Shown one piece after another: positions 1 to 64,000 of a stretch of 64,000 bases of DNA. The notes beneath the pieces were generated by a model. It saw only the letters and a program-made list of their open reading frames with translations. It was not told the DNA's origin and made no database searches. How positions within the stretch are numbered: position 1 is the first letter of the stretch; every line of letters begins with the position of its first letter. Both the position numbers and the translations under genes were made by a program. The stretch is from Candidatus Shapirobacteria bacterium (GTDB lineage Bacteria; Patescibacteriota; Microgenomatia; UBA12405), in NCBI GenBank assembly GCA_028704885.1, contig JAQWEN010000001.1, positions 427,999 to 491,998 of the forward strand. Reading direction: 5' to 3'.

Positions 1-44
1 TCGTTGATTAATTTTTTAAGACCTTCAAAATCAATGTTCATAAT

Positions 45-1013
45 TTATTTTTTGATTATTTTTTTAATATTGCAATATGTTTGCCACAATTTAAAATATT
101 TGGATAAAAAAATTTTATTTAATTTAATTTCGTCGTTGGAAATACTTCTGTTTATTTCTTCAATCTTTTTAATTAAATCTAAATTTTTTGATTGGTAGTA
201 AGATATCTCTTTATCTATTTCCTTATATATTTTTTCTAACTTTAGGTTTATTTCTGCTTTATAAGTTTGACAAACATTCAAATTAAATGTTTTATCGTAA
301 TAATGGGACCAGATGTCTGGAAAACAAAAAATATTATTTTGTTGAGGTTTTAGAAAGAGGACTCCAAGACCATGAGAATGGAAAAATTCTAGCGAAGAAT
401 ATTTGTTTTTCAGTTCATCCCAAAGTTTATAGACACCAAAGTCTTCTTTTTTTTCCGCAATATCATGAAACATGACAATACCATCTTTTTTTACCTTAGA
501 TATCCAATTATTAAAATCATGCCTAACTGCTTCGTAAGTGTGTAATCCGTCTATGTGTAATAAATCTATTGAATTGTCTTCAAATTCTAAAAGAGCATCG
601 TCAAAATATTTTTTAATTAAATTTATTTTTAGTGATTTATAAAATTTATCTTTTATTTCTTTAACTTCATTTAAAACAGTATTGTCATAAAATCCAGCTT
701 GTTTATCCCCTTCCCAACTATCGATTGCATATAAATTGCAGTCTAATTGCTCATCTTTTACTGCTTGGCACATAGAAAAGAAAGAAGTGCCTTTATGCGT
801 TCCTAATTCAACTATAGTTTTTGGTTTAATATTTCTAACTAAATCATAGGCAAAATATTTATGTCCTGCCCATGGCCAGTCTAAATCTGGAAAGATTGCT
901 TCATATTCAAATTTTGGATTATAAAACTCAAATTTTGTTAATATTTTTATATTATTGTCCATTTGAATATTTTTTAACTGCTGCGGTGGGGGTGGTGTCG
1001 CATTGAATTTCAT
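45..1013 (-). CDS. Class I SAM-dependent methyltransferase (Methyltransf_24-like) with a ~70-aa C-terminal coiled-coil-like tail
   Basis: Motifs IVELGTHKGTSFF (SAM-binding glycine-rich loop), AIDSWEGD and LLHIDGLHTYEAVRHDFNNW...DGIVMFHDI. The C-terminus EINLKLEKIYKEIDKEISYYQSKNLDLIKKIEEINRSISNDEIKLNKIF is heptad-like. It lies immediately downstream of wzt in the same operon. The first 17 aa overlap the wzt 3' end, and an internal ATG at 960-962 (MDNNIKIL) is an equally plausible start. Confidence 0.6.
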   Translation of the reverse strand: MKFNATPPPPQQLKNIQMDNNIKILTKFEFYNPKFEYEAIFPDLDWPWAGHKYFAYDLVRNIKPKTIVELGTHKGTSFFSMCQAVKDEQLDCNLYAIDSWEGDKQAGFYDNTVLNEVKEIKDKFYKSLKINLIKKYFDDALLEFEDNSIDLLHIDGLHTYEAVRHDFNNWISKVKKDGIVMFHDIAEKKEDFGVYKLWDELKNKYSSLEFFHSHGLGVLFLKPQQNNIFCFPDIWSHYYDKTFNLNVCQTYKAEINLKLEKIYKEIDKEISYYQSKNLDLIKKIEEINRSISNDEIKLNKIFLSKYFKLWQTYCNIKKIIKK

Positions 1014-1782
1014 GGTGGTTTAGATAGATGGCACGAGTGCAGAATTTTTCAACTTGGCCAAGGCTATGGGAAACAAAAATTATAGTAATATCTTTTGATT
1101 TTTTAAATTCTTCCATTTTGGCAAAACATTTTTCTTGGAAAGCAGAGTCACCTACCGCAAGAATTTCATCGACAATTAAAATTTCTGGATGAACGTGAAT
1201 AGCCACGGCAAAAGCCAGGCGCATATACATACCTGAAGAATAATGTTTGACTGGTTGGTCTATAAATTCCCAAAGTTCAGCAAAATCAACAATTGATTTG
1301 TAACTTTGATCGATTTCTTTGCGTTTAAGGCCAAGAATGGCACCATTTAGATAAATATTTTCTTTACCAGTTAGTTCTGGATGGAAACCGGCACCAAGCT
1401 CGATTAGAGGTGAGATTTTGCCCTTGACATATACTTTTCCACTAGTAGGCCACATAACACCGGCAATGAGCTTTAGAATAGTAGATTTACCACTGCCATT
1501 GGGGCCGATAATGCCAACCGTCTCCCCTTTTTTTATTTCAAAACTAATGTCATTTAGGGCCGTAAAACTTTCACTAGTTTTTTCGCCGCGAATTAGAGCG
1601 GGAAGAAATTCTTTGAAGGTTTTATGACTTAATTTGCTAAATTGTTTGGAAACATGATCAAATTTAATGACTATTTGATCTGGTTCGCTAGTACGCTGGT
1701 TCGCTAGTACGCTGGAACTTTGAAGTTTTGGTTCGCTAGTTCGCTGGTTCGCTGGAACTTTTGAACTCTGTTTATTGATCAT
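952..1782 (-). CDS. wzt: ABC transporter ATP-binding protein for a polysaccharide exporter (Wzt/TagH/KpsT-like), lacking a C-terminal carbohydrate-binding domain
   Basis: Walker A GIIGPNGSGKSTILKLIAG, the ABC signature YSSGMYMRLAFAVAI and Walker B ILIVDEILAVGD. It sits next to an ABC-2 permease. About 35 aa precede the usual N-terminal IVIKFDHVSKQF motif, and that extension is encoded by a tandem DNA repeat. Confidence 0.8.
   Translation of the reverse strand: MINKQSSKVPANQRTSEPKLQSSSVLANQRTSEPDQIVIKFDHVSKQFSKLSHKTFKEFLPALIRGEKTSESFTALNDISFEIKKGETVGIIGPNGSGKSTILKLIAGVMWPTSGKVYVKGKISPLIELGAGFHPELTGKENIYLNGAILGLKRKEIDQSYKSIVDFAELWEFIDQPVKHYSSGMYMRLAFAVAIHVHPEILIVDEILAVGDSAFQEKCFAKMEEFKKSKDITIIFVSHSLGQVEKFCTRAIYLNHHEIQCDTTPTAAVKKYSNGQ
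1681..1768. repeat. Degenerate tandem repeat with 16-nt periodicity (units tggttcgctagtacgc x2, tggaactttgaagttt, tggttcgctagttcgc, tggttcgc, tggaacttttgaactc), lying inside the 5' end of wzt
   Basis: Read directly from the sequence. It encodes the 48-nt-periodic peptide PANQRTSEP...ANQRTSEP in the Wzt N-terminal extension. A related copy lies at 2142-2170 on the other side of the four-helix-bundle gene. Confidence 0.7.
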
Positions 1783-2134
1783 TGTTATATTTTACCTTAG
1801 TAATAAAAGAATTTAGCATTTTAGCTAATGATTCATATTGATCTAAAAGAGCTTTTGCTTGTGATTTTTCAATATAACCTATGTCTTGGCTAAAAAGTAT
1901 AAAATTTTGAGTTTCATAAAGAGAACCTTTGGACTGATACAGGAATTGAATAAATTCTTTGTTGCCCTTACGTCCAAAACCTTCGGCAATATTAGCAGAG
2001 ATAGAAGTGGATGCTCTTTGTAGTTGAGATATTATTCCAAATATTTCTGATTTTGGAAATGTTTGGGTTATCTTATATATGGAAATAGCTAGTTTATTAG
2101 CTTCTTTCCAAATGTTTAAATCTGTAAAATTCAT
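1772..2134 (-). CDS. Four-helix-bundle protein of the 23S rRNA intervening-sequence protein family (TIGR02436/PF05635-like; same family as DGR Avd)
   Basis: 120 aa with the family hallmarks W.EA..L...IY..T..FPK.E..G...Q..RA..SI.ANIAEG..R....EF..FL..S.GS..E.Q. Its stop overlaps the wzt start by 11 nt. It is bracketed by copies of the GGTTCGCTAGTAC(G/A)CTGGTTCG repeat. Confidence 0.8.
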   Translation of the reverse strand: MNFTDLNIWKEANKLAISIYKITQTFPKSEIFGIISQLQRASTSISANIAEGFGRKGNKEFIQFLYQSKGSLYETQNFILFSQDIGYIEKSQAKALLDQYESLAKMLNSFITKVKYNNDQ

Positions 2135-2141
2135 GTTAATT

Positions 2142-2170
2142 TAGTTCGCTAGTACACTGGTTCGTTAGTT
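2142..2170. repeat. Single copy of the tagttcgctagtacactggttcgttagtt repeat, upstream of the four-helix-bundle gene
   Basis: It matches the 1681-1712 units at about 25 of 29 positions and forms the right-hand bracket of the four-helix-bundle gene. Confidence 0.5.
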
Positions 2171-2190
2171 TTTAATTTTTTAATTTGTAG

Positions 2191-2222
2191 TAGACTAGAA
2201 GTCTAGAGAACTAGAGCTCTAG
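2191..2222. promoter_or_regulatory. CTAG-rich segment with a perfect 12-nt palindrome CTAGAGCTCTAG (2211-2222); candidate operator or protein-binding site
   Basis: tagactagaagtctagagaactagagctctag carries 5 CTAG tetramers in 32 nt. It lies between the wzm stop and the four-helix-bundle gene start. Confidence 0.3.
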
Positions 2223-2234
2223 CGCACTAAAAAT

Positions 2235-3035
2235 CTAAATGTTATCGGCGAAGATTTTTTCGCGAGATTTAAAATAACGAAGACCAAATAAAAGAACAAC
2301 AAAGGAAAGAATAGTGGCAATTATGAGACTAGAATATTTTGGAACTCCACCGCTAAGAATAACTTGACGATAAGCATTAGTAATAACAGCCATAGGATTT
2401 AATTGAAAAATGATCTTATATTTTGCAGGAATCATGTCGGCTGAGTAAATTATCGGGGTGACATACATCCATAAAAGTAAAATCATAGATAATAAATATT
2501 GAACGTCGCGATAAAGAAGATTGGCAGCAGCAAAGAAAAGAGATAGACCGAGAGTGAAAATTTGTTGAATGAAAAAGATTGGAATAACCCAAAGAATATT
2601 AATATTTATGGGCATGTGATAGGCAATCATATAGATGATTAAAACTATGTTGGCAAAAAGGAAATCAATTATTTTGGCGATGATAGTGGAAATTACTAAT
2701 ATAGTTCGGGGAAAATAAATTTTAGTAATTAAACCACCGGCACTAACCAGAGAAGCAGAGGCAGAAGAAAGAGAATTGGAAAAAAGAGTCCACGGTAAGA
2801 GGGCGACAAAAAGAAATATAGAATAAGGAATGTGTCCCGAAGAATAAGTTGGAATGCGCATAATAATGGAAAAGGCAAAAGACATAACCAACATTTGGGC
2901 CAAAGGATTTAAAATTACCCAAAAATAACCAAGAATGGATTGTTTATAGCGGGCTTTAACTTCACGGCCAACCATCTGCCAAAGTAATTCGCGCCATTTA
3001 TGAATAGCTTGGATTTCTTTTATAAGCGATAACAT
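2235..3035 (-). CDS. wzm: ABC-2 type polysaccharide exporter permease (Wzm/TagG/KpsM-like)
   Basis: N-terminus WRELLWQMVGREVKARYKQSILGYFWVILNPLAQMLVMSFAFSII is the classic ABC-2 permease signature. The protein is 266 aa with about 6 TM segments and sits upstream of wzt. Confidence 0.8.
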   Translation of the reverse strand: MLSLIKEIQAIHKWRELLWQMVGREVKARYKQSILGYFWVILNPLAQMLVMSFAFSIIMRIPTYSSGHIPYSIFLFVALLPWTLFSNSLSSASASLVSAGGLITKIYFPRTILVISTIIAKIIDFLFANIVLIIYMIAYHMPININILWVIPIFFIQQIFTLGLSLFFAAANLLYRDVQYLLSMILLLWMYVTPIIYSADMIPAKYKIIFQLNPMAVITNAYRQVILSGGVPKYSSLIIATILSFVVLLFGLRYFKSREKIFADNI

Positions 3036-3074
3036 GCATTAGTTTATCAGATTTCAGATGTCAGATATTAATTA

Positions 3075-3141
3075 AAACCCACTCGCCCTTCGGGCACCCT
3101 CTACCCTCTCCGGGGTATCTATGGACCTTGACAAGGAGGGC
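3075..3141. other. GC-rich structured intergenic element E1 (AAACCCACTC ... CCCTC/GAGGG hairpin ... CTT), with an inner GCCC-TTCG-GGGC tetraloop hairpin
   Basis: About 60% GC in a genome that is about 28-30% GC. It lies between co-directional minus-strand genes, and a related element sits at 5219-5262. Confidence 0.35.
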
Positions 3142-4215
3142 TTAATTATTTTTTACTCTCGATTGACGGAAGAGATTGATGGGATTAATAATAAATTTTA
3201 AAATGATTATGGAAAAGATAATGGAAAAAATAGTGGTGGCGAGACCTAAAAATTGATGTGGCAAAGCAGTGAAATGAGTTAAAATGTCGATGATTAAAAA
3301 ATGAGAAATGTAGACTGGAAATGAAAGTTCGCCGATAAATCGGTCAATTTTATTGTTTTTGAATAAATTGAAGATAAAGGGAATAAAAATAAAACTAAAT
3401 AAGAATAAAACTAATTGTTTGGTGCGTTCATGAGGTAAAAATTGGTAATAAATTAAAAAAGAGAAATAAAAAAGGAAACTATAAATGGATAATTTTTGGA
3501 AATCTTTTGTTTTTAGATATCGATAAATTCGATACATCAAAATTCCTGATAAAAAGAAAATTAATTCAGTGGGAAAAAAGCGATAGTTCCATGGATCATG
3601 ATTTAATCCCCGGCTATACAAAAATAGTCTTAATCCAAAACTTAGAGACATTATTAATAGTAGATACCGATTTTTGAAGCGATTTAAAAATGGAGCCAGA
3701 AAATAAAAAAATAGTTCAAGGCTTAGTGTCCAAGCTTGACTGATAAAGAAAAAATTATAAATTTCTGGTTTAAATAATCGGAAATTGGAAGTAAAAAAAA
3801 GAGAACCGGTGGTGGTGTTTAGGCCAAAAAAAAGCAGAATATCTTGACCAAAAATAATCAAATTACTGGTGATAAAAGTTATAAAAGTGAAAGGATTTAA
3901 GTTGTAGTTTTTGTTAAATAAAGCAAAGACATTTGGAGAATTTTGGTTTAAATAAAAATAAATTAGCTCAAAAATTATGGCAAATATTAAAACCAGCCAG
4001 TAAGTAGGAAATATTTTTAAAAAACGATTGCTGATAAATAATTTATAGTCAGATTTTTTGTTATATTTTTCAGTTAAAATCAAAGCCATGTAAAAACCGG
4101 AAATCATAAAGAAAACTTCGACAGCCATTTGGCCTTGAATAAAATTGAGGCCAAAAATTGGACTAGTGTGGGCAGTGATAACGGAAATAGCGAGTAATAA
4201 TCTGATTAAACCCAT
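3142..4215 (-). CDS. Acyltransferase family 3 (OafA/YrhL-like membrane O-acyltransferase)
   Basis: N-terminus MGLIRLLLAISVITAHTSPIFGL...VEVFFMISGFYMA (the R..L..A.V..H...VFF.ISGF hallmark) and about 10 TM helices over 357 aa. Confidence 0.75.
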   Translation of the reverse strand: MGLIRLLLAISVITAHTSPIFGLNFIQGQMAVEVFFMISGFYMALILTEKYNKKSDYKLFISNRFLKIFPTYWLVLIFAIIFELIYFYLNQNSPNVFALFNKNYNLNPFTFITFITSNLIIFGQDILLFFGLNTTTGSLFFTSNFRLFKPEIYNFFFISQAWTLSLELFFYFLAPFLNRFKNRYLLLIMSLSFGLRLFLYSRGLNHDPWNYRFFPTELIFFLSGILMYRIYRYLKTKDFQKLSIYSFLFYFSFLIYYQFLPHERTKQLVLFLFSFIFIPFIFNLFKNNKIDRFIGELSFPVYISHFLIIDILTHFTALPHQFLGLATTIFSIIFSIIILKFIINPINLFRQSRVKNN

Positions 4216-4223
4216 GTGTAAAG

Positions 4224-4236
4224 TATAATATGAATT
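4224..4236 (+). promoter_or_regulatory. -10 box TATAAT (4224-4229) 7 nt upstream of the yvcK ATG; candidate leaderless promoter
   Basis: The divergent intergenic gap is only 21 nt. There is no Shine-Dalgarno sequence, and the hexamer-to-ATG spacing equals the usual -10-to-TSS distance. Confidence 0.35.
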
Positions 4237-5214
4237 ATGAACAAAAATTTGAAGGTGTGTACGATTGGCGGTGGGTCGGGAATGCCAATTGTAAATAAGG
4301 CCTTAATTAGGGCAGGATTTGAAAATATTAAATCGATTGTGACGACTTTTGACAGTGGTGGAGATAGCGGAAGAATGAGGACAGATGAAAGAGGCAGAAT
4401 TTTAGCTTTTTCTGATTATTGGCGAGCCTTAATCTCTCTTTGGGATGATGGTAAACAAAAAGAAATTTGGACAGAGATGCTTCGATTTAGAGATGGTAGA
4501 GGCAGAAATTTTGGAAATATGTTTTTTCAATTTCTGTCAGAAAAAGAAGGAAAATTGTCCGATGTTGATTCGATGTTTGAGGCTTTAACTGGAGCTAAAT
4601 TAAAAGGGTCAGTAATACCAGTTTCAACAGATTCGGCTAATTTTTGTTTTAAGACAATAAGCGGTAAAGAATATTGCGGAGAACATAATTTAGATGATTT
4701 AAGAATGTCATTAGATAAAGTGGACGATATTTGGTTAACACCAGAAGTTAAAGCAAATAAAGAAGCGATTGATTCTATAATTGAGGCGGATGTAATTATT
4801 GTTTGTCCAGGAAGTATGTATGGATCAATTTTAATTAATTTTTTGCCACAAGGCATGATTGAGGCTTATAAAAAAAGTAAAGCTAAAAAAATATTGATGA
4901 CTAATATTTCATCAGTGGCTAATGAAAACGATGATTTTAATCAAGATGATTATGTGGCCACTTTTGAAAAGTATTTAAAAACCAAATCCCCTTTTGATTT
5001 GATTTTGATGGCTGATATGGACTGTTTGGATCAAACTTTATTAAAAAAAGTTTTAAAACTTTATGCTTTAGAACATTCTTTTCCGATTAAATTTAATAAG
5101 AAAAGCAAGGAAAAAACAGTAATGGTTGATATTGTTAAAATTGAGGAAAAAAATATGAGATTAAGACATAGTGAGGAGAAATTAAGAGAGGTATTTAGAA
5201 CACTGAAACTCTAA
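4237..5214 (+). CDS. yvcK: YvcK/UPF0052 family protein (gluconeogenesis-factor / CofD-like UDP-sugar-binding protein)
   Basis: VCTIGGGSGMPIVNKALIRAGF...IVTTFDSGGDSGRMR matches B. subtilis YvcK VVFGGGTGL...IVTVADDGGSSGRLR, and IIVCPGSMYGSILINFLPQG matches IVIGPGSLYTSVLPNLLVPG. The protein is 325 aa. Confidence 0.75.
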   Translation: MNKNLKVCTIGGGSGMPIVNKALIRAGFENIKSIVTTFDSGGDSGRMRTDERGRILAFSDYWRALISLWDDGKQKEIWTEMLRFRDGRGRNFGNMFFQFLSEKEGKLSDVDSMFEALTGAKLKGSVIPVSTDSANFCFKTISGKEYCGEHNLDDLRMSLDKVDDIWLTPEVKANKEAIDSIIEADVIIVCPGSMYGSILINFLPQGMIEAYKKSKAKKILMTNISSVANENDDFNQDDYVATFEKYLKTKSPFDLILMADMDCLDQTLLKKVLKLYALEHSFPIKFNKKSKEKTVMVDIVKIEEKNMRLRHSEEKLREVFRTLKL

Positions 5215-5218
5215 AACG

Positions 5219-5262
5219 AAACCCACTCCTAAATCCCCTCCCTTGAGGAAATGAGGGGACTT
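5219..5262. other. GC-rich structured intergenic element E2 (AAACCCACTC ... CCCCTC / GAGGGG 6-bp stem ... ACTT), related to E1
   Basis: Stem 5235-5240 pairs with 5253-5258. It lies between yvcK and the TMTC-like gene and shares its 5' decamer and stem chemistry with 3075-3141. Confidence 0.35.
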
Positions 5263-7018
5263 GGTAAAATCAAATATGTCACAGAAAAAACTTAAGAAAT
5301 TAAGAAAATTGGAAGCTGTAAATTTAGTAAAAGAAGTAATTTTGGAGCCGGTTGCGGGTTTTAGGCAAATTATTAAAGAAAATTGGAAATTTTTATTAGC
5401 CTTGATAGTTGGTGTTTTTATATTGTACTTAAATAGTTTGCATGGAGACTTTGTTTCTGATGATTATGCTTCGATAACTCAATATGCTGATATTAAAAAT
5501 CTTTCTGTTGTATTGAAAAAGCCAAATTTACCAGGATTTACTAATAGTGTTTTGGCAATAATATTTGGAATTACTAGCTCTTTTCCTTATCACTTAACTA
5601 ATTTAATTTTATATTTATTGATTTTAATAGTGGCTTTTGTTTTTGTTTTTTTAATAACAAGAAACAAAATAACATCAATGTTAACTTTGGTTTTATATGC
5701 GGTTTTACCTGTTCATGCAGAAACAATTTCATGGATTTCTGGAAGACCTTATCTATTTGTTGCTTTGTTTGTTCTTTTGTCCTTGGATTTGTTAATTTTG
5801 TTTTTAAATAAAAAACAACCTAAATATTTATGGCTAATGTTACCGACTCTAATTCTATTATTTTTGACAGATAGAATTAGAGGGTTTGCAATTGTAATTT
5901 TGTCAGTTTTATATTTCTTGACGTATAAAAATGAACTTGGTTATAAATTTAAAATAGGTAAAATTTTAATTGCAGCAATAGTGGTGACGGTAACCCTAGC
6001 GATTATTTCCTGGCCAATGATTCAGGCCAGAATTGGAGATGTTAATAGTGGTTATAACGGTTCTGAAAGTGTTTTTTATAATCCATTTTTCCAATATCCA
6101 ACTTCAATAGCTAAATATTTGCAAATAATGCTTTTTCCGGTTGATATGACTTTGTATCATACGATGTATATTTTGCCGGTTTGGTTAAATTGGATGATAC
6201 TTTTGACATTTTTAGCTTCGATTGGATATTTTTTCTTTAAAGATAAAAAAATGTTTTTTGCTTTAGCATTTATATTTTTAGCAGCGGCACCATCAATGGC
6301 GCCAGTAAAAGTTAGTTGGCTGGTAGCGGAAAGATATGTATTACTTGGAAGTTTAGGTCTTTGTTTATTTTTAATATTATTTTTTCAAAGATTTGATAAA
6401 AAATGGAAAATTCCATTTTTGATTTTATTTGTAATTTTTACTGGACTATATTCTGCAAGAGTTTATCTAAGAAACATAGATTGGAAAACAAATCACAACT
6501 TGTGGGTTAGTACTTGTCAGTATTCACCAAATAGTCATAATGCTTGGAATAATATTGGGGATGATTACGATAAATTGGCTCAATTAGAAACAACTCCTGA
6601 AGGACAAATGAATCAATATTTGAATTCAATTAAAGGTTTTACTAGATCGACAATTGTTAAAACTAATTATGCTGATGCTTTTCATAATAGAGCTAACATT
6701 TTTTACAAAATAGGAAGATATGATTTGGCTAGAGATAGTTATGAAACTGCTCTTTATTATGGACCAAATCTTTATCAAAGTTATTTTAGTCTTTTACAAA
6801 TCGATTTGAGTGAAAAAAGATATGATTTGGCGATGGATCATTTAAATAAATTACATAAGGCTAAACCAAATGATATTCAGGTTTATTATGTGACGGCAGT
6901 AGTATATGCGAATGCTGGAATGAAAGATGAAGCTAAAAAATTATTGACACAAATATTACAAGCCTACCCTGAATTTCAACAAGCAAAAGATTTGTTAGAT
7001 CAGTTAAATAAAATGTGA
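5261..7018 (+). CDS. TMTC-like GT-C membrane glycosyltransferase (DD-motif N-terminal membrane domain plus C-terminal TPR repeats)
   Basis: GDFVSDDYASITQYADIKN follows TM1 and matches the TMTC/DUF1736 DF..DD motif. About 10 TM helices are followed by TPR-like repeats (YYKIGRYDLARDSYETALYYGPN..., AVVYANAGMKDEAKKLL). The track start is TTG 5261, and ATG 5276 (MSQKKLKK) is more plausible. Confidence 0.6.
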   Translation: MVKSNMSQKKLKKLRKLEAVNLVKEVILEPVAGFRQIIKENWKFLLALIVGVFILYLNSLHGDFVSDDYASITQYADIKNLSVVLKKPNLPGFTNSVLAIIFGITSSFPYHLTNLILYLLILIVAFVFVFLITRNKITSMLTLVLYAVLPVHAETISWISGRPYLFVALFVLLSLDLLILFLNKKQPKYLWLMLPTLILLFLTDRIRGFAIVILSVLYFLTYKNELGYKFKIGKILIAAIVVTVTLAIISWPMIQARIGDVNSGYNGSESVFYNPFFQYPTSIAKYLQIMLFPVDMTLYHTMYILPVWLNWMILLTFLASIGYFFFKDKKMFFALAFIFLAAAPSMAPVKVSWLVAERYVLLGSLGLCLFLILFFQRFDKKWKIPFLILFVIFTGLYSARVYLRNIDWKTNHNLWVSTCQYSPNSHNAWNNIGDDYDKLAQLETTPEGQMNQYLNSIKGFTRSTIVKTNYADAFHNRANIFYKIGRYDLARDSYETALYYGPNLYQSYFSLLQIDLSEKRYDLAMDHLNKLHKAKPNDIQVYYVTAVVYANAGMKDEAKKLLTQILQAYPEFQQAKDLLDQLNKM

Positions 7019-8178
7019 AGATCTTATTTATAGAGCCGTGTTATTTTAATTTTGGGGGTTATTTTAGAGCAATTAATATCTGTACGGCACTTTCAAAAAA
7101 AGGATTTTCTATTGATCTTTTGTTGCCTTCGGATAAAAAATTTTTTTGGAAAATCAGAAAAACAAAAATTAATGAAAATTTGACAATGTATGAATTGCCA
7201 AGATTTTATATAAATTTTTTTGTTCAAGGGCGAATTTTAAGAGGATTTATTGCTACTTTGTTTGGAATTTTTAAAAAATATGATATTGTCCATGCAGCCA
7301 TGCCAGTGGAATTTGAATCGAATATTCCAGCTTTAATATTGAAAATTTTTGGTAAAAAGATTGTGATGGATTGGGACGATAGATTTGAAGACGGGGTTTT
7401 TAGTGGAAATAAAATTTTACATATGTATTTGCGTCTTTGTGAACATGGAATGCCTAAAATAATTAAAAATTATTGTGTGGCTAATGATGTTTTGGGTGAT
7501 TTAGCTAAAGAATATGGAGCTAATAATATAATTAGTATTATTAATGGAGTTAACCTTGATCAGGTTAAAGTTTTGGATAAAAAACAATCGAGAAAGAAAT
7601 TGGAATTAGACAATGAAACTAAATATCTGTTGACTTTTGGGAATACTTTTTCTGAAGAAAGAATTTTTTTATTATTTAAAACTTTGAATTATATTTTTAG
7701 TTTAGATAAAAACACAAAAATAATTTGTACTCTTAATCCTAATAAAATATTGGAAAATAAAAAAATAAAAAAGTTTTTTAATTCAAAATATCTAGATAGA
7801 TTTATAAATGTGAATTATATTCAACCAAATGATTTAGGATTATACTTATCGGCTTGTGATGCTAGTGTTTTTATTGCTGGCGATGATCCGAAAGAAAAAG
7901 TTTGTTTTCCAATAAGAATTGGAACTTATTTATGCGGTGAAACAATAATTGTAATGAATGATGTCAATTCTGAAGTGAATAAAATTTTAGATAAATATAA
8001 ATGCATGGTAATAGATAAAGATTTGGAAAAATTAGCAGCTAAAACAGTAAAAATGCTTTATTCCCCTACGATTCAAAGTGATTTAAAAAAGAAGGTAAAA
8101 TTGGCAAAAAAAGAATTATCTTATGATAATTTAGTGGCAGATTTAATTGGTTACTATCAAAAAATATTAAATGATTAA
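7015..8178 (+). CDS. GT-B fold glycosyltransferase (divergent GT4-like)
   Basis: N-terminus MKILFIEPCYFNFGGYFRAINICTALSKKGF is Rossmann-like, and a C-terminal FPIRIGTYLCGETIIVMND nucleotide-sugar-binding-like segment is present. A GTG start overlaps the previous stop. The call is weak. Confidence 0.4.
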   Translation: MKILFIEPCYFNFGGYFRAINICTALSKKGFSIDLLLPSDKKFFWKIRKTKINENLTMYELPRFYINFFVQGRILRGFIATLFGIFKKYDIVHAAMPVEFESNIPALILKIFGKKIVMDWDDRFEDGVFSGNKILHMYLRLCEHGMPKIIKNYCVANDVLGDLAKEYGANNIISIINGVNLDQVKVLDKKQSRKKLELDNETKYLLTFGNTFSEERIFLLFKTLNYIFSLDKNTKIICTLNPNKILENKKIKKFFNSKYLDRFINVNYIQPNDLGLYLSACDASVFIAGDDPKEKVCFPIRIGTYLCGETIIVMNDVNSEVNKILDKYKCMVIDKDLEKLAAKTVKMLYSPTIQSDLKKKVKLAKKELSYDNLVADLIGYYQKILND

Positions 8179-8956
8179 AGAAACAACAGTTAGTGAATTA
8201 AAAAAGATCTGGAATAAATATAATGACTATTCTGAATTAGATGGATTATTAAAAAATCTTAGAGAGAATGATGGAAAGGAAATTAAAGATTGGTTACATT
8301 TGCCGATTCATTTGCCGTTTATTAAAAAAGAATTAAAAGGTTTAAGTAAAAATGCCAAAGTATTAGAGGCTGGCTGTGGTTTTGGTCATTGGGTTTTTTG
8401 GATGGCAGAGCAAGGTTATCAAGCTGTGGGTGTTGACTTGGCTCCTAAGGCCATTATTACGGCTAAAAATTATGCTAAAAAAAATAATCTTAAAAATTGT
8501 GAATTTATTGAGGGCGATATTCGTAAATTACCAATAAAAGATAATTATTTTGATATTATTTTTAGTTTTGGAGTTATTGAGCATTTTCATAATCCAGAAA
8601 TTATTTTAGATGAATTAAAAAGGGTGTTGAAACCAGGTGGAAAGATATTTTTTAGTGTACCTAATCAATATTCTTTCCATACATTAACGAGAATAATTTT
8701 AAAAGGAATCGGTAAATGGCATTTAGGTTATGAACGCTCATATAGTTCTAAATCATTAAATATATTATTTAGGAAATGCGGATTTGAAGTTTTAAGAGGC
8801 GGAATAATGCCTGGAGGTGAATTGTTTGGAAGAGGGATGAATAATATTCCCTTGATTGGTGATTTTCTGTTTAAATTATTTTCGAAAATAAGTTTTTATA
8901 TAGAAAATCATCAAAAAATTTTTGGTTTTTGGCTTTATGGAGTGGCAAAAAAATAA
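8171..8956 (+). CDS. Class I SAM-dependent methyltransferase (Methyltransf_11/23-like)
   Basis: VLEAGCGFGHWVFWMAEQGYQAVGVDLAP (motif I), FDIIFSFGVIEHF and LKPGGKIFFSVPN. Confidence 0.75.
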   Translation: MIKETTVSELKKIWNKYNDYSELDGLLKNLRENDGKEIKDWLHLPIHLPFIKKELKGLSKNAKVLEAGCGFGHWVFWMAEQGYQAVGVDLAPKAIITAKNYAKKNNLKNCEFIEGDIRKLPIKDNYFDIIFSFGVIEHFHNPEIILDELKRVLKPGGKIFFSVPNQYSFHTLTRIILKGIGKWHLGYERSYSSKSLNILFRKCGFEVLRGGIMPGGELFGRGMNNIPLIGDFLFKLFSKISFYIENHQKIFGFWLYGVAKK

Positions 8957-9780
8957 AAAAAATGAAAAATATAAAAACGAGAAAACAAAAATGGCTCGAT
9001 GCCCAAAAGGGAGAATTAAAGTCTTGGACTATCGGGGATTTAGATTGTAAGGGTTTAATTAACTCATGGAAAAATAGAATTAATAATTATAAAATTGATT
9101 TTTCTGATTTTAAAGTTTCTACAAAAATTTTAGATGTTGGTTGTGGTCCGGTATCAATATTGGAAATATTGCCTAAATCAAAAACAATGATAGCTACAGA
9201 TTCTTTGAATGATAAATATCAAAAATATTTTTTTAGAAAAAATACTAATATTGAATATAAAAATTTTGCTGCCGAGAATATTCCTTATAAAAATAATTAT
9301 TTTGATGTTATTTTCTGCCTTAATGCATTTGATCATTTAGAAAAGCCATTTGTGGCTTTAAGCGAAATGTTAAGAGTATTAAAGACAAGTGGTCGTATTT
9401 ATGTTGAATTTGAAAATACTTCTCCTATGGTTAAATTTTTAAGTAGATTTGGTTATAAAAAACCATTAAGTCAGTTTCATCCACATTTACTTAGTTTAGA
9501 TAATATTGAAAAATATATTAAAAAGAACCATCAAAATGTCAATATAGAAATAATAGATTTAAAGCCAGAATTTAATTTTAATAAAATTATTTATCTTATA
9601 GAAATAATTTTAAGAAAGAAAAAAATGACTAAAAGTGAGACAAATATAAGTGCAATAAGTGCTGGTCCTTTAAGATTTTTTTTCCATTATATAATAATCG
9701 TAATCGAAAGGTTATTTTTTATTTTTAATCCTAAAAAGTATTCGTATTTTAATATTATAGTATTAAAAAAAATAAAATAA
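8929..9780 (+). CDS. Class I SAM-dependent methyltransferase
   Basis: ILDVGCGPVSILEILP, FDVIFCLNAFDHLEKP and LKTSGRIYVE. The C-terminal ~80 aa of this ORF may be read-through and not part of the protein. Confidence 0.7.
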   Translation: MALWSGKKIKKMKNIKTRKQKWLDAQKGELKSWTIGDLDCKGLINSWKNRINNYKIDFSDFKVSTKILDVGCGPVSILEILPKSKTMIATDSLNDKYQKYFFRKNTNIEYKNFAAENIPYKNNYFDVIFCLNAFDHLEKPFVALSEMLRVLKTSGRIYVEFENTSPMVKFLSRFGYKKPLSQFHPHLLSLDNIEKYIKKNHQNVNIEIIDLKPEFNFNKIIYLIEIILRKKKMTKSETNISAISAGPLRFFFHYIIIVIERLFFIFNPKKYSYFNIIVLKKIK

Positions 9781-11283
9781 TTATTTTTTCTTTTGGTTAT
9801 TCTTTCCTTTCCCAAAGAATAGGATTTTTAAAGCTGGGCTTTTCTTTTCTTTTAATACTTTATAGATATAGATAGGATTGAGTAAAACGTATTTGAAATA
9901 AAATTTAAAGTTTAACCATGTAATTAATAATTTTATTTTTAAAATCATTGATAAATATTTTTGATCGTGACGTTTTTCCGGATTAAGAAATACCCTGTCT
10001 TCTAAAAAATAAAATCTATCTTTTTTCCAAAACTCAAAACAAGCTTTAAGTGGAATTTCTGTAAATAAATTATCAACATTCATATTTTTTGATACCAAGC
10101 CCTTTTCTAGTGCATAGTCCCAAATTTTAGTGCCGGGATAAGCAATTAAGATGTAAATGTTGGGATTTTCGATGGGGTGTTTTTTTAGTAATTGATAGGT
10201 GGCTTGCAAATCTTCAATTGTTTCTCCTGGTATAGTGACAATAAAACCACTGGAAACTCCAATTCCATATTTATGACATAAATCTATAGCTTTTATATTT
10301 TGTTCAACTGAAACAGAATTAGCTTTTAAATAATTGAGCATTTTGGAACTAAAACTTTCAAAACCAAAAGATATTCTTTTTACGTTCATACTCTTTAGAG
10401 CCTTAACAACATCTTCGTCGATTAAATCGGCCTTACCAAATCCAGAAAATACAATTTTTTTGTGCCATCCTCTTTTTTTAATTTCATTAGCTAGATGAAT
10501 TAATCTTGCTTTTGGAGCGGTAAAAAAATCGTCAAAAAAATATAGGCCATCGATGTCGTAATTTTTGATTAGATAATCAATTTCTTTAATAATATATTCA
10601 ACAGAATGAAACCTAACAGAACCCCATTGAACATTGGATGCACAATGGAGACAATGGTAAGGACAACCTCTTGATGTCATCATGCCAGTAAGTCTTTTCA
10701 TTCCGTATAAATTGAGTTGACGGCTTAAATATTTTTTTTCCATAGGAACGAATTCTCTTGAAGGTATTGGTAATTGATCAATGTTTTGAATTAGTTTTCT
10801 GGGTTTAGTTTTAATTAACTTATTTTTTTCAAAATATACTAAACCGTCTATTTTAGAATTTTTAATATTATTTTTTTTATCATTTTTATATGCTTCAATT
10901 ATTTCACCAAGTGTTATTTCTCCTTCACCTATAACACCAACATCAAAAACTTTATCAAAAGAATCAGGACAGCCAGTGATATGGGTGCCACCTATTATAA
11001 TTTTAGTTTTAATAGATTGTTTAACTTTTTTTGCTATTGATTTAGTGAAATCGTAGTTAACGGAATCGACAGTAAAACCAACAATATTAGGGTGATATTT
11101 AATTATTTTTTTTAATGGTTTACTATCTTCAATGATTTTTATGTCTACGAAAGGATATTTTTCTTTTATACAACTTCCTAAACACATAAGACCGAAATGG
11201 GGAATATTGTTCCAAACTTTTTCGCAATTAACTAATAATAGCTTTATTTTCTTTTCTTTACGGTTCATGAAATATGATAGCAT
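9781..11283 (-). CDS. B12-binding-domain radical SAM enzyme (class B; putative sugar C-methyltransferase or modifier)
   Basis: The N-terminal Rossmann-like B12-binding region (KIKLLLVNCEKVW...IVGFTV...IIIGGTHIT) is followed by MMTSRGCPYHCLHCAS, the CxxxCxxC cluster. Confidence 0.8.
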   Translation of the reverse strand: MLSYFMNRKEKKIKLLLVNCEKVWNNIPHFGLMCLGSCIKEKYPFVDIKIIEDSKPLKKIIKYHPNIVGFTVDSVNYDFTKSIAKKVKQSIKTKIIIGGTHITGCPDSFDKVFDVGVIGEGEITLGEIIEAYKNDKKNNIKNSKIDGLVYFEKNKLIKTKPRKLIQNIDQLPIPSREFVPMEKKYLSRQLNLYGMKRLTGMMTSRGCPYHCLHCASNVQWGSVRFHSVEYIIKEIDYLIKNYDIDGLYFFDDFFTAPKARLIHLANEIKKRGWHKKIVFSGFGKADLIDEDVVKALKSMNVKRISFGFESFSSKMLNYLKANSVSVEQNIKAIDLCHKYGIGVSSGFIVTIPGETIEDLQATYQLLKKHPIENPNIYILIAYPGTKIWDYALEKGLVSKNMNVDNLFTEIPLKACFEFWKKDRFYFLEDRVFLNPEKRHDQKYLSMILKIKLLITWLNFKFYFKYVLLNPIYIYKVLKEKKSPALKILFFGKGKNNQKKK

Positions 11284-11325
11284 TATTTCTTGTTTAATAA
11301 GGTATTTTTTAAAAAATGTTAAAAG

Positions 11326-12888
11326 TTATTTTAATATCTTATATTTATAAGCGGCTTTAAGACGATGAGTTTTTAGCTCTCCAAATTTAATAGTAGAAAC
11401 AACCATTGATAAATAATTTCTGATTATTTTGACAAGATAACTAAAATCTTCCCAATTATGAATTTTTTTGATAATAGTTGCCGGTTTGATAATGGGACGG
11501 AAAAAACGAGAAAGCATCAATTTTCTTTGGGCTTTATTACGGAGATTTCGAATGTCATTTACAGAAAGATATTTATTTCCCAAACCGGCATAACCAGAAA
11601 ATGTTTTACCAATTTTGGTATTGCTAATGTCAGCTTTTTTTAATAGACCTTCATCTTCTAAAATTTTAGTAACATCTGTTTCGGGAAAAGGCATTAATAA
11701 GATAAAAACAACAAAATCAGAAAGAGATTTAATGGCGTAATTAAAGGTGGTTTCAATAGCTTTTTTGGTTTCATAAGGAAAACCAATTATGTAAGTAGAA
11801 AAAGTCCAAATACCAAGACTATTCGTAAGTTTAATTATTTTTTTGGCTTTTTGTAAATTTAAATTTTTTCTAATAAATTTTTGAGTGACAGGATGACCAG
11901 ATTCAATACCAAAAGTTAATCGATAACAACCACTCTTTTTCATTTTTTTAAGAAGAGATCTATTTAAAGTCCAAATAGCTATGCCATTAGGACAAGTCCA
12001 TTTAATATCTAATTTTTTGGCAATAATTCCGTCGCAGATTTTTTCTAGTCGATCGCGACTGACAGAAATATTATCGTCGAGAAAATGAATTTCCTTAATA
12101 CCATATCTTTTAACTAAAAATTCGATTTCATTAACGATACGCTCAGCACTAAAAGGTCGCCAACTTCGACCCCAAATTCCAGGAACAGCACAGTAAATAC
12201 AATTTCCAGGACAGCCACGGCTGGTAACAACGGTGGTGGCTGGAGAACGCATGTCATAAGTATTTTTACTTTCTGCATAAACCCTAAGATAAACGTCCAT
12301 AGGAAATAAATGTCGAGCTGGAAGCGGTAGAGAATCTAATTTAGCAATCGGAAGACGACGTGGATTCAAAATAATTTCGCCTTGATCATTTCTTATGGCA
12401 GTACCATTTATATTTTGAAGACTTTCCTTATTTTCGAATTTTTTAACTATTTCAAGAATAGTATATTCACCTTCACCAATAACCACGATGTCAACATTAG
12501 GATCATGAAGAACATTTTTATAAAGAATTGAAGCATGAGCACCACCAAAAACAACTAATGTTTTGGGATTGAATTGTTTGACTATTTTGGCAACATCATG
12601 AGAATCGCTGGAATAGGCTGTGAACATAGTGCTGATACCAACAATATCCGGTTTGAAGTATTCTAATCTTTCAAGAATTGTTTTTTCTGATAAACCAACC
12701 CTGGTATAATTTTTGGTTTTTTTGACAATATCGATGCCTTCAGCCAGAGCATCGATAGCAGAAACATTATAACCATTGGTTTCTAAAATGGCACCAATGT
12801 TAGCTAAACCTAGTGGTATGGCGGCACCGGGAGTAGTGGTGTCATTACTTCTAATAGTCATTGGTGGGTAAATAAGGAGGATTTTCAT
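11326..12888 (-). CDS. B12-binding-domain radical SAM enzyme (class B)
   Basis: MKILLIYPP...IVGISTMFT...LVVFGGAHAS is followed by VVTSRGCPGNCIYCAV. Confidence 0.8.
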   Translation of the reverse strand: MKILLIYPPMTIRSNDTTTPGAAIPLGLANIGAILETNGYNVSAIDALAEGIDIVKKTKNYTRVGLSEKTILERLEYFKPDIVGISTMFTAYSSDSHDVAKIVKQFNPKTLVVFGGAHASILYKNVLHDPNVDIVVIGEGEYTILEIVKKFENKESLQNINGTAIRNDQGEIILNPRRLPIAKLDSLPLPARHLFPMDVYLRVYAESKNTYDMRSPATTVVTSRGCPGNCIYCAVPGIWGRSWRPFSAERIVNEIEFLVKRYGIKEIHFLDDNISVSRDRLEKICDGIIAKKLDIKWTCPNGIAIWTLNRSLLKKMKKSGCYRLTFGIESGHPVTQKFIRKNLNLQKAKKIIKLTNSLGIWTFSTYIIGFPYETKKAIETTFNYAIKSLSDFVVFILLMPFPETDVTKILEDEGLLKKADISNTKIGKTFSGYAGLGNKYLSVNDIRNLRNKAQRKLMLSRFFRPIIKPATIIKKIHNWEDFSYLVKIIRNYLSMVVSTIKFGELKTHRLKAAYKYKILK

Positions 12889-12893
12889 ATTAT

Positions 12894-14354
12894 TTATTTT
12901 TTAGATGGAGAAATTAGAAAAACAAAAAGTTTATTAAATAATTTATTATCATAAACTAATTTTCTAGAAAGGTGTCCTAAAATTGGTACACGGGTTAATA
13001 AATAAAAAATAATTCCTAATATTTTGCCGAAACGGAATTGATAAAGCTTTCTTTCGTATAAATTAAAACCTTTTTTCATGATACTAATTCGCTGGTTTTT
13101 GGTAAATTCTTTAGTTTCAAAAATAGGATTAATGTCGCGATAAGATATTTCCTTTAGATATTGATTTTTGGGAATTAAAAAATGAGCGTGTTTAATTGCC
13201 CAGTAATAAACTTCGGTACCAGGATAAGGAACAAGATTATAGAAATTAACATAATTACAATTTAACTTTTTAGCGAAATTAAGAGTTTCTATGGCATCTT
13301 GATAGGTTTCATCTTGGTGGCCAATAATAAAATTAACGGCGTGTTTAATTTTAGCTTGATTAGTAAATTTTACAGCTTGGATAACTTGGTCTAAAGTAAT
13401 ATTTTTTTTGATTCGGTCAAGAATTTTTTGACTGCCTGATTCACAACCATAAGCAATAAAAAAACAACCAGTTTTTTTTAATTTTTTGAGAAGTTTTAGG
13501 GTTATATTATTAACTCTAATGCCGTTGTAAAGTTGAAACTTGAGGTGAAGTTTATTTTTAATGATTAAATCACAAATGGCTTCGGCTCGATTAATATCAA
13601 GAGTAAAACAATCATCATTAAAATCGAAATTGGTAAAACCTTTCTTGTACCAATAAGTAATTTCATCAATAACATTTTGAGGACTACGTGGTCGAAAACT
13701 TTGACCCATAGAGAGGCGGACAGAACAATAATTACAACCATGAGGACAACCACGAGAAGTAATAATAGGAATAATTTTTTCCCGAAAACAAGGGTAGGCC
13801 GACAAATTAAAACTTTCGTAATCTGGGAAAGGTAATTGATCTAGATGTTGAATTAGAGGCGCTGGTGAGTTAATAATTATTTTGTTTTTGTTTTTCCAAA
13901 TGAGATTTGGTACTTTAGAGAAATCTGGTTTTTTTTGAAAAAAAACTTTTAAAAAATCAATAATAGAAGTTTCTGACTCACCGTACATAGCAAAAGTAAC
14001 CTTGGTTTCTTTTAATATTTTATCTTTGGTAGCAGAAACGTGAGGACCACCAAGGATAATGGGGGTAGCAGTAATGGATTTGATTTTTTTAATTGCTTGA
14101 TAAATATATTTATAAGCATAACTAAACCCAGTGACACCAATGATGTCGGGAGAAAAAACTTTTATAATAGTTTTTAATTTAGTTGGCCAATCTTTTTCAA
14201 TTCCACAATCAATAATTTGATATTGATAATTATTGGCTTTGAGGATAGAGACAAGATAGGCAATACCAACATGAGGATGGATAGGAGTCCCCTTTTCGGT
14301 ACCGAACATAGATTTAACTTCCGGAATAACAAATAGTATTTTTTTGGATATCAT
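12894..14354 (-). CDS. B12-binding-domain radical SAM enzyme (class B)
   Basis: ILFVIPEV...IIGVTGFSY...IILGGPHVS is followed by IITSRGCPHGCNYCSV. Confidence 0.8.
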   Translation of the reverse strand: MISKKILFVIPEVKSMFGTEKGTPIHPHVGIAYLVSILKANNYQYQIIDCGIEKDWPTKLKTIIKVFSPDIIGVTGFSYAYKYIYQAIKKIKSITATPIILGGPHVSATKDKILKETKVTFAMYGESETSIIDFLKVFFQKKPDFSKVPNLIWKNKNKIIINSPAPLIQHLDQLPFPDYESFNLSAYPCFREKIIPIITSRGCPHGCNYCSVRLSMGQSFRPRSPQNVIDEITYWYKKGFTNFDFNDDCFTLDINRAEAICDLIIKNKLHLKFQLYNGIRVNNITLKLLKKLKKTGCFFIAYGCESGSQKILDRIKKNITLDQVIQAVKFTNQAKIKHAVNFIIGHQDETYQDAIETLNFAKKLNCNYVNFYNLVPYPGTEVYYWAIKHAHFLIPKNQYLKEISYRDINPIFETKEFTKNQRISIMKKGFNLYERKLYQFRFGKILGIIFYLLTRVPILGHLSRKLVYDNKLFNKLFVFLISPSKK

Positions 14355-15385
14355 TAGACTTTAAGTAAAATTGATTTATTAATTTTGTTTATAATGCTTT
14401 CTTTTTTGTAAATATAGGTAAAAAGTTTTTTGTCGGTTAAAACTCTATTTTTTTGAATTGTTCGTCTTTTTAATAAAGTTTTCTTAATATTTTTTATATT
14501 CCAGATTATACCTAAAATAATATAAAAAGACCCTTTTACTTTAAATTTAATAAATAACAAATAAATAGAATATAGAATAAAAATAGATATTTGTTTTGGT
14601 AAAATTATTATTAATTTGGGTAATGATAAATTTTTTAATATAGTTAAAATATAATTTTTAGTTCCGTGAAAATAGAGGTTATAGTTGGCAAAATTGAAAT
14701 TTAATAATTTAAAACTGCCGGAAAAACCATGATATACAATGGAATTTGGACAATAAACTGTTTTGAAACCTTTTAACCAAGAACGCCAGCATAGATCAGT
14801 CTCTTCCATATAAATGAAATAATCATTGTCAAAACCACTAATTAATTTAAAAACATCTTTTCTAATGAACATGCCAGCTGATTTAGCGGCAAATACAACA
14901 GCTTTTTTATCATATTGACCAACATCAATATCTTTATAGGTGGCTCGGTGGCTTAATAGACCGAATTGATTTAGATAATCACCAGTATAGTCAAATTTAT
15001 TTTTTTCATTTAATAAAAGTAATTTTGATTGGATACAACCTATTTTTTTGTCCTTATCAAATTCAGATTTAGCAGCTTTTAACCAATTTATATCAACTTC
15101 TGTGTCATTATCAAGAAAACTAATTATTTTACCTTTGGCTATTTTAACGCCACGATTTCTAGCAAAAGCTGGACCAAAGTTTTTTTTAAGATCTAAAATT
15201 TTTATTTTGGATAAATTAGACTTAAATTCAAATTTTATTTTTTCTATTGTACCGTCGGTTGAACCATTGTCAGCGATTATTATTTCATAATTTTTATATG
15301 AATTTTTTAGAATAGAGTTAAGACAATTCTTTAAAAGAGAATAACCATTATAGTTAACTATGATAATAGAGACTAATGAATTCAT
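14354..15385 (-). CDS. Glycosyltransferase family 2
   Basis: SIIIVNYNGYSLLKNCLNSIL...YEIIIADNGSTDGT and a DxD in FLDNDTEV. The C-terminus has TM helices. Confidence 0.8.
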   Translation of the reverse strand: MNSLVSIIIVNYNGYSLLKNCLNSILKNSYKNYEIIIADNGSTDGTIEKIKFEFKSNLSKIKILDLKKNFGPAFARNRGVKIAKGKIISFLDNDTEVDINWLKAAKSEFDKDKKIGCIQSKLLLLNEKNKFDYTGDYLNQFGLLSHRATYKDIDVGQYDKKAVVFAAKSAGMFIRKDVFKLISGFDNDYFIYMEETDLCWRSWLKGFKTVYCPNSIVYHGFSGSFKLLNFNFANYNLYFHGTKNYILTILKNLSLPKLIIILPKQISIFILYSIYLLFIKFKVKGSFYIILGIIWNIKNIKKTLLKRRTIQKNRVLTDKKLFTYIYKKESIINKINKSILLKV

Positions 15386-15388
15386 TTT

Positions 15389-16357
15389 TTAAATTTTTTG
15401 TTGACCAGAATAAAAACCCTTACACGAAAAATATAAACTAATAAATAACAAATAAATATTAATTAATGGTAATAATATGACTATTGGTTTTTTGATGCAA
15501 TAAATTAGAGTATTTTTAGTATAAAGAAATGAATAAATTATAATTAAAATTAAAAAAAACAATCTTATATATGGAAACAATAAGCCAATGAGTAGAATTT
15601 CTCGAAAAAAGGTACGAATAAAATGTTTTATATTTAAAATGCCATATTTTTTTAGTAAAGCTCCTTGAGCTTCGGAGTATTGGGCTTGTTTATAAATGAT
15701 TTTTTTGTAATTAAAAGTATCTTCTTGATTATGAATATGAAGTATAGTTGCTTTAGTAGAAACTACTTGGCCGATTTTGTTAAGTTTTAAAAAAATATCC
15801 CCATCTTCACCAGCTCGAAAAAAAATTTTATTATCGAAAAGACCAATTTTAATTAATTCTTTTCGTCGATAACAATCAAATTTACCGTCCATAGCCGATT
15901 GAAGTTTTTTTAATTGCCTGTCGAAAAAAACTTTTTGCCAAAAATTATATTTTTTCCAGATTTTAAATGGATGAATTACTTGATGGTAGCTGGCGATAAT
16001 TTTTTTTTGAGAAAAAGGGGCGACTAAAAGAGATATAGCATTCTTTTGAAGAATTACATCTGAGTGCAAGGTAATGACCAAATCCCCTTTTGAATTTAAA
16101 ATTCCATCATTGTATGAAGCAGATAAACCGATAGATTTGGAATGGTTAATTATATTTTTTTTAATTTTAGTAAAATGTTTTTTAAAATAGGTTTTTATTA
16201 TGGATAAAGATTTATCAGTAGAACCATCATTGATGATGATTATTTCATAAATTAGTTTTTGTTGAGTTGATAGACTCTTTAGAGTATTAAGAATAGTTGA
16301 TTGAGCGTTGTAGACAGGAATTATTATTGAAATCTTGTTCATGTTAATTTTGCCCAA
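15389..16357 (-). CDS. Glycosyltransferase family 2 with a C-terminal membrane anchor
   Basis: ISIIIPVYNAQSTILNTLKSL...YEIIIINDGSTDKS and a hydrophobic C-terminus. Confidence 0.75.
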   Translation of the reverse strand: MGKINMNKISIIIPVYNAQSTILNTLKSLSTQQKLIYEIIIINDGSTDKSLSIIKTYFKKHFTKIKKNIINHSKSIGLSASYNDGILNSKGDLVITLHSDVILQKNAISLLVAPFSQKKIIASYHQVIHPFKIWKKYNFWQKVFFDRQLKKLQSAMDGKFDCYRRKELIKIGLFDNKIFFRAGEDGDIFLKLNKIGQVVSTKATILHIHNQEDTFNYKKIIYKQAQYSEAQGALLKKYGILNIKHFIRTFFREILLIGLLFPYIRLFFLILIIIYSFLYTKNTLIYCIKKPIVILLPLINIYLLFISLYFSCKGFYSGQQKI

Positions 16358-17376
16358 CTAGGTGGTAAATTTTCTTCTATTTCAATATTTTTGAATTTTT
16401 TTGGTTTAATAGGACCGATTTTTTGAGCATAAGCAATCATGCTTTTTAAACCTACCTCCATTTTGGTTTCATTCTTTATATTGAATATTTTTTTTGCCTT
16501 TAAATGATTGGAGAAAGCTTGATAAACTTCGATCCTGGGTGGAAAATGAATTATTTCTGTTTTTTTGGAAAAGTATTGACTGATAATTTCAGCAATTTCG
16601 TTAATAGTATATGGTTTTTCGGAACCAATATTAATTATTTGATTAGTAGCCTGATCATTGGTGGCTGATTGAGCGATGTAGGGAGCGACGTCTTTGACGT
16701 AAGTAAAAGCGCGAGTTTGATTGCCGTCACCAAAAATTGTTAATGGTTTATGCAACATAATATTATTTATAAAAATACCGAGAACATTTCGATAGGGATC
16801 ACCGTGATTTTGTCTTTCACCATAAACATTGTGGGGTCTGAAAATTACATAATTTAAACCAAACATTTTATGAGCAGCTTCTAAATCAAGTTCAATTGCA
16901 TATTTAGCGATACCATAAGGATCTTCTGGTTGAGGAGTTAAACTTTCAACCATTGGAGTTTGATTGGTGCCATATACAGCAATACTTGAAGTAAAAATAA
17001 ATTTTTTAATTTGATGTTTAATTGATGCATTAATTAAATTTATAGAACCGATTAAATTATTTTCATAATTAAAACGACGAATAAAAGGACTTAAACCTTC
17101 AGCTGCATAAGCTGCTAAATGAAAAACATAGTCGAAATTGTATTTATTAAATAAAGAATCGACTAATTTTTGATTAGTAACCGAACCTTTGATAAAGATG
17201 GCTTTAGAATTAATATTTCGAAGAAAACCACCACTTAAATTATCTAAAACAACAACTTTGTAGCCCAAATTTATAAGTTCATCAACTAAATGAGAGCCGA
17301 TAAATCCGGCACCACCAGTAACTAAACAAATTATTTTTTTATTTATATTTGACTGGGTCTTATTGTCAGTATTCAT
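16339..17376 (-). CDS. NAD-dependent sugar-nucleotide epimerase/dehydratase (extended SDR, UDP-hexose 4-epimerase-like)
   Basis: The Rossmann motif ICLVTGGAGFIGSHLVDEL and the catalytic YGIAKYAIE (YxxxK). Confidence 0.8.
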   Translation of the reverse strand: MNTDNKTQSNINKKIICLVTGGAGFIGSHLVDELINLGYKVVVLDNLSGGFLRNINSKAIFIKGSVTNQKLVDSLFNKYNFDYVFHLAAYAAEGLSPFIRRFNYENNLIGSINLINASIKHQIKKFIFTSSIAVYGTNQTPMVESLTPQPEDPYGIAKYAIELDLEAAHKMFGLNYVIFRPHNVYGERQNHGDPYRNVLGIFINNIMLHKPLTIFGDGNQTRAFTYVKDVAPYIAQSATNDQATNQIINIGSEKPYTINEIAEIISQYFSKKTEIIHFPPRIEVYQAFSNHLKAKKIFNIKNETKMEVGLKSMIAYAQKIGPIKPKKFKNIEIEENLPPSWAKLT

Positions 17377-17383
17377 AAACTAA

Positions 17384-18496
17384 TCAAAAAATTGGATTAA
17401 GAGAACAACATCTAAAACAAGCAGGTATTATTTTATTTTTTTGGATGTATTTTTGAAATCTAATAGTTTTTTTGTTATGCCAAATATCTAAAAGCGAATT
17501 TTCTTTTATATTTCCCAAAATATAACCATGACACATCTCAATATCACCATTACCTCGGAGAAAAACTTGATTAAAGGGTGATGTACAAATAGATTCTTTT
17601 TTGGGAATGGCGCCAGTATAAAAATTTTTGATATCCATACTATTTGGCATAGTAATTTTTACTTTTGATTTATTGCTGTTTATTAAGGCTTGAGTTTCTT
17701 TTAATTTTTGAGAAATAGTTAATCTTTCTTTGGCATTAAAAAGAACTTTTTTAGTGCCGTTGTATTCGCCCCAAACATCATTTCCAAACTTAGTTTTTTG
17801 ACTGAATTTTAATTGTTGTTTTCTTATTTTGTCGTAAAAATAAAAATGATGACTAATTGACCATTCATCAACACCTAAATCTTTAATAACTTCGTAAATT
17901 TTGTCAAAATTAGCGATATTTGATTTAGAGATAACAGTGGCAATACGAATATTGGGAAAAGTGTTCTTACCCCTTAATTCAATTATTTTTTTAATGCCTT
18001 TAATTATTTGAGGGAATGAATCTTTAACTAATCCTCTCTGGTATTGAGTTGCTTCATCTGGACCATCAAGAGAAATGGCTAAAAAATCGAGTCCAGAATT
18101 AATTAAATCAGCAGCCATCTTTTCAAGCAACATACCATTGGTCACAAGGCCTTTGACTATTCTTTTTTGATCTAAATATTTTATTATGTCAATAATTTCT
18201 GGGTGCATTAAGGGTTCTCCACCGGCTAATGAAACTGAGGGAGAATAAGGAGCAATATTATCAAAAAACTTTTTTAAATCAGGTAAAGAAAGTTCGTTCA
18301 TATTTTTAAGACGAGAAGTTACAACATGGCACATGGGACAATTAAAATTACAACGTTCCGTAATAAAACAATTTATCGTTCGAGGAAAAGGAGTGGCTTT
18401 ATTTTCATATAAATATTTATCAAAGACAGTATTTTTGGCAGTTGATGGATATTTAATTGCTAATTTAATTTTTTTTTGAAGGTTTAGCTGAGCCAT
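17384..18496 (-). CDS. Radical SAM enzyme with a SPASM/twitch C-terminal domain
   Basis: ITERCNFNCPMCHV (CxxxCxxC) and the C-terminal cysteine cluster CTSPFN...GDIEMCHGY...IIPACFRCCS. Confidence 0.8.
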   Translation of the reverse strand: MAQLNLQKKIKLAIKYPSTAKNTVFDKYLYENKATPFPRTINCFITERCNFNCPMCHVVTSRLKNMNELSLPDLKKFFDNIAPYSPSVSLAGGEPLMHPEIIDIIKYLDQKRIVKGLVTNGMLLEKMAADLINSGLDFLAISLDGPDEATQYQRGLVKDSFPQIIKGIKKIIELRGKNTFPNIRIATVISKSNIANFDKIYEVIKDLGVDEWSISHHFYFYDKIRKQQLKFSQKTKFGNDVWGEYNGTKKVLFNAKERLTISQKLKETQALINSNKSKVKITMPNSMDIKNFYTGAIPKKESICTSPFNQVFLRGNGDIEMCHGYILGNIKENSLLDIWHNKKTIRFQKYIQKNKIIPACFRCCSLNPIF

Positions 18497-18497
18497 A

Positions 18498-19619
18498 TTA
18501 ATAATGTCTGACGATTAATTTTATATTATTGATATTGAAATATTTTTTGGTGTAACTAGGACAATTGTTTTTCATTTGATTAAGTAAAATTCTATCATTT
18601 TTTAGCTTTAAAATTGCAGATTTAAAGTTTTCAACAGTAGGTTTTACTAAAATTGAGACAGATTCATCAACTATTTCGGGAATAGTACCAATATCTGAGG
18701 CAATAACCGGAAGACCAGAAGCGACGGCCTCCATAATGGTTCTAGTGAAACCTTCTTGATATAAGGCTGGCTGAATAAAAACATCGGCGGTTGAATAATA
18801 ATCAATTAATTTGTGGTTATCAATTTTTCCTAGGAAATTAATATTAGATAATTTTTGTTGAGAAATATATTTTGATTCCGGACCAGATCCAATAATTACA
18901 AATTCAATGTTGGGTAGTTTTTTGGCAAGTTTGATAATAATTCTAGTCCCCTTTTTAATAATAAGACGGGAAACAAAAAGAACTTTGAATTTTGAAGGAG
19001 AAATATTTGATTTTTTATTATTGAATTTTTTTGGATCAACCCAATAACGATATAAGGATATTTTTTTACTATTTACTCCCCAATTTATTAATTGATTTTT
19101 TGAGTGAACAGATTGGGCCAAAACCATATCGGTTCGGTTTAAGACAAAACTAGTCAGTTTGGCAGTGAGAGAAGTGGATGAATTATCATAAAGAGCGTGG
19201 GTGCTAGTGACATGTTTTTTGTGGAAGAAAAAAGCTAAAATATTTCCAGCAACAGCTCCATTAAACCCATGAGAATTAATGGTGGTAATTTTTTGATGAT
19301 TGAAAAGCATCCAAAAAAAGGTACGAAGACATAAATAAGGAGTTAAATATAGAAAATCTATAAATGGATATTTTTCAACTTTATGAAAAAGATTTTTGCC
19401 AAACCATCGATATCTGTAAATATTAATATTATTGATTTTTTCTCTTGATTTCCATTCAACATTAGCGGTAGTTAAAGGGGAATAAGTGTGAACATAAACT
19501 GGATAACCCAGGTTATCTAAACCATTAACTAAATCAGTAAGATGAGTTTCAACACCGCCAATATTTGGAGAAAAAAATGGAGTAAGAATTAAAATGCCTT
19601 TTTTAGAATTTATTTTCAT
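18498..19619 (-). CDS. Glycosyltransferase family 4 (GT-B)
   Basis: ILILTPFFSPNIGGVETH and EGFTRTIMEAVASGLPVIASDIGTIPEIV (the E-x7-E motif). Confidence 0.75.
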   Translation of the reverse strand: MKINSKKGILILTPFFSPNIGGVETHLTDLVNGLDNLGYPVYVHTYSPLTTANVEWKSREKINNINIYRYRWFGKNLFHKVEKYPFIDFLYLTPYLCLRTFFWMLFNHQKITTINSHGFNGAVAGNILAFFFHKKHVTSTHALYDNSSTSLTAKLTSFVLNRTDMVLAQSVHSKNQLINWGVNSKKISLYRYWVDPKKFNNKKSNISPSKFKVLFVSRLIIKKGTRIIIKLAKKLPNIEFVIIGSGPESKYISQQKLSNINFLGKIDNHKLIDYYSTADVFIQPALYQEGFTRTIMEAVASGLPVIASDIGTIPEIVDESVSILVKPTVENFKSAILKLKNDRILLNQMKNNCPSYTKKYFNINNIKLIVRHY

Positions 19620-19621
19620 AA

Positions 19622-20692
19622 TTAGTTTAATATTTTTTCAAGGCTGTTTTTGTTGTCGATTATCCATTGATAAATTTCTTGAAAGGTTTGTTCTTTGGTT
19701 TTTTGACAAAACCAATTTGAAATTTTTTTAAATTTTGAACTGTCGGAAATATAAGTTCTAATATCATCTGGTCGATTTTCTAAAGATGAGGAAATATTGA
19801 TTTTGTTTTTAGTTATTTTTTGGCAAAGTTCGGTCATTTCTAATAACGAAAGACTGTTTTCTTGACCGCCACCAATATTAAAAATCTCATTATTGTATTT
19901 ATCAATATTTTCGATTTGAATATTTATGACATCAAATAAATCGTCAATGTCGATAAAATCTCTAACTTGTTTTCCTTTACCACCAAAACCAATATATGAT
20001 AGAGGTTTATTTTTCCATATATGACGGGCAATCCAAAGAGCTATTACTCCTTGATCAACTTTTCCCATTTGCCAAGGTCCAGTAATAATTCCACAACGAT
20101 TGATAACTGCCTTAATTTTAAAATTGTGAATATATTCCTGAATTAAAAATTCGGAACACAGTTTGGTGGCTCCATATAAGGATCGATATTTTCCGAGAGG
20201 GAACTTTTCAGATATACCTTGTGAGGATATTCCTTCTAATGTTTGTTTGTTATCTATTTCGAATCTGGTTTTGCTTTCTTTATATTTAATTTGATTAAGT
20301 TCTTCAATTGGATAAATACGACTGGTTGATAAAAAGATTAGAGTTGAGTTATTTCTTTTGGCAAGTTCTAGACAATTTAAAGTTCCAACAAGATTGGTAT
20401 TAATTGAATATTGAGAATTATCAATACCAGCCAAAACTGATGGCTCGGCGGAACATTCTAATATTAAATCCATTTTTTTGTCAAAATTTAAATCTTCTTT
20501 ATTTCTGACATCACCATGAATAAAATTTATTCCAAATTTAGCTAGTCTGGGAAGATTTAATTCGGATCCGCGTCTTTTTAAGTTATCTAATACAGTTATA
20601 TTGATATTTGGATAATGTTCTTTTAATTTTATGGCCAAATTAGAACCGACAAAACCAGCCCCACCGGTAATTAAAATATTTTTATAATCCAT
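19622..20692 (-). CDS. NAD-dependent epimerase/dehydratase (extended SDR; CDP/NDP-sugar epimerase-like)
   Basis: ILITGGAGFVGSNLAIKL and YGATKLCSE (YxxxK). Confidence 0.75.
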   Translation of the reverse strand: MDYKNILITGGAGFVGSNLAIKLKEHYPNINITVLDNLKRRGSELNLPRLAKFGINFIHGDVRNKEDLNFDKKMDLILECSAEPSVLAGIDNSQYSINTNLVGTLNCLELAKRNNSTLIFLSTSRIYPIEELNQIKYKESKTRFEIDNKQTLEGISSQGISEKFPLGKYRSLYGATKLCSEFLIQEYIHNFKIKAVINRCGIITGPWQMGKVDQGVIALWIARHIWKNKPLSYIGFGGKGKQVRDFIDIDDLFDVINIQIENIDKYNNEIFNIGGGQENSLSLLEMTELCQKITKNKINISSSLENRPDDIRTYISDSSKFKKISNWFCQKTKEQTFQEIYQWIIDNKNSLEKILN

Positions 20693-20694
20693 AT

Positions 20695-21765
20695 TTAAGT
20701 ATGTATTTGGCTACATAATTCCTGAAGTATGTCGTCAATATTGTAAGAGAAATCCCAATTTGGGTATTGGTTTTTAAATTTAGAAACATCTGAAATATAC
20801 CAAATATGATCACCAATTCGATTGGTTTCAACATATTCATAAATAGCTTTTTTATCTAGAATTTTTTCGATTTTTTCAATTGCTTCTAACATGGAAATAT
20901 TAGAATTTCTGGAACCACCGGCATTGTAAACTTCACCACACATTGGATTTTGATGATAATTCCAAAACATATTCACCAAATCATTACAATGAATATTATC
21001 TCTAACCTGCTTGCCTTTGTAACCAAAAATGGTGTATTTAGTTTTGGTTTTAATACATTTAACTAGATAAGCTAAAAAACCATGGAGTTGGGTGCTGCTG
21101 TGATTTGGGCCAGTTAAACAACCACCTCTAAAGACTCCAGTGTGTAATCCAAAATATTTGCCATATTCTTGAACCATAAGGTCAGCAGATGCTTTAGAGG
21201 CACCAAAAATACTGTGTTTTGAATTATCAATACTCATGCTTTCGTCGATTCCGTTTTTAAAGAAGGGATGACTTTTGTCAATTTCATATCTTTTTTCTAA
21301 TTCGACAAGGGGTAATTTATTCGGAGTGTCACCGTAAACTTTATTAGTAGAGGTGAAAATAAAAGTGGCTTCTGGTGAATATTTTCGATAATTTTCCAAT
21401 AAAATTAAGGTTCCAAGAGCGTTAATAGTAAAATCTGTAATAGGCTCTTTAATAGCCCAATCGTGTGATGGCTGAGCGGCAGTGTGAATAATAATATCGA
21501 ATTTATTGGATTTAAATATCTTTTCTATTTTTTCATTGTTTCTAATATCTATGTTGTGATAAGTGTATTGTTTACCATAATCTTTGGAAAGTAACTCATT
21601 ATTCCATTTAGTGCTGCCTTCTGGGCCAAAAAAATACTCTCTCATATTATTATCGATTCCGATAATCTCATAGCCTTTTTTGGCAAAAAATTTAACAGAT
21701 TCTGATCCAATTAGTCCGGCTGATCCTGTTATTAGAGCTTTTTTTGACATATTTATTGACTCCAA
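20695..21765 (-). CDS. NAD-dependent epimerase/dehydratase (extended SDR), paralogous neighbour
   Basis: [18 protein letters not shown]...[13 protein letters not shown], with YxxxK in [10 protein letters not shown]. Confidence 0.75.
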
Positions 21766-22766
21766 TTATTTCTATTAACAGCTTTTATTAAAGCTAATTT
21801 GTATTTTAAATAGATGGTTGAGTATACAATTAGTGTTATATAACAAGCAATTGGATGAAAAAACCAGGCTGAATCTGGTTTATGAAAATATCCCCTAATA
21901 GAATCTATTACTGCCGGAATGATTAATATTGTATAAAATACAAATTTTATAATTCCGTTTTTATTACTTTGATTCCAGTTAAATTGACGAAACTTTTGAT
22001 AGTAAAAATAATCAGTAATGCGACGGTTTTGTTTGCGAATAAATTTTTTGATCGATGATTCACAAAAAGTGTGAATAATCCCCTGTTTAACTTTGGCAAA
22101 ATAAATTGATTTTTTAGTTTTAGATAAATAATTAGTAATAATATCGATATCAAAAAGATAGTCAGAGTTTATGTTGTTTTTTAAAAAATCATTTCTAAAA
22201 ATAGTGCCGTTGGCACCAATAGTAGGAATAAGTGAATTTGATTTTAATTCAATTTTTATATATTTATTTTTATCAATTTGATCTATTTTTAGCCCAGTCC
22301 ATTTGTAATTGATATAATTTTTTCGATCATAAACTCCAGAAACAAAGGCAAATGGATCATTGACTCCGATTAAGGCAGAATACCTTTCAATAAAACCAGC
22401 CTTTGATCGGTAAGTAAAAAATAGTGGTTCGGTGCCAATTAAAGAAGAATCATTTTCTAAAATATCAATATTAGTTTGAAGCCAATTTTTGGTGGGTAAA
22501 ATATTATCAGAATCAATTAAAGCAATGTATTTCCCAATAGCGTTTTTGACACCAATAGCCTTGCCGGCTTCGGCAGTTTTGAGTAAATTTTTAACAATTT
22601 TGACATGATATTTTTTAGCGATTTTAAGAGTGTTATCGGTCGATCCTCCATCGGCGATAATAATTTCGTATTCTTTTTTAGGAAAAGATTGTTTTTTAAT
22701 CGATTTAAGACAGTTTTCTAGAACCGAGTTAGCATTAAGAGTAGGAATAATAAAACTAATTATCAT
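21753..22766 (-). CDS. Glycosyltransferase family 2
   Basis: [22 protein letters not shown]...[14 protein letters not shown] and [10 protein letters not shown]. Confidence 0.75.
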
Positions 22767-24261
22767 TGTTAGAAAAATCTTTTAATTTTTTAAAATATTT
22801 AAAAGCATAATTAAAAAGATGTTTAATATCATCAATAGATCTAATGGAAATTATTTTTTGAAAAATAAATTTTGGAGTAAGAATACCTTTGAATAGATTT
22901 TGAACTAGTTCAATTTGATCGTTTGGAGAAATTGATGATTTAATAACCGGTTGACGCATATCAAAATCATCCCAATTTGTCGATAAAAGTAGATTATTTT
23001 CTTGACAATATTTAAAAAGCGGAGTGCCGGGATAAGGAATTAAAATAGTAGCCTGAAGACTGTCAGCGAGATTATCTTTGAAAATTTTTCTGGCTAAATT
23101 TAAGGTTTTAGCAGCATCAAATTTATCTTCATTTGGATAACCAATAATAATAGTAACATGGGGTTCTAATCTGGCTTGTTTAGCAATTTTTAGGGTTTTT
23201 AGAGCATCACTGGTCTTTTCGTTTTTATTTATAAAATCAAGAGTTTTTTGATTGGCTGATTCGAGACCATATAAAACAAAACGGAAACCAGCTTGGTGCA
23301 TTAGTTGATATTCTGATAAAGATAAAGCGCCAAAGCGCATATTGCAACCAATTTTAACTTTTTTGTTTAAACCACGACTGATTAGGGCTTGGCATAATTC
23401 TTTCAACCAAGGGCCGATAGGAAGGGTGCCTGAGTCATCAAAAATTTCTTTGACACCAAAGTTGTAAACTAAATTTTCGATTTCTTTAAGAGTATGTTCC
23501 ACAGAAAATTGGCGAAAACATTTACCCGGAAAAAGAGTTGTCCAAGAACAAAAAGTGCATTTTCCCCACCAACAATCGCGACCGGACATTATATAAGATC
23601 CGGGTTTGTATTTATAATTAGTGTTGTTGTAGGCATAAAGCTGCCATTGAGTTAATTTGCGATCAATAATTGGCAGTGAATTTAAATCGTGATTTTTGAT
23701 AGATTTATAAATCTTGTTTTTTGGAGCTTGATTTTTATTGATTAATTCGATTAATTCGCTTAATAAAAAATCATAATCACCGCCGACTAGAACGAAATCG
23801 ACTTTAGAATTATTAATTGATTCTTCTGGTAAAGCAGTAACGTGATCACCCATTAAAACAACTATTGGATTCCATTTAAATTCTTTTTTAATTTGATTAA
23901 TTATTTGCCAATGTCTTTTAATTACTGGAGTTTTGCTTTCAATAATAATTAGATCAGGTTTGTTTTTAGAAAGACGTTTAAACCATTCTTGATAAGTTAA
24001 TTTTTGAGCAATGGCATCGTCCCAAAAAACTTTTAATCCCTGACTTTTTAATAAGGTAGCAGCATAAGCAGGAATGACAGGGTAAATTACATTGCCAGTA
24101 TTAGTCCATTGAAATTGACGGTTTTGAGATAAAAACGCAGTGCCTTTATCTGATTCGAGAGGTGGATAAGAAATAGAGACAGATTTAACCGCCAATGTAT
24201 TTGCCAGTTTTTTTATTGAAGGCATGGGCTTTGAATTTAACTTCTTTTTTGAATAGGCCAT
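22756..24261 (-). CDS. B12-binding-domain radical SAM enzyme (class B) with a variant Cx4Cx2C cluster
   Basis: A B12-binding-like N-terminal domain (KPDLIIIESKT...VLMGDHVT) is followed by SGRDCWWGKCTFCSW. The start is uncertain because the ORF overlaps the next gene by 77 nt; an internal M(PSIKK) is a possible start. Confidence 0.7.
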   Translation of the reverse strand: MAYSKKKLNSKPMPSIKKLANTLAVKSVSISYPPLESDKGTAFLSQNRQFQWTNTGNVIYPVIPAYAATLLKSQGLKVFWDDAIAQKLTYQEWFKRLSKNKPDLIIIESKTPVIKRHWQIINQIKKEFKWNPIVVLMGDHVTALPEESINNSKVDFVLVGGDYDFLLSELIELINKNQAPKNKIYKSIKNHDLNSLPIIDRKLTQWQLYAYNNTNYKYKPGSYIMSGRDCWWGKCTFCSWTTLFPGKCFRQFSVEHTLKEIENLVYNFGVKEIFDDSGTLPIGPWLKELCQALISRGLNKKVKIGCNMRFGALSLSEYQLMHQAGFRFVLYGLESANQKTLDFINKNEKTSDALKTLKIAKQARLEPHVTIIIGYPNEDKFDAAKTLNLARKIFKDNLADSLQATILIPYPGTPLFKYCQENNLLLSTNWDDFDMRQPVIKSSISPNDQIELVQNLFKGILTPKFIFQKIISIRSIDDIKHLFNYAFKYFKKLKDFSNNDN

Positions 24262-25165
24262 GTAGGAATAGTATACCGTAGTAAAGGTGAGTTATAGGAA
24301 TAGTAATGGTGGCTAAAAGAGAAACTTTAAGATTATTTTTCTTAGAAAGAAAGATTAATAAAGTAAAAAATAATATTGATAAATATAAATATAATGGAAT
24401 ATACAATAAATAATAATTAAAAATTAACAAATTAATAATTAATATTATTAAATAAAAAACAAAAAATGAAGGTATAAAATAACCAATTTTAAGACTGGTT
24501 TCGGGAAATTTTTTAACAAAAAAGCCTCGTTGAACAGCGTAGCGAGTTATTTGTTGAAGATGGGGAAGGATAACCGATCGACGATGGTGATAAACAATTA
24601 AAGATGGATTATAAAGAATTTTTTTGTTTAAGTTTTTAACTAAATTTAAACAAAGAACAGTATCTTCACCGGGCCAAAAAGAGACATCGAAACCACCAGC
24701 TAAATTAAAATCATTTTTTTTAACAATAAGATTAACTGAAGGGTAATCGTCAACAAAACGGGCTTTTTGAATACTATTTCGATAAATTCCAGCACCACCA
24801 CTGCCAAGCCAACTGCCCCAAACTAAACCAGAAGCTTTTTGATATAAATTGTCTTTTGGAGGGGTAAGACATGGACCACAAAAAGCGGCAAATTTCGGAT
24901 TATTTTCTACTAATTTGAGTGCGTTTTTAAAATAATTTTTATGAGGATAAGAATCGTCGTCAAAAAATACAAGATATTCACCTTTGGCTTTTTGGGCTCC
25001 TAAATTTCTTTTTTCGGAAGGGTTGGCCGAACCAGATACTTTATCAGTTATAATCAAAACTTCAAAATTTTTGAAAGATTGTTTTTTAAGTTTAGAGATA
25101 GTTTCTTGAAGATACTCATTGGTTTTGCGAACCGGAATGATAACAGAAAATTTTGGTGATTTCAT
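24185..25165 (-). CDS. Glycosyltransferase family 2 with C-terminal TM helices
   Basis: FSVIIPVRKTNEYLQETISKL...FEVLIITDKVSGS, FFDDDS and GGF...FWPGEDTVLC. Confidence 0.75.
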   Translation of the reverse strand: MKSPKFSVIIPVRKTNEYLQETISKLKKQSFKNFEVLIITDKVSGSANPSEKRNLGAQKAKGEYLVFFDDDSYPHKNYFKNALKLVENNPKFAAFCGPCLTPPKDNLYQKASGLVWGSWLGSGGAGIYRNSIQKARFVDDYPSVNLIVKKNDFNLAGGFDVSFWPGEDTVLCLNLVKNLNKKILYNPSLIVYHHRRSVILPHLQQITRYAVQRGFFVKKFPETSLKIGYFIPSFFVFYLIILIINLLIFNYYLLYIPLYLYLSILFFTLLIFLSKKNNLKVSLLATITIPITHLYYGILFLHGLFKKEVKFKAHAFNKKTGKYIGG

Positions 25166-25167
25166 GA

Positions 25168-25971
25168 TTATTTTCCAGTGTTAATTCTCATGTCTAATTC
25201 CGGATTATAGATCCATTTTCTTTTATTTTTATCGTCGTAATAATTTAGGATCCTCAGTCGATAAAAAACAGACATAGATTCCATAAAACAACTGTAAATA
25301 ATTTTAAGACCAGTGGCGTGGGTTAAACTACTAAAATCATAAGTTAATTTGATTGGGGCTTCATATATTTTAGTAAAACCTAATTTATTGGCGACAGCTA
25401 ATATCTCCAGATCAAAAGCATAATTTTTTACCATAAGACGAGGAAGAACTTTCACTAAAACTGGACGTTTAAATATTTTTAAACCAGCTTGAGTGTCATG
25501 AACATTGATGCCTAATAAAAATTTAGAAATTATATGGGCTCCAAAACTGACTATTTTTCGACTAGGGGGATATTTAACCATGGAGGCTGGATGTCGTTTT
25601 GAGGCAACGATTATATCGGCGTTATACCATTCCATGTGTTCTAGGACTAAAGAAATGCCGTTGGGATCGATTTCCATACCAGAATCGATAAAAGCGATAT
25701 AATCCCCTTTTGTTTTGGCCATGCCATACCTGACAGCATAACCTTTACCGTGATTGTGCTTGTACCCAAAAACTTTTAAATTTGGCAGTTTAATTTTTTT
25801 GATCTCGGAAAATGATTTATCAATAGAAGTGCCATCAACAACAGCAATAATTTCATAGTCATAACGAATTTGTTTTAAAGTTTCATTGATATTCAAAAGG
25901 TCTTGTTTGATGGTTTTTTCTTGTTTATAAATGGGAATAATAACTGACAAGAAATGATTGTTATTTTTCAT
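25168..25971 (-). CDS. Polyprenol-phosphate sugar synthase (GT2, Dpm1/GtrB/ArnC-like)
   Basis: LSVIIPIYKQE...YEIIAVVDGTSIDKS, GKGYAVRYGMAKTKGDYIAFIDSGMEIDP and HDTQAGLKIFKR (the DTQCGFK-type motif). Confidence 0.75.
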   Translation of the reverse strand: MKNNNHFLSVIIPIYKQEKTIKQDLLNINETLKQIRYDYEIIAVVDGTSIDKSFSEIKKIKLPNLKVFGYKHNHGKGYAVRYGMAKTKGDYIAFIDSGMEIDPNGISLVLEHMEWYNADIIVASKRHPASMVKYPPSRKIVSFGAHIISKFLLGINVHDTQAGLKIFKRPVLVKVLPRLMVKNYAFDLEILAVANKLGFTKIYEAPIKLTYDFSSLTHATGLKIIYSCFMESMSVFYRLRILNYYDDKNKRKWIYNPELDMRINTGK

Positions 25972-27100
25972 CCTTTAAAATTAAATTATAAAGGGCAAGA
26001 GTTTGAATGGCAGTATATTTCCAATCAAAATTTTTAGCGTGAATTAGGCCAAGCTTAATATATTTTTGGCGAAGATCATTATCATTCCAAAATTGAACTA
26101 GAGATTTTTCTAAATCTTTTTGAGAATGAGGATTAAATTTTAAACCATTGGAATCCATAATTTCATCTAAACAAGAGTCTTGACTGTAAGCAACCGGACA
26201 ACCAGATTTCATGGCTTGGACAAGAGGTAGACCAAAACCTTCAGCAAAAGACGGTTGACAATAAATGGTGGCCAAATTATAAAAATAAGGTAAATCTTCA
26301 TCTGGGACAAAACCTGGAAGGATTAGTTCTCTAGTTCGCTGGATCTCTGCTTCTCTAGATTTAGATTGAAGCCAAAGAAGATCTTGTGTCCAAGGATGAT
26401 TGGGAACATCTTTTTTGACAGCAGAAGAACCAACAATAACTAAGGGAAATTTTAATTTTAAACAAGCCTTAACAAGGGTCGGAATATTTTTATTCCAATT
26501 AATATCACCGACAAATAGGATAAATTTTTTGGGTAAGTTATATTTTTTTTGAATTTCGGTTAATTTTTTAGAATCAGAAATAACTTTAAAAGTTGGATCG
26601 GCGGCTAAGTGGGTAACGAAAATATTATTTAAATTGTATTTAGTAATTTGATTAATAATATTTTTAGAATAATGAGAAACAGTTAAGATTTTATCGACTT
26701 TTAAAAGTCGATGTTTTTGAATAAACCATTTTATTTCACCTTTGATTCCGACTGGAAAATGAGATTTAAATTGACGAGGAATGAGGTCATGAACAGTAAC
26801 AACGGTTGGAATATTGGTTTTTTTGGGAAGAGTTAATTTAAATGGGTCGAAATAAGGATAATGAATAAGATCATAGGTATTAGATCTTAGATCGTTGACG
26901 TTGGTTATTAAATCAATTTGGTAATTTTTATAATTAGGATTGGATTTTATTTCGGTTTGAAGTGCCGAAATTAGATTGGAAGTGTAATAGCCGACACCCC
27001 GAACAGCATTACCGTCTTGAGTTGGAGAAATATCGATTGCGATTCTTTTAATTTTCAATTTTAAATTTTTAATTTTTAATTTATTTTTTATCCCAATCAT
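25961..27100 (-). CDS. Glycosyltransferase family 4 (GT-B)
   Basis: EGFGLPLVQAMKSGCPVAYSQDSCLDEI (E-x7-E). Confidence 0.75.
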   Translation of the reverse strand: MIGIKNKLKIKNLKLKIKRIAIDISPTQDGNAVRGVGYYTSNLISALQTEIKSNPNYKNYQIDLITNVNDLRSNTYDLIHYPYFDPFKLTLPKKTNIPTVVTVHDLIPRQFKSHFPVGIKGEIKWFIQKHRLLKVDKILTVSHYSKNIINQITKYNLNNIFVTHLAADPTFKVISDSKKLTEIQKKYNLPKKFILFVGDINWNKNIPTLVKACLKLKFPLVIVGSSAVKKDVPNHPWTQDLLWLQSKSREAEIQRTRELILPGFVPDEDLPYFYNLATIYCQPSFAEGFGLPLVQAMKSGCPVAYSQDSCLDEIMDSNGLKFNPHSQKDLEKSLVQFWNDNDLRQKYIKLGLIHAKNFDWKYTAIQTLALYNLILKDEK

Positions 27101-27908
27101 TTTTTAAATCAATTTTACGATTGGTTTTGACAAGCTCCCAATATTTGGTGTACATGATTGGAAATCTGAGAGCAGAATAAAAGGAAAAAACAAAACCTGG
27201 AAATCCATCAACATAGCCTCGATGTCGGAAAAAAGTTTTTAAAAACCACCAGAGCGGTTTAAAAAGATAAAAGTTCAAAAAACTAATAAAATTAATTGGA
27301 GTATTTTTTTGTTGTAATTCTTGAGCTAAAAGAGTGGTGTAACGATTGTGGCGAAGAAGATATTTAGAGAAAGAAGTGTCAGCATAATGTTCTAAATCAT
27401 TTTTAAGCCAGCCAATCTCCCCTTCTATTTTGGCTTGTTCATGGACGTCGACACAAGGAAGTCTCCCTTTGCCATTTTTATAAAATCTAATGGTTGGATC
27501 GGGATACTGACCACCTTTTTTAAGAAAAGCACCTAAAAAATAATTTTTACGAGGAATCCAAAAAGCATTTTCTTTAACCTCATCAATATCTTTTTTAAGA
27601 TATGAAATAATTTCGTTTTTAAGTTCAGGAGTAACAATTTCGTCAGCATCAAGCTGAAGAATCCAATCACTGGTGCAGCCATCAATAGCAATGTTTTTAT
27701 TGAGATGAAAGATTGGTTTATTGGTGGTTTTAATTATTTTTACATTTTTAAATTTGGAGGCAATTTCAATGGTTTTGTCTTGAGAAGTACCGTCGGCAAT
27801 TATAATTTCATCGACCCAATCAACCACAGCTTCTAAACACTTGGCGATATTATTTTCTTCATTATAAGTGGCGATAGCAACAGATATTGTTTTTAGTTGA
27901 TTTTTCAT
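27081..27908 (-). CDS. Glycosyltransferase family 2
   Basis: ISVAIATYNEENNIAKCLEAV..DEIIIADGTSQDKT and ILQLDADEIVTPEL. It is paralogous to 49981-50769 and 51679-52683. Confidence 0.7.
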   Translation of the reverse strand: MKNQLKTISVAIATYNEENNIAKCLEAVVDWVDEIIIADGTSQDKTIEIASKFKNVKIIKTTNKPIFHLNKNIAIDGCTSDWILQLDADEIVTPELKNEIISYLKKDIDEVKENAFWIPRKNYFLGAFLKKGGQYPDPTIRFYKNGKGRLPCVDVHEQAKIEGEIGWLKNDLEHYADTSFSKYLLRHNRYTTLLAQELQQKNTPINFISFLNFYLFKPLWWFLKTFFRHRGYVDGFPGFVFSFYSALRFPIMYTKYWELVKTNRKIDLKNDWDKK

Positions 27909-29527
27909 AACTTTGAGTAGATTTTAAACCCTGGCTGTCCATTTGGGAAATTAATAATTTTTATAGGTTCAATTGGAACTATTTCGTCGCTGGTTACAAC
28001 TAATGAATTTGAAGGAATTTGATTCCAATCAATTTTTTGAAAATTATATTTGTCGTAATTTAAGACGGTCGAAAAGCCGAAATTATCGGGTGGAGTTAAC
28101 TTTATTTCGGATTGGATTTTTTGAGGTGAATATTTTGAATAAAACAAAAAGAGAATATAGGGTTGGTCGTATTTATTGGTGACATAAATTTGTTTGTATT
28201 GATCTTTTTGTTGTTCTAAATAAGGAACAAGTTGATCGAAACCGTATTGCCAGGCAAAAGGATATCTTTTAGAATAATGAACAAAGTAGGAATCAAGATA
28301 ATAAGCAACGAAATAACCATAAATAAGGATAAATATTATTAAAATTAAATTTTTAATTTTTAATTTATGAACTAGATTAAAAAAAGAATAAATACCCAAG
28401 GCGATTAGAATAGAGAGCGGAATAACCATAGATAAAGCTCTAAGAGCTGATGGAGCTTGAAAAGTTAAGGATGAAGCAATTGGAGCAATTAATAAAAAAG
28501 CAATTAAAAAGATTTTAGATCGTTGATTGTAGATCGTAGATTTCAATAAAAAAATAAGACCGAGAATTAGAAAAGGCAGTTCAATTAAATTAATTTGGCC
28601 CATTTCGGGAACTTTTGATCGAGGAACTTCATCACCATTTAAGGCAAGAAAATTTAAATCAAAATGAGAAGTATATTTTTGACCCCAAGAAATCAAATAA
28701 AGAACTCTTTTATTATGCATTATTCGATTAATTAATTTGACATTATGATGATGATTAATAAGTTCATTGGCTCGCCAAATTGGGCCTTGGTCAGCAGTTA
28801 GACCAACACCGCCAATACGAGCAGTTCCACCATTGTTTAAAAATGAAAAAGCCACAGGTAAGGCTAAAAGAGCACCAAAAAATATCGGAATTAAAATTTT
28901 AGGGAAATTTTTAATTAAATTTTTGAAATAAAGAGTTACTAAAGTTAGAGCTAAAAGAGGGGCAATTAAACGGGCTGAATGATAAATATAAAGTGATAAA
29001 ACATAAAATGAAACAAAGAGACTGAAATTCAATAAAAACTTGTCTTTGATCGATTTGAAGAAAAAATAAGTACCAATGACAATAAAAGAAAGAGCGGCGG
29101 AAGACTCCCAAGCCCCACGACTGAAATGAATATGCCAAGGAGAAAGGGTTAAAACAGCAGCGGTCAAAAGTGAAAGATTATTATTTTTAGATAAAAGTAA
29201 AATTAATTTATATAAAAATAAGATGGTTAGCAGAGAAAGGATTAAATTTGGCAAACGAACAGATAAAGTGTTTAATCCAAAAAATTTGATAAAGGGAAGA
29301 GCTAAATAAACATAACCACCCGGCTTAAAATCGCCAAATGATTTGAAATGAAGAGGCCAGGAAATTCCATGTTCGTCTTTACCAGTTTGGATAAGAGAAT
29401 AAGCATTATAACCAAGAGCGGCTTCGTCTGGATTGAGAGCTGGAGTGGAATTTAAATTAATAAAACGGATTAAAAACGCAACGAAAAGAATTAATAATAA
29501 TGGTAATTTGTTAATTTTGGTAGGCAT
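27905..29527 (-). CDS. PMT_2/GT39/ArnT-like GT-C membrane glycosyltransferase (paralog A)
   Basis: After TM1 comes PALNPDEAALGYNAYSLIQTGKDEHG...FKSFGDFKPGGYVY, with the DE motif in the first loop. More than 10 TM helices. A C-terminal soluble domain carries YVTNKYDQPYILFLFYSKYSPQ. Confidence 0.75.
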   Translation of the reverse strand: MPTKINKLPLLLILFVAFLIRFINLNSTPALNPDEAALGYNAYSLIQTGKDEHGISWPLHFKSFGDFKPGGYVYLALPFIKFFGLNTLSVRLPNLILSLLTILFLYKLILLLSKNNNLSLLTAAVLTLSPWHIHFSRGAWESSAALSFIVIGTYFFFKSIKDKFLLNFSLFVSFYVLSLYIYHSARLIAPLLALTLVTLYFKNLIKNFPKILIPIFFGALLALPVAFSFLNNGGTARIGGVGLTADQGPIWRANELINHHHNVKLINRIMHNKRVLYLISWGQKYTSHFDLNFLALNGDEVPRSKVPEMGQINLIELPFLILGLIFLLKSTIYNQRSKIFLIAFLLIAPIASSLTFQAPSALRALSMVIPLSILIALGIYSFFNLVHKLKIKNLILIIFILIYGYFVAYYLDSYFVHYSKRYPFAWQYGFDQLVPYLEQQKDQYKQIYVTNKYDQPYILFLFYSKYSPQKIQSEIKLTPPDNFGFSTVLNYDKYNFQKIDWNQIPSNSLVVTSDEIVPIEPIKIINFPNGQPGFKIYSKL

Positions 29528-31148
29528 AAAAAGTAGAAATATTATTGATAGGACTTAAAGGTAAAAAATCTTTAAAACTATCAGATTTATCGATTGATTG
29601 ACGATAAATTTCATTGTAATTAAAAATTGCCAAAGTATTCGGTTGAGTTTTGATAAGACTGTAGTCAGGAGTAGTGAATTTAATATTGTCAATTTGTTCG
29701 ACTTTGCCAGTATCACCGGATGAACTTTCAGTTAATTTGGCTTGTTGTTGATAACGTTGAGGTGGATATTTTGAATAAAAAAGGTAATAAATGTAGGCTT
29801 GGCCATAATAATCACTCATAATAATGTTTTTAAATTTATTTTGGTTTTTAATTAAATAATCCATTGATTGTTGATAGCCGTAAAGAAAATCATCGGGACT
29901 TTTTTTAACCATATGGTTTAAATAAAGGTCAGAATAGTAAATAAATGAAATGGAATAAGCAAGAATAATTAAACTGCATATAAAAATATTTTTATATCTA
30001 TTAACGACAACATAAATTCCAAGAGAAATAAAATAAATTAAAGGAATAGAAAAAGACATAGTTCGGACGGCTTGAACAGTGTCTCTGGTTAGAGCGGCAG
30101 GAATTGGGGCCACTAAAAGCCACAAGAAAAAGAAAAGATTAATTTTGTCTATTTTTCGGCGACTTAGAGCAAAAAATATGCCGATGATTAGGAAAATTAG
30201 ACTAGGATAGAGAATAACACCGATATATGAAGCTGAATTTCGAGGATTTTGCCAATCACCTTCGAAGGCTAAAAATTTGGGTGAAAAATGGTTAAAATAA
30301 CGAAGTAAAACATTTCGACCGAAGAAAGATAAATGGTTGTGAAAAATATTGTAATCCAATTGACTGCTTTCATTAATAATAGTATTGGTTTCTTCGGTTG
30401 ATCGAGGATAAGAAAAAAGACTAATAACTTTTAAACGATTGGCATTGCTGCTGAAAAATAATCCATAAATTATTGGAAGTGAAAAAATAAAAAGAGGTAG
30501 AACAAAATTAAGGAAAAGAGATTTGAGGTTTTTTTTATTGACGATATTTAAATTTAATAAAAATAAGATGATGATTAAAAAAAGACTGATCATCTTGCCG
30601 GCTTGATAAGTGAAAAGAGTTAACCCAAATGTAACGGCGGAAAATAATAAATATTTATTTATTTTTTTATTGACATATTTGAAGAAAAAGTATGAAGCTA
30701 AAACTAATTCAAAAGTTAAAATATTGGTTTCCCAGGCGCCGCGAGAAAAGTGAATTGAATAGGGATTAATAATAGTGATAATAGCGGCAATAATGGCAGT
30801 TTTGTGAGCTTTTTGGTTTATTTCTTTGATTAAAAAATAGATCAAAATTGGTAATAAAGATCCAAGAATCACTGATGGTAAACGAGTGGCGGTGGTGGTT
30901 AATCCGAAAAGTTTTATGAAAGGAACGGCAAGATAAATATAAAAGCCAGGTTTGTAATCACCAAATGATTTAAAAATAATAGGTAAAGTTTGACCATATT
31001 CATCTTTGCCGGTTTCGATTAATGAATAAGCATTGTAACCAATGGCAGCTTCATCCCAAAGAAGAGTGGGATATTCCCCTATTTTGTAAAATCTTAAGAA
31101 AAAGGAAATTAGAAAAACAGAAATTAGAAAAATTTTAATTTTGGTCAT
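29511..31148 (-). CDS. PMT_2/GT39/ArnT-like GT-C membrane glycosyltransferase (paralog B)
   Basis: PTLLWDEAAIGYNAYSLIETGKDEYG...FKSFGDYKPGFYIY and a C-terminal YYGQAYIYYLFYSKYPPQ. Confidence 0.75.
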   Translation of the reverse strand: MTKIKIFLISVFLISFFLRFYKIGEYPTLLWDEAAIGYNAYSLIETGKDEYGQTLPIIFKSFGDYKPGFYIYLAVPFIKLFGLTTTATRLPSVILGSLLPILIYFLIKEINQKAHKTAIIAAIITIINPYSIHFSRGAWETNILTFELVLASYFFFKYVNKKINKYLLFSAVTFGLTLFTYQAGKMISLFLIIILFLLNLNIVNKKNLKSLFLNFVLPLFIFSLPIIYGLFFSSNANRLKVISLFSYPRSTEETNTIINESSQLDYNIFHNHLSFFGRNVLLRYFNHFSPKFLAFEGDWQNPRNSASYIGVILYPSLIFLIIGIFFALSRRKIDKINLFFFLWLLVAPIPAALTRDTVQAVRTMSFSIPLIYFISLGIYVVVNRYKNIFICSLIILAYSISFIYYSDLYLNHMVKKSPDDFLYGYQQSMDYLIKNQNKFKNIIMSDYYGQAYIYYLFYSKYPPQRYQQQAKLTESSSGDTGKVEQIDNIKFTTPDYSLIKTQPNTLAIFNYNEIYRQSIDKSDSFKDFLPLSPINNISTFYAYQN

Positions 31149-32794
31149 AGTGAGAGAATGTCAAAGGCGGGTTGATTGTTGAGAAAATAAATAGTTTTAA
31201 GTAAGGTGCTATTGTTTTTATTATAGTTGTCTGGTGAAGTGATTAAAAGAGTCTTTTGATTAATATTCTCGGTTTCCTTTTTAATTTCCCAATCATTTAT
31301 GAATCTAAATTTATCAAAACTGTTAACCCAATACCAATCAGCATGAAAATCCCAGTTTAAACGAGAATCATTTTGATATGATTTTGGATCCCAGGGCCAA
31401 TAAAATAGAACAAATTCATGGGCTTCACCGTATTTTTTAGTGAAAATAATTTGGTCATATTCATTGTAATTAGTTTTTATATAATCGACAACTTCTTTAT
31501 AACCATACTGCCAAGAGCTGGAATAATTTTTAGCATAATCGGTTAAATAATTTTTGAAATAGAAAAATGATTGAATAAGCAAAATTAATACGAATAAAAT
31601 TGTAAATAATGATTTGCTTTTTTGATTTTTAAAAAGTGAAAGAGTCTTTAAAAATCCATAAACTATAAAAATTTGAGGTAAGGGCAAAATGGTCATGGCG
31701 CGAATGATGGGAAAGTCACCAACAGTGACAACGGCAGGAATAAGACCGATTAGAAACCAAGATACAAGAAATAACGAAATCCCTCGATTTTTTATTGATT
31801 TAATTATTAAAATGATTAAGCCAATATAGAAAAATGGAAGACAAATAGGATAAAGAACGCCAGTGTTGGGAATATTAAATTGAAAATTTTGGGTACTGTT
31901 ATAAAACAGCATTTTAGGATTTATAAAACCAAGATAATTTTTGGCAACAGTAGCCGAAAATGCAGTAACTTTATTATATTTTAATTTAGCGATTAGAGGA
32001 TTACCTTGATAATTATTACGATTGTTTTCGATTTGATTAATAGTGGCTGGATTAATAGCAAAAACCCAACGACTGCGAGCCTGAGAGTCTTTATTAAAAG
32101 TACTAATTATTTGAGGAATTAATAAAAATGAAAAAACTAACAGAGTGACTAAAAATATATTTTTATTATTTTGAAATTTTTGTTTGATGTCTTTAAAAAA
32201 GATTATGAGGTAAACAAAAAGTAAAATAGGAACAACAATTTTAGTGTTGTGATAGGCATAAGTAGAAAGAGAAATAAATAAAACTCCCGGTAAAATAAAA
32301 TTTATTTTTTTGATAGCTTTAATTAAAAATAGAATTCCTAAAGAAAGGAAAAATTGAGCAACAGTCGATTGGAAAACGGCTCTGGAGGGAAAAAATGTCC
32401 AAGGAGATAGAGTAACTAAAAACATTAATAAACAAGCTATTTTTTTATCTTTAAAAATTTCTTTTCCTAGAAAATAGGCAACAATTATTAGACCAAAACC
32501 ACAAAGAGCAGAAACAATTCTGGTTGTCCAAGCATTGAGGCCAAAGAAATAAATAAAAGGCATGGAGAGATACATATTAAGAGTGGTAGGATAATCGCCA
32601 TAAGCTCGGAAATTGAAAATAGGCCAGGAAGTTGACCATTGATCTTGACCGGTTTTGATTAAGCTGTAAGCGTTGTAAGCATGGCTAATTTCATCCCAAT
32701 TTAGGCTAACTGGATATTTATCTAGAAAAAGAAAACGAGTTAGGAATCCGATGACTAAAATAATTCCAAAAATAATTGAATAAAGTTTAGTCAT
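31145..32794 (-). CDS. PMT_2/GT39/ArnT-like GT-C membrane glycosyltransferase (paralog C)
   Basis: PVSLNWDEISHAYNAYSLIKTGQDQW and a C-terminal KKYGEAHEFVLFYWPWDPK. Confidence 0.7.
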   Translation of the reverse strand: MTKLYSIIFGIILVIGFLTRFLFLDKYPVSLNWDEISHAYNAYSLIKTGQDQWSTSWPIFNFRAYGDYPTTLNMYLSMPFIYFFGLNAWTTRIVSALCGFGLIIVAYFLGKEIFKDKKIACLLMFLVTLSPWTFFPSRAVFQSTVAQFFLSLGILFLIKAIKKINFILPGVLFISLSTYAYHNTKIVVPILLFVYLIIFFKDIKQKFQNNKNIFLVTLLVFSFLLIPQIISTFNKDSQARSRWVFAINPATINQIENNRNNYQGNPLIAKLKYNKVTAFSATVAKNYLGFINPKMLFYNSTQNFQFNIPNTGVLYPICLPFFYIGLIILIIKSIKNRGISLFLVSWFLIGLIPAVVTVGDFPIIRAMTILPLPQIFIVYGFLKTLSLFKNQKSKSLFTILFVLILLIQSFFYFKNYLTDYAKNYSSSWQYGYKEVVDYIKTNYNEYDQIIFTKKYGEAHEFVLFYWPWDPKSYQNDSRLNWDFHADWYWVNSFDKFRFINDWEIKKETENINQKTLLITSPDNYNKNNSTLLKTIYFLNNQPAFDILSL

Positions 32795-32860
32795 GTTTGT
32801 ATAATCTTAACACTTGAATGATTATAAGAAAAATGGAGTCAAAATGGAAATTAATTAGGC

Positions 32861-32873
32861 TATAATAGTTAAG
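32861..32873 (+). promoter_or_regulatory. -10 box TATAAT (32861-32866) 7 nt upstream of the ATG at 32874; candidate leaderless promoter
   Basis: An 80-nt divergent intergenic region with no Shine-Dalgarno sequence. The spacing is identical to the 4224 case. Confidence 0.3.
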
Positions 32874-34553
32874 ATGAAACGTTATATTTGGATAATTGCT
32901 TTAATTTTATTGATATTACCGTCTTTTATAACGCTTTTAAGACCAGGAATTCATAACATCCAGGATAATATGCAGTATTTTAGGATTTATGAAATGCAGA
33001 AATGTTTTGATGATAAACAAATACCCTGTCGTTGGGTGCCAGATATGGGTTATGGTTTTGGATATCCTTTGTTTTTATATTATTCCCCTGGCCCTTATTA
33101 TCTAGGAACTCTTTTCCATAATATTGGTTTTCAATATATAGATTCGGTAAAAATATTATTTATAGGTGGTTTTTTAATATCTGGAATTGGAATGTTTTTA
33201 TTATTGTCTAGTCTATTTTCTAATCCAAAAACAGCTCTTATTGGTTCATTAATATATGTATATGCTCCGGTTAGAGCAGTACAGGTTTATGTAAGAGGAT
33301 CTTTGGGGGAATTTTTAGCAATGGCAGTATTTCCATTTTTGTTTTTATTTTCATATCGAATTATTAAGGGTATTGGTAAAAATAATATTTTATGGTTGGG
33401 ATTGGCAGTTTTTAGTTTATTAGTGACACATAATTTAATGTCATTAGCCTTTTTTCCAATATTGGGAGCATGGATAATTTTATTGTTGATCCAAGAGAAA
33501 AAAAATAAAAAAATAATCGATTTTTTTTGGGCTTTTTTAATTGGAATCGGTTTAGCTTCTTTTTATATTGTGCCTTTGGTATTTGAGAGAGGTTATATCC
33601 ATTTAGAAAGTATGATTGGTGGTTATTTTGACTATCGACAACATTTTGTAAATTTATATCAACTATTTATTTCAAATCATTTTGGCTATGGTTCGTCTTA
33701 TTTGGGATCAGGTGATGATTTGTCTTTATCAGTGGGACAAGTACAATGGGTTTTAGGTTTAATGGCGGTGATTTTAGCAATAAAAAATTATAAAAAATCT
33801 AAAAAGAATAGTATTATTATTTTTGTTTTGGCCGGACTTAGTTTGCTAACTATTTTTCTTATTCATCAAAGATCATCTTTTATTTGGAATAAATTTAGTT
33901 TTATGGCAATGTTTCAATTCCCCTGGAGATTTTTAGTTATCAGTACTTTTCTTTTATCTTTATTGTCGAGTTATGCGATTAATTATTTTAAAGGTAAATG
34001 GCAAAATATAGTTATAGTAGTGGTTGGATTATCTTTACTTTTTTTATATGGAAGTTTTTTCAGATCGCAAAAATGGCTGAATATTAACGACCAACAATTA
34101 TTGACCGGGCAAGAATTTTTAAAACAACAAACGGCCAGTATTTTTGATTATTTACCCAAAAGTGCTATTTTGCCACCAAATCATCAAGCACCGGAATTAC
34201 CGGAATTAATTGAGGGAGACGTGGAAATATTTACTGATTATCAAAAAGGCAGTAATTGGCAGGCAGGAAAAATAATCGTATATAGTGAAACAGCAATAAT
34301 AAGATTACCAATTTTTGATTTTCCAGGAATGGAAGTAACAGATAATGGTTTTAAAATAGAAATTAATCATGATGAATGCAGGGGTCTTGATTATTGTTTT
34401 GGGCAGGTTAGTTTTAAATTAAACGAGGGAATACACCAAATTAATGTTAAATTAAAATCTACCCTACCAAGAAAAATTGGAGATTTAATAAGTTTAGTTA
34501 CATTGGTAAGTGTGCCAATATTTATGATTATTAAAAAGAAGAAATTTTTATGA
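32874..34553 (+). CDS. Large polytopic membrane protein, DD-motif family member 1 (probable GT-C-fold glycosyltransferase; may correspond to a YfhO or PTPS-related membrane family, unverified)
   Basis: After TM1 comes IQDNMQYFRIYEMQKCFDDKQIPCRWVPDMGYGFGYPLFLYYSPGPYYLG. More than 12 TM helices and a C-terminal soluble domain. It is paralogous to 34550-36190 and 55728-57467. Confidence 0.5.
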   Translation: MKRYIWIIALILLILPSFITLLRPGIHNIQDNMQYFRIYEMQKCFDDKQIPCRWVPDMGYGFGYPLFLYYSPGPYYLGTLFHNIGFQYIDSVKILFIGGFLISGIGMFLLLSSLFSNPKTALIGSLIYVYAPVRAVQVYVRGSLGEFLAMAVFPFLFLFSYRIIKGIGKNNILWLGLAVFSLLVTHNLMSLAFFPILGAWIILLLIQEKKNKKIIDFFWAFLIGIGLASFYIVPLVFERGYIHLESMIGGYFDYRQHFVNLYQLFISNHFGYGSSYLGSGDDLSLSVGQVQWVLGLMAVILAIKNYKKSKKNSIIIFVLAGLSLLTIFLIHQRSSFIWNKFSFMAMFQFPWRFLVISTFLLSLLSSYAINYFKGKWQNIVIVVVGLSLLFLYGSFFRSQKWLNINDQQLLTGQEFLKQQTASIFDYLPKSAILPPNHQAPELPELIEGDVEIFTDYQKGSNWQAGKIIVYSETAIIRLPIFDFPGMEVTDNGFKIEINHDECRGLDYCFGQVSFKLNEGIHQINVKLKSTLPRKIGDLISLVTLVSVPIFMIIKKKKFL

Positions 34554-36190
34554 AAATAAAAGAGTTATTAGTAATAATTTTATTGGTAATACCAGCAACG
34601 TTATCATTGTTTAAAACAGGGTTTTTTGGAGCATCTGATGACATGCATATTGCTTGGCTGCAGCAAATGAATCAATCAGTAAGTGAAGGACAAATACCAC
34701 CAAGATACGTGTCTGATTTAAGTTTTGGATTTGGATATCCTCTGTTTAATTTTATTTTTCCATTACCTTATTATTTAGGAGAAATTTTCCATTTGACTGG
34801 GTTAAGTTTTACTTACAGTATTAAAGCTGTTTTTATATTTAGTTTGTTTGCGTCGGCAATAACGATGTATTTTTTGGCCAGAAAATTATCTGGTAAATTT
34901 GTAGGAACGGCGGCGGCAGTACTTTATATTTATACTCCTTATCGTTCGACTGATATTTACGACAGAGGGGCATTGGGAGAGTCTTTAGCATTTGTTTTTT
35001 TACCATTGATTATATTTTTCCTGATTAAAGTTTTCGAAACAAAAGACAAAAAAGAAAATTATAAATGGATTGCGGGTGGAATTTTGTCAGTGGCAGGATT
35101 AATTTTGACTCACAATATAGTTTCTTATATGTTTATTCCTTTTGCTTTTTTATTTGGATTAATTATTTTAAACAAAAAAATAAAAGAATTATTTATATTC
35201 TTTTTTGGTGGATTATTAGGAAGTGTTTACTTTTGGCTGCCGGCACTATTAGAAAGTAAATTGATGAAATATGAAACCGTCTTTAATTTTTTTGATCATT
35301 TTCCGACAATAAAACAATTAATAACCCCTTTTTGGGGTTATGGAGCTTCGGTTCCTGGGCCATATGATGGAATGTCTTTTTTTATAGGTGAAGTAAATTT
35401 AGTGGTAATAGGAATAGTTTTATTATATGCAATTTTTCATTTTTCTAAGATTTCTTTATTAAATAAAAAAATCTTAACATGGAGTCTTTTTTTAATAGCG
35501 GCGGCGATGGTAATGATGAATTTTAGATCATCTTGGCTTTGGAAAAATATTCCATTAATTGCTTATTTTCAATTTCCTTGGCGCTTTTTAACAATGATAG
35601 TTTTTGGCTCATCATTATTGGTTGTTTTAATTAAAAATTTTAAATATGCAAAAGTATTGGCTGTATTGATTATTATGGTTTCTATAGGTCTAAACATATC
35701 TCGTTTTAGGCCTCATGACTTTTTAAATAGAGATGATAGCTATTATATTAATCGTTATATTCCAGTTCCAACTCCAAGTGAAGAATATTTAGGTCTTCAA
35801 GAAGAATATCTTAGATTGCCAAAAACAACAGAAACTAGGCCAAAAGAAGTTTACGCTCGGATTTATCCGGAAAATAGTGCTGTTAAAAACATAACCTTAA
35901 TTAATAGTTTGGATGCAAAATTTACAATCGAATCGGAGTCTGAACTGACTTTAAACTATAATAAATATTATTTTCCTGGCTGGAAGGGATTAATTGATGG
36001 CAAAAAATTAAATCTGACAAGTGGTACACCTTATGGTCAAATACAATTTACAATACCGAGCGGAAAACATGAAATCATAATTAAATATAGAGAAACTATT
36101 TTTAATAGACTATTGGATGGATTAAGCTTACTAACTGTAGTAAGTTGTTTTTATTTTGTCTTTTCTAAGAAATCAAAGTTGACTAAATAA
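34550..36190 (+). CDS. Large polytopic membrane protein, DD-motif family member 2 (probable GT-C)
   Basis: ASDDMHIAWLQQMNQSVSEGQIPPRYVSDLSFGFGYPLFNFIFPLPYYLGE, in tandem with member 1. Confidence 0.5.
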   Translation: MKIKELLVIILLVIPATLSLFKTGFFGASDDMHIAWLQQMNQSVSEGQIPPRYVSDLSFGFGYPLFNFIFPLPYYLGEIFHLTGLSFTYSIKAVFIFSLFASAITMYFLARKLSGKFVGTAAAVLYIYTPYRSTDIYDRGALGESLAFVFLPLIIFFLIKVFETKDKKENYKWIAGGILSVAGLILTHNIVSYMFIPFAFLFGLIILNKKIKELFIFFFGGLLGSVYFWLPALLESKLMKYETVFNFFDHFPTIKQLITPFWGYGASVPGPYDGMSFFIGEVNLVVIGIVLLYAIFHFSKISLLNKKILTWSLFLIAAAMVMMNFRSSWLWKNIPLIAYFQFPWRFLTMIVFGSSLLVVLIKNFKYAKVLAVLIIMVSIGLNISRFRPHDFLNRDDSYYINRYIPVPTPSEEYLGLQEEYLRLPKTTETRPKEVYARIYPENSAVKNITLINSLDAKFTIESESELTLNYNKYYFPGWKGLIDGKKLNLTSGTPYGQIQFTIPSGKHEIIIKYRETIFNRLLDGLSLLTVVSCFYFVFSKKSKLTK

Positions 36191-37896
36191 AATTCTTCTT
36201 GTTCGGTATATTTTTTATTAACTTTGTCTATTTGGTTGAATTTTATTTTAGTGGAGTGTTTTTTATTATAATTATGCAGACTGTTTTGAACCTTAATTAG
36301 ATCACGATCTGGAATTACAAAAAGAGAGTTACTGGGAAGATTATTAAATAGAATAGACCATTCAATATTTCCGAGATAGTATTTGTTTTCGGTTTGCATG
36401 CCATTAAAAAATTGATTGTTATCAGAAATTAACGAGGCGGCAGGAGATATATTTTTATTTGAAGGTAAATATTCACTATAATTTAAAAAAAATGGAGTAA
36501 AGGGCTCGTAGGAATTAATAAAATAGATTTTGGAGTAGTTAGTATCCTTAATTTTTAAAACAGCCTCTTTCATGCCATAGTGCCATTCTTTGGCGGAAAT
36601 ATTGGGATAATGAAAATAATATTGATGGGAAAAACGACCAAAACAAAGAATATATAAAAACAAGATTAGACTAATAATTATTTTTGATTTGGTAATTTCA
36701 AATATTTGTTTAAGACCTAAAAGAGAAAAAATACTTAAAAATGGCAACATTAAAATTAATCTGGTGGCATGAGGAAAGGCAGAATCTCTGGTTAAAGCAA
36801 AGGGGATTGGAGCACAAATTAAACTAATTAAAAAAAACAAATAAAATTTGCAATTAGATGATTTTTTATAAAAAATAGAAGAAATGCCGATTATTATTAA
36901 AAGTAAATCTGGAAAAAGTAAATTACCAGCAGTCTGAATACCTTGACGAAGGTTACCATCCCCTTTTAAAAATAAAAATTCAGTGGAGAAAGCAGAAAAA
37001 TAATTTTTGATAAACATTTCTGACCATTGAGCTAATTTATTGTGAAAAATTTTGGAAATAAGCATCGGCTTAAGTCCTATTTGTTGTCCAGAGACCATAA
37101 CTGAATCGTCGTAACGAAGATAGTCAACTGTTTTACTGACGGTTGGGTCGCTAAAAATATTGATATAAGAAAAACGATAACCAGAACGGCCTTTTAAGGT
37201 ATCTGATAAAAAAGGAAAAAGAGTTATCAATCCAATTAAGAACAATATTATTTTGGTTTTTAGAGAAATATTTATGATGGTTTTAAACCATAAAATTAAA
37301 AAAATAATAGCAATAAAAAATAAAAATAATTTGGCGGTGCTATAAAAATAAATAGTGAGAACAAAAGAAATTGCTGACGAAATTAAAAATTTGTCATTTT
37401 TCTGATTAATAAATTTAATCCAAAAGTAAAAACCTAAAAGTAAAAATAAAAGCATGCCAGTGGCTTCAAAACCGACTCGACTGTAGTGAAATAACCACGG
37501 AGTAATAGAAAATAAAAATGATCCGATCATGGCCCAGATGGGATTTTTATAAAGATTTTTTAAAATTAGAAAATAGACAAAAACAGAGAGAACTCCAAAT
37601 ATAGCGGCTGGTAATCTAGCAGCAAGATCGACATGGCCAATAAATCTTTGAACTATGGCAATTGAGTAAATATAAAGTGAAGTTCGCCAATCAGAATAGG
37701 AATGAAAATGAATAGGTAATTTATTACCAAAATAATCAGTTCCCCTGTTATTAAAAACAAAAGCCTGATAGTTAGCATCGGCTTCATCGGAAAAAAGAGA
37801 TGGAGGAAAAGAATTCATTTTGTAAAGATAAAGAAATAAAGAAAAGGCAATTAGAAAAATTGGAAAAATTTTGAAAGCGATAGATGTGTATTTCAT
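36151..37896 (-). CDS. PMT_2/GT39-like GT-C membrane glycosyltransferase (paralog D, divergent)
   Basis: PPSLFSDEADANYQAFVF, more than 10 TM helices, and a C-terminal YFINSYEPFTPFFLNYSEY. Confidence 0.6.
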   Translation of the reverse strand: MKYTSIAFKIFPIFLIAFSLFLYLYKMNSFPPSLFSDEADANYQAFVFNNRGTDYFGNKLPIHFHSYSDWRTSLYIYSIAIVQRFIGHVDLAARLPAAIFGVLSVFVYFLILKNLYKNPIWAMIGSFLFSITPWLFHYSRVGFEATGMLLFLLLGFYFWIKFINQKNDKFLISSAISFVLTIYFYSTAKLFLFFIAIIFLILWFKTIINISLKTKIILFLIGLITLFPFLSDTLKGRSGYRFSYINIFSDPTVSKTVDYLRYDDSVMVSGQQIGLKPMLISKIFHNKLAQWSEMFIKNYFSAFSTEFLFLKGDGNLRQGIQTAGNLLFPDLLLIIIGISSIFYKKSSNCKFYLFFLISLICAPIPFALTRDSAFPHATRLILMLPFLSIFSLLGLKQIFEITKSKIIISLILFLYILCFGRFSHQYYFHYPNISAKEWHYGMKEAVLKIKDTNYSKIYFINSYEPFTPFFLNYSEYLPSNKNISPAASLISDNNQFFNGMQTENKYYLGNIEWSILFNNLPSNSLFVIPDRDLIKVQNSLHNYNKKHSTKIKFNQIDKVNKKYTEQEEFYLVNFDFLEKTK

Positions 37897-37926
37897 TTAA
37901 AGATACTTTATTTTATACTAACAAAG

Positions 37927-39240
37927 GTGCAAAATATAATCCTAAACGTTTTTAAAAGTGCGTTGTATCCACCAACAGAAGATCAATTGGCGGTGATTAG
38001 GTATTTTTTTAATAATCTTTGGGTTTTAAGGATTTTTAGTTTAATAATTTTATTATTGGCATTATTTTTTTGGTATAAATTAATAATTAAATTAGCCGGG
38101 AAAAAAGTTTCTCTAATTTCTTGTTTACTTGTTTCTATATCGCCAACTTTTTATATTTTATGGCTAACTTGTCCGACTGAGTGTTTTAAAATATTTCTAT
38201 TAGTATTACTTGTTTTTGTTTTGAATAAAAATAAAAACTATTTTAGGAGATTTATTTTAATTTTGGGAAGTATTTATATAATTTTATTTTCATTTTTAGT
38301 AACAAAAGAAAGATCAAGTTTTGTGCATAAAATAGGTTTAAATGATGCTAAAAATGAAATAATAGAAAGGTTTATAGCTGAAGATTCATTAACTGATCCG
38401 ATAAAAATTCCTCTTAGTGTTAAAAGAATTGTATATAATAAATATTTTATCGAATATAAAGAATTGGTTAATGAAATTATTCCTTTCTTTGATATGGAAT
38501 CTTTGTTTTTCCAGGAAGTTCATCCAACCGAACAGAAATCGATAGTTATTTTTGTTTGGCCAGAGATTTTTTTACTAATTGGCGGAGTTTATCTTTTAAT
38601 TAAAATAAAAGATAAAAAAATTAATTCATTGGTAATATTGATGTTATTTTTTTCTTTAATAAACTTTTTATTTGATCCTTTTATTACTTTTAGAAAATTT
38701 GACTTGATTTTATTTCCATTGAGTTTAATTATGGCTTTGGCTGTTGGAGAAATTTATAAAACAAAAATATTTTTTGGAAAGATTTTTGGATTGGTAATTG
38801 TTTTTCTTTCCTTATATGGAACAATAGCTAATTATTCTGATTTAAATAAAAGACCAGATTTTTGGTTGGACAATAGACCTTATTTTTATGAATTTATTTT
38901 TAATTCGATAAAAAAAAGAGAACCAAATAATTTTGAAAAAATATACGTGACTAGTCTAGTCGGAAAAAGCGAAAGATACTGCAAATATTATCTGACTAAT
39001 TGTGATGAAAATAAATTTGTTTATGATTCGTTTGGATTAGAAAAAAATAAGCCAGGTAGAAATACAATATATGCTGGATTTGCTGGAGAATTTATTGGAA
39101 CTGATTTTAAAAATAATATAAACAAAGATTGGTTAGCTTTAATTAAAGAAAAAGATTTTACTAATATTGAGATAAAGAGTCTAAGGGATACTATTGCTTA
39201 CAAATTCGGGAACAATATAGTTGTTGGGGAGATTAAATAA
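37927..39240 (+). CDS. N-terminally truncated PMT_2/GT39-like paralog (membrane core plus C-terminal domain, no DE catalytic loop); degenerate copy or accessory subunit
   Basis: At 437 aa it is shorter than the 516-581-aa paralogs and starts with GTG. The C-terminal KIYVTSLVGKSERYCKYYLTNCD resembles the paralogs' C-terminal domain. No D-E first-loop motif is present. Confidence 0.4.
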   Translation: MQNIILNVFKSALYPPTEDQLAVIRYFFNNLWVLRIFSLIILLLALFFWYKLIIKLAGKKVSLISCLLVSISPTFYILWLTCPTECFKIFLLVLLVFVLNKNKNYFRRFILILGSIYIILFSFLVTKERSSFVHKIGLNDAKNEIIERFIAEDSLTDPIKIPLSVKRIVYNKYFIEYKELVNEIIPFFDMESLFFQEVHPTEQKSIVIFVWPEIFLLIGGVYLLIKIKDKKINSLVILMLFFSLINFLFDPFITFRKFDLILFPLSLIMALAVGEIYKTKIFFGKIFGLVIVFLSLYGTIANYSDLNKRPDFWLDNRPYFYEFIFNSIKKREPNNFEKIYVTSLVGKSERYCKYYLTNCDENKFVYDSFGLEKNKPGRNTIYAGFAGEFIGTDFKNNINKDWLALIKEKDFTNIEIKSLRDTIAYKFGNNIVVGEIK

Positions 39241-40916
39241 TGAAAAATAAGGTGGAAAAAATAATTATATTAAGCATAATTCTTTTAAGTTTTTTGATTA
39301 AGGTATATGGCTTGGCTAAGTCTCCTCCGAGCGTTAATTTTGATGAAGCAGCACTTGGTTATAATGCTTATTCAATCTTAAAAACTGGAAGGGATGAATA
39401 TGGTAATTTTTTACCTCTGTCATTAAGATCTTTTAACGATTTTAAACCAGCTTTGTATGCCTATTTATCTGTACCATTTATTGCAGTTATGGGCTTAAAT
39501 GAGGTTTCGACCCGAATGGTTTCGGTTACTGCTGGAACTTTTTCTTTATTATTTTTATATTTTTTTCTAAAAGAATTTGTAAAAAAGAAAAAGCTAAGAT
39601 ATTTTATATTTGCAATATTGGCATTTGAGCCATGGAGAATGCATTTTTCTAGAGTGGCTTTGGAAGCTAATTTATCGGGTTTTCTTTTTACTGCTGGTGC
39701 TTGGTTTTTATACAAAAAAAGAAAATTTTTAGCTCCTATTTTTTTTGGCTTAGCGGCTTATAGCTATCATGGAGCCAGGGCGGCGGCACCACTCTTAATT
39801 CTTCTTTTTATTTTTGATCCTTTGAAATTATTTTTTACTAAAAATTTTAAAACGTATAAAAACTGGCTTTTTAAATTTAATTTTAAATATATTTTGTTGT
39901 TTTTAAGTTTTATTTTATTAATATTGCCAATTTTTTTAGCAAACAAAAGTAGTCAAGTTTTAACCAGGTTGAGACAAGAAAATGTTTTTTACCGATATTA
40001 TCCTTTTACTCCAAAAGAATTATTATCAACCGATAAAAGTGTTTGGTTAGACGCTGCTAATAATCCTGTCTATTATTTTTTAGGAATAATGACAGGTCAC
40101 ATGTTGAGTTATTTTTCGCCAATAAATTTAGGGGGTAGAGTTTATCATTGGGTTAGAGGTTCGGTTCAATACATTCCAGAGTTTAGTATGATTGGTTGGC
40201 TAGAGACAGTAATTTTGGTTTTTGGTTTGATTTATTTAATTAAAAAAATAAAAATTAGTTTTAAAAATAGATACTTAGTTTATTGGATTTTGGCGGCGGC
40301 GGCACCAGCAGCATTAACTTGGAATTGGTTTCATCCACTAAGATCTATGAATTTATATCCAGCAATTGAATTAGTAGTGGCTTTGGGTTTTGTTAATTTG
40401 GTTAAAATTTTGAATAAAAATTTACCTAAATCTTTAAATAAAATTATTTATTTTGGGTCGATTATTTTATTTTCTTTGTCGATATTGTTTATCATTATTA
40501 ATGAATACGGATACTCTGTGGCTTTAAATCATGGTGAATATCAACCGGGTGGATTTAAAGAAGGTATTCCATTGTTAATGAAATTACAAGATAATTATGA
40601 TGAAATTATAATTGATAGTCCTCATGCCCAGAGTTATATTTTCTTTTTGTTTTATCAATCTCTTGATCCTAAAATTGTTCAAGCTTATGCCGATAAAAGA
40701 CCAAAACCAGGAATTGAAGGAAATTTAAATTTTGATTTTTATAAATACAAATTTAAGAAATACGACTGGCCGGAGCAAAAGAATAGCTCTAAAATATTAA
40801 TTTGGACATCATCTGAAGTAAAGGAAGAAGAAATTAAAAATACACCTGGAGCCAATTTATTTTGGATACAGAATGCTAGATATAAAAAGGTAACGGCAAT
40901 TATTACTAAAGAATAA
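39240..40916 (+). CDS. PMT_2/GT39/ArnT-like GT-C membrane glycosyltransferase (paralog E)
   Basis: PPSVNFDEAALGYNAYSILKTGRDEYG...LRSFNDFKPALYAY and a C-terminal IIIDSPHAQSYIFFLFYQSLDPK. A GGGGAG Shine-Dalgarno sequence lies 12 nt upstream. Confidence 0.75.
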   Translation: MKNKVEKIIILSIILLSFLIKVYGLAKSPPSVNFDEAALGYNAYSILKTGRDEYGNFLPLSLRSFNDFKPALYAYLSVPFIAVMGLNEVSTRMVSVTAGTFSLLFLYFFLKEFVKKKKLRYFIFAILAFEPWRMHFSRVALEANLSGFLFTAGAWFLYKKRKFLAPIFFGLAAYSYHGARAAAPLLILLFIFDPLKLFFTKNFKTYKNWLFKFNFKYILLFLSFILLILPIFLANKSSQVLTRLRQENVFYRYYPFTPKELLSTDKSVWLDAANNPVYYFLGIMTGHMLSYFSPINLGGRVYHWVRGSVQYIPEFSMIGWLETVILVFGLIYLIKKIKISFKNRYLVYWILAAAAPAALTWNWFHPLRSMNLYPAIELVVALGFVNLVKILNKNLPKSLNKIIYFGSIILFSLSILFIIINEYGYSVALNHGEYQPGGFKEGIPLLMKLQDNYDEIIIDSPHAQSYIFFLFYQSLDPKIVQAYADKRPKPGIEGNLNFDFYKYKFKKYDWPEQKNSSKILIWTSSEVKEEEIKNTPGANLFWIQNARYKKVTAIITKE

Positions 40917-41541
40917 TTAAGATATCTAAAAAGAGAATTAATCCAAAATAAATAAAATTATCGACTATTTTTCTTTGTCGGAATTTATCTAATTGATAAG
41001 CAATATTTTTTTGAAAAGATTCTTTAAAATTTTTACTAGTATAATTGCTTCTAAAATTAATAGATTTGCTTTCATTATCACCATAAATAAAAAATTGATC
41101 ATTTAGTTCGTTATTGGTCGAGACTTTGATATAAAAAATATCACCTTTTTTGGAATCAATATAGGGAAAATTATAAGTAATCCAACTGGGATCACCAATA
41201 CTGAGTCCTGATGTTTCCAATGAATTAATGGTATTTTTATCCTTATCCTGCAGTTCAATGCTAACCATCTTACTTTGACTTTGGGTTTCAATTTCTATTT
41301 GACTTTTGTTAATAATTCCAGGATTTTTTAATAAGACTGAAATTGAACGAAGATTGTCATAATCGGCTATAAATTTTTGAGTAAAACTATGATTAACATC
41401 AAGAGATAAAACGTCACTGTAAGAAGTTTGACTGATTCCATCTCTTTTCTTTATTAAAATTGACGGCAAAATTATTAGCAAAGAAGAGAAAAATAATAAT
41501 TCACCGATTATTAAGATAAATAATTTATTTCTTTTTGGCAT
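40906..41541 (-). CDS. Membrane-anchored hypothetical protein (N- and C-terminal hydrophobic segments)
   Basis: N-terminus LFILIIGELLFFSSLLIILPSILI, with no recognisable motif. Supported only as an ORF in an operon context. Confidence 0.3.
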   Translation of the reverse strand: MPKRNKLFILIIGELLFFSSLLIILPSILIKKRDGISQTSYSDVLSLDVNHSFTQKFIADYDNLRSISVLLKNPGIINKSQIEIETQSQSKMVSIELQDKDKNTINSLETSGLSIGDPSWITYNFPYIDSKKGDIFYIKVSTNNELNDQFFIYGDNESKSINFRSNYTSKNFKESFQKNIAYQLDKFRQRKIVDNFIYFGLILFLDILIIL

Positions 41542-42718
41542 AAAAAAATGAACCGATGATACCTAATAAAAGGAGTATTTGATGAATCTGCTGTTGTAAA
41601 AGAGATGGATTAATTGACGTTTTTAATTTGATTAATTGAAAAGGTGAAGTAATATCAATAAAGGCTGAATCGATTGGAATTAAATGGCCCCAAAAAAGGA
41701 AATTATCATTAAAGAGAAAAATATAAATGTAAATTAAAATAAAAAATAATATTAAATATAATTTATTAAAAATTTTAGAATTGATAAAAATTATTAAAAT
41801 AAAAGGAAAAAACCAAATTAACCATTGGGGATGAAATTTAACTAAACCAATAAAAATTAAAAATGTTTGAGTGACAGCCAACTCAAATTTATATTTTGAT
41901 TTAGAGAAAATATAATTTATTAAAATTAATAAATATAAAATTGGGAAGATTGGTAAATTTAATAGTTTGTATTCTAATATTTTTTGAGTTAGACCGGAAC
42001 CTAAAAATGAACTAATAAAAGTGTTTTGGTTTATAAAAGGAATAACTGTAATAATTAATGGTATTAAGGAAAAACAACAATATTTTAAGTGTTTTAAAAT
42101 GTTTTTCGGTTCATAAAAAAAGATAAATGCAACAAAAATAATGGGATACATTTTTAAGGCAATTGCCAGACCAATTGATAGATAAGAAAAAAGTAATTTT
42201 TGTTTTCTTAAGAAATAAAAAGAAAGAACTGTTAAAAAAGTCGGCAGAATATCGAAATTTCCCAAGACATATATCAAATAAATGGAAATAGGATTAAACA
42301 GCCAAAAATAAAAAATTTTTGAATTATTAAAAATTTTTAAAAGTAAAATAGCTAGGCCAATATCTAAAATAAGATAGGGAATCTTAAGTAAAAACATATA
42401 ATAGATAATATTAATGTAGTTGTTTTTATTTTCACCCCAGTCATTTAACCAAAGATAAAAATCGTTACCTAGAAATGGTTTAGTAATGGCTTGGGTGATA
42501 CCAAAAGTGTAATAAGTTAGAGGTAAATAATTAAAAGTGTCTTTGTAGCCTAAGGTTGATTTATTTTGAGAAAGATATTCATAAATATTAAAAATTCCAC
42601 GAGATAAAAATTGAAAATGATAATGCTGTGACTTAATATCAGGATGATAAAAAAAAGGCATTATTAAAACACGAATCAAAATTGCCAAGAACAATATTTT
42701 TTTATATTTTGACAGCAC
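41525..42718 (-). CDS. Polytopic membrane protein, HxD-motif family member 1 (putative GT-C; motif reminiscent of the GT22 HxDE motif)
   Basis: After TM1 comes FFYHPDIKS. Shared downstream motifs are LKIPYLILDIGLAILL, LFNPISIYL and LKMYPII. It is paralogous to 45833-47143 and 59790-61001. Confidence 0.45.
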   Translation of the reverse strand: MLSKYKKILFLAILIRVLIMPFFYHPDIKSQHYHFQFLSRGIFNIYEYLSQNKSTLGYKDTFNYLPLTYYTFGITQAITKPFLGNDFYLWLNDWGENKNNYINIIYYMFLLKIPYLILDIGLAILLLKIFNNSKIFYFWLFNPISIYLIYVLGNFDILPTFLTVLSFYFLRKQKLLFSYLSIGLAIALKMYPIIFVAFIFFYEPKNILKHLKYCCFSLIPLIITVIPFINQNTFISSFLGSGLTQKILEYKLLNLPIFPILYLLILINYIFSKSKYKFELAVTQTFLIFIGLVKFHPQWLIWFFPFILIIFINSKIFNKLYLILFFILIYIYIFLFNDNFLFWGHLIPIDSAFIDITSPFQLIKLKTSINPSLLQQQIHQILLLLGIIGSFFYAKKK

Positions 42719-42738
42719 TGCTTAATTCTACCTCGAAA

Positions 42739-44406
42739 ATGTTAAACTTGACCATGTGGAAGAAAAATTATATTTTAATATTAATTTTAATTCTAGCCAT
42801 ATTTTTGAGGTTTTTTAGATTGGATTACTTGGAACTTTTTGGAGATGAAATAGACGCAGGATACCAATCCTATTCGTTACTGGAAACAGGACGGGATTAT
42901 AAAGGTCATTTGTTACCGTTATACGCTCAAAGCTTTTCTGAATGGAGAGCACCAATGATGATGTATTTTATGATTCCATTTATTAAAATATTTGGATTGA
43001 ACGAATTTGGAGTAAGAAGTTATTCAGCATTTTTTGGAATAGTAAGTATATTGGGAATTTATTTTTTATTAATGAAAATTGGTGTCAAAAAGAAAATATC
43101 TTTAATGACGGTTTTTTTGATAACTATTTTACCTTGGCATATTCAATATAGCCGATCTGCTTTTGAAGTTACATTAATGTCTAGTTTTATTATTTGGGGA
43201 AGTTATTTTTTGATTGATTATTTTAATAAACATAAATTTTATAAATTATTTTTGGCGGCTGTTTTATTATCTTTAAGTTTTTATACCTATAATACGGCTA
43301 ATATTTATGTTCCGTTATTAATATTGATTATTTTTACTGGAAGAAAATTTTTTACTAAAGAAAAGATATTTAAACCGGCCTTCAAATTACTAATAATAAT
43401 GTTTGTTTTAAGTTTGCCAATTTTATATCAAATTTTTTTTGGAACTGGAGCAGAAAGATTTAAAAAAGTTTCACTTTTTAATAACGATAATTTAGTATCA
43501 GAAATAAATGATTATCGAAAACAGCAAAATTATTCATTAGTGTCAAAAATTTTTTATAATAAAGTTGTTTATTCTGTCAGAATAATCGGAGCTAACTATT
43601 TAAATGCCTTTAGTTCTGATTATTTGTTTGGTATGGGTGATGTGACATTTAGACATTCTTTACATAAAACAGGTAATTTATTTTGGGTTTATGGAATATT
43701 TTTAATTGTAGGAATTATATTTTTTATTAAAAATAAAAAGAAAAATTTTGGAGATTATTTCATGTTGGGTTTTTTAATTATTTCTCCTATTCCGTCAAGT
43801 CTAACAATAGATGGAGCTTATCATGCGACTAGATTATTTTTGATGTTTTTTCCGTTGGCTTATTTTGCTGCAATCGGATTTTGTCGGTTATTTGAGTATA
43901 AAAAATATATTGGAGTATTTTTATCTTTAATATTGTTTTTTGAATTTAGTTATTTTCAATATTATTACTGGAATTCATATAAACAGGATTCTTGGCGCTG
44001 GTGGCATTATGGATATAAAGAGATAATGAAATCAGTGGTTGAATTAGAAAATGATTATGAAAAGGTTTTAATTGAAAATACTTATGAACCAGCTTTGCCA
44101 AGGTATTTATTTTGGTCAAAATATAATCCCCAAAGGGTTTTTTCTTTAAAGGATCAGAATAATGAAAAAATAGATGGATTTGAAGGCTTTTGTTTAGATA
44201 ATAAAGATTGTTTTGTAAATTTTGGAGACGGAATTTTTAATGTTAAAAATATGGTTAATAATCATCTCTATATGATTAGTCAGTCTTTAAATATCGGTGG
44301 TGATTGGTATTGGAATGAAAATCCACCAGCAGGGGTTAAAGTTTTAAAAACAGTAAGAAATCCAATTGGAGAACCATTGTTTTATTTAATAACAAAAAAT
44401 TACTGA
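42739..44406 (+). CDS. PMT_2/GT39/ArnT-like GT-C membrane glycosyltransferase (paralog F)
   Basis: LELFGDEIDAGYQSYSLLETGRDYKG and a C-terminal ENTYEPALPRYLFWSKYNPQ. The track start at 42682 overlaps the divergent gene, so ATG 42739 or 42754 is more likely. Confidence 0.7.
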   Translation: MLNLTMWKKNYILILILILAIFLRFFRLDYLELFGDEIDAGYQSYSLLETGRDYKGHLLPLYAQSFSEWRAPMMMYFMIPFIKIFGLNEFGVRSYSAFFGIVSILGIYFLLMKIGVKKKISLMTVFLITILPWHIQYSRSAFEVTLMSSFIIWGSYFLIDYFNKHKFYKLFLAAVLLSLSFYTYNTANIYVPLLILIIFTGRKFFTKEKIFKPAFKLLIIMFVLSLPILYQIFFGTGAERFKKVSLFNNDNLVSEINDYRKQQNYSLVSKIFYNKVVYSVRIIGANYLNAFSSDYLFGMGDVTFRHSLHKTGNLFWVYGIFLIVGIIFFIKNKKKNFGDYFMLGFLIISPIPSSLTIDGAYHATRLFLMFFPLAYFAAIGFCRLFEYKKYIGVFLSLILFFEFSYFQYYYWNSYKQDSWRWWHYGYKEIMKSVVELENDYEKVLIENTYEPALPRYLFWSKYNPQRVFSLKDQNNEKIDGFEGFCLDNKDCFVNFGDGIFNVKNMVNNHLYMISQSLNIGGDWYWNENPPAGVKVLKTVRNPIGEPLFYLITKNY

Positions 44407-45845
44407 TTTCTTATTTGAAGGTAATAATATTTTATATCTATGTTTAGATTTGTCATACCTTCAATGTAACTTCTATTGGTTAAAAGAATCGATCCTGGAG
44501 GTGGTAGTAAGTCTGGATTAATGTAATTTAAATTATCTGTAAAATAAATAGATTCAAAAAAATTATTAGAAATATTAGTGGCCATATACGGTTTTAGATT
44601 AAGTTCTTCAGATTTAGTTTTTAATTTTTTGAATGATAAATAAGGTTTTAGATCGCCAAGAAAATTTTGGGTCAATTTGCGATAGTCGCCATAATAATGA
44701 TGAAGGAAGTCGTAATAATTGGCTAGAGATAAAAATAAAACAATAAAAATAACAATTTTTTTATAATTAGCACTTATTTTTACTAAATATTGAAAACCGT
44801 AAGTGCAAATAATGGCGTAAAAAGGAATAAGACACATTAGACGGCTGGCACGATGAACTGAGTTAACAGAACCATAGAGAAGTGGAGTGGTAAAGAATAT
44901 GAGAAGAATGAAACGAGAAAATTTATTAGTTTTGATTGATTTATATATTCCAATAAAAAACAATGGCATTGAGGCAAGGAGAAAGAAACCATGATAGCCA
45001 GTGGAATGAAAAAGGAGTTCATCCCCTTTTATAAAAAGAAAAGTGAGATCGTAACTGGAAAAATAAGGATATAAAAAATTATATAAATTATCAAAAACAG
45101 GTCTGGCTCCACCAAAAATAGCACCTGGATAATAATGGTTTAATAACGGTGAAATTAAGAAAAAAGGTAAAGAGAATAGACTGAATATAAAAAATTGTTT
45201 AATATTTTTTAAGATTGGATTTTTAAAAATGTAAATTAAAGATAATAAATACCAAATCGGAAAGACAGCCCGCATGCCCTTGTAAGTATAAAAATTAATA
45301 CCTAAAGAAAGAGCGGAAACAATTAGAAATTTGATATTTTTATTTTTTTCGTAAAGATAAAGAAAATAAAACCAGATAATAGCAAAAGGTATAGTCATAA
45401 TATTGTCTAAACCCATATGACTTTGAATCATTATTAGAGGTGTGGTGAGAAATATTAAAACAGTTAATAAAGAATATTTTTGATCGAAAACTTTTCTGGC
45501 AAATTTATAGAGTAAAAAGGAAGACAATAAAGTAATTAAGATAGAACTAAAACGAAGGAGAAAAACTGAAGGTTTGAAAAGCCAAAATAAAAAAGCTAAA
45601 TAATATTGAGTAATTGGCTGTTTCCAGTCGGTACCATTATTGGCTAAAACAAAAAGAGGAAGAAATCGGCCATTTTCATCATGTCCAGTTTTTGATAATA
45701 AGCTGGCATTATAACCAAAAGCAGTTTCATCGCCAGTTAGACCCATGGGGACATCAAGTAGTTTATAAGAAAAGAAAAGACATAATAAAACAGAAAATAT
45801 TAAAGCAAATAAAATTGGGAAAAAATATTTCTTTATTTTGAGCAT
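44400..45845 (-). CDS. PMT_2/GT39-like GT-C membrane glycosyltransferase (paralog G)
   Basis: VPMGLTGDETAFGYNASLLSKTGHDENG and more than 10 TM helices. Confidence 0.65.
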   Translation of the reverse strand: MLKIKKYFFPILFALIFSVLLCLFFSYKLLDVPMGLTGDETAFGYNASLLSKTGHDENGRFLPLFVLANNGTDWKQPITQYYLAFLFWLFKPSVFLLRFSSILITLLSSFLLYKFARKVFDQKYSLLTVLIFLTTPLIMIQSHMGLDNIMTIPFAIIWFYFLYLYEKNKNIKFLIVSALSLGINFYTYKGMRAVFPIWYLLSLIYIFKNPILKNIKQFFIFSLFSLPFFLISPLLNHYYPGAIFGGARPVFDNLYNFLYPYFSSYDLTFLFIKGDELLFHSTGYHGFFLLASMPLFFIGIYKSIKTNKFSRFILLIFFTTPLLYGSVNSVHRASRLMCLIPFYAIICTYGFQYLVKISANYKKIVIFIVLFLSLANYYDFLHHYYGDYRKLTQNFLGDLKPYLSFKKLKTKSEELNLKPYMATNISNNFFESIYFTDNLNYINPDLLPPPGSILLTNRSYIEGMTNLNIDIKYYYLQIRNQ

Positions 45846-47143
45846 AATGATTTATTTTTAAAATTAAAACTAAAAATTTTAAGAGTAATTAATAAATTAG
45901 TTAAACTTATTAAACGAACAAAAAAATCTTGTTTTAAAATAAAGATCAATGGTTTTATATTTGGTATCCACCACCAATTATATACATTCAATAAATGAGT
46001 TATTGATAATATAAAAAAATATTTAATGAATTTTTTGTCATAAAAACACAACATTAAAAGAGGTATGAGAGCCGGAAAGGTATACCTTTCATGCATTCTA
46101 GTCATAAACATAAAAGTAATTAAAGTTATATTAACTAAACTTAATAATAAATTTTGAATAGTATATTTTTTATATAATTTAAAACAAATTATTAAATAAA
46201 AAATTGAGCAAATTATTAAAGAAAATTGTCGATGAGAAATTAAATTAAAAATTAATGATTTGTCTAGTCTTTGCGGTAATAATCCATAAATTAGAGCCCA
46301 AATATTCATGGCATTGGCAGTTATTTGAGGCATAGCTCCAGGTAAAATTTTAGTAGTCATTGTTTGATAAAACCAAATTAATGGGTTAATCTCAACAGGA
46401 TTAAAAGGAAAACTAATTAACGAAATACAACTAAGTGAAAAAAAAATGGTTACCATTAATTCTCTTATTTTTATTTTGTTCTTTAAAAAACAAACCAATA
46501 ATATCGGTGCCCAAATTAAAAGCGATGGTTTATACAGAACTGAAATTATAAAAAACAAGGAAGAATATATATATTTTTTTTGCCAGGCAAAATAGACACT
46601 TAAAAGAGCAAAAAAATTAACGATACTGTCTCCACTTCCCCAAACTGAACTGTTGTAAATCATTGGAGGATAAAAAGTTAATATTATGGCAATAATTTTG
46701 GCTTTTTTTTCATTAAATTGAATTTTAATAAATTTAAAACTTGTATAAATAATTAAAATATCAAAAATTATCATTGGAAATTTAAGTAAAATTTGATTTC
46801 CATTTAGAAAAAACCATTCCATAAATTTTGAAGGAAAAATTGGTATATTTACATTTAAAAACCAAAAAAAACTATGCAACAAAGAATAAATTTGTCTTAC
46901 TCCTTCGATATAAAAGATATTCAACATCGGCTGGTCTGGACGGCCGTAACCACCAAAATTTATCCAGTCATAAAAGCCTCTAAAACCGAACTCTGAAGTA
47001 AATTGTCCCCACCAATAAGTGACGGTAATATCACCATGAAAAGTCCAAGGTAAAAGTATAAATCTGACGATGAAGGTAAAAATTAAAATATGGTAAATTT
47101 TTATTTTTTTAAAAATATTTTTTGCCATTTTTGACCAGACCAA
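45833..47143 (-). CDS. Polytopic membrane protein, HxD-motif family member 2 (putative GT-C)
   Basis: LPWTFHGDITVTY, LKFPMIIFDILIIYTSF, TFYPPMIYNS and LYKPSLL. Confidence 0.45.
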   Translation of the reverse strand: MVWSKMAKNIFKKIKIYHILIFTFIVRFILLPWTFHGDITVTYWWGQFTSEFGFRGFYDWINFGGYGRPDQPMLNIFYIEGVRQIYSLLHSFFWFLNVNIPIFPSKFMEWFFLNGNQILLKFPMIIFDILIIYTSFKFIKIQFNEKKAKIIAIILTFYPPMIYNSSVWGSGDSIVNFFALLSVYFAWQKKYIYSSLFFIISVLYKPSLLIWAPILLVCFLKNKIKIRELMVTIFFSLSCISLISFPFNPVEINPLIWFYQTMTTKILPGAMPQITANAMNIWALIYGLLPQRLDKSLIFNLISHRQFSLIICSIFYLIICFKLYKKYTIQNLLLSLVNITLITFMFMTRMHERYTFPALIPLLMLCFYDKKFIKYFFILSITHLLNVYNWWWIPNIKPLIFILKQDFFVRLISLTNLLITLKIFSFNFKNKSLCSK

Positions 47144-47901
47144 ATAATAAAATTAATTAAATAATAGTTTAATGGACCGTGATATTTTTTACTGCTAGGG
47201 ATAAGACGGCGCCATTGATTATTAGAATCAGCTAATTTACTACCGCTAGCTCCATGGCGATGAATAATTTGACATTGAGGATAAAAGACAACATCTTTAC
47301 CAATTTTATTTATTTTTCGACATAAGTCCATATCCTCAAAATAGAAAAAATATTTTTCATTCCAAGCACCAATTGATTTAAAAAATGATTTACGAGTAAG
47401 AATAAAACCGCCGGAAACAGCCCAAACCTTAATTGGGTTTTTAGTGCTGGGAATATATTTAGAATATGAATTTTTTTGATTTAACCAAAATTCTTTAAAA
47501 GCATTAAAGGCTGATTGTTTTGGAAAAACTGAGGCTTGAGGAGTGAGATCTGGATTTAGAAATTTTGGGCCGATAATGCCAATATTTTTTTTATCTTTAA
47601 AATAAACAAGTAAATCATTAACGGAATTATCCATTAATTCGATATCAGAATTCATAAAAATAACATATTCATTTGAAGCTTCTTTGAGGCCAATATTGTT
47701 GGCTTTGGAAAAACCTAAATTAGAATTATTCTTTATTATTTTTATATTTTTTTCTTGGGAAAGTAATTCCACTGTATTATCTGTAGATCCATTGTCAACA
47801 AGAATAATTTCTGGATTATCTAGAAATTTATTAATAGTTTGAACACATTTTTTGGTAATTTCGGCAGTATTCCAAGTGACTATTATAATAGATAATTTCA
47901 T
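47101..47901 (-). CDS. Glycosyltransferase family 2
   Basis: LSIIIVTWNTAEITKKCVQTI...PEIILVDNGSTDNT and FMNSDIEL. Confidence 0.75.
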   Translation of the reverse strand: MKLSIIIVTWNTAEITKKCVQTINKFLDNPEIILVDNGSTDNTVELLSQEKNIKIIKNNSNLGFSKANNIGLKEASNEYVIFMNSDIELMDNSVNDLLVYFKDKKNIGIIGPKFLNPDLTPQASVFPKQSAFNAFKEFWLNQKNSYSKYIPSTKNPIKVWAVSGGFILTRKSFFKSIGAWNEKYFFYFEDMDLCRKINKIGKDVVFYPQCQIIHRHGASGSKLADSNNQWRRLIPSSKKYHGPLNYYLINFIIWSGQKWQKIFLKK

Positions 47902-47902
47902 T

Positions 47903-48781
47903 TTAATTATCAGAAAAAAGTTTAAAAAGTTCCCTGTCAGTTATTTTTGAAAAAACTATTGGAGGTTTTGATTTTTTTATTTGTTTTTTAGCGGCTCTGA
48001 TAATTTTTATATAATTTGGACCGGATAAAACACGACCAATAATGGCAAATTTATTTAGAAAAAGAAGTTGAGGATCGGTAATATTTCGCCAAACTGAAAG
48101 TAATCGATTTCTTTCTTTGACATAATTTAAAAGACCTTTGGAAAATTTAGACATAGTTGATTCATGACGATGTTCAACAATACATTTAGGTTCCCATAAA
48201 AGGGTATAACCAGATTTCCAAGCTCTTAGACCTAAATCTAAATCTTCAGAATAAAATGGTTTATAAACTTCATCAAAACCGCCTAATTTTTGAAAAATAT
48301 CTTTTCTGATTATAGAACTACCTCCAGAAAGCCAAGCAGTTATATGAGTTTTATTAATATCGATACCTGGTTCGTGTTGAAGATAGCCATTTTTCCAAAA
48401 AATTCTGGCCCAGTTTTCGTGACCCAATTCAGCAAAACCAACTCCAAATAAATTTGGATCAGAAAAATGTTTAAGGGCATTTTTAATATAATCCTGGTGA
48501 GGGAAAATATCATTATTTAATATAACTACTAAATCACCTTTACTTTTTAAAATCGCATTATTAGAATTTTTACCGAAACCAAGATTATTTTTATTAGCAA
48601 TTAATTTTAATTTTGAATATTTTTTTTGTAATTCTTTAATATAATCAATACTTTTATCTGAAGAAGCATCATCGGCAACAATAATTTCTTCGGCTTCTGG
48701 ACTGACTTTTATTACTTGTTCTAGATTTTTTTTAATTAAAGCCAAACCGTTCCAATTAGTAATAATGACTGATATTTTCAT
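47903..48781 (-). CDS. Glycosyltransferase family 2
   Basis: ISVIITNWNGLALIKKNLEQV...EEIIVADDASSDKS and YSEDLDLGLR. Confidence 0.75.
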   Translation of the reverse strand: MKISVIITNWNGLALIKKNLEQVIKVSPEAEEIIVADDASSDKSIDYIKELQKKYSKLKLIANKNNLGFGKNSNNAILKSKGDLVVILNNDIFPHQDYIKNALKHFSDPNLFGVGFAELGHENWARIFWKNGYLQHEPGIDINKTHITAWLSGGSSIIRKDIFQKLGGFDEVYKPFYSEDLDLGLRAWKSGYTLLWEPKCIVEHRHESTMSKFSKGLLNYVKERNRLLSVWRNITDPQLLFLNKFAIIGRVLSGPNYIKIIRAAKKQIKKSKPPIVFSKITDRELFKLFSDN

Positions 48782-48782
48782 A

Positions 48783-50027
48783 TTATTTTTTAATCAAATC
48801 AAGAAATTCAGATTCAAAATTATCTTTTGAAAATTTTTGACATTTAAAAAGAGCTTTTTGAGACATTCTTTCTAAATCTTGGGGTGAGTCAATTAAACTT
48901 TTAGTCTTAAAAATTAATTCATCGGTAGTTTTCCATAAATAACCATCAATTCCATCTTTTATAATTTCCGGAATGCCACCTTTGGCAATGACAACAGGAA
49001 CTAGTCCAGAAGCCATAGCTTCGACCACAGTCATACCGAAATGTTCGGTATTTTCTGGGTGATTATTTTCATCAACATCAAAACCAGCAGCGTGCCAATA
49101 AATTTTTGATTTGGAATAAATTTCTTTTAAGTTTTCAAAGTTTGGATTAATAATAAATTCAATTGGTAAATCTTGAGCCTTTTTCTGTAGGTATTTAAGG
49201 TAAGAATTTTGACTTGGATCAATTAAACTACCCCCAGCCAAAATCAATTTCCAATTTTTAATATCTTCTTTTTCAAACAAAACTTTAAACGCATCGATTA
49301 AAACATCTTGCTTTTTGGCATTTAAAACATTATCGAATCGGCCGACAGAAAGAATGACATTTTCTTTAACTTTAGAAATTTCAAATTTTTCGACATCGAC
49401 AGGCGGATAAAGGACAGTAATCTTTGAAGGAATTTCATCTTGATAAAATTTGGCGGTGAATTCGGAATTACAAATTATTTTTGAAAATAAGAGTAATTTT
49501 GATTTGGTAATAAATTTGTTAAAAATATTTTTTTTATTTAAAAAAGGGACTTGAATATGAAGAAAATTTTGCTTACCTAAAAGAATGGGAATACTGCCAT
49601 CTCCTAAATAAAAAAAGAGATCATATTTACTGGTTGTTTTTAATTTGCCAACAAAATTGGTAATTTTTTGATGAATTTTTTGAGGATTAAGTGATTTATT
49701 AATGATATTAAATAAATTTTCTTCTTCTTCAAAAAGATCAATTTGCTGTGGTTTTATTTGAAAAATATCCTTAACCAAATTAATACCTTCTAGTTTTAAA
49801 GAAAATCGTTGTTGAGCTTTTTCAATTAAATCTTGATTACCAGACCAAAATAAATCGACTTTGTATCCGTGTTCTAATAATATTTCAGCAACGGTGAGAC
49901 AATACCTTTCACCACCACCTAAAGTATCTAAATAAGGATCATAGATTGCGGCTCTTTTTACCATCAAATTCATGATATCACTAAATCTGTTTATTTTGTT
50001 TTTGTTGAATTTCCCAAAGACGGGCAT
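48783..50027 (-). CDS. Glycosyltransferase family 4 (GT-B)
   Basis: EHFGMTVVEAMASGLVPVVIAKGGIPEII (E-x7-E). Confidence 0.75.
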   Translation of the reverse strand: MPVFGKFNKNKINRFSDIMNLMVKRAAIYDPYLDTLGGGERYCLTVAEILLEHGYKVDLFWSGNQDLIEKAQQRFSLKLEGINLVKDIFQIKPQQIDLFEEEENLFNIINKSLNPQKIHQKITNFVGKLKTTSKYDLFFYLGDGSIPILLGKQNFLHIQVPFLNKKNIFNKFITKSKLLLFSKIICNSEFTAKFYQDEIPSKITVLYPPVDVEKFEISKVKENVILSVGRFDNVLNAKKQDVLIDAFKVLFEKEDIKNWKLILAGGSLIDPSQNSYLKYLQKKAQDLPIEFIINPNFENLKEIYSKSKIYWHAAGFDVDENNHPENTEHFGMTVVEAMASGLVPVVIAKGGIPEIIKDGIDGYLWKTTDELIFKTKSLIDSPQDLERMSQKALFKCQKFSKDNFESEFLDLIKK

Positions 50028-50769
50028 AGATTAAAAATGTGTCGAAGGTTTCAAATAAAACAGAAATCCAACCAACAGTGCCATCGCGCCACATTTTTTG
50101 AATAATAAGACGTTCCCAAATTTTAGTTAACATCATTCTAATAAAACGCCACCAAACTACTGGGGGGTGATTATTTTGAAAAAGAGCCTGGGCTTCCATA
50201 TCAGTCCAAACTAAAGTTTTATTAACCATAGAATTTAAATTTCGATGAGTATAGTGAAGGAGGTCGGATTTTAAATGCTCTAGAGGGCCGATAATGAGCG
50301 GTTCTTCGTGAAGAATACCCTTATAACCTTTGAAATTTTTTCTAAGATAGAGTCTTTTGACATAGTCTGGATAAGAACCACCAAATTTAACTCTTTTACC
50401 TAAGTAATAGTTGGCGCGAGGAATGGCGTAATGAGAAATAGAATTATTTTTTAAATTTATTTTTTTAATTATTTCTTGTTTTAATTCTGGAGTAATTCTT
50501 TCATCAGCATCAACATATAAAATCCAATCTTTAGTGGCGTTTTGAAAACCGAGATTGCGCCATTTGGAAAAATTCTTATTATATTCGTCGGTAGTTTTTA
50601 TTACCTTGATTGAAGGTATGGTTTTTTTGGCAAGAACGACAGTATCGTCAGTAGAATTAGCAGCAACAAGAATAACTTCATCAGTCCAATTGCATGACTT
50701 TAAACAATCGACAATCATCTGTTCTTCATTGCCAGCTAAAATTATAATAGAAAGGTTTTTAGTGTTCAT
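49981..50769 (-). CDS. Glycosyltransferase family 2
   Basis: LSIIILAGNEEQMIVDCLKSC.WTDEVILVAANSTDDT and ILYVDADERITPEL. Confidence 0.7.
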   Translation of the reverse strand: MNTKNLSIIILAGNEEQMIVDCLKSCNWTDEVILVAANSTDDTVVLAKKTIPSIKVIKTTDEYNKNFSKWRNLGFQNATKDWILYVDADERITPELKQEIIKKINLKNNSISHYAIPRANYYLGKRVKFGGSYPDYVKRLYLRKNFKGYKGILHEEPLIIGPLEHLKSDLLHYTHRNLNSMVNKTLVWTDMEAQALFQNNHPPVVWWRFIRMMLTKIWERLIIQKMWRDGTVGWISVLFETFDTFLIYARLWEIQQKQNKQI

Positions 50770-51674
50770 TGCCAGCTCCCCTTGTTCATTTTATGAAGAT
50801 AAAGATCGATTACAGCTTGTTTTTTCCATTTTGATTGACTGAAAAATGTTTTTATTGATTCTCTAAAAATAGCCATTTTTGTTCTTAAACCAGCATATTT
50901 ATAAGCAAAATAAATTCTATTTCTAGTTATAAAGTAGTCGTGTAAGTCGCCGCCACTTTTTGAAGAAGCAGAATTAATATGCCAAATAATTGATTTAGGA
51001 ATACAAGCCAATTTTAAATTAGATTTTTTGGCTCGCTGACAAAAATCAACATCTTCAAGATACATAAAGTAATTTTTATCCAAAAGACCGATAGTTTTAA
51101 AAACACCTCGACTGGCCATAAGACAACAACCACTAATAAAATCAACGTCTTCATTTATTTTTTCAAATTGGCCATGATCAACCTTATCAATGCTAATATT
51201 GCTGCCATAAATATTATTCCAGTCCATTTTTCCACCCATCGACCAAATAACTTTACCCAAATCGTTTTTTTGATAGCGATCTTTATGAAACTCAAAGCCG
51301 GGAGCAAAGTAAATTTTTGGGCCTAAAATATCATAATTATTAGATTCTTTTAATAATTCTTCAATGAAATTTGGATCGACAATAACATCATTATTAATGA
51401 GAACTATAAAATCGAAATTGTTATCAAGGGCATAATTAATACCAAAATTATTACCAACATAACCAAGATTGGCTTTGGTATTTAGAATTTTTACTAATTT
51501 ATTCTTATTATATTTTTTATTAAAAATTTCTAATGAGTTGTCTGATGAACCATTATCGACCAAAACAATTTCATAAGAAAAAGATGGATGATTTATTTTT
51601 AGAAGAGAATCAATAGTATCAACTGTAAGTTTCGGTTGTTTCCAATTTAAAACGATGATGGCAATTTTGGTCAT
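50766..51674 (-). CDS. Glycosyltransferase family 2 (rhamnosyltransferase-like)
   Basis: IAIIVLNWKQPKLTVDTIDSL...YEIVLVDNGSSDNS, LINNDVIV and YLEDVDFC. Confidence 0.75.
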   Translation of the reverse strand: MTKIAIIVLNWKQPKLTVDTIDSLLKINHPSFSYEIVLVDNGSSDNSLEIFNKKYNKNKLVKILNTKANLGYVGNNFGINYALDNNFDFIVLINNDVIVDPNFIEELLKESNNYDILGPKIYFAPGFEFHKDRYQKNDLGKVIWSMGGKMDWNNIYGSNISIDKVDHGQFEKINEDVDFISGCCLMASRGVFKTIGLLDKNYFMYLEDVDFCQRAKKSNLKLACIPKSIIWHINSASSKSGGDLHDYFITRNRIYFAYKYAGLRTKMAIFRESIKTFFSQSKWKKQAVIDLYLHKMNKGSWQ

Positions 51675-51678
51675 GAAA

Positions 51679-52683
51679 CTAAAAATTTTTAGTTAGATAA
51701 TTTAAGGTCAAACGGATTTTGAGAAGTATTTTTTTGAATATATTGGTGGAATATTCATTTTTAAAATATTTATTAAACCAAAAATCATATTCAAAAACAG
51801 TTTCTTGACTAGCAGAAACAAAGGATTCCTTAGTAAGAGGTTTATCTTGGCAACCTTGTTTTTCCCATAATCTAATATAAATTAGACTAATGGCAAAAGC
51901 CTGGAGAAGAGAAAAAACTAAACCATGAAAACCATCTTTATAACCTTCAGCAAAGAAAAAACGACTGTTGAATTCTTGAATTGGTTTTAAGATAAAATCA
52001 CTAGTTTTAATCTTGTAGTCGGCAGCAAATAATTCATCGGCTTGAATACCACTATAACGAAGGGCTCGAGTCACAAATTGGTTAACACTAGTGTAATTAT
52101 TATGTTGAATGGCTAATTTTTCGGAATCAAGAAGAGTGATACCATTACCTTTAACATTTGGCTGACTGTGAATTTCTTTTTTCCAAGTGACAGCACCTTT
52201 TTTAAAAAAACGGATTAAATAATCAGGCCAATGGTTAGAATGACGAATCCATTTACCAAAAATAATATTTTTTCTAGGAATTTTAACGTAGTCAACATCG
52301 CTTCTTTTGGTGATGGAAAGTAATTCTCTTTTTAGGGTTTTATTTAAAAATTCATCAGGATCGAGAAGCAAAATCCACTTTCCGGTGGCTTTGGAAATGG
52401 CAAAATTTCTGGCTGGTTCAACAAATTTCATTGGTCGGTAAGAATAGACCTTGGCTCCGGCATTTTTAGCAATGTCTTGACTACCATCAGTCGAATTCAT
52501 ATCAACAACAATGATTTCGTCAACTAAATTTTTAATGGAGTGAAGGCATTTACTTAAAGATTCAGCTTCATTTTTAACGTTTATAACAGCCGAAATTAAA
52601 GGTTTTTTGTTCATAATTGAATATGATATTCTATCACTTCCTGGTCTGATAGATTCTAACCTGACCATTATTAAAGATTTCAT
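51679..52683 (-). CDS. Glycosyltransferase family 2
   Basis: ISAVINVKNEAESLSKCLHSI...DEIIVVDMNSTDGS and ILLLDPDEFLNKTL. Confidence 0.7.
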   Translation of the reverse strand: MKSLIMVRLESIRPGSDRISYSIMNKKPLISAVINVKNEAESLSKCLHSIKNLVDEIIVVDMNSTDGSQDIAKNAGAKVYSYRPMKFVEPARNFAISKATGKWILLLDPDEFLNKTLKRELLSITKRSDVDYVKIPRKNIIFGKWIRHSNHWPDYLIRFFKKGAVTWKKEIHSQPNVKGNGITLLDSEKLAIQHNNYTSVNQFVTRALRYSGIQADELFAADYKIKTSDFILKPIQEFNSRFFFAEGYKDGFHGLVFSLLQAFAISLIYIRLWEKQGCQDKPLTKESFVSASQETVFEYDFWFNKYFKNEYSTNIFKKILLKIRLTLNYLTKNF

Positions 52684-54343
52684 CTATTTGAAGATCAAAG
52701 GTACTTAGGGTGAAATTTTGGTCAGCGACTAAATAAATATATTTAATATTGTTGTTATTAAGAAAACCTCTGGCGAAAAATTGATCAGCGGTGGAAAAGA
52801 ATTTTTCTTCTTCAGTCCGTCTTTGTTGCCAATTAAAACCAGTAATATCAAGATTCATTTCATCCTCTAAAAATGTTTGTTTATGACTAAAAGCAGAAAC
52901 ATAGGCGGTAGTTTCATAGGCATATAAAGGAATAGGGGTAATCATTTTGTCCTTTTTGTATTTATCGTAGGGAAAAGTTAAGACAAAGCCATTATCTTGA
53001 TTTTTAAGAAAATTAAGAGCCTCAATTTCTGAATTAGGAAGAGAACTGGGAGGTGGATTGCCAAAATAATCTTTAAGAGTGCCGATAGTGGTAATGGAAG
53101 AAATAAACAATAAAAGTATCACTAATATTTTATGTTTTGACCAGTGATTTGATAAAAATTGAGCAAAATAAAAGTTGGCAAAAAAGAGGAAATAATAAAA
53201 AAACTGAATTGTATTCCAAGCAGTCCCCTTTTGAACAAAAAGGAGGGGAATTAGAAATGAAAAAATAAGAACAAAAATAATTAAATTATCAAAGTGATTT
53301 AATTTTTTCTTTAAGATTTTGGAATAAATTTCAAAGAAAGCTAAAAATCGAGTGCCTAAGTTGCCTATTAAAAAAATTAAAACTAAAATAATTTCAATAA
53401 AAATAGAAATAAAAATATTAGTTTGATTAAAGCGGAAAGAAGCTAATTTTGGCCAATATAATTTGTCGATTGATTCAATCATGGAATGAGTGAACCAAAG
53501 TGGCTTAAATTCGAGAAGAGAGTTACCTTGTAATACGCCTAAAAGACCAACTATTAAAAGAGAGACTAAACCGGTTGTTAGACAAACGGTAAAATTAAAA
53601 CCAAATATTTTTTTGGATTTAATGGCATTAAAAAGCCAATGTAAGGATAAAGCCAAGCCAATTAAAATGCCGGCATAAACCTTGATACCACTTAATAAAC
53701 CAAAAATTAAACCTATTAAAATTGCAAATTTAATTGAATTGGAAGAATAATATTTACACCAAAGAGTTAGACCAAACAAAATTAAAATTAAAGACAAGGC
53801 AAAAGGCGGATTTAAGAGAGTGGAAACGGATTGCATTGACCAAAAAAGAGATTCGCCACCAAGTTGGTGATTTTTTAACAAAGTGTAAATCCAGCCAAAA
53901 GATCCAGAAAAATAATTTAAAATAACAAACAAAATACTGGTAATATTGTTTTTGGTGATTAAAAAAGCAAGTTTGAAAGATAAAAAGCCAAGCAAAAGTG
54001 CAAAAACAATCGGCAATATTTGAAAATAAAGAAGAACAGTATCTATTTTGGTTAGGTTGGAAATAAAAGCGACAAAAAAATCAAAACCCCAATGGTAATT
54101 ACTTAATAATTCTCCAGAATAGATTGGGTTTTGGGGTGGAACCTGCTGTTTTAATTGATTTATTAAACTTAAGTGCCAAATAGCATCGTGACCATTTGGG
54201 CCCCAAAAACCTAGACCAAATTGATTTTTTAGGCCACTTCTAAGCATAGTTAAAGAAAAAAGAATGGCACTAAGAGTGATTAAAACAACCAGAATAATTT
54301 TTATTTTTTTTGCCTTAGACATGAAAGTTGATGCCAAAACCAA
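52634..54343 (-). CDS. Large polytopic membrane protein with a C-terminal soluble domain (unassigned; possible polymerase or GT-C-like)
   Basis: About 13 predicted TM helices. The first loop is FGLGFWGPNGHDAIWHLSLINQL. No family was recognised. Confidence 0.35.
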   Translation of the reverse strand: MVLASTFMSKAKKIKIILVVLITLSAILFSLTMLRSGLKNQFGLGFWGPNGHDAIWHLSLINQLKQQVPPQNPIYSGELLSNYHWGFDFFVAFISNLTKIDTVLLYFQILPIVFALLLGFLSFKLAFLITKNNITSILFVILNYFSGSFGWIYTLLKNHQLGGESLFWSMQSVSTLLNPPFALSLILILFGLTLWCKYYSSNSIKFAILIGLIFGLLSGIKVYAGILIGLALSLHWLFNAIKSKKIFGFNFTVCLTTGLVSLLIVGLLGVLQGNSLLEFKPLWFTHSMIESIDKLYWPKLASFRFNQTNIFISIFIEIILVLIFLIGNLGTRFLAFFEIYSKILKKKLNHFDNLIIFVLIFSFLIPLLFVQKGTAWNTIQFFYYFLFFANFYFAQFLSNHWSKHKILVILLLFISSITTIGTLKDYFGNPPPSSLPNSEIEALNFLKNQDNGFVLTFPYDKYKKDKMITPIPLYAYETTAYVSAFSHKQTFLEDEMNLDITGFNWQQRRTEEEKFFSTADQFFARGFLNNNNIKYIYLVADQNFTLSTFDLQIDEIFNNGQVRIYQTRK

Positions 54344-55791
54344 ATAATTTCATTTTTAGAAAAAAGAAAAGTATAAAGACCATAGATTACAATCGAAATT
54401 AAGATTTTACCGATGATATTAAAAAAACTATTAAGATTTAAAGTTTGAAAAACTAAACAAGCAACAATCATTAATAAAGTAGCAATGGTTGGATTAAAAA
54501 TAGTTTTGATAATATGAATGTTAAAAATCCTTTTGGCAACAAACCAAACAATAAAAGAACTGAGACCGACGATTAAGGCTGCCCAAGCAGTACCAACATA
54601 GCCGAACTTATAACTTAAAATTGGAAAAAATATCCAAGTTAAGGTTGTCCACATAATCATGAACTTAGTGGTTAGAGTTATTTTACCGACAGCATTGAAA
54701 GCATTGGTTAGAGGGGTGGTAACAGAGGCGATAGCAACATTAACGGCATAAAGATAAAGAGGAAAAATAGCTGGAGCCCATTTGGTATATTTTGGAATGA
54801 AATTAATGATATCAGAAGAAATTAGGGCAATTCCAGCAGTCATAGGAAACACAAAAAGAGCGATAAAATAAATACTTTTTTCAAGTGATTTTTTTAAAAC
54901 TTCTTTATTATCTTGAAGACGAGCAAAAGTGGGAAAAGTAACTTTCATGATAGCATCCATGAAACTAAGAGGAATTCTAGGGCCTTTTTGAGCCCAAGCG
55001 AGAATACCGTAGGCATCTCGACCAATTATGCCGGCGACAAAAAGACTGGAGAATTTATCTTTAGCGACAGAAATAAATGAATTTAGTTGATAAGGAATGC
55101 CATACTTAAAAAGTAATTTAATTGAATCCAGATGAAGGTCAAAGCCAATTGGCCAAAAACTATATCGATAAATCATAACTAAACCAACAAGACTACGAAT
55201 GAAGGTAGCAATGGCATAGGAATAGGCGCCAAAGCCTAAGAAAGCAAAAATAACTGCAAAAACATAAAAACAGGCATTTTCGACAATGTCGATGGTGGAA
55301 ATTAATTTAAAGTTTAGTTTTCTTTCCAATAAAACAGATGGAACAGTTTTTAAGGAAGCACAAATAAAAGAAAAACAAAGTGAAATAAAAATCCAAAATT
55401 CTTTGGGGCCATAACCTTTGGCTAAGCTAACTTTGGAATAAACAAAATAAATGACAATCAAAGAAATAAAAACTAGGATTTGCTGGATAGTAAAAGTAGT
55501 TTGGAGTTCTTCTTTTTTAATTTCAGCTTTCTTTTGAATTAGAGCGGCAGCCAAACCAATATCAGAAAAATAACCTAAAATACTGACTGATTCTGAGACA
55601 ACAGCAAACAAACCAACATCACCAACACCTAACAAGATGGTTAGTAAAAAGAAACCAATAATAGAAATCCCTTGAATACCAATATTTCTCAAAGAGAGAA
55701 ATAAAACGTTTTTAGTAGTTTTTTGTTTTATTTCTTGGAGATCAATTTCTTCCATAGTGGATTTAATAAATATAAAACTAACCCCAACCAA
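54301..55791 (-). CDS. wzx: Polysaccharide biosynthesis protein / oligosaccharide flippase (Wzx, MOP superfamily)
   Basis: 496 aa with about 12-14 TM helices. N-terminus NVLFLSLRNIGIQGISIIGFFLLTILLGVGDVGLFAVVSESVSILGYFSDIGLAAALIQKK matches the PST-family N-terminus. Confidence 0.65.
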   Translation of the reverse strand: MVGVSFIFIKSTMEEIDLQEIKQKTTKNVLFLSLRNIGIQGISIIGFFLLTILLGVGDVGLFAVVSESVSILGYFSDIGLAAALIQKKAEIKKEELQTTFTIQQILVFISLIVIYFVYSKVSLAKGYGPKEFWIFISLCFSFICASLKTVPSVLLERKLNFKLISTIDIVENACFYVFAVIFAFLGFGAYSYAIATFIRSLVGLVMIYRYSFWPIGFDLHLDSIKLLFKYGIPYQLNSFISVAKDKFSSLFVAGIIGRDAYGILAWAQKGPRIPLSFMDAIMKVTFPTFARLQDNKEVLKKSLEKSIYFIALFVFPMTAGIALISSDIINFIPKYTKWAPAIFPLYLYAVNVAIASVTTPLTNAFNAVGKITLTTKFMIMWTTLTWIFFPILSYKFGYVGTAWAALIVGLSSFIVWFVAKRIFNIHIIKTIFNPTIATLLMIVACLVFQTLNLNSFFNIIGKILISIVIYGLYTFLFSKNEIIWFWHQLSCLRQKK

Positions 55792-57467
55792 GCAAATAAA
55801 GAAATATAATTGGAAATAGTCCTAATAGGAGTGTTCTTTAATTTAACATAAATTTGATGATCACCGGCTTTTAAATTTATTACCATGCGACCAAGATCTG
55901 GTTCAATTTGATAATCTATCTTTTGACCTTTATCGGTAATTTCAAAATTAGGAAAAGCTAATTGGGAAATAGTAACTTTGGCATCTTTATTAAGAAAGAG
56001 ATTAAAAAACAACCAATCAGTTCCTTTTTTTTGGCCAGAAAGATTAATTAGAGAATTTTGAGGATCGATATTGTCGATATACGGGGTAGCAGCTGAGGTG
56101 GGAGCCGACGAAGCAGTTTTTGGTAAATAATCATAAATACTGGCAGAACTTTGGGCAGCCCAAGCTTGTCCAGAAAATTTTTGTTCATCTGTAAGCGGTC
56201 CACTGGTAATTGGATGAAAATAATTTAAATTAATTGAAATTAAAATAATTAAAGTTAAAGAAATAATTATTGTAGTTAGCTTTTTATTAATGTATTTATT
56301 GAAAATAAAAGGCAAAACGCCGATAGATAAGGAAAGGAAAAAGGCAGCGTTGTTTAAAAAACGCCAAGGGAATTGAATTTTTTGAATAGGAGAAAATATT
56401 TGCCAAATTATGGTTGATTTGTTGTGGACCATAAAAATGGAAAATAAACCCATAATCGAAAGAAGTAGAGAAATAATTATTTTTTTGTCTAAAATCTGTT
56501 TTTTAATTAGAAGAAAAATAGAAAAGAAGATTATTAGTAAAGGAATAATCCAATGAAGATAACCAATCATAAAAGACATACCATCATTAGGGCCCCAAAT
56601 TGAGCCACCGTCACCCCAAAAATTACTGATAAACAATTGATAGAGCGAAGCAAAATGAGCTGAATAATGATAATAACCCTCAAACATTTTTTTAAATTGG
56701 GTTAAATTACTTTCAAAAAGAACTGGTAAAGTAAAAAAGGCGGTTAACGATAAAGCGAAAATTCCAGAAAATAAAAATTTAAGGAACAAAGGTAATTGTT
56801 TAATTATTTTTTTAGAAAAAACAATTTTTTTATCAATAATTAACCAAAACAAAGACCAAGCTAAAAAGAAAGGGGTGAAGGTTAAAACCATAGGATTGTG
56901 GGATAGAAATAAGGCAGCATAAGCCAAGGAAAGGCCAATAATATTTTTATTTTTGCCAGTTTTGATGAGCTGATAGGAAAAATAAAAAATTAAAGGAAAG
57001 AAAACAGCAGCCCAGGCTTCGTTGTAGGCACCACGAACATAAATATTAAGAGCATGATAAGGCGCGTAGGTATAAAATAAAGCGGAAAGTAAACCTCCAA
57101 ACTCACCAAATAAAGTTTTGGCTAAAAGATACATAAAAAAAGCAGCTAAAATTATTTGAGTTACAGCGATTAATTTGGCAGAATTTACAAAAGAAAAGCC
57201 TAGTGTTCGATATATTTGACCGACGATGTAAGGCATGGGTGGATAAAAGTTAAAAAGAGGATAGCCATATTCGTAACCAAGATCTGGAGACCAACGACAA
57301 GGTATTTGACCATCTTTTAGACATTTTTCCATTTCTAATTGGCGAATCATCTGCATATCATCATGCATGTTGTAATAGCCAGGTTTTAATAATGAGAAAA
57401 AGGCCGGAATAACGGCTATTAAAAGAATTAAGGGAAAAATATTTTTTTTAATTAGATTGAATTTCAT
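55728..57467 (-). CDS. Large polytopic membrane protein, DD-motif family member 3 (probable GT-C)
   Basis: NMHDDMQMIRQLEMEKCLKDGQIPCRWSPDLGYEYGYPLFNFYPPMPYIVGQ, colinear with 32874-34553 and 34550-36190. Confidence 0.5.
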   Translation of the reverse strand: MKFNLIKKNIFPLILLIAVIPAFFSLLKPGYYNMHDDMQMIRQLEMEKCLKDGQIPCRWSPDLGYEYGYPLFNFYPPMPYIVGQIYRTLGFSFVNSAKLIAVTQIILAAFFMYLLAKTLFGEFGGLLSALFYTYAPYHALNIYVRGAYNEAWAAVFFPLIFYFSYQLIKTGKNKNIIGLSLAYAALFLSHNPMVLTFTPFFLAWSLFWLIIDKKIVFSKKIIKQLPLFLKFLFSGIFALSLTAFFTLPVLFESNLTQFKKMFEGYYHYSAHFASLYQLFISNFWGDGGSIWGPNDGMSFMIGYLHWIIPLLIIFFSIFLLIKKQILDKKIIISLLLSIMGLFSIFMVHNKSTIIWQIFSPIQKIQFPWRFLNNAAFFLSLSIGVLPFIFNKYINKKLTTIIISLTLIILISINLNYFHPITSGPLTDEQKFSGQAWAAQSSASIYDYLPKTASSAPTSAATPYIDNIDPQNSLINLSGQKKGTDWLFFNLFLNKDAKVTISQLAFPNFEITDKGQKIDYQIEPDLGRMVINLKAGDHQIYVKLKNTPIRTISNYISLFAWLGLVLYLLNPLWKKLISKK

Positions 57468-58998
57468 AGAGAATTAGTTTGTCGTTGTCAGGCTTATTAA
57501 ACGATTTAATTAATTTTAATCGACTTTGATCAATTATTTTAAGGCGAGATTGATTAATCAGAAGATAAACTTCATCACCATATTTTTTAGCATTGGCTAA
57601 GTTGGCGGGCAATTCGGTAAAACCAAGACCAAGGCCAATAATAGTTAAATGAGGAATTTTATTGCCATAAATTTGAAGACCATCTGGAAGAGTGCCAAAA
57701 GCACCTTCGGTTCCAACAATTACATTGGCTGATAAAGATCTTTGTTTTAGAAAATCAGCTGATTCTTTAATTCCCCACCCTGAAGTCCAATCAGATAAAT
57801 AACCTTGTTCAGTGGAAGTTAATTTTTGATGAAAAGGATCAATCGAAATTTTATAGATAAATTTTAGATTTAAAATAGAAATGGCGATAATAAAAATTGT
57901 TTTTAAGAAATTAGGTTTAATTTTGGTTAAAAAATTTAAAAAGCCAATAGAAATTAAAATAATTAAAGGTGGAAGAGTAAAGAGAATATAACGGGCAGTA
58001 AAAACTTTGGCAAGAGCAGCATTGGCAATTAAGGGTAAAATCCACCAACAAATTAGTATTAAATATTTAGTATTTAGTGATTTAGATTTTTTTTGGTTTT
58101 TTAGAAATAAAATTAAACCAATAAGAGCAAAGATCAAAAGTGGCCAAGAAATATATTGATTGTAAAGAGAAAGAGTGTTTAATAAATGAGGTTTAAGAGG
58201 ATCTAACGGATGTTTTAAAATTTCGGAAATTGACCAAATATAATCTTTATTTCGAATGGCAATCTGACTGAACTGGGGCCCAAGACGAAGAATATTGTAG
58301 ATTAAAAAAGCTAGGATAGAAGAAATTATAGGAAAAATTGTTAGTTTAATTTTACGAAAATTAAATAATAAAAAGGTGGTCAGAGATAAAACTATAAAAT
58401 AAATAGCTGGAGATTTAGTAAGCCAAGAAAGACCTAAAATAAAGCCCAAAATTAAGGATATATCTAATCTGGGATATTTGGCCAAAAGTAAAGAAAGAAA
58501 TAGAGCTGAAAGGCCAAAAAATGAAAGCAAAGTGTCAGCCAAAGCCATACGGTCAAAAAAGAAGGAAAAAGGCAGAAAACAATAGATTAAAGAAGGAAAT
58601 AGTGATTTGTAGAAATTTTTATTAATACTGTCTTTAATAAATTTAAAAATATTTTGATCTTTGGATTCGTAATTTAAAAAAACTGAGGTAGTTAAAAAAA
58701 GTAATAAAACTAGACCAAAACCAGCAAAGACAGAAACAATACGACCGGAGACTAAGGGATCAGAAAACATTTTTAGAGTAACAGCATTAATCCACATAAA
58801 AAGAGGCTGTTTACCGTCAGTTTGAGGAATAAATCGGAGAGATTCTTCTGCTTTAATGATTTGGGCCCAACGGATATAGATAGCTTCATCACCAAAAACT
58901 GGAATTGCAGTTAAATTTTGGAGACGAGAGAAAAAATAAAAAACAATGATTAGGATTGACAAAAACAAAGGAAAAAATTTATTTTTGATCATAAACAC
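57448..58998 (-). CDS. PMT_2/GT39/ArnT-like GT-C membrane glycosyltransferase (paralog H)
   Basis: TAIPVFGDEAIYIRWAQII after TM1 and more than 10 TM helices. It lies immediately downstream of a Dpm1-like GT2, giving an ArnC/ArnT-style pair. Confidence 0.65.
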   Translation of the reverse strand: MFMIKNKFFPLFLSILIIVFYFFSRLQNLTAIPVFGDEAIYIRWAQIIKAEESLRFIPQTDGKQPLFMWINAVTLKMFSDPLVSGRIVSVFAGFGLVLLLFLTTSVFLNYESKDQNIFKFIKDSINKNFYKSLFPSLIYCFLPFSFFFDRMALADTLLSFFGLSALFLSLLLAKYPRLDISLILGFILGLSWLTKSPAIYFIVLSLTTFLLFNFRKIKLTIFPIISSILAFLIYNILRLGPQFSQIAIRNKDYIWSISEILKHPLDPLKPHLLNTLSLYNQYISWPLLIFALIGLILFLKNQKKSKSLNTKYLILICWWILPLIANAALAKVFTARYILFTLPPLIILISIGFLNFLTKIKPNFLKTIFIIAISILNLKFIYKISIDPFHQKLTSTEQGYLSDWTSGWGIKESADFLKQRSLSANVIVGTEGAFGTLPDGLQIYGNKIPHLTIIGLGLGFTELPANLANAKKYGDEVYLLINQSRLKIIDQSRLKLIKSFNKPDNDKLILYEIQSN

Positions 58999-59758
58999 CT
59001 TGGAGGTTGTTTCGAATAACTCTAAAAATTTCCTGCATCATTTGTTTTGATTCTTTTTTGAAACGAGCTGAATCATCACCTTTAGTAGTGCTTAAATCTT
59101 CATTTTTCCAATCAACTTCAACCTCTTTTATTTTATATCCCCATTTTTGGGCCATAAATAAAAGTTCAACATCAAAAGCGGAAACTCGCCAACCTTTTTT
59201 GTCTGATTTATCTTTAAAAAATTGAAGATTGGGAAATATTTTTTTGGCTAAATCGGTTTTTATAGCTTTAAAACCACACTGGGTATCAATTATATTAGGA
59301 AGTAAAAATAAACGACGACCAAAAAGGAAACCTCGAGCCATTATTTTTCTAATTATGGAATTACCTTCTCTGGATATACCACGAGAACCAATTACAACAT
59401 CATAATTTTGATCAAAAAATGGGATTAATTTGGTTAATTCTTTTAATGGAGTAGATTGATCCATATCAGTAAAAAGAGTTAATGGATATTTGGCTTGTTT
59501 AATTCCACCCCAAACGGCTGATGGTTTACCACCATGAGGTAAATCTAAGACTCGAAAACCTTTGTGTTTAGAGACAAAATCTTGGGCTAATTTAAGACTG
59601 TTATCAGTAGATTCATCATTACAAACAATTACTTCCCATTTAAATTGTTGAGTTTTTAAAAAAGCATAAACCTCATTTAAAACTCCATTTTTTAAATTAT
59701 TTTCTTCGTTATAGCAAGGGATTATTATTGAGATAGAGATCATTGGTTTATTATACAA
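58979..59758 (-). CDS. Polyprenol-phosphate sugar synthase (GT2, Dpm1/GtrB/ArnC-like)
   Basis: ISISIIIPCYNEENNL...WEVIVCNDESTDNS, HGGKPSAVWGG, TDMDQSTP, VVIGSRG and IIDTQCGFKAIK. Confidence 0.8.
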   Translation of the reverse strand: MYNKPMISISIIIPCYNEENNLKNGVLNEVYAFLKTQQFKWEVIVCNDESTDNSLKLAQDFVSKHKGFRVLDLPHGGKPSAVWGGIKQAKYPLTLFTDMDQSTPLKELTKLIPFFDQNYDVVIGSRGISREGNSIIRKIMARGFLFGRRLFLLPNIIDTQCGFKAIKTDLAKKIFPNLQFFKDKSDKKGWRVSAFDVELLFMAQKWGYKIKEVEVDWKNEDLSTTKGDDSARFKKESKQMMQEIFRVIRNNLQGVYDQK

Positions 59759-59775
59759 AAAATAAGGGATAATGC

Positions 59776-59789
59776 TATTATAATTTCAT
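59776..59789 (+). promoter_or_regulatory. Extended -10 TGcTATTAT / TATAAT (59773-59784) 5-8 nt upstream of the ATG at 59790; candidate leaderless promoter
   Basis: A 31-nt divergent intergenic gap with no Shine-Dalgarno sequence. Confidence 0.3.
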
Positions 59790-61001
59790 ATGGTTATATC
59801 GAAAAAAGTTTTTTTAGGACTATTTGTAGTAGCTTTTTTATTGAGAATTGGATTAGCAATTAGTACCTATCATTCGGATATCGGATCATTTGCAATGGCG
59901 GGAAAATATATAGTTGGTGAGGGTAAAGTTTTAGGATTTTTTGATGCAGTAACCACCAGAGGAACAAAAGGTGAATTAAAACTTTTTGGCGATCAAATAG
60001 TTTTTAACTATCAACCATTGGCTTATCTAATTCCTTCGGCTATTTATTTACCATTTAGACCGATAATTATTAACACGGCTAGTCAGTTAGTAAACACTAA
60101 TTGGACAGCATTACATCAAAAAAGTATTTACTGGCCACTTTTGATTTACAAATTACCAATGATATTAGCAGATTTGGCAATAGTTTTATTGTTACCTAAA
60201 TTGTTTGAGGATAAAAAGAAAAAAATATTAGCTCAAATATTATGGCTTTTTAACCCAATTGCAATTTATGTTAGTTCGATGATGGGTCAAGTAGATATAA
60301 TAATTGCTTTATTTTTATTATTAGCTTTGATTAATTTAAAAAATAAAAGAAATTATAAAGCAGTAGTTTGGGTGGCATTATCGGCATTAATTAAACCGGC
60401 TGGACTAATTTTGATTCCAATTGTAGCCATAAACGAATTCCATAAAAAAAATAATTGGTTTGATTTAATCAAAACCGCCTTTTTGGGTTGTTTGGTTTAC
60501 GGTTTAGGAGTGGCATCTTATATTTGGTCTCCAGCTTATAGATATTTTTCTTTATTTGCTGAACAAATTGGGAAAAGTACTTTTGCTGGGATAGCAGTAG
60601 CTTCTGGAACAGTAATTCCTTGGTTTTTCATAGCTTTTATTTTTGGTTTATTTTTATTTTGGAAAAAGAAAATTAATATTGAAACTATTTTTGGATTGTC
60701 TTTAATAACAAGTCTAGTATTTACTCATTTTCATCCACAATGGTTGGTTTGGATAATGCCGTGGATGATTTATGAATCAATTAGAAAAGAAGAAATAGTT
60801 CTTTATTTGGGAATGATAGCGGCTTGGTTGGGAATAGTTTTTTCCTTTGATTCAACCCTGCATATTGATATGTTTTTAGCCCGAGGAATGGTAACGGCAA
60901 CTACATTCAGTGGTAATTTAATATCGGAAATAACAATGTTATCTAGAGCTTATTTGGTAGCTATAACTGGATATAAATTTATCGAAAAGAAAGAAAACTA
61001 A
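59790..61001 (+). CDS. Polytopic membrane protein, HxD-motif family member 3 (putative GT-C)
   Basis: AISTYHSDIGSF, YKLPMILADLAIVLLL, LFNPIAIYVS and LIKPAGLIL. Confidence 0.45.
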   Translation: MVISKKVFLGLFVVAFLLRIGLAISTYHSDIGSFAMAGKYIVGEGKVLGFFDAVTTRGTKGELKLFGDQIVFNYQPLAYLIPSAIYLPFRPIIINTASQLVNTNWTALHQKSIYWPLLIYKLPMILADLAIVLLLPKLFEDKKKKILAQILWLFNPIAIYVSSMMGQVDIIIALFLLLALINLKNKRNYKAVVWVALSALIKPAGLILIPIVAINEFHKKNNWFDLIKTAFLGCLVYGLGVASYIWSPAYRYFSLFAEQIGKSTFAGIAVASGTVIPWFFIAFIFGLFLFWKKKINIETIFGLSLITSLVFTHFHPQWLVWIMPWMIYESIRKEEIVLYLGMIAAWLGIVFSFDSTLHIDMFLARGMVTATTFSGNLISEITMLSRAYLVAITGYKFIEKKEN

Positions 61002-61002
61002 A

Positions 61003-62481
61003 TTAATTTTTTGTACCATCTGGGTTTTTGACAAGTTTGAATATTTTTATGCCGTTGATCTCCCATTGATTATCAATTTTGGCCCAGCCAAAAGCAGCAA
61101 CTGACCATTCTGGATTACCGATAGGATTACATTCTATTTGGAAAGGTTCACAAACAACAAAAAGCTGGTCAGCTAATTTCTCTGGTAAATTGACTATTTT
61201 AGCCTGTTTAGTAGCTAAAATATAACGATATGGAGGATCATAGTTTTGTTTAGCAAGAAGGGCAAAATTAAAATCTTGGTTATTAGAATTGGCAATAATA
61301 GTATCAGCAATTTGATTAACAGTTTTTAGTTGAGAGTTAGGTTGGTAACGAAATGGATTATTAGTAAAAGAAAAGATAGTTATTAGGATAAAAAATGGAA
61401 CACCAATAAGTTTAAATTTATTAATTAAAAAAGCAGCAAGAATAAAAACTGAAGGAAAAAGGAAAGCAAAATAATGAGCATAGATATGTTGTTTATAAAG
61501 AGCCAAAGCAATTAATCCTGATAAGTACCAGAAAAAAATAATCCAAAAAGAAGATTTTTGTTTTTTATATTTAAGAAGAAGAGGTATAAGACAAAGAGTA
61601 AAAATAATACTAATTATTATGCCGACAGTTTTGTCTCTGCCAGTAAGAAGATCCGTATTAACTTGATTAAAGATACTTGGGAGCTCAGGAATGGCTTTGT
61701 AGGCTTTAATATTAACAGTGGTTTCACGATAAGTGAAAAAATTCAAAAGAGCTTTGGCGTTTTGACCATTGTGCTTGAGATCAAAAAGAACCTGAGGAGT
61801 GAGAGAAATAATAAAAATTAAAGCGGCTAAAAGGGTATATTTTATGAAGGGTTTTAAATTTGGTGATTTTGTTTTGATAAATTTAACAAGGTTATAAAGC
61901 CAAAAAAGACCAGTAAATGGTAAAAGGGCCAATCCAAGATAATGACTATTCATCACCATAACAAAAGCTATAGAAGCATATAGGAAATAATGAAATTTTT
62001 TGGATTTGAAGCTTTCAAAAAAGAAATAAATAAAAAGGAGACTGAAAAAAGGCATGATATTGGGATTCCAGATGAAATTGGAATATTTGATAGTTACCGG
62101 AGAAATGGCATATAAAAAGGCAGCAATATAGGCGGTTTTTGGATTAAACCATTTTTTACTGATAAAAAATATAAGAGCAACTGTGGCAATACTTAATAGA
62201 GCAATAAAGATAGCGGGGCCAACTGGGTTGTAATTGGCTAATAATAAGGAAGGAGCGATTAAGTAATAAAAATAAGGGCCAAGATACATGTTGCCAATAC
62301 TAGTTTGAGGGCCGATAAAGAATAAATTACCATGTTGAAGAAAATCTTTAATAATAACCACATCTCGGCCTTGATCACCCAAGAATTCCATATAGTCAGA
62401 AATTCGGTAAAGACGAAAGAAAGAGGCAATTAAAAGAATGATTATTAAAAGCCAATATTTTTTAAGAATTTTTTTAAGCAC
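61003..62481 (-). CDS. PMT_2/GT39-like GT-C membrane glycosyltransferase (paralog I, DxxRD variant)
   Basis: YMEFLGDQGRDVVIIKDFLQHGNLFFIGPQTSIGNMYLGPYFYY and more than 10 TM helices. The track start (TTG at 62595) overlaps the upstream GT2 by 122 nt; an in-frame GTG at 62479-62481 gives an 8-nt overlap and is preferred. Confidence 0.6.
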   Translation of the reverse strand: MLKKILKKYWLLIIILLIASFFRLYRISDYMEFLGDQGRDVVIIKDFLQHGNLFFIGPQTSIGNMYLGPYFYYLIAPSLLLANYNPVGPAIFIALLSIATVALIFFISKKWFNPKTAYIAAFLYAISPVTIKYSNFIWNPNIMPFFSLLFIYFFFESFKSKKFHYFLYASIAFVMVMNSHYLGLALLPFTGLFWLYNLVKFIKTKSPNLKPFIKYTLLAALIFIISLTPQVLFDLKHNGQNAKALLNFFTYRETTVNIKAYKAIPELPSIFNQVNTDLLTGRDKTVGIIISIIFTLCLIPLLLKYKKQKSSFWIIFFWYLSGLIALALYKQHIYAHYFAFLFPSVFILAAFLINKFKLIGVPFFILITIFSFTNNPFRYQPNSQLKTVNQIADTIIANSNNQDFNFALLAKQNYDPPYRYILATKQAKIVNLPEKLADQLFVVCEPFQIECNPIGNPEWSVAAFGWAKIDNQWEINGIKIFKLVKNPDGTKN

Positions 62482-63238
62482 GGTGAAAATTAATTTTATA
62501 CCAAAGCTTAAATAAATCAGAAAAGCTTTTAATGATAACTTTAATGTTTCTGCCCGTAGCTTGACCTTCAACCCGAGGATAATGATGAACTCCAACTTCG
62601 CTGATTTTGAAGCCAGCCTTTTTGGATTTGATTAAGAATTCACTACTAATAAAGGCTCCCCTTTCAGCTTCTAGCTTGGGAACAGTGTCAACAACCTTCT
62701 TATTGATTAGCTTGAAACCACAATCAATATCGGTGACATGAAGACCAAAAAGAACAAAAACGATGAGTTCCCAAATTTTGCTGGTAACAATGGCAGCTTT
62801 TGAGACTTGACGGGCCAAATAGTAGCCAATAATAATATCAGAATTAGTTTTTTGCTGCTTTTCAATGAGCTTAGTGATCTCAGTAAAGTCAAACTGACCA
62901 TCGGCATCAGTGAAGGCAATCCACTGATATTGAGCATTATAAAGGCCACTTTTAAGGGCGGCACCATAGCCACGATTTGGGTTGTGAGTGATGATTTTTA
63001 CTTGTTTTGGATAGTCTTTTTTAATTTCTTCTAAGACTTTGGCAGTGTTATCTTTGGAACCATCATTAATTAAAATAATTTCCCATTTTTCGGCTATTTT
63101 TTGAAGAACGGGGATGGTTTTACTGATAGTATTTTTAATGTTTTTCTCTTCGTTATAACAAGGAAAAAAGACAGAAAGCTCATTTATTAAAAATTTATTC
63201 ATGGCTAAAGTATAAGGCAAAAGAGGCTTAAAATACAA
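62474..63238 (-). CDS. Polyprenol-phosphate sugar synthase (GT2, Dpm1/GtrB/ArnC-like)
   Basis: LSVFFPCYNEEKNIKNTI...WEIILINDGSKDNT, NRGYGAALKSG, TDADGQFD, IIIGYYLAR and TDIDCGFKLINKK. Confidence 0.8.
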   Translation of the reverse strand: MYFKPLLPYTLAMNKFLINELSVFFPCYNEEKNIKNTISKTIPVLQKIAEKWEIILINDGSKDNTAKVLEEIKKDYPKQVKIITHNPNRGYGAALKSGLYNAQYQWIAFTDADGQFDFTEITKLIEKQQKTNSDIIIGYYLARQVSKAAIVTSKIWELIVFVLFGLHVTDIDCGFKLINKKVVDTVPKLEAERGAFISSEFLIKSKKAGFKISEVGVHHYPRVEGQATGRNIKVIIKSFSDLFKLWYKINFHRA

Positions 63239-63255
63239 GGGAAATGGGGCCTATC

Positions 63256-63284
63256 TTGACAAATTGGTGAATTGGACATATAAT
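63256..63284 (+). promoter_or_regulatory. Perfect sigma70 consensus promoter TTGACA-N17-TATAAT
   Basis: TTGACA at 63256-63261, a 17-nt spacer, then TATAAT at 63279-63284. The -10 box overlaps the track's ATG at 63283, so translation probably starts downstream. Confidence 0.5.
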
Positions 63285-63312
63285 GGCCTATAATTATATA
63301 TTAATAACGCAG

Positions 63313-63933
63313 GTGAAACACAAAATATTAACTATCAGCTTTGTATTTGGGGCAATGGCGATATTATTCTTATCGTTATTCAGTCCTTCTAAGGCCTATG
63401 GTCAATCTTATTCTCAAGGTGAAAAAGCCAAACTTTCAATTGATAAAAAGATCCGATCTGTTGGTGATACTCAATATTATGACAATATTGAAGCTTCTAA
63501 TAAAACTTTTTATGAAAATGATGTAATCGAGTTTCAAATTAGAATCGAAAATATCAGCACTGAAGTGGTCTATAATATTAATACAAAAGATATTTTACCT
63601 AAATATTTAAGCTTAATCTTTTATCCTGGCACTTTTGATAAAGATCAATATATTGTTGAATGGAATATTGATAAATTAGAAGCTGGTGAAAGTAAAACAT
63701 ACTTAATTAGAGCTAAAATTAAAGATGCTACCAAGTTTAATGCTTTAACTAAACAAACTAATAAAGCTGAAGCTTGTGGTGGTGGTTCTTGTGATCAAGA
63801 CTATGCCAGTTACTTTATTGGCAAAACAACTGTACCAGCTACTGGTGCTTCTGATATAGCTTTAAAAACAATTTTAGTTATCTCAATTGCGGCTACTGGA
63901 TTTTATTTCAGAAAGTTAGCTAGAGAATATTAA
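63313..63933 (+). CDS. Secreted DUF11-like surface protein with a C-terminal sorting-signal-like tail (VPATG motif, hydrophobic helix, basic tail)
   Basis: With a GTG start at 63313 the N-terminus is (M)KHKILTISFVFGAMAILFLSLFSPSKA/YGQ, a textbook signal peptide. AGGTGA at 63311-63316 is complementary to the 16S 3' end. The mature domain resembles DUF11-type cell-surface repeats (VIEFQIRIENISTEVVYNINTKDILPKYL). The C-terminus is TVPATGASDIALKTILVISIAATGFYFRKLAREY. The track ORF starts at 63283. Confidence 0.55.
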   Translation: MKHKILTISFVFGAMAILFLSLFSPSKAYGQSYSQGEKAKLSIDKKIRSVGDTQYYDNIEASNKTFYENDVIEFQIRIENISTEVVYNINTKDILPKYLSLIFYPGTFDKDQYIVEWNIDKLEAGESKTYLIRAKIKDATKFNALTKQTNKAEACGGGSCDQDYASYFIGKTTVPATGASDIALKTILVISIAATGFYFRKLAREY

Positions 63934-63950
63934 TCTAAATTAAACCTTTG

Positions 63951-63984
63951 AAAATCCCCTGTCGAAAGATGGGGGATTTTTATT
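63951..63984 (+). terminator. Rho-independent terminator
   Basis: aaaatcccc-tgtcgaaagatg-ggggatttt forms a 9-bp stem (5 G-C pairs) that extends into a GAAA-tetraloop hairpin and is followed by a T-run. It lies 18 nt after the stop of the surface-protein gene. Confidence 0.6.
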
Positions 63985-64000
63985 ACCACATAATACGTAT

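Follow-up and report, generated by a model that had tools for sequence, protein, structure and literature searches.

The gene for a surface protein in a 64-kb stretch of DNA from a Candidatus Shapirobacteria bacterium (64,000 nucleotides; hereafter the window) raises the question of where its mRNA and its protein begin. The preliminary description had reported TTGACA, a 17-nt spacer and TATAAT at 63256-63284, a 12/12 match to the promoter consensus, and had noted that the ATG chosen by the open-reading-frame (ORF) track lies inside the -10 box, with an in-frame GTG at 63313. All of these coordinates were verified in the sequence (Table 1), and the match is the sole perfect one within the window. 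At the 29% G+C of this DNA, one or more perfect matches with spacers of 16-18 nt were found in 14 of 100 shuffled versions of the window (mean, 0.15 per shuffle); hence the 12/12 match alone is weak evidence and not significant. The same 14% speaks for an alternative in which ATG 63283 is the true start and the promoter is a chance match inside coding sequence.

The comparison of orthologous loci bears directly on this choice. Of 48 orthologous loci, 47 have a perfect 12/12 promoter, as do 41 of the 42 that are unique, and within 243 kb of these related loci all 48 perfect promoters belong to the module of the surface-protein gene, with none elsewhere. Of 40 unique loci, 36 have a 17-nt spacer and the other 4 a spacer of 16 nt. 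Directly 3' of the -35 hexamer, AAT is 89-97% conserved; the middle 13 nt of the spacer are down to 32% identity between loci whose proteins are 40-55% identical, and thus provide a near-neutral yardstick. The invariance of both hexamers across orthologs, next to a spacer that has decayed, lifts the promoter above chance, and it counts against a fortuitous match inside coding sequence. We conclude, with a probability of roughly 85%, that TTGACA-17-TATAAT is a genuine housekeeping-sigma (sigma70/sigmaA-type) promoter that drives the surface-protein gene, with translation starting at the GTG.

Like other consensus sigma70/sigmaA promoters, this one has perfect hexamers, a 17-nt spacer, an AT-tract by the -35 box, an intergenic position just upstream of a gene, and a Y-R-Y or Y-R-R triplet 6-8 nt after the -10 box. 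It differs from them in being invariant, in an uncultivated lineage of the Candidate Phyla Radiation (CPR), down to about 40% protein identity, and in being followed by an equally conserved module of 28 nt. Such strict conservation suggests that this uncultivated lineage uses the canonical TTGACA/TATAAT promoter. In a survey of start sites mapped in 49 bacterial species, one of them from the CPR, -35/-10 consensus elements are enriched in most of the species (PMC12641261). Elsewhere in the window, promoters have weak -35 boxes. From the consensus match we infer that expression may be very high; for consensus promoters of E. coli, escape from the promoter and pausing set limits as well (PMC7876045).

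Table 1. Sequence features at the surface-protein locus (positions in the window).
Feature	Position	Strand	Remarks
-10 box TATACT of the divergent GT2 glycosyltransferase gene	63209..63214	-	6 nt before its ATG (63202..63200)
-35 hexamer TTGACA	63256..63261	+	6/6 consensus; invariant in 37/37 unique orthologous loci
Promoter spacer, 17 nt	63262..63278	+	AT-tract adjoining the -35 hexamer
-10 hexamer TATAAT	63279..63284	+	6/6 consensus; invariant in 37/37 unique orthologous loci
ORF-track ATG, judged not to be a start	63283..63285	+	shares its A and T with the end of the -10 hexamer
Discriminator GGCC (family: NNCC)	63285..63288	+	63285-63286 variable; C63287 and C63288 invariant
Second TATAAT	63289..63294	+	95-100% conserved; predicted transcription start inside (A63290 or A63292)
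Predicted AU-rich 5' leader, 21-23 nt	63290..63312	+	no Shine-Dalgarno, no structure
GTG start codon	63313..63315	+	97-100% conserved; 30 bases 3' of the ORF-track ATG
Coding sequence of the surface protein, 206 aa and stop	63313..63933	+	ORF, DUF11
Sec-type signal peptide, residues 1-30 (MKHK, 19-residue core, AYG then Q)	63313..63402	+	
C-terminal sorting signal: VPATG, hydrophobic helix, RKLAREY tail	63832..63930	+	
Intrinsic terminator hairpin, 15-bp stem, GAAA loop, U-run	63949..63982	+	

A protein begun at ATG 63283 would carry the N-terminus MAYNYILITQ. We searched for this extension among orthologs at both the protein and the DNA level, and it is not conserved: the 'AYNY' that results from translating TAT AAT is found in only 4 of 91 homologous proteins, and position 63285 is G in 49% of orthologous loci and A in 51%. 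The triplet at the position of the ATG is ATA, ATC or ATT in 24 of 41 unique loci, and in most of those remaining an in-frame TAA or a frame-shifting indel blocks it, leaving just 2 of the 41 with an in-frame equivalent that opens into the ORF. The claim that ATG 63283 is unusable and the GTG is the true start is thus borne out by the orthologs. In the window itself the ATG does lead into the ORF, and a transcript that reads through from some undetected promoter farther upstream might in principle be translated from it; four database proteins were called with an AYNY-type extension. However, the 80-nt intergenic stretch upstream holds no promoter-like site on the + strand, and the extension would put 10 uncharged residues before the charged n-region. 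We consider a start at ATG 63283 very improbable. Since the promoter is unchanged in about 40 related genomes, the predicted ATG appears to be wrong, and the protein to begin at the GTG 30 bases later. An upstream leader peptide was rejected as well, because the only ATG available for it is the non-conserved one at 63283.

In 26 of 27 unique loci of the close clade, no other start codon of the open frame precedes the GTG. One locus (L002) starts with ATG instead of GTG and has lost the AGGTG. In a distant clade an ATG lies 9 nt upstream (ATG AAG CAG GTG/GTA); therefore the family as a whole does not share a single start position. Conservation by codon position is codon-like after the GTG, where position 2 exceeds position 1 and position 1 exceeds position 3 (0.72, 0.58 and 0.48). 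For the 30 nt 5' of the GTG the values are 0.88, 0.87 and 0.78, which are weakly informative and, taken alone, compatible with coding there. Among 91 gene calls for homologs, 61 are at the codon equivalent to the GTG, 12 are truncated to an internal ATG, 7 are of the MKQV type, 4 are over-extended and 7 are of other kinds. Thus, for annotation, the analysis puts right a start that automatic callers have placed in at least four ways across the gene family.

The truncated calls correspond to translation from the internal ATG at 63355 (MAILFLSLF...), which could claim the start codon preferred in model bacteria. Such a protein would lose the charged n-region and half of the hydrophobic core. Moreover, the methionine is not conserved (A63355 is found in 62% of loci, and many loci have ATA or TTA as this codon), and codons 2-14 of the longer frame show conservation of the coding type. 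We give this start hardly any credence.

With the GTG as its first codon, the protein is predicted to begin with a canonical Sec (type I) signal peptide. The preliminary description had proposed (M)KHK, a 19-residue hydrophobic core and SPSKAYG, and the translation agrees: the n-region is MKHK (+2), the 19-residue h-region ILTISFVFGAMAILFLSLF is uncharged, SPSKAYGQ follows, and small residues occupy -3 and -1. The cleavage site needs revision. It had been placed between SKA and YG; alignment of orthologs favours cleavage between AYG and Q, matching AxA followed by Q in distant orthologs. Many orthologs have MEHK as the n-region, with no net positive charge.

We then considered how ribosomes might find the GTG. 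AGGTGA is present at 63311-63316 and overlaps the GTG, as had been described, and no Shine-Dalgarno sequence lies upstream of that codon; the 16S rRNA 3' end of this lineage lies outside the window. A GTG without a Shine-Dalgarno sequence is a weak initiation signal in model bacteria. Here the lack of one is unremarkable: of 50 genes in the 64-kb window, at most 5 have it. Leaderless-type spacing, in which 5-8 nt separate the end of a -10 box from the start codon, was seen for 8 genes, among them the divergent GT2 glycosyltransferase gene; this tally covers the 64-kb window only, since a tally pooled over orthologous loci is confounded by orthology. On these patterns the genome looks as though it barely uses Shine-Dalgarno sequences and is largely leaderless. 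Literature searches turned up nothing that bears directly on leaderless mRNAs or the use of Shine-Dalgarno sequences in Patescibacteria. Leadered mRNAs poor in Shine-Dalgarno sequences are known from Bacteroidota and Cyanobacteria, and leaderless mRNAs from Actinobacteria and Deinococcus. The surface-protein gene resembles such systems in its AU-rich, unstructured start region with no Shine-Dalgarno sequence, and its neighbours resemble them in having -10 boxes 5-8 nt before the start codon. Unlike its neighbours, the gene itself is the exception in this genome, with a predicted leader of 21-23 nt and a conserved GTG within AGGTG. The distances from the two TATAAT boxes to the GTG are 28 and 18 nt, and at the leaderless spacing of 5-8 nt no hexamer has both A2 and T6.

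The interval between promoter and start codon is itself conserved. Between loci whose proteins are 40-55% identical, the stretch of 28 nt that links the -10 box to the GTG shows 83% identity, compared with 57% at third codon positions; judged by these alignments, the 28 nt are under purifying selection stronger than that on the protein. Particular bases, and not just the base composition, are conserved; ATTAA at 63300-04 does not vary, and the leader has partial dyad symmetry. This conserved stretch between promoter and GTG is a new finding and lies outside the classical definition of a promoter; the promoter itself is of an ordinary kind. Conservation beyond that of coding sequence also offers a handle on how transcription and translation start in bacteria that are poor in Shine-Dalgarno sequences and seemingly leaderless. 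We found the module at no other gene in 307 kb.

Within this stretch lies a second TATAAT, which is absent from the earlier reading of the region. In 36 of 40 loci the two boxes are 10 bp apart, and in 4 loci 12-13 bp apart. Start-site selection in E. coli favours Y-R-Y or Y-R-R triplets 7-8 bp 3' of the -10 box (PMC12641261), and here the triplets T-A-T, centred at 63290, and T-A-A, centred at 63292, fit these start elements. Transcription is accordingly predicted to start at A63290 or A63292, within the 6-9 nt after the -10 box expected of a sigma70/sigmaA-type promoter.

The second TATAAT could be a sigma-dependent pause element, to which sigma would rebind so that RNA polymerase pauses about 16-20 nt into the transcript (near 63305-63311), just before the GTG is made. 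In sequence, the locus has the features of the G1d pause promoters of E. coli, which combine a canonical -10 box, a 6-7-nt spacer and Y-R-Y at the start site with a -10-like region about 11 bp downstream, whose second base falls between -1 and +2 relative to the start (PMC7876045). Like G1d and lambda PR' (PMC7876045; PMC9191641), it has a -10-like hexamer overlapping the start site some 10-11 bp after the first, a canonical -10 box, a short spacer from there to the start, and Y-R-Y at the predicted start; together with the 95-100% conservation of the second box, this argues for pausing. In addition, a scan of viral contigs returned a single phage contig (45% GC) with the layout TTGACA-17-TATAAT-NN-CCTATAAT, possibly by chance. 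However, the spacing is 10 bp (12-13 bp in 4 loci) and not 11-12 bp, no Q-like factor is known, and T-N-Y-G is absent at the lambda PR' distance of 8-11 nt after the element, where 63302-63305 reads T-A-A-T (PMC9191641). Moreover, CCTATAAT may equally be a discriminator, a start element and an AT-rich initial transcribed sequence. We regard a pause element as a tentative proposal. It would be an addition to the consensus-promoter explanation, not a replacement for it.

It could also be that the second TATAAT is a working -10 box, so that tandem promoters give a further start near 63301 and a leader of 11-12 nt. The hexamer is perfect and strongly conserved, and many promoters in this genome apparently work with a weak or absent -35 box; yet there is no TG extended -10, TTGACA keeps its strict 17-nt distance to the first box and not to the second, and no conserved -35 element lies 16-18 nt 5' of the second box, since that position falls in the variable spacer (32% identical). 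Tandem promoters thus seem unlikely.

Neither does RNA structure account for the leader. Its minimum free energy is -0.3 kcal/mol, no better than that of shuffled sequences, and an alignment of 17 sequences contains 0 consensus base pairs. No Rfam match to the leader was found at E <= 10, and no RNA family reached its gathering score in the whole window. As the leader folds without structure both as a single sequence and as an alignment, and matches no Rfam family, we rejected a riboswitch or attenuator. The lack of structure, the base-specific conservation, the invariant ATTAA and the partial dyad (TTAA-N3-TTAA or ATTAA-N3-TTAAT, overlapping the start site) would suit an operator for a DNA-binding repressor or activator of the surface-protein gene. 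We doubt this explanation: no regulator gene is conserved beside the locus, DNA of 29% G+C often contains AT-rich dyads by chance, and the module is confined to this one gene in the 307 kb searched. Fur/Zur-type and IHF-type sites in the leader were rejected on spacing, by an inference made by eye.

Returning to the consensus promoter with a start at the GTG, we propose the following sequence of events. RNA polymerase would bind TTGACA-17-TATAAT and start at A63290 or A63292, inside the invariant CCTATAAT; with such a start, ATG 63283 would not be in the mRNA. The transcript would carry an AU-rich, unstructured leader of 21-23 nt with no Shine-Dalgarno sequence, and translation would begin at GTG 63313 independently of one, as it must for nearly every gene in this genome. 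The product would open with MKHK, a hydrophobic core and AYG before Q, as a Sec signal peptide, and transcription would end at the hairpin. The conserved 28 nt would most likely serve in start-site choice, in promoter escape or sigma-dependent promoter-proximal pausing, and as an open landing site for ribosomes. A more specific possibility, which we offer with reserve, is that NNCC, the second TATAAT, TTAnnnATTAA and (A/C)GCAGGTG together make up a lineage-specific control device: a sigma-dependent pause or escape element joined to a dedicated leader for Shine-Dalgarno-independent initiation, serving the main sortase-anchored surface protein of Microgenomatia in an otherwise leaderless genome. 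The GTG would then be kept on purpose, a proposal made because the loss of AGGTG in L002 comes with an ATG start.

The hairpin at the end of the gene has a predicted stability of -21 kcal/mol (z = -4.95), which none of 200 shuffled sequences reached, and an equivalent hairpin with a T-run is present in 28 of 31 unique orthologous loci. Downstream genes lie on the opposite strand and are convergent. We propose that the surface-protein gene would form a transcription unit of its own. A promoter and leader of about 60 bp plus a terminator make a compact native unit, and possibly a strong expression cassette should these organisms, or relatives such as the cultivated Saccharibacteria, become genetically tractable.

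On the other side of the promoter, the -10 box of the divergent GT2 gene is conserved in its turn, with columns 63209 and 63211-63214 identical in 100% of loci and the CAT at 63200-63202 in 95-100%. The GT2 promoter thus lies back to back with that of the surface-protein gene, and the GT2 mRNA is probably leaderless.

The product of the surface-protein gene is predicted to be a small, secreted, sortase-anchored DUF11/CLIPPER surface protein. Pfam DUF11 (PF01345) matches residues 60-152 (E = 1.1e-10; 42.3 bits, cut-off 24.6). In an AlphaFold2 model, helices at residues 3-23 and 180-203 flank a CnaA-like Ig beta-sandwich (residues 41-169, pLDDT above 85). A sequence search of solved structures gave noise only; with Foldseek the best match among solved structures was the CLIPPER domain 9IFR (E = 3e-6; TM 0.72 on the target). 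K45, E73, D93 and N150 are invariant in the family alignment and might include the Lys-Asp-Asn isopeptide triad of CLIPPER domains. A [VI]PxTG-type motif occurs in 87 of 91 homologs. The protein thus shares a Sec signal peptide, an Ig-like beta-sandwich and a C-terminal xPxTG with hydrophobic helix and basic tail with sortase-anchored DUF11/CLIPPER proteins (9IFR; PMC12617251) and with Gram-positive pilins (BcpA, SpaD, EbpC). Unlike typical CLIPPER proteins, which are long multi-repeat adhesins, it has a single domain and 206 aa, and its sorting motif is [VI]PxTG rather than LPxTG. It is probably a principal surface protein of Microgenomatia.

Another group of abundant, secreted, Ig-like surface proteins, found specifically in CPR bacteria, forms their Pam pili, with homologues reported in Microgenomatia; Pam pilins have two domains, assemble by donor-strand exchange, and are encoded with chaperones in an operon near ATP synthase (bioRxiv 10.64898/2026.03.03.709456). 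The protein described here is likewise secreted, Ig-like and from a CPR bacterium. We nevertheless rejected membership of the Pam pilin family, given its single domain, monocistronic gene, sortase signal and position between glycosyltransferase and FtsEX genes. No sortase gene was seen in the 64-kb window, where a crude scan for the sortase motif TLxTC picked up a single loose match, SLISC, within an ORF of 462 aa near 38109 (+). The neighbours of the locus encode glycosyltransferases, FtsEX and a C39-like peptidase, and the surface-protein gene is conserved beside genes of the protein-glycosylation type.

The preliminary description had placed a consensus promoter over the predicted ATG of the surface-protein gene, and its hexamers, spacer, in-frame GTG and AGGTGA are all borne out on the sequence (table). 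A second perfect TATAAT, absent from that description, lies within the leader. The window has a G+C content of ~29%; chance predicts 0.15 perfect promoters per window at spacers of 16-18 nt, and 14 of 100 dinucleotide-preserving shuffles contained one, so that the match is only suggestive when taken on its own. At other promoters of the window, -10 boxes are recognisable and -35 boxes are weak or absent; hence, the surface-protein promoter stands out in its own genome.

Features of the surface-protein locus, of comparable starts in the window and of the encoded protein
Feature	Position	Strand	Remark
-35 hexamer TTGACA	63256-63261	+	
Spacer	between TTGACA and TATAAT	+	17 nt
-10 hexamer TATAAT	63279-63284	+	
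ORF-track ATG	63283-63285	+	shares last two bases of -10 box
Second perfect TATAAT	63289-63294	+	exactly 10 bp past first
AGGTGA	63311-63316	+	
GTG	63313	+	in frame with ATG 63283
Terminator hairpin and U-run	63949-63982	+	after stop; -21 kcal/mol, z -4.95
TATACT, -10 box of divergent GT2 gene	63214..63209	-	6 nt before ATG 63202..63200
Example starts with close -10 box	4215(-), 4237(+), 24261(-), 32874(+)		
Example starts with close -10 box, continued	37927(+, GTG), 42718(-, GTG), 59790(+)		
DUF11	residues 60-152		numbered from GTG start
N-terminal helix	residues 3-23		AlphaFold2
Beta-sandwich, confident	residues 41-169		AlphaFold2
C-terminal helix	residues 180-203		AlphaFold2

The region preceding the conserved start was compared among 52 related loci, taken from collections of genomes and metagenomes. 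Upstream sequence is long enough in 48 loci, and 47 of these (41 of 42 unique) have a perfect 12/12 promoter; the sole exception, L043, retains the -10. The spacer is 17 nt in 36/40 loci and 16 nt in 4/40, and both hexamers are 100% conserved (37 unique loci). In locus pairs with only 40-55% protein identity, the hexamers are 100% identical, as against 32% for the middle of the spacer, 57% for third codon positions and 65% for the whole coding sequence; by this comparison, the promoter itself is under purifying selection. The invariance of the hexamers beside a decayed spacer supports a real promoter. The 48 perfect promoters that occur on either strand of 243 kb of these loci all belong to the surface-protein module, and none lies ahead of any other gene. 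We conclude that the element is ordinary in kind: it is a housekeeping promoter, unusually well conserved, that happens to occur in an unusual lineage. The very high expression proposed for it is an inference.

The ATG at 63283 is spurious, as had been proposed. At the base that creates it, G63285, 49% of loci have G and 51% have A, insertions of 2-3 nt occur in some loci between the ATG position and the GTG, and the family consensus (TAT AAT TAA ATA TTA ATA ACG CAG GTG) contains an in-frame TAA where the window has TAT. Only 2 of 41 unique loci have an equivalent ATG that reads through in frame to the ORF, and the few database proteins that start MAYNY... or ...IIAYNY... are the conserved TATAAT boxes translated. 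GTG 63313, the start favoured in the preliminary description, is conserved in 97-100% of loci, and conservation downstream of it is coding-like, with codon position 2 > 1 > 3 (0.72, 0.58, 0.48). In 26 of 27 unique close-clade loci, no other start codon precedes it in the open frame; the remaining locus, L002, is the one lineage without AGGTG and starts with ATG, which hints at a link between AGGTG and the GTG start. Automatic gene callers disagree on the 91 homologs (P0001-P0091): 61 calls are at the GTG-equivalent codon, 12 are shortened to an internal Met within the signal peptide, 7 are MKQV-type, 4 are over-extended through the promoter and 7 are other. In a distant clade (L036-L042, L044, L048-L051), the leader has an 8-12-nt insertion and the sequence reads ATG AAG CAG GTG, where the ATG lies 9 nt ahead of the conserved GTG. 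In L048 and L049, the GTG is replaced by GTA. The start in this clade must be the ATG; judged from the alignment, members of the family thus differ by three codons in where they start, while GCAGGT is retained.

Of 50 long window ORFs, no more than 5 are preceded by a Shine-Dalgarno-like motif, even one of 4 nt, so its lack before the GTG is normal here. AGGTGA does overlap the GTG, as had been remarked, and this need not matter for ribosome binding. Intergenic DNA of 20 nt or more precedes 17 window genes; in 8 of them, a -10 box (at least a 5/6 match) ends 5-8 nt ahead of the start codon, where ~1.1 are expected by chance (binomial P ~4e-6). On sequence grounds, boxes at this distance are the signature of leaderless mRNAs, and the genome looks SD-poor and largely leaderless at operon starts; a literature search found no paper describing this pattern for Patescibacteria. 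The divergent GT2 glycosyltransferase gene is among these 8. Its TATACT box and the 6-nt spacing are kept in ~37 orthologous loci, an arrangement that suggests a back-to-back promoter giving a leaderless mRNA. Having a leader, the surface-protein gene is exceptional in its own genome.

In the same locus pairs at 40-55% protein identity, the 28 nt from the -10 to the GTG are 83% identical, above the 65% of the coding sequence. Within the leader pattern (NN-CC-TATAAT-TTA-nnn-ATTAA-nAAC-GCAG-GTG), the CC, the second TATAAT and ATTAA are essentially invariant. In E. coli, Y-R-Y or Y-R-R triplets at 7-8 bp determine where transcription starts, and start sites across bacteria are enriched in such triplets (PMC12641261). 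Because the invariant CCTATAA has T-A-T and T-A-A at positions 6 and 8 past the -10, respectively, transcription is predicted to start at A63290 or A63292, which would give a leader of 21-23 nt. No structure is predicted for the leader (MFE -0.3 kcal/mol, not better than shuffles), an alignment of 17 sequences has 0 consensus base pairs, no Rfam family matches the leader, and a search of 307 kb located the module at no other gene.

By analogy, the second TATAAT could cause a sigma70-dependent promoter-proximal pause, which would fall immediately ahead of the GTG. The E. coli promoters with sigma70-dependent pauses at +16 to +20, the class to which lambda PR' belongs, are defined by a canonical -10 that is followed, after a short spacer, by Y-R-Y and by another -10-like box ~10 bp downstream (PMC7876045). 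The surface-protein promoter and its leader share this whole arrangement. The T-N-Y-G pause-site consensus (PMC9191641) is unmatched at the expected distance, and we consider a pause possible but rather doubtful. Alternatively, the second TATAAT could be a second promoter, or the leader an operator, a landing site that ribosomes recognise by its sequence, or an initial transcribed sequence that helps polymerase to leave a very tight promoter. Among viral contigs, only L053 (2353-2410; IMGVR_UViG_3300035670_000766), a phage of ~45% G+C, has TTGACA-N17-TATAAT-NN-CCTATAAT; a GGAG Shine-Dalgarno and an ORF of 72 aa come after it. Either chance or a tandem -10 design that recurs could account for this match.

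Of 31 unique orthologs, 28 have an equivalent terminator behind the gene. The stem sequence itself (AAAATCCCC...GGGGGATTTT), beyond the mere presence of a hairpin, is conserved in many of them. In an 80%-identical Woesebacteria locus, the downstream genes (C39-like peptidase, FtsX, ABC ATPase) are convergent on the other strand. The unit is monocistronic, comprising promoter, leader, 206 codons and terminator.

The 206-aa protein has 91 homologs in the protein collection; those named are from Candidatus Woesebacteria and Shapirobacteria, and all carry Pfam DUF11. The AlphaFold2 model has a mean pLDDT of 81.6, with residues 24-40 of the mature N-terminus disordered. Its best solved structural match is 9IFR, a CLIPPER (DUF11) isopeptide domain (PMC12617251), and the matches include BcpA, SpaD and EbpC, which are pilins of Gram-positive bacteria; identity as a Pam pilin was rejected. 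The C-terminus runs from VPATG through a hydrophobic segment to RKLAREY, and 87 of 91 homologs have an xPxTG motif. With these features, the label of surface protein holds. The signal peptide proposed for the GTG form also stands, its cleavage region being preceded by MKHK (+2) and a 19-residue core; the ATG form merely puts ten uncharged residues ahead of MKHK. Cleavage is probably at AYG|Q, which the alignment with distant orthologs (...IEA|QY, ...VNA|QY and ...LMA|QY) favours over the proposed SKA|YG.

The GT2 gene and a gene for a PMT_2 (protein-mannosyltransferase-like) membrane protein adjoin the surface-protein gene in both the window (59790-63202) and the related locus L001 (685-2935), and the surface protein may therefore be glycosylated; a weak GT87-like match is present in the window and not in L001. 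The 64-kb window lacks tRNA genes, and no Rfam family reaches gathering score in it. On the + strand, 15 of 16 4-kb blocks have a positive GC skew, with cumulative skew climbing steadily, and about three quarters of long ORFs are on the - strand; hence, the gene-rich strand is the C-rich strand. An unusual strand composition has been reported for a Microgenomates genome (PMC7143001).
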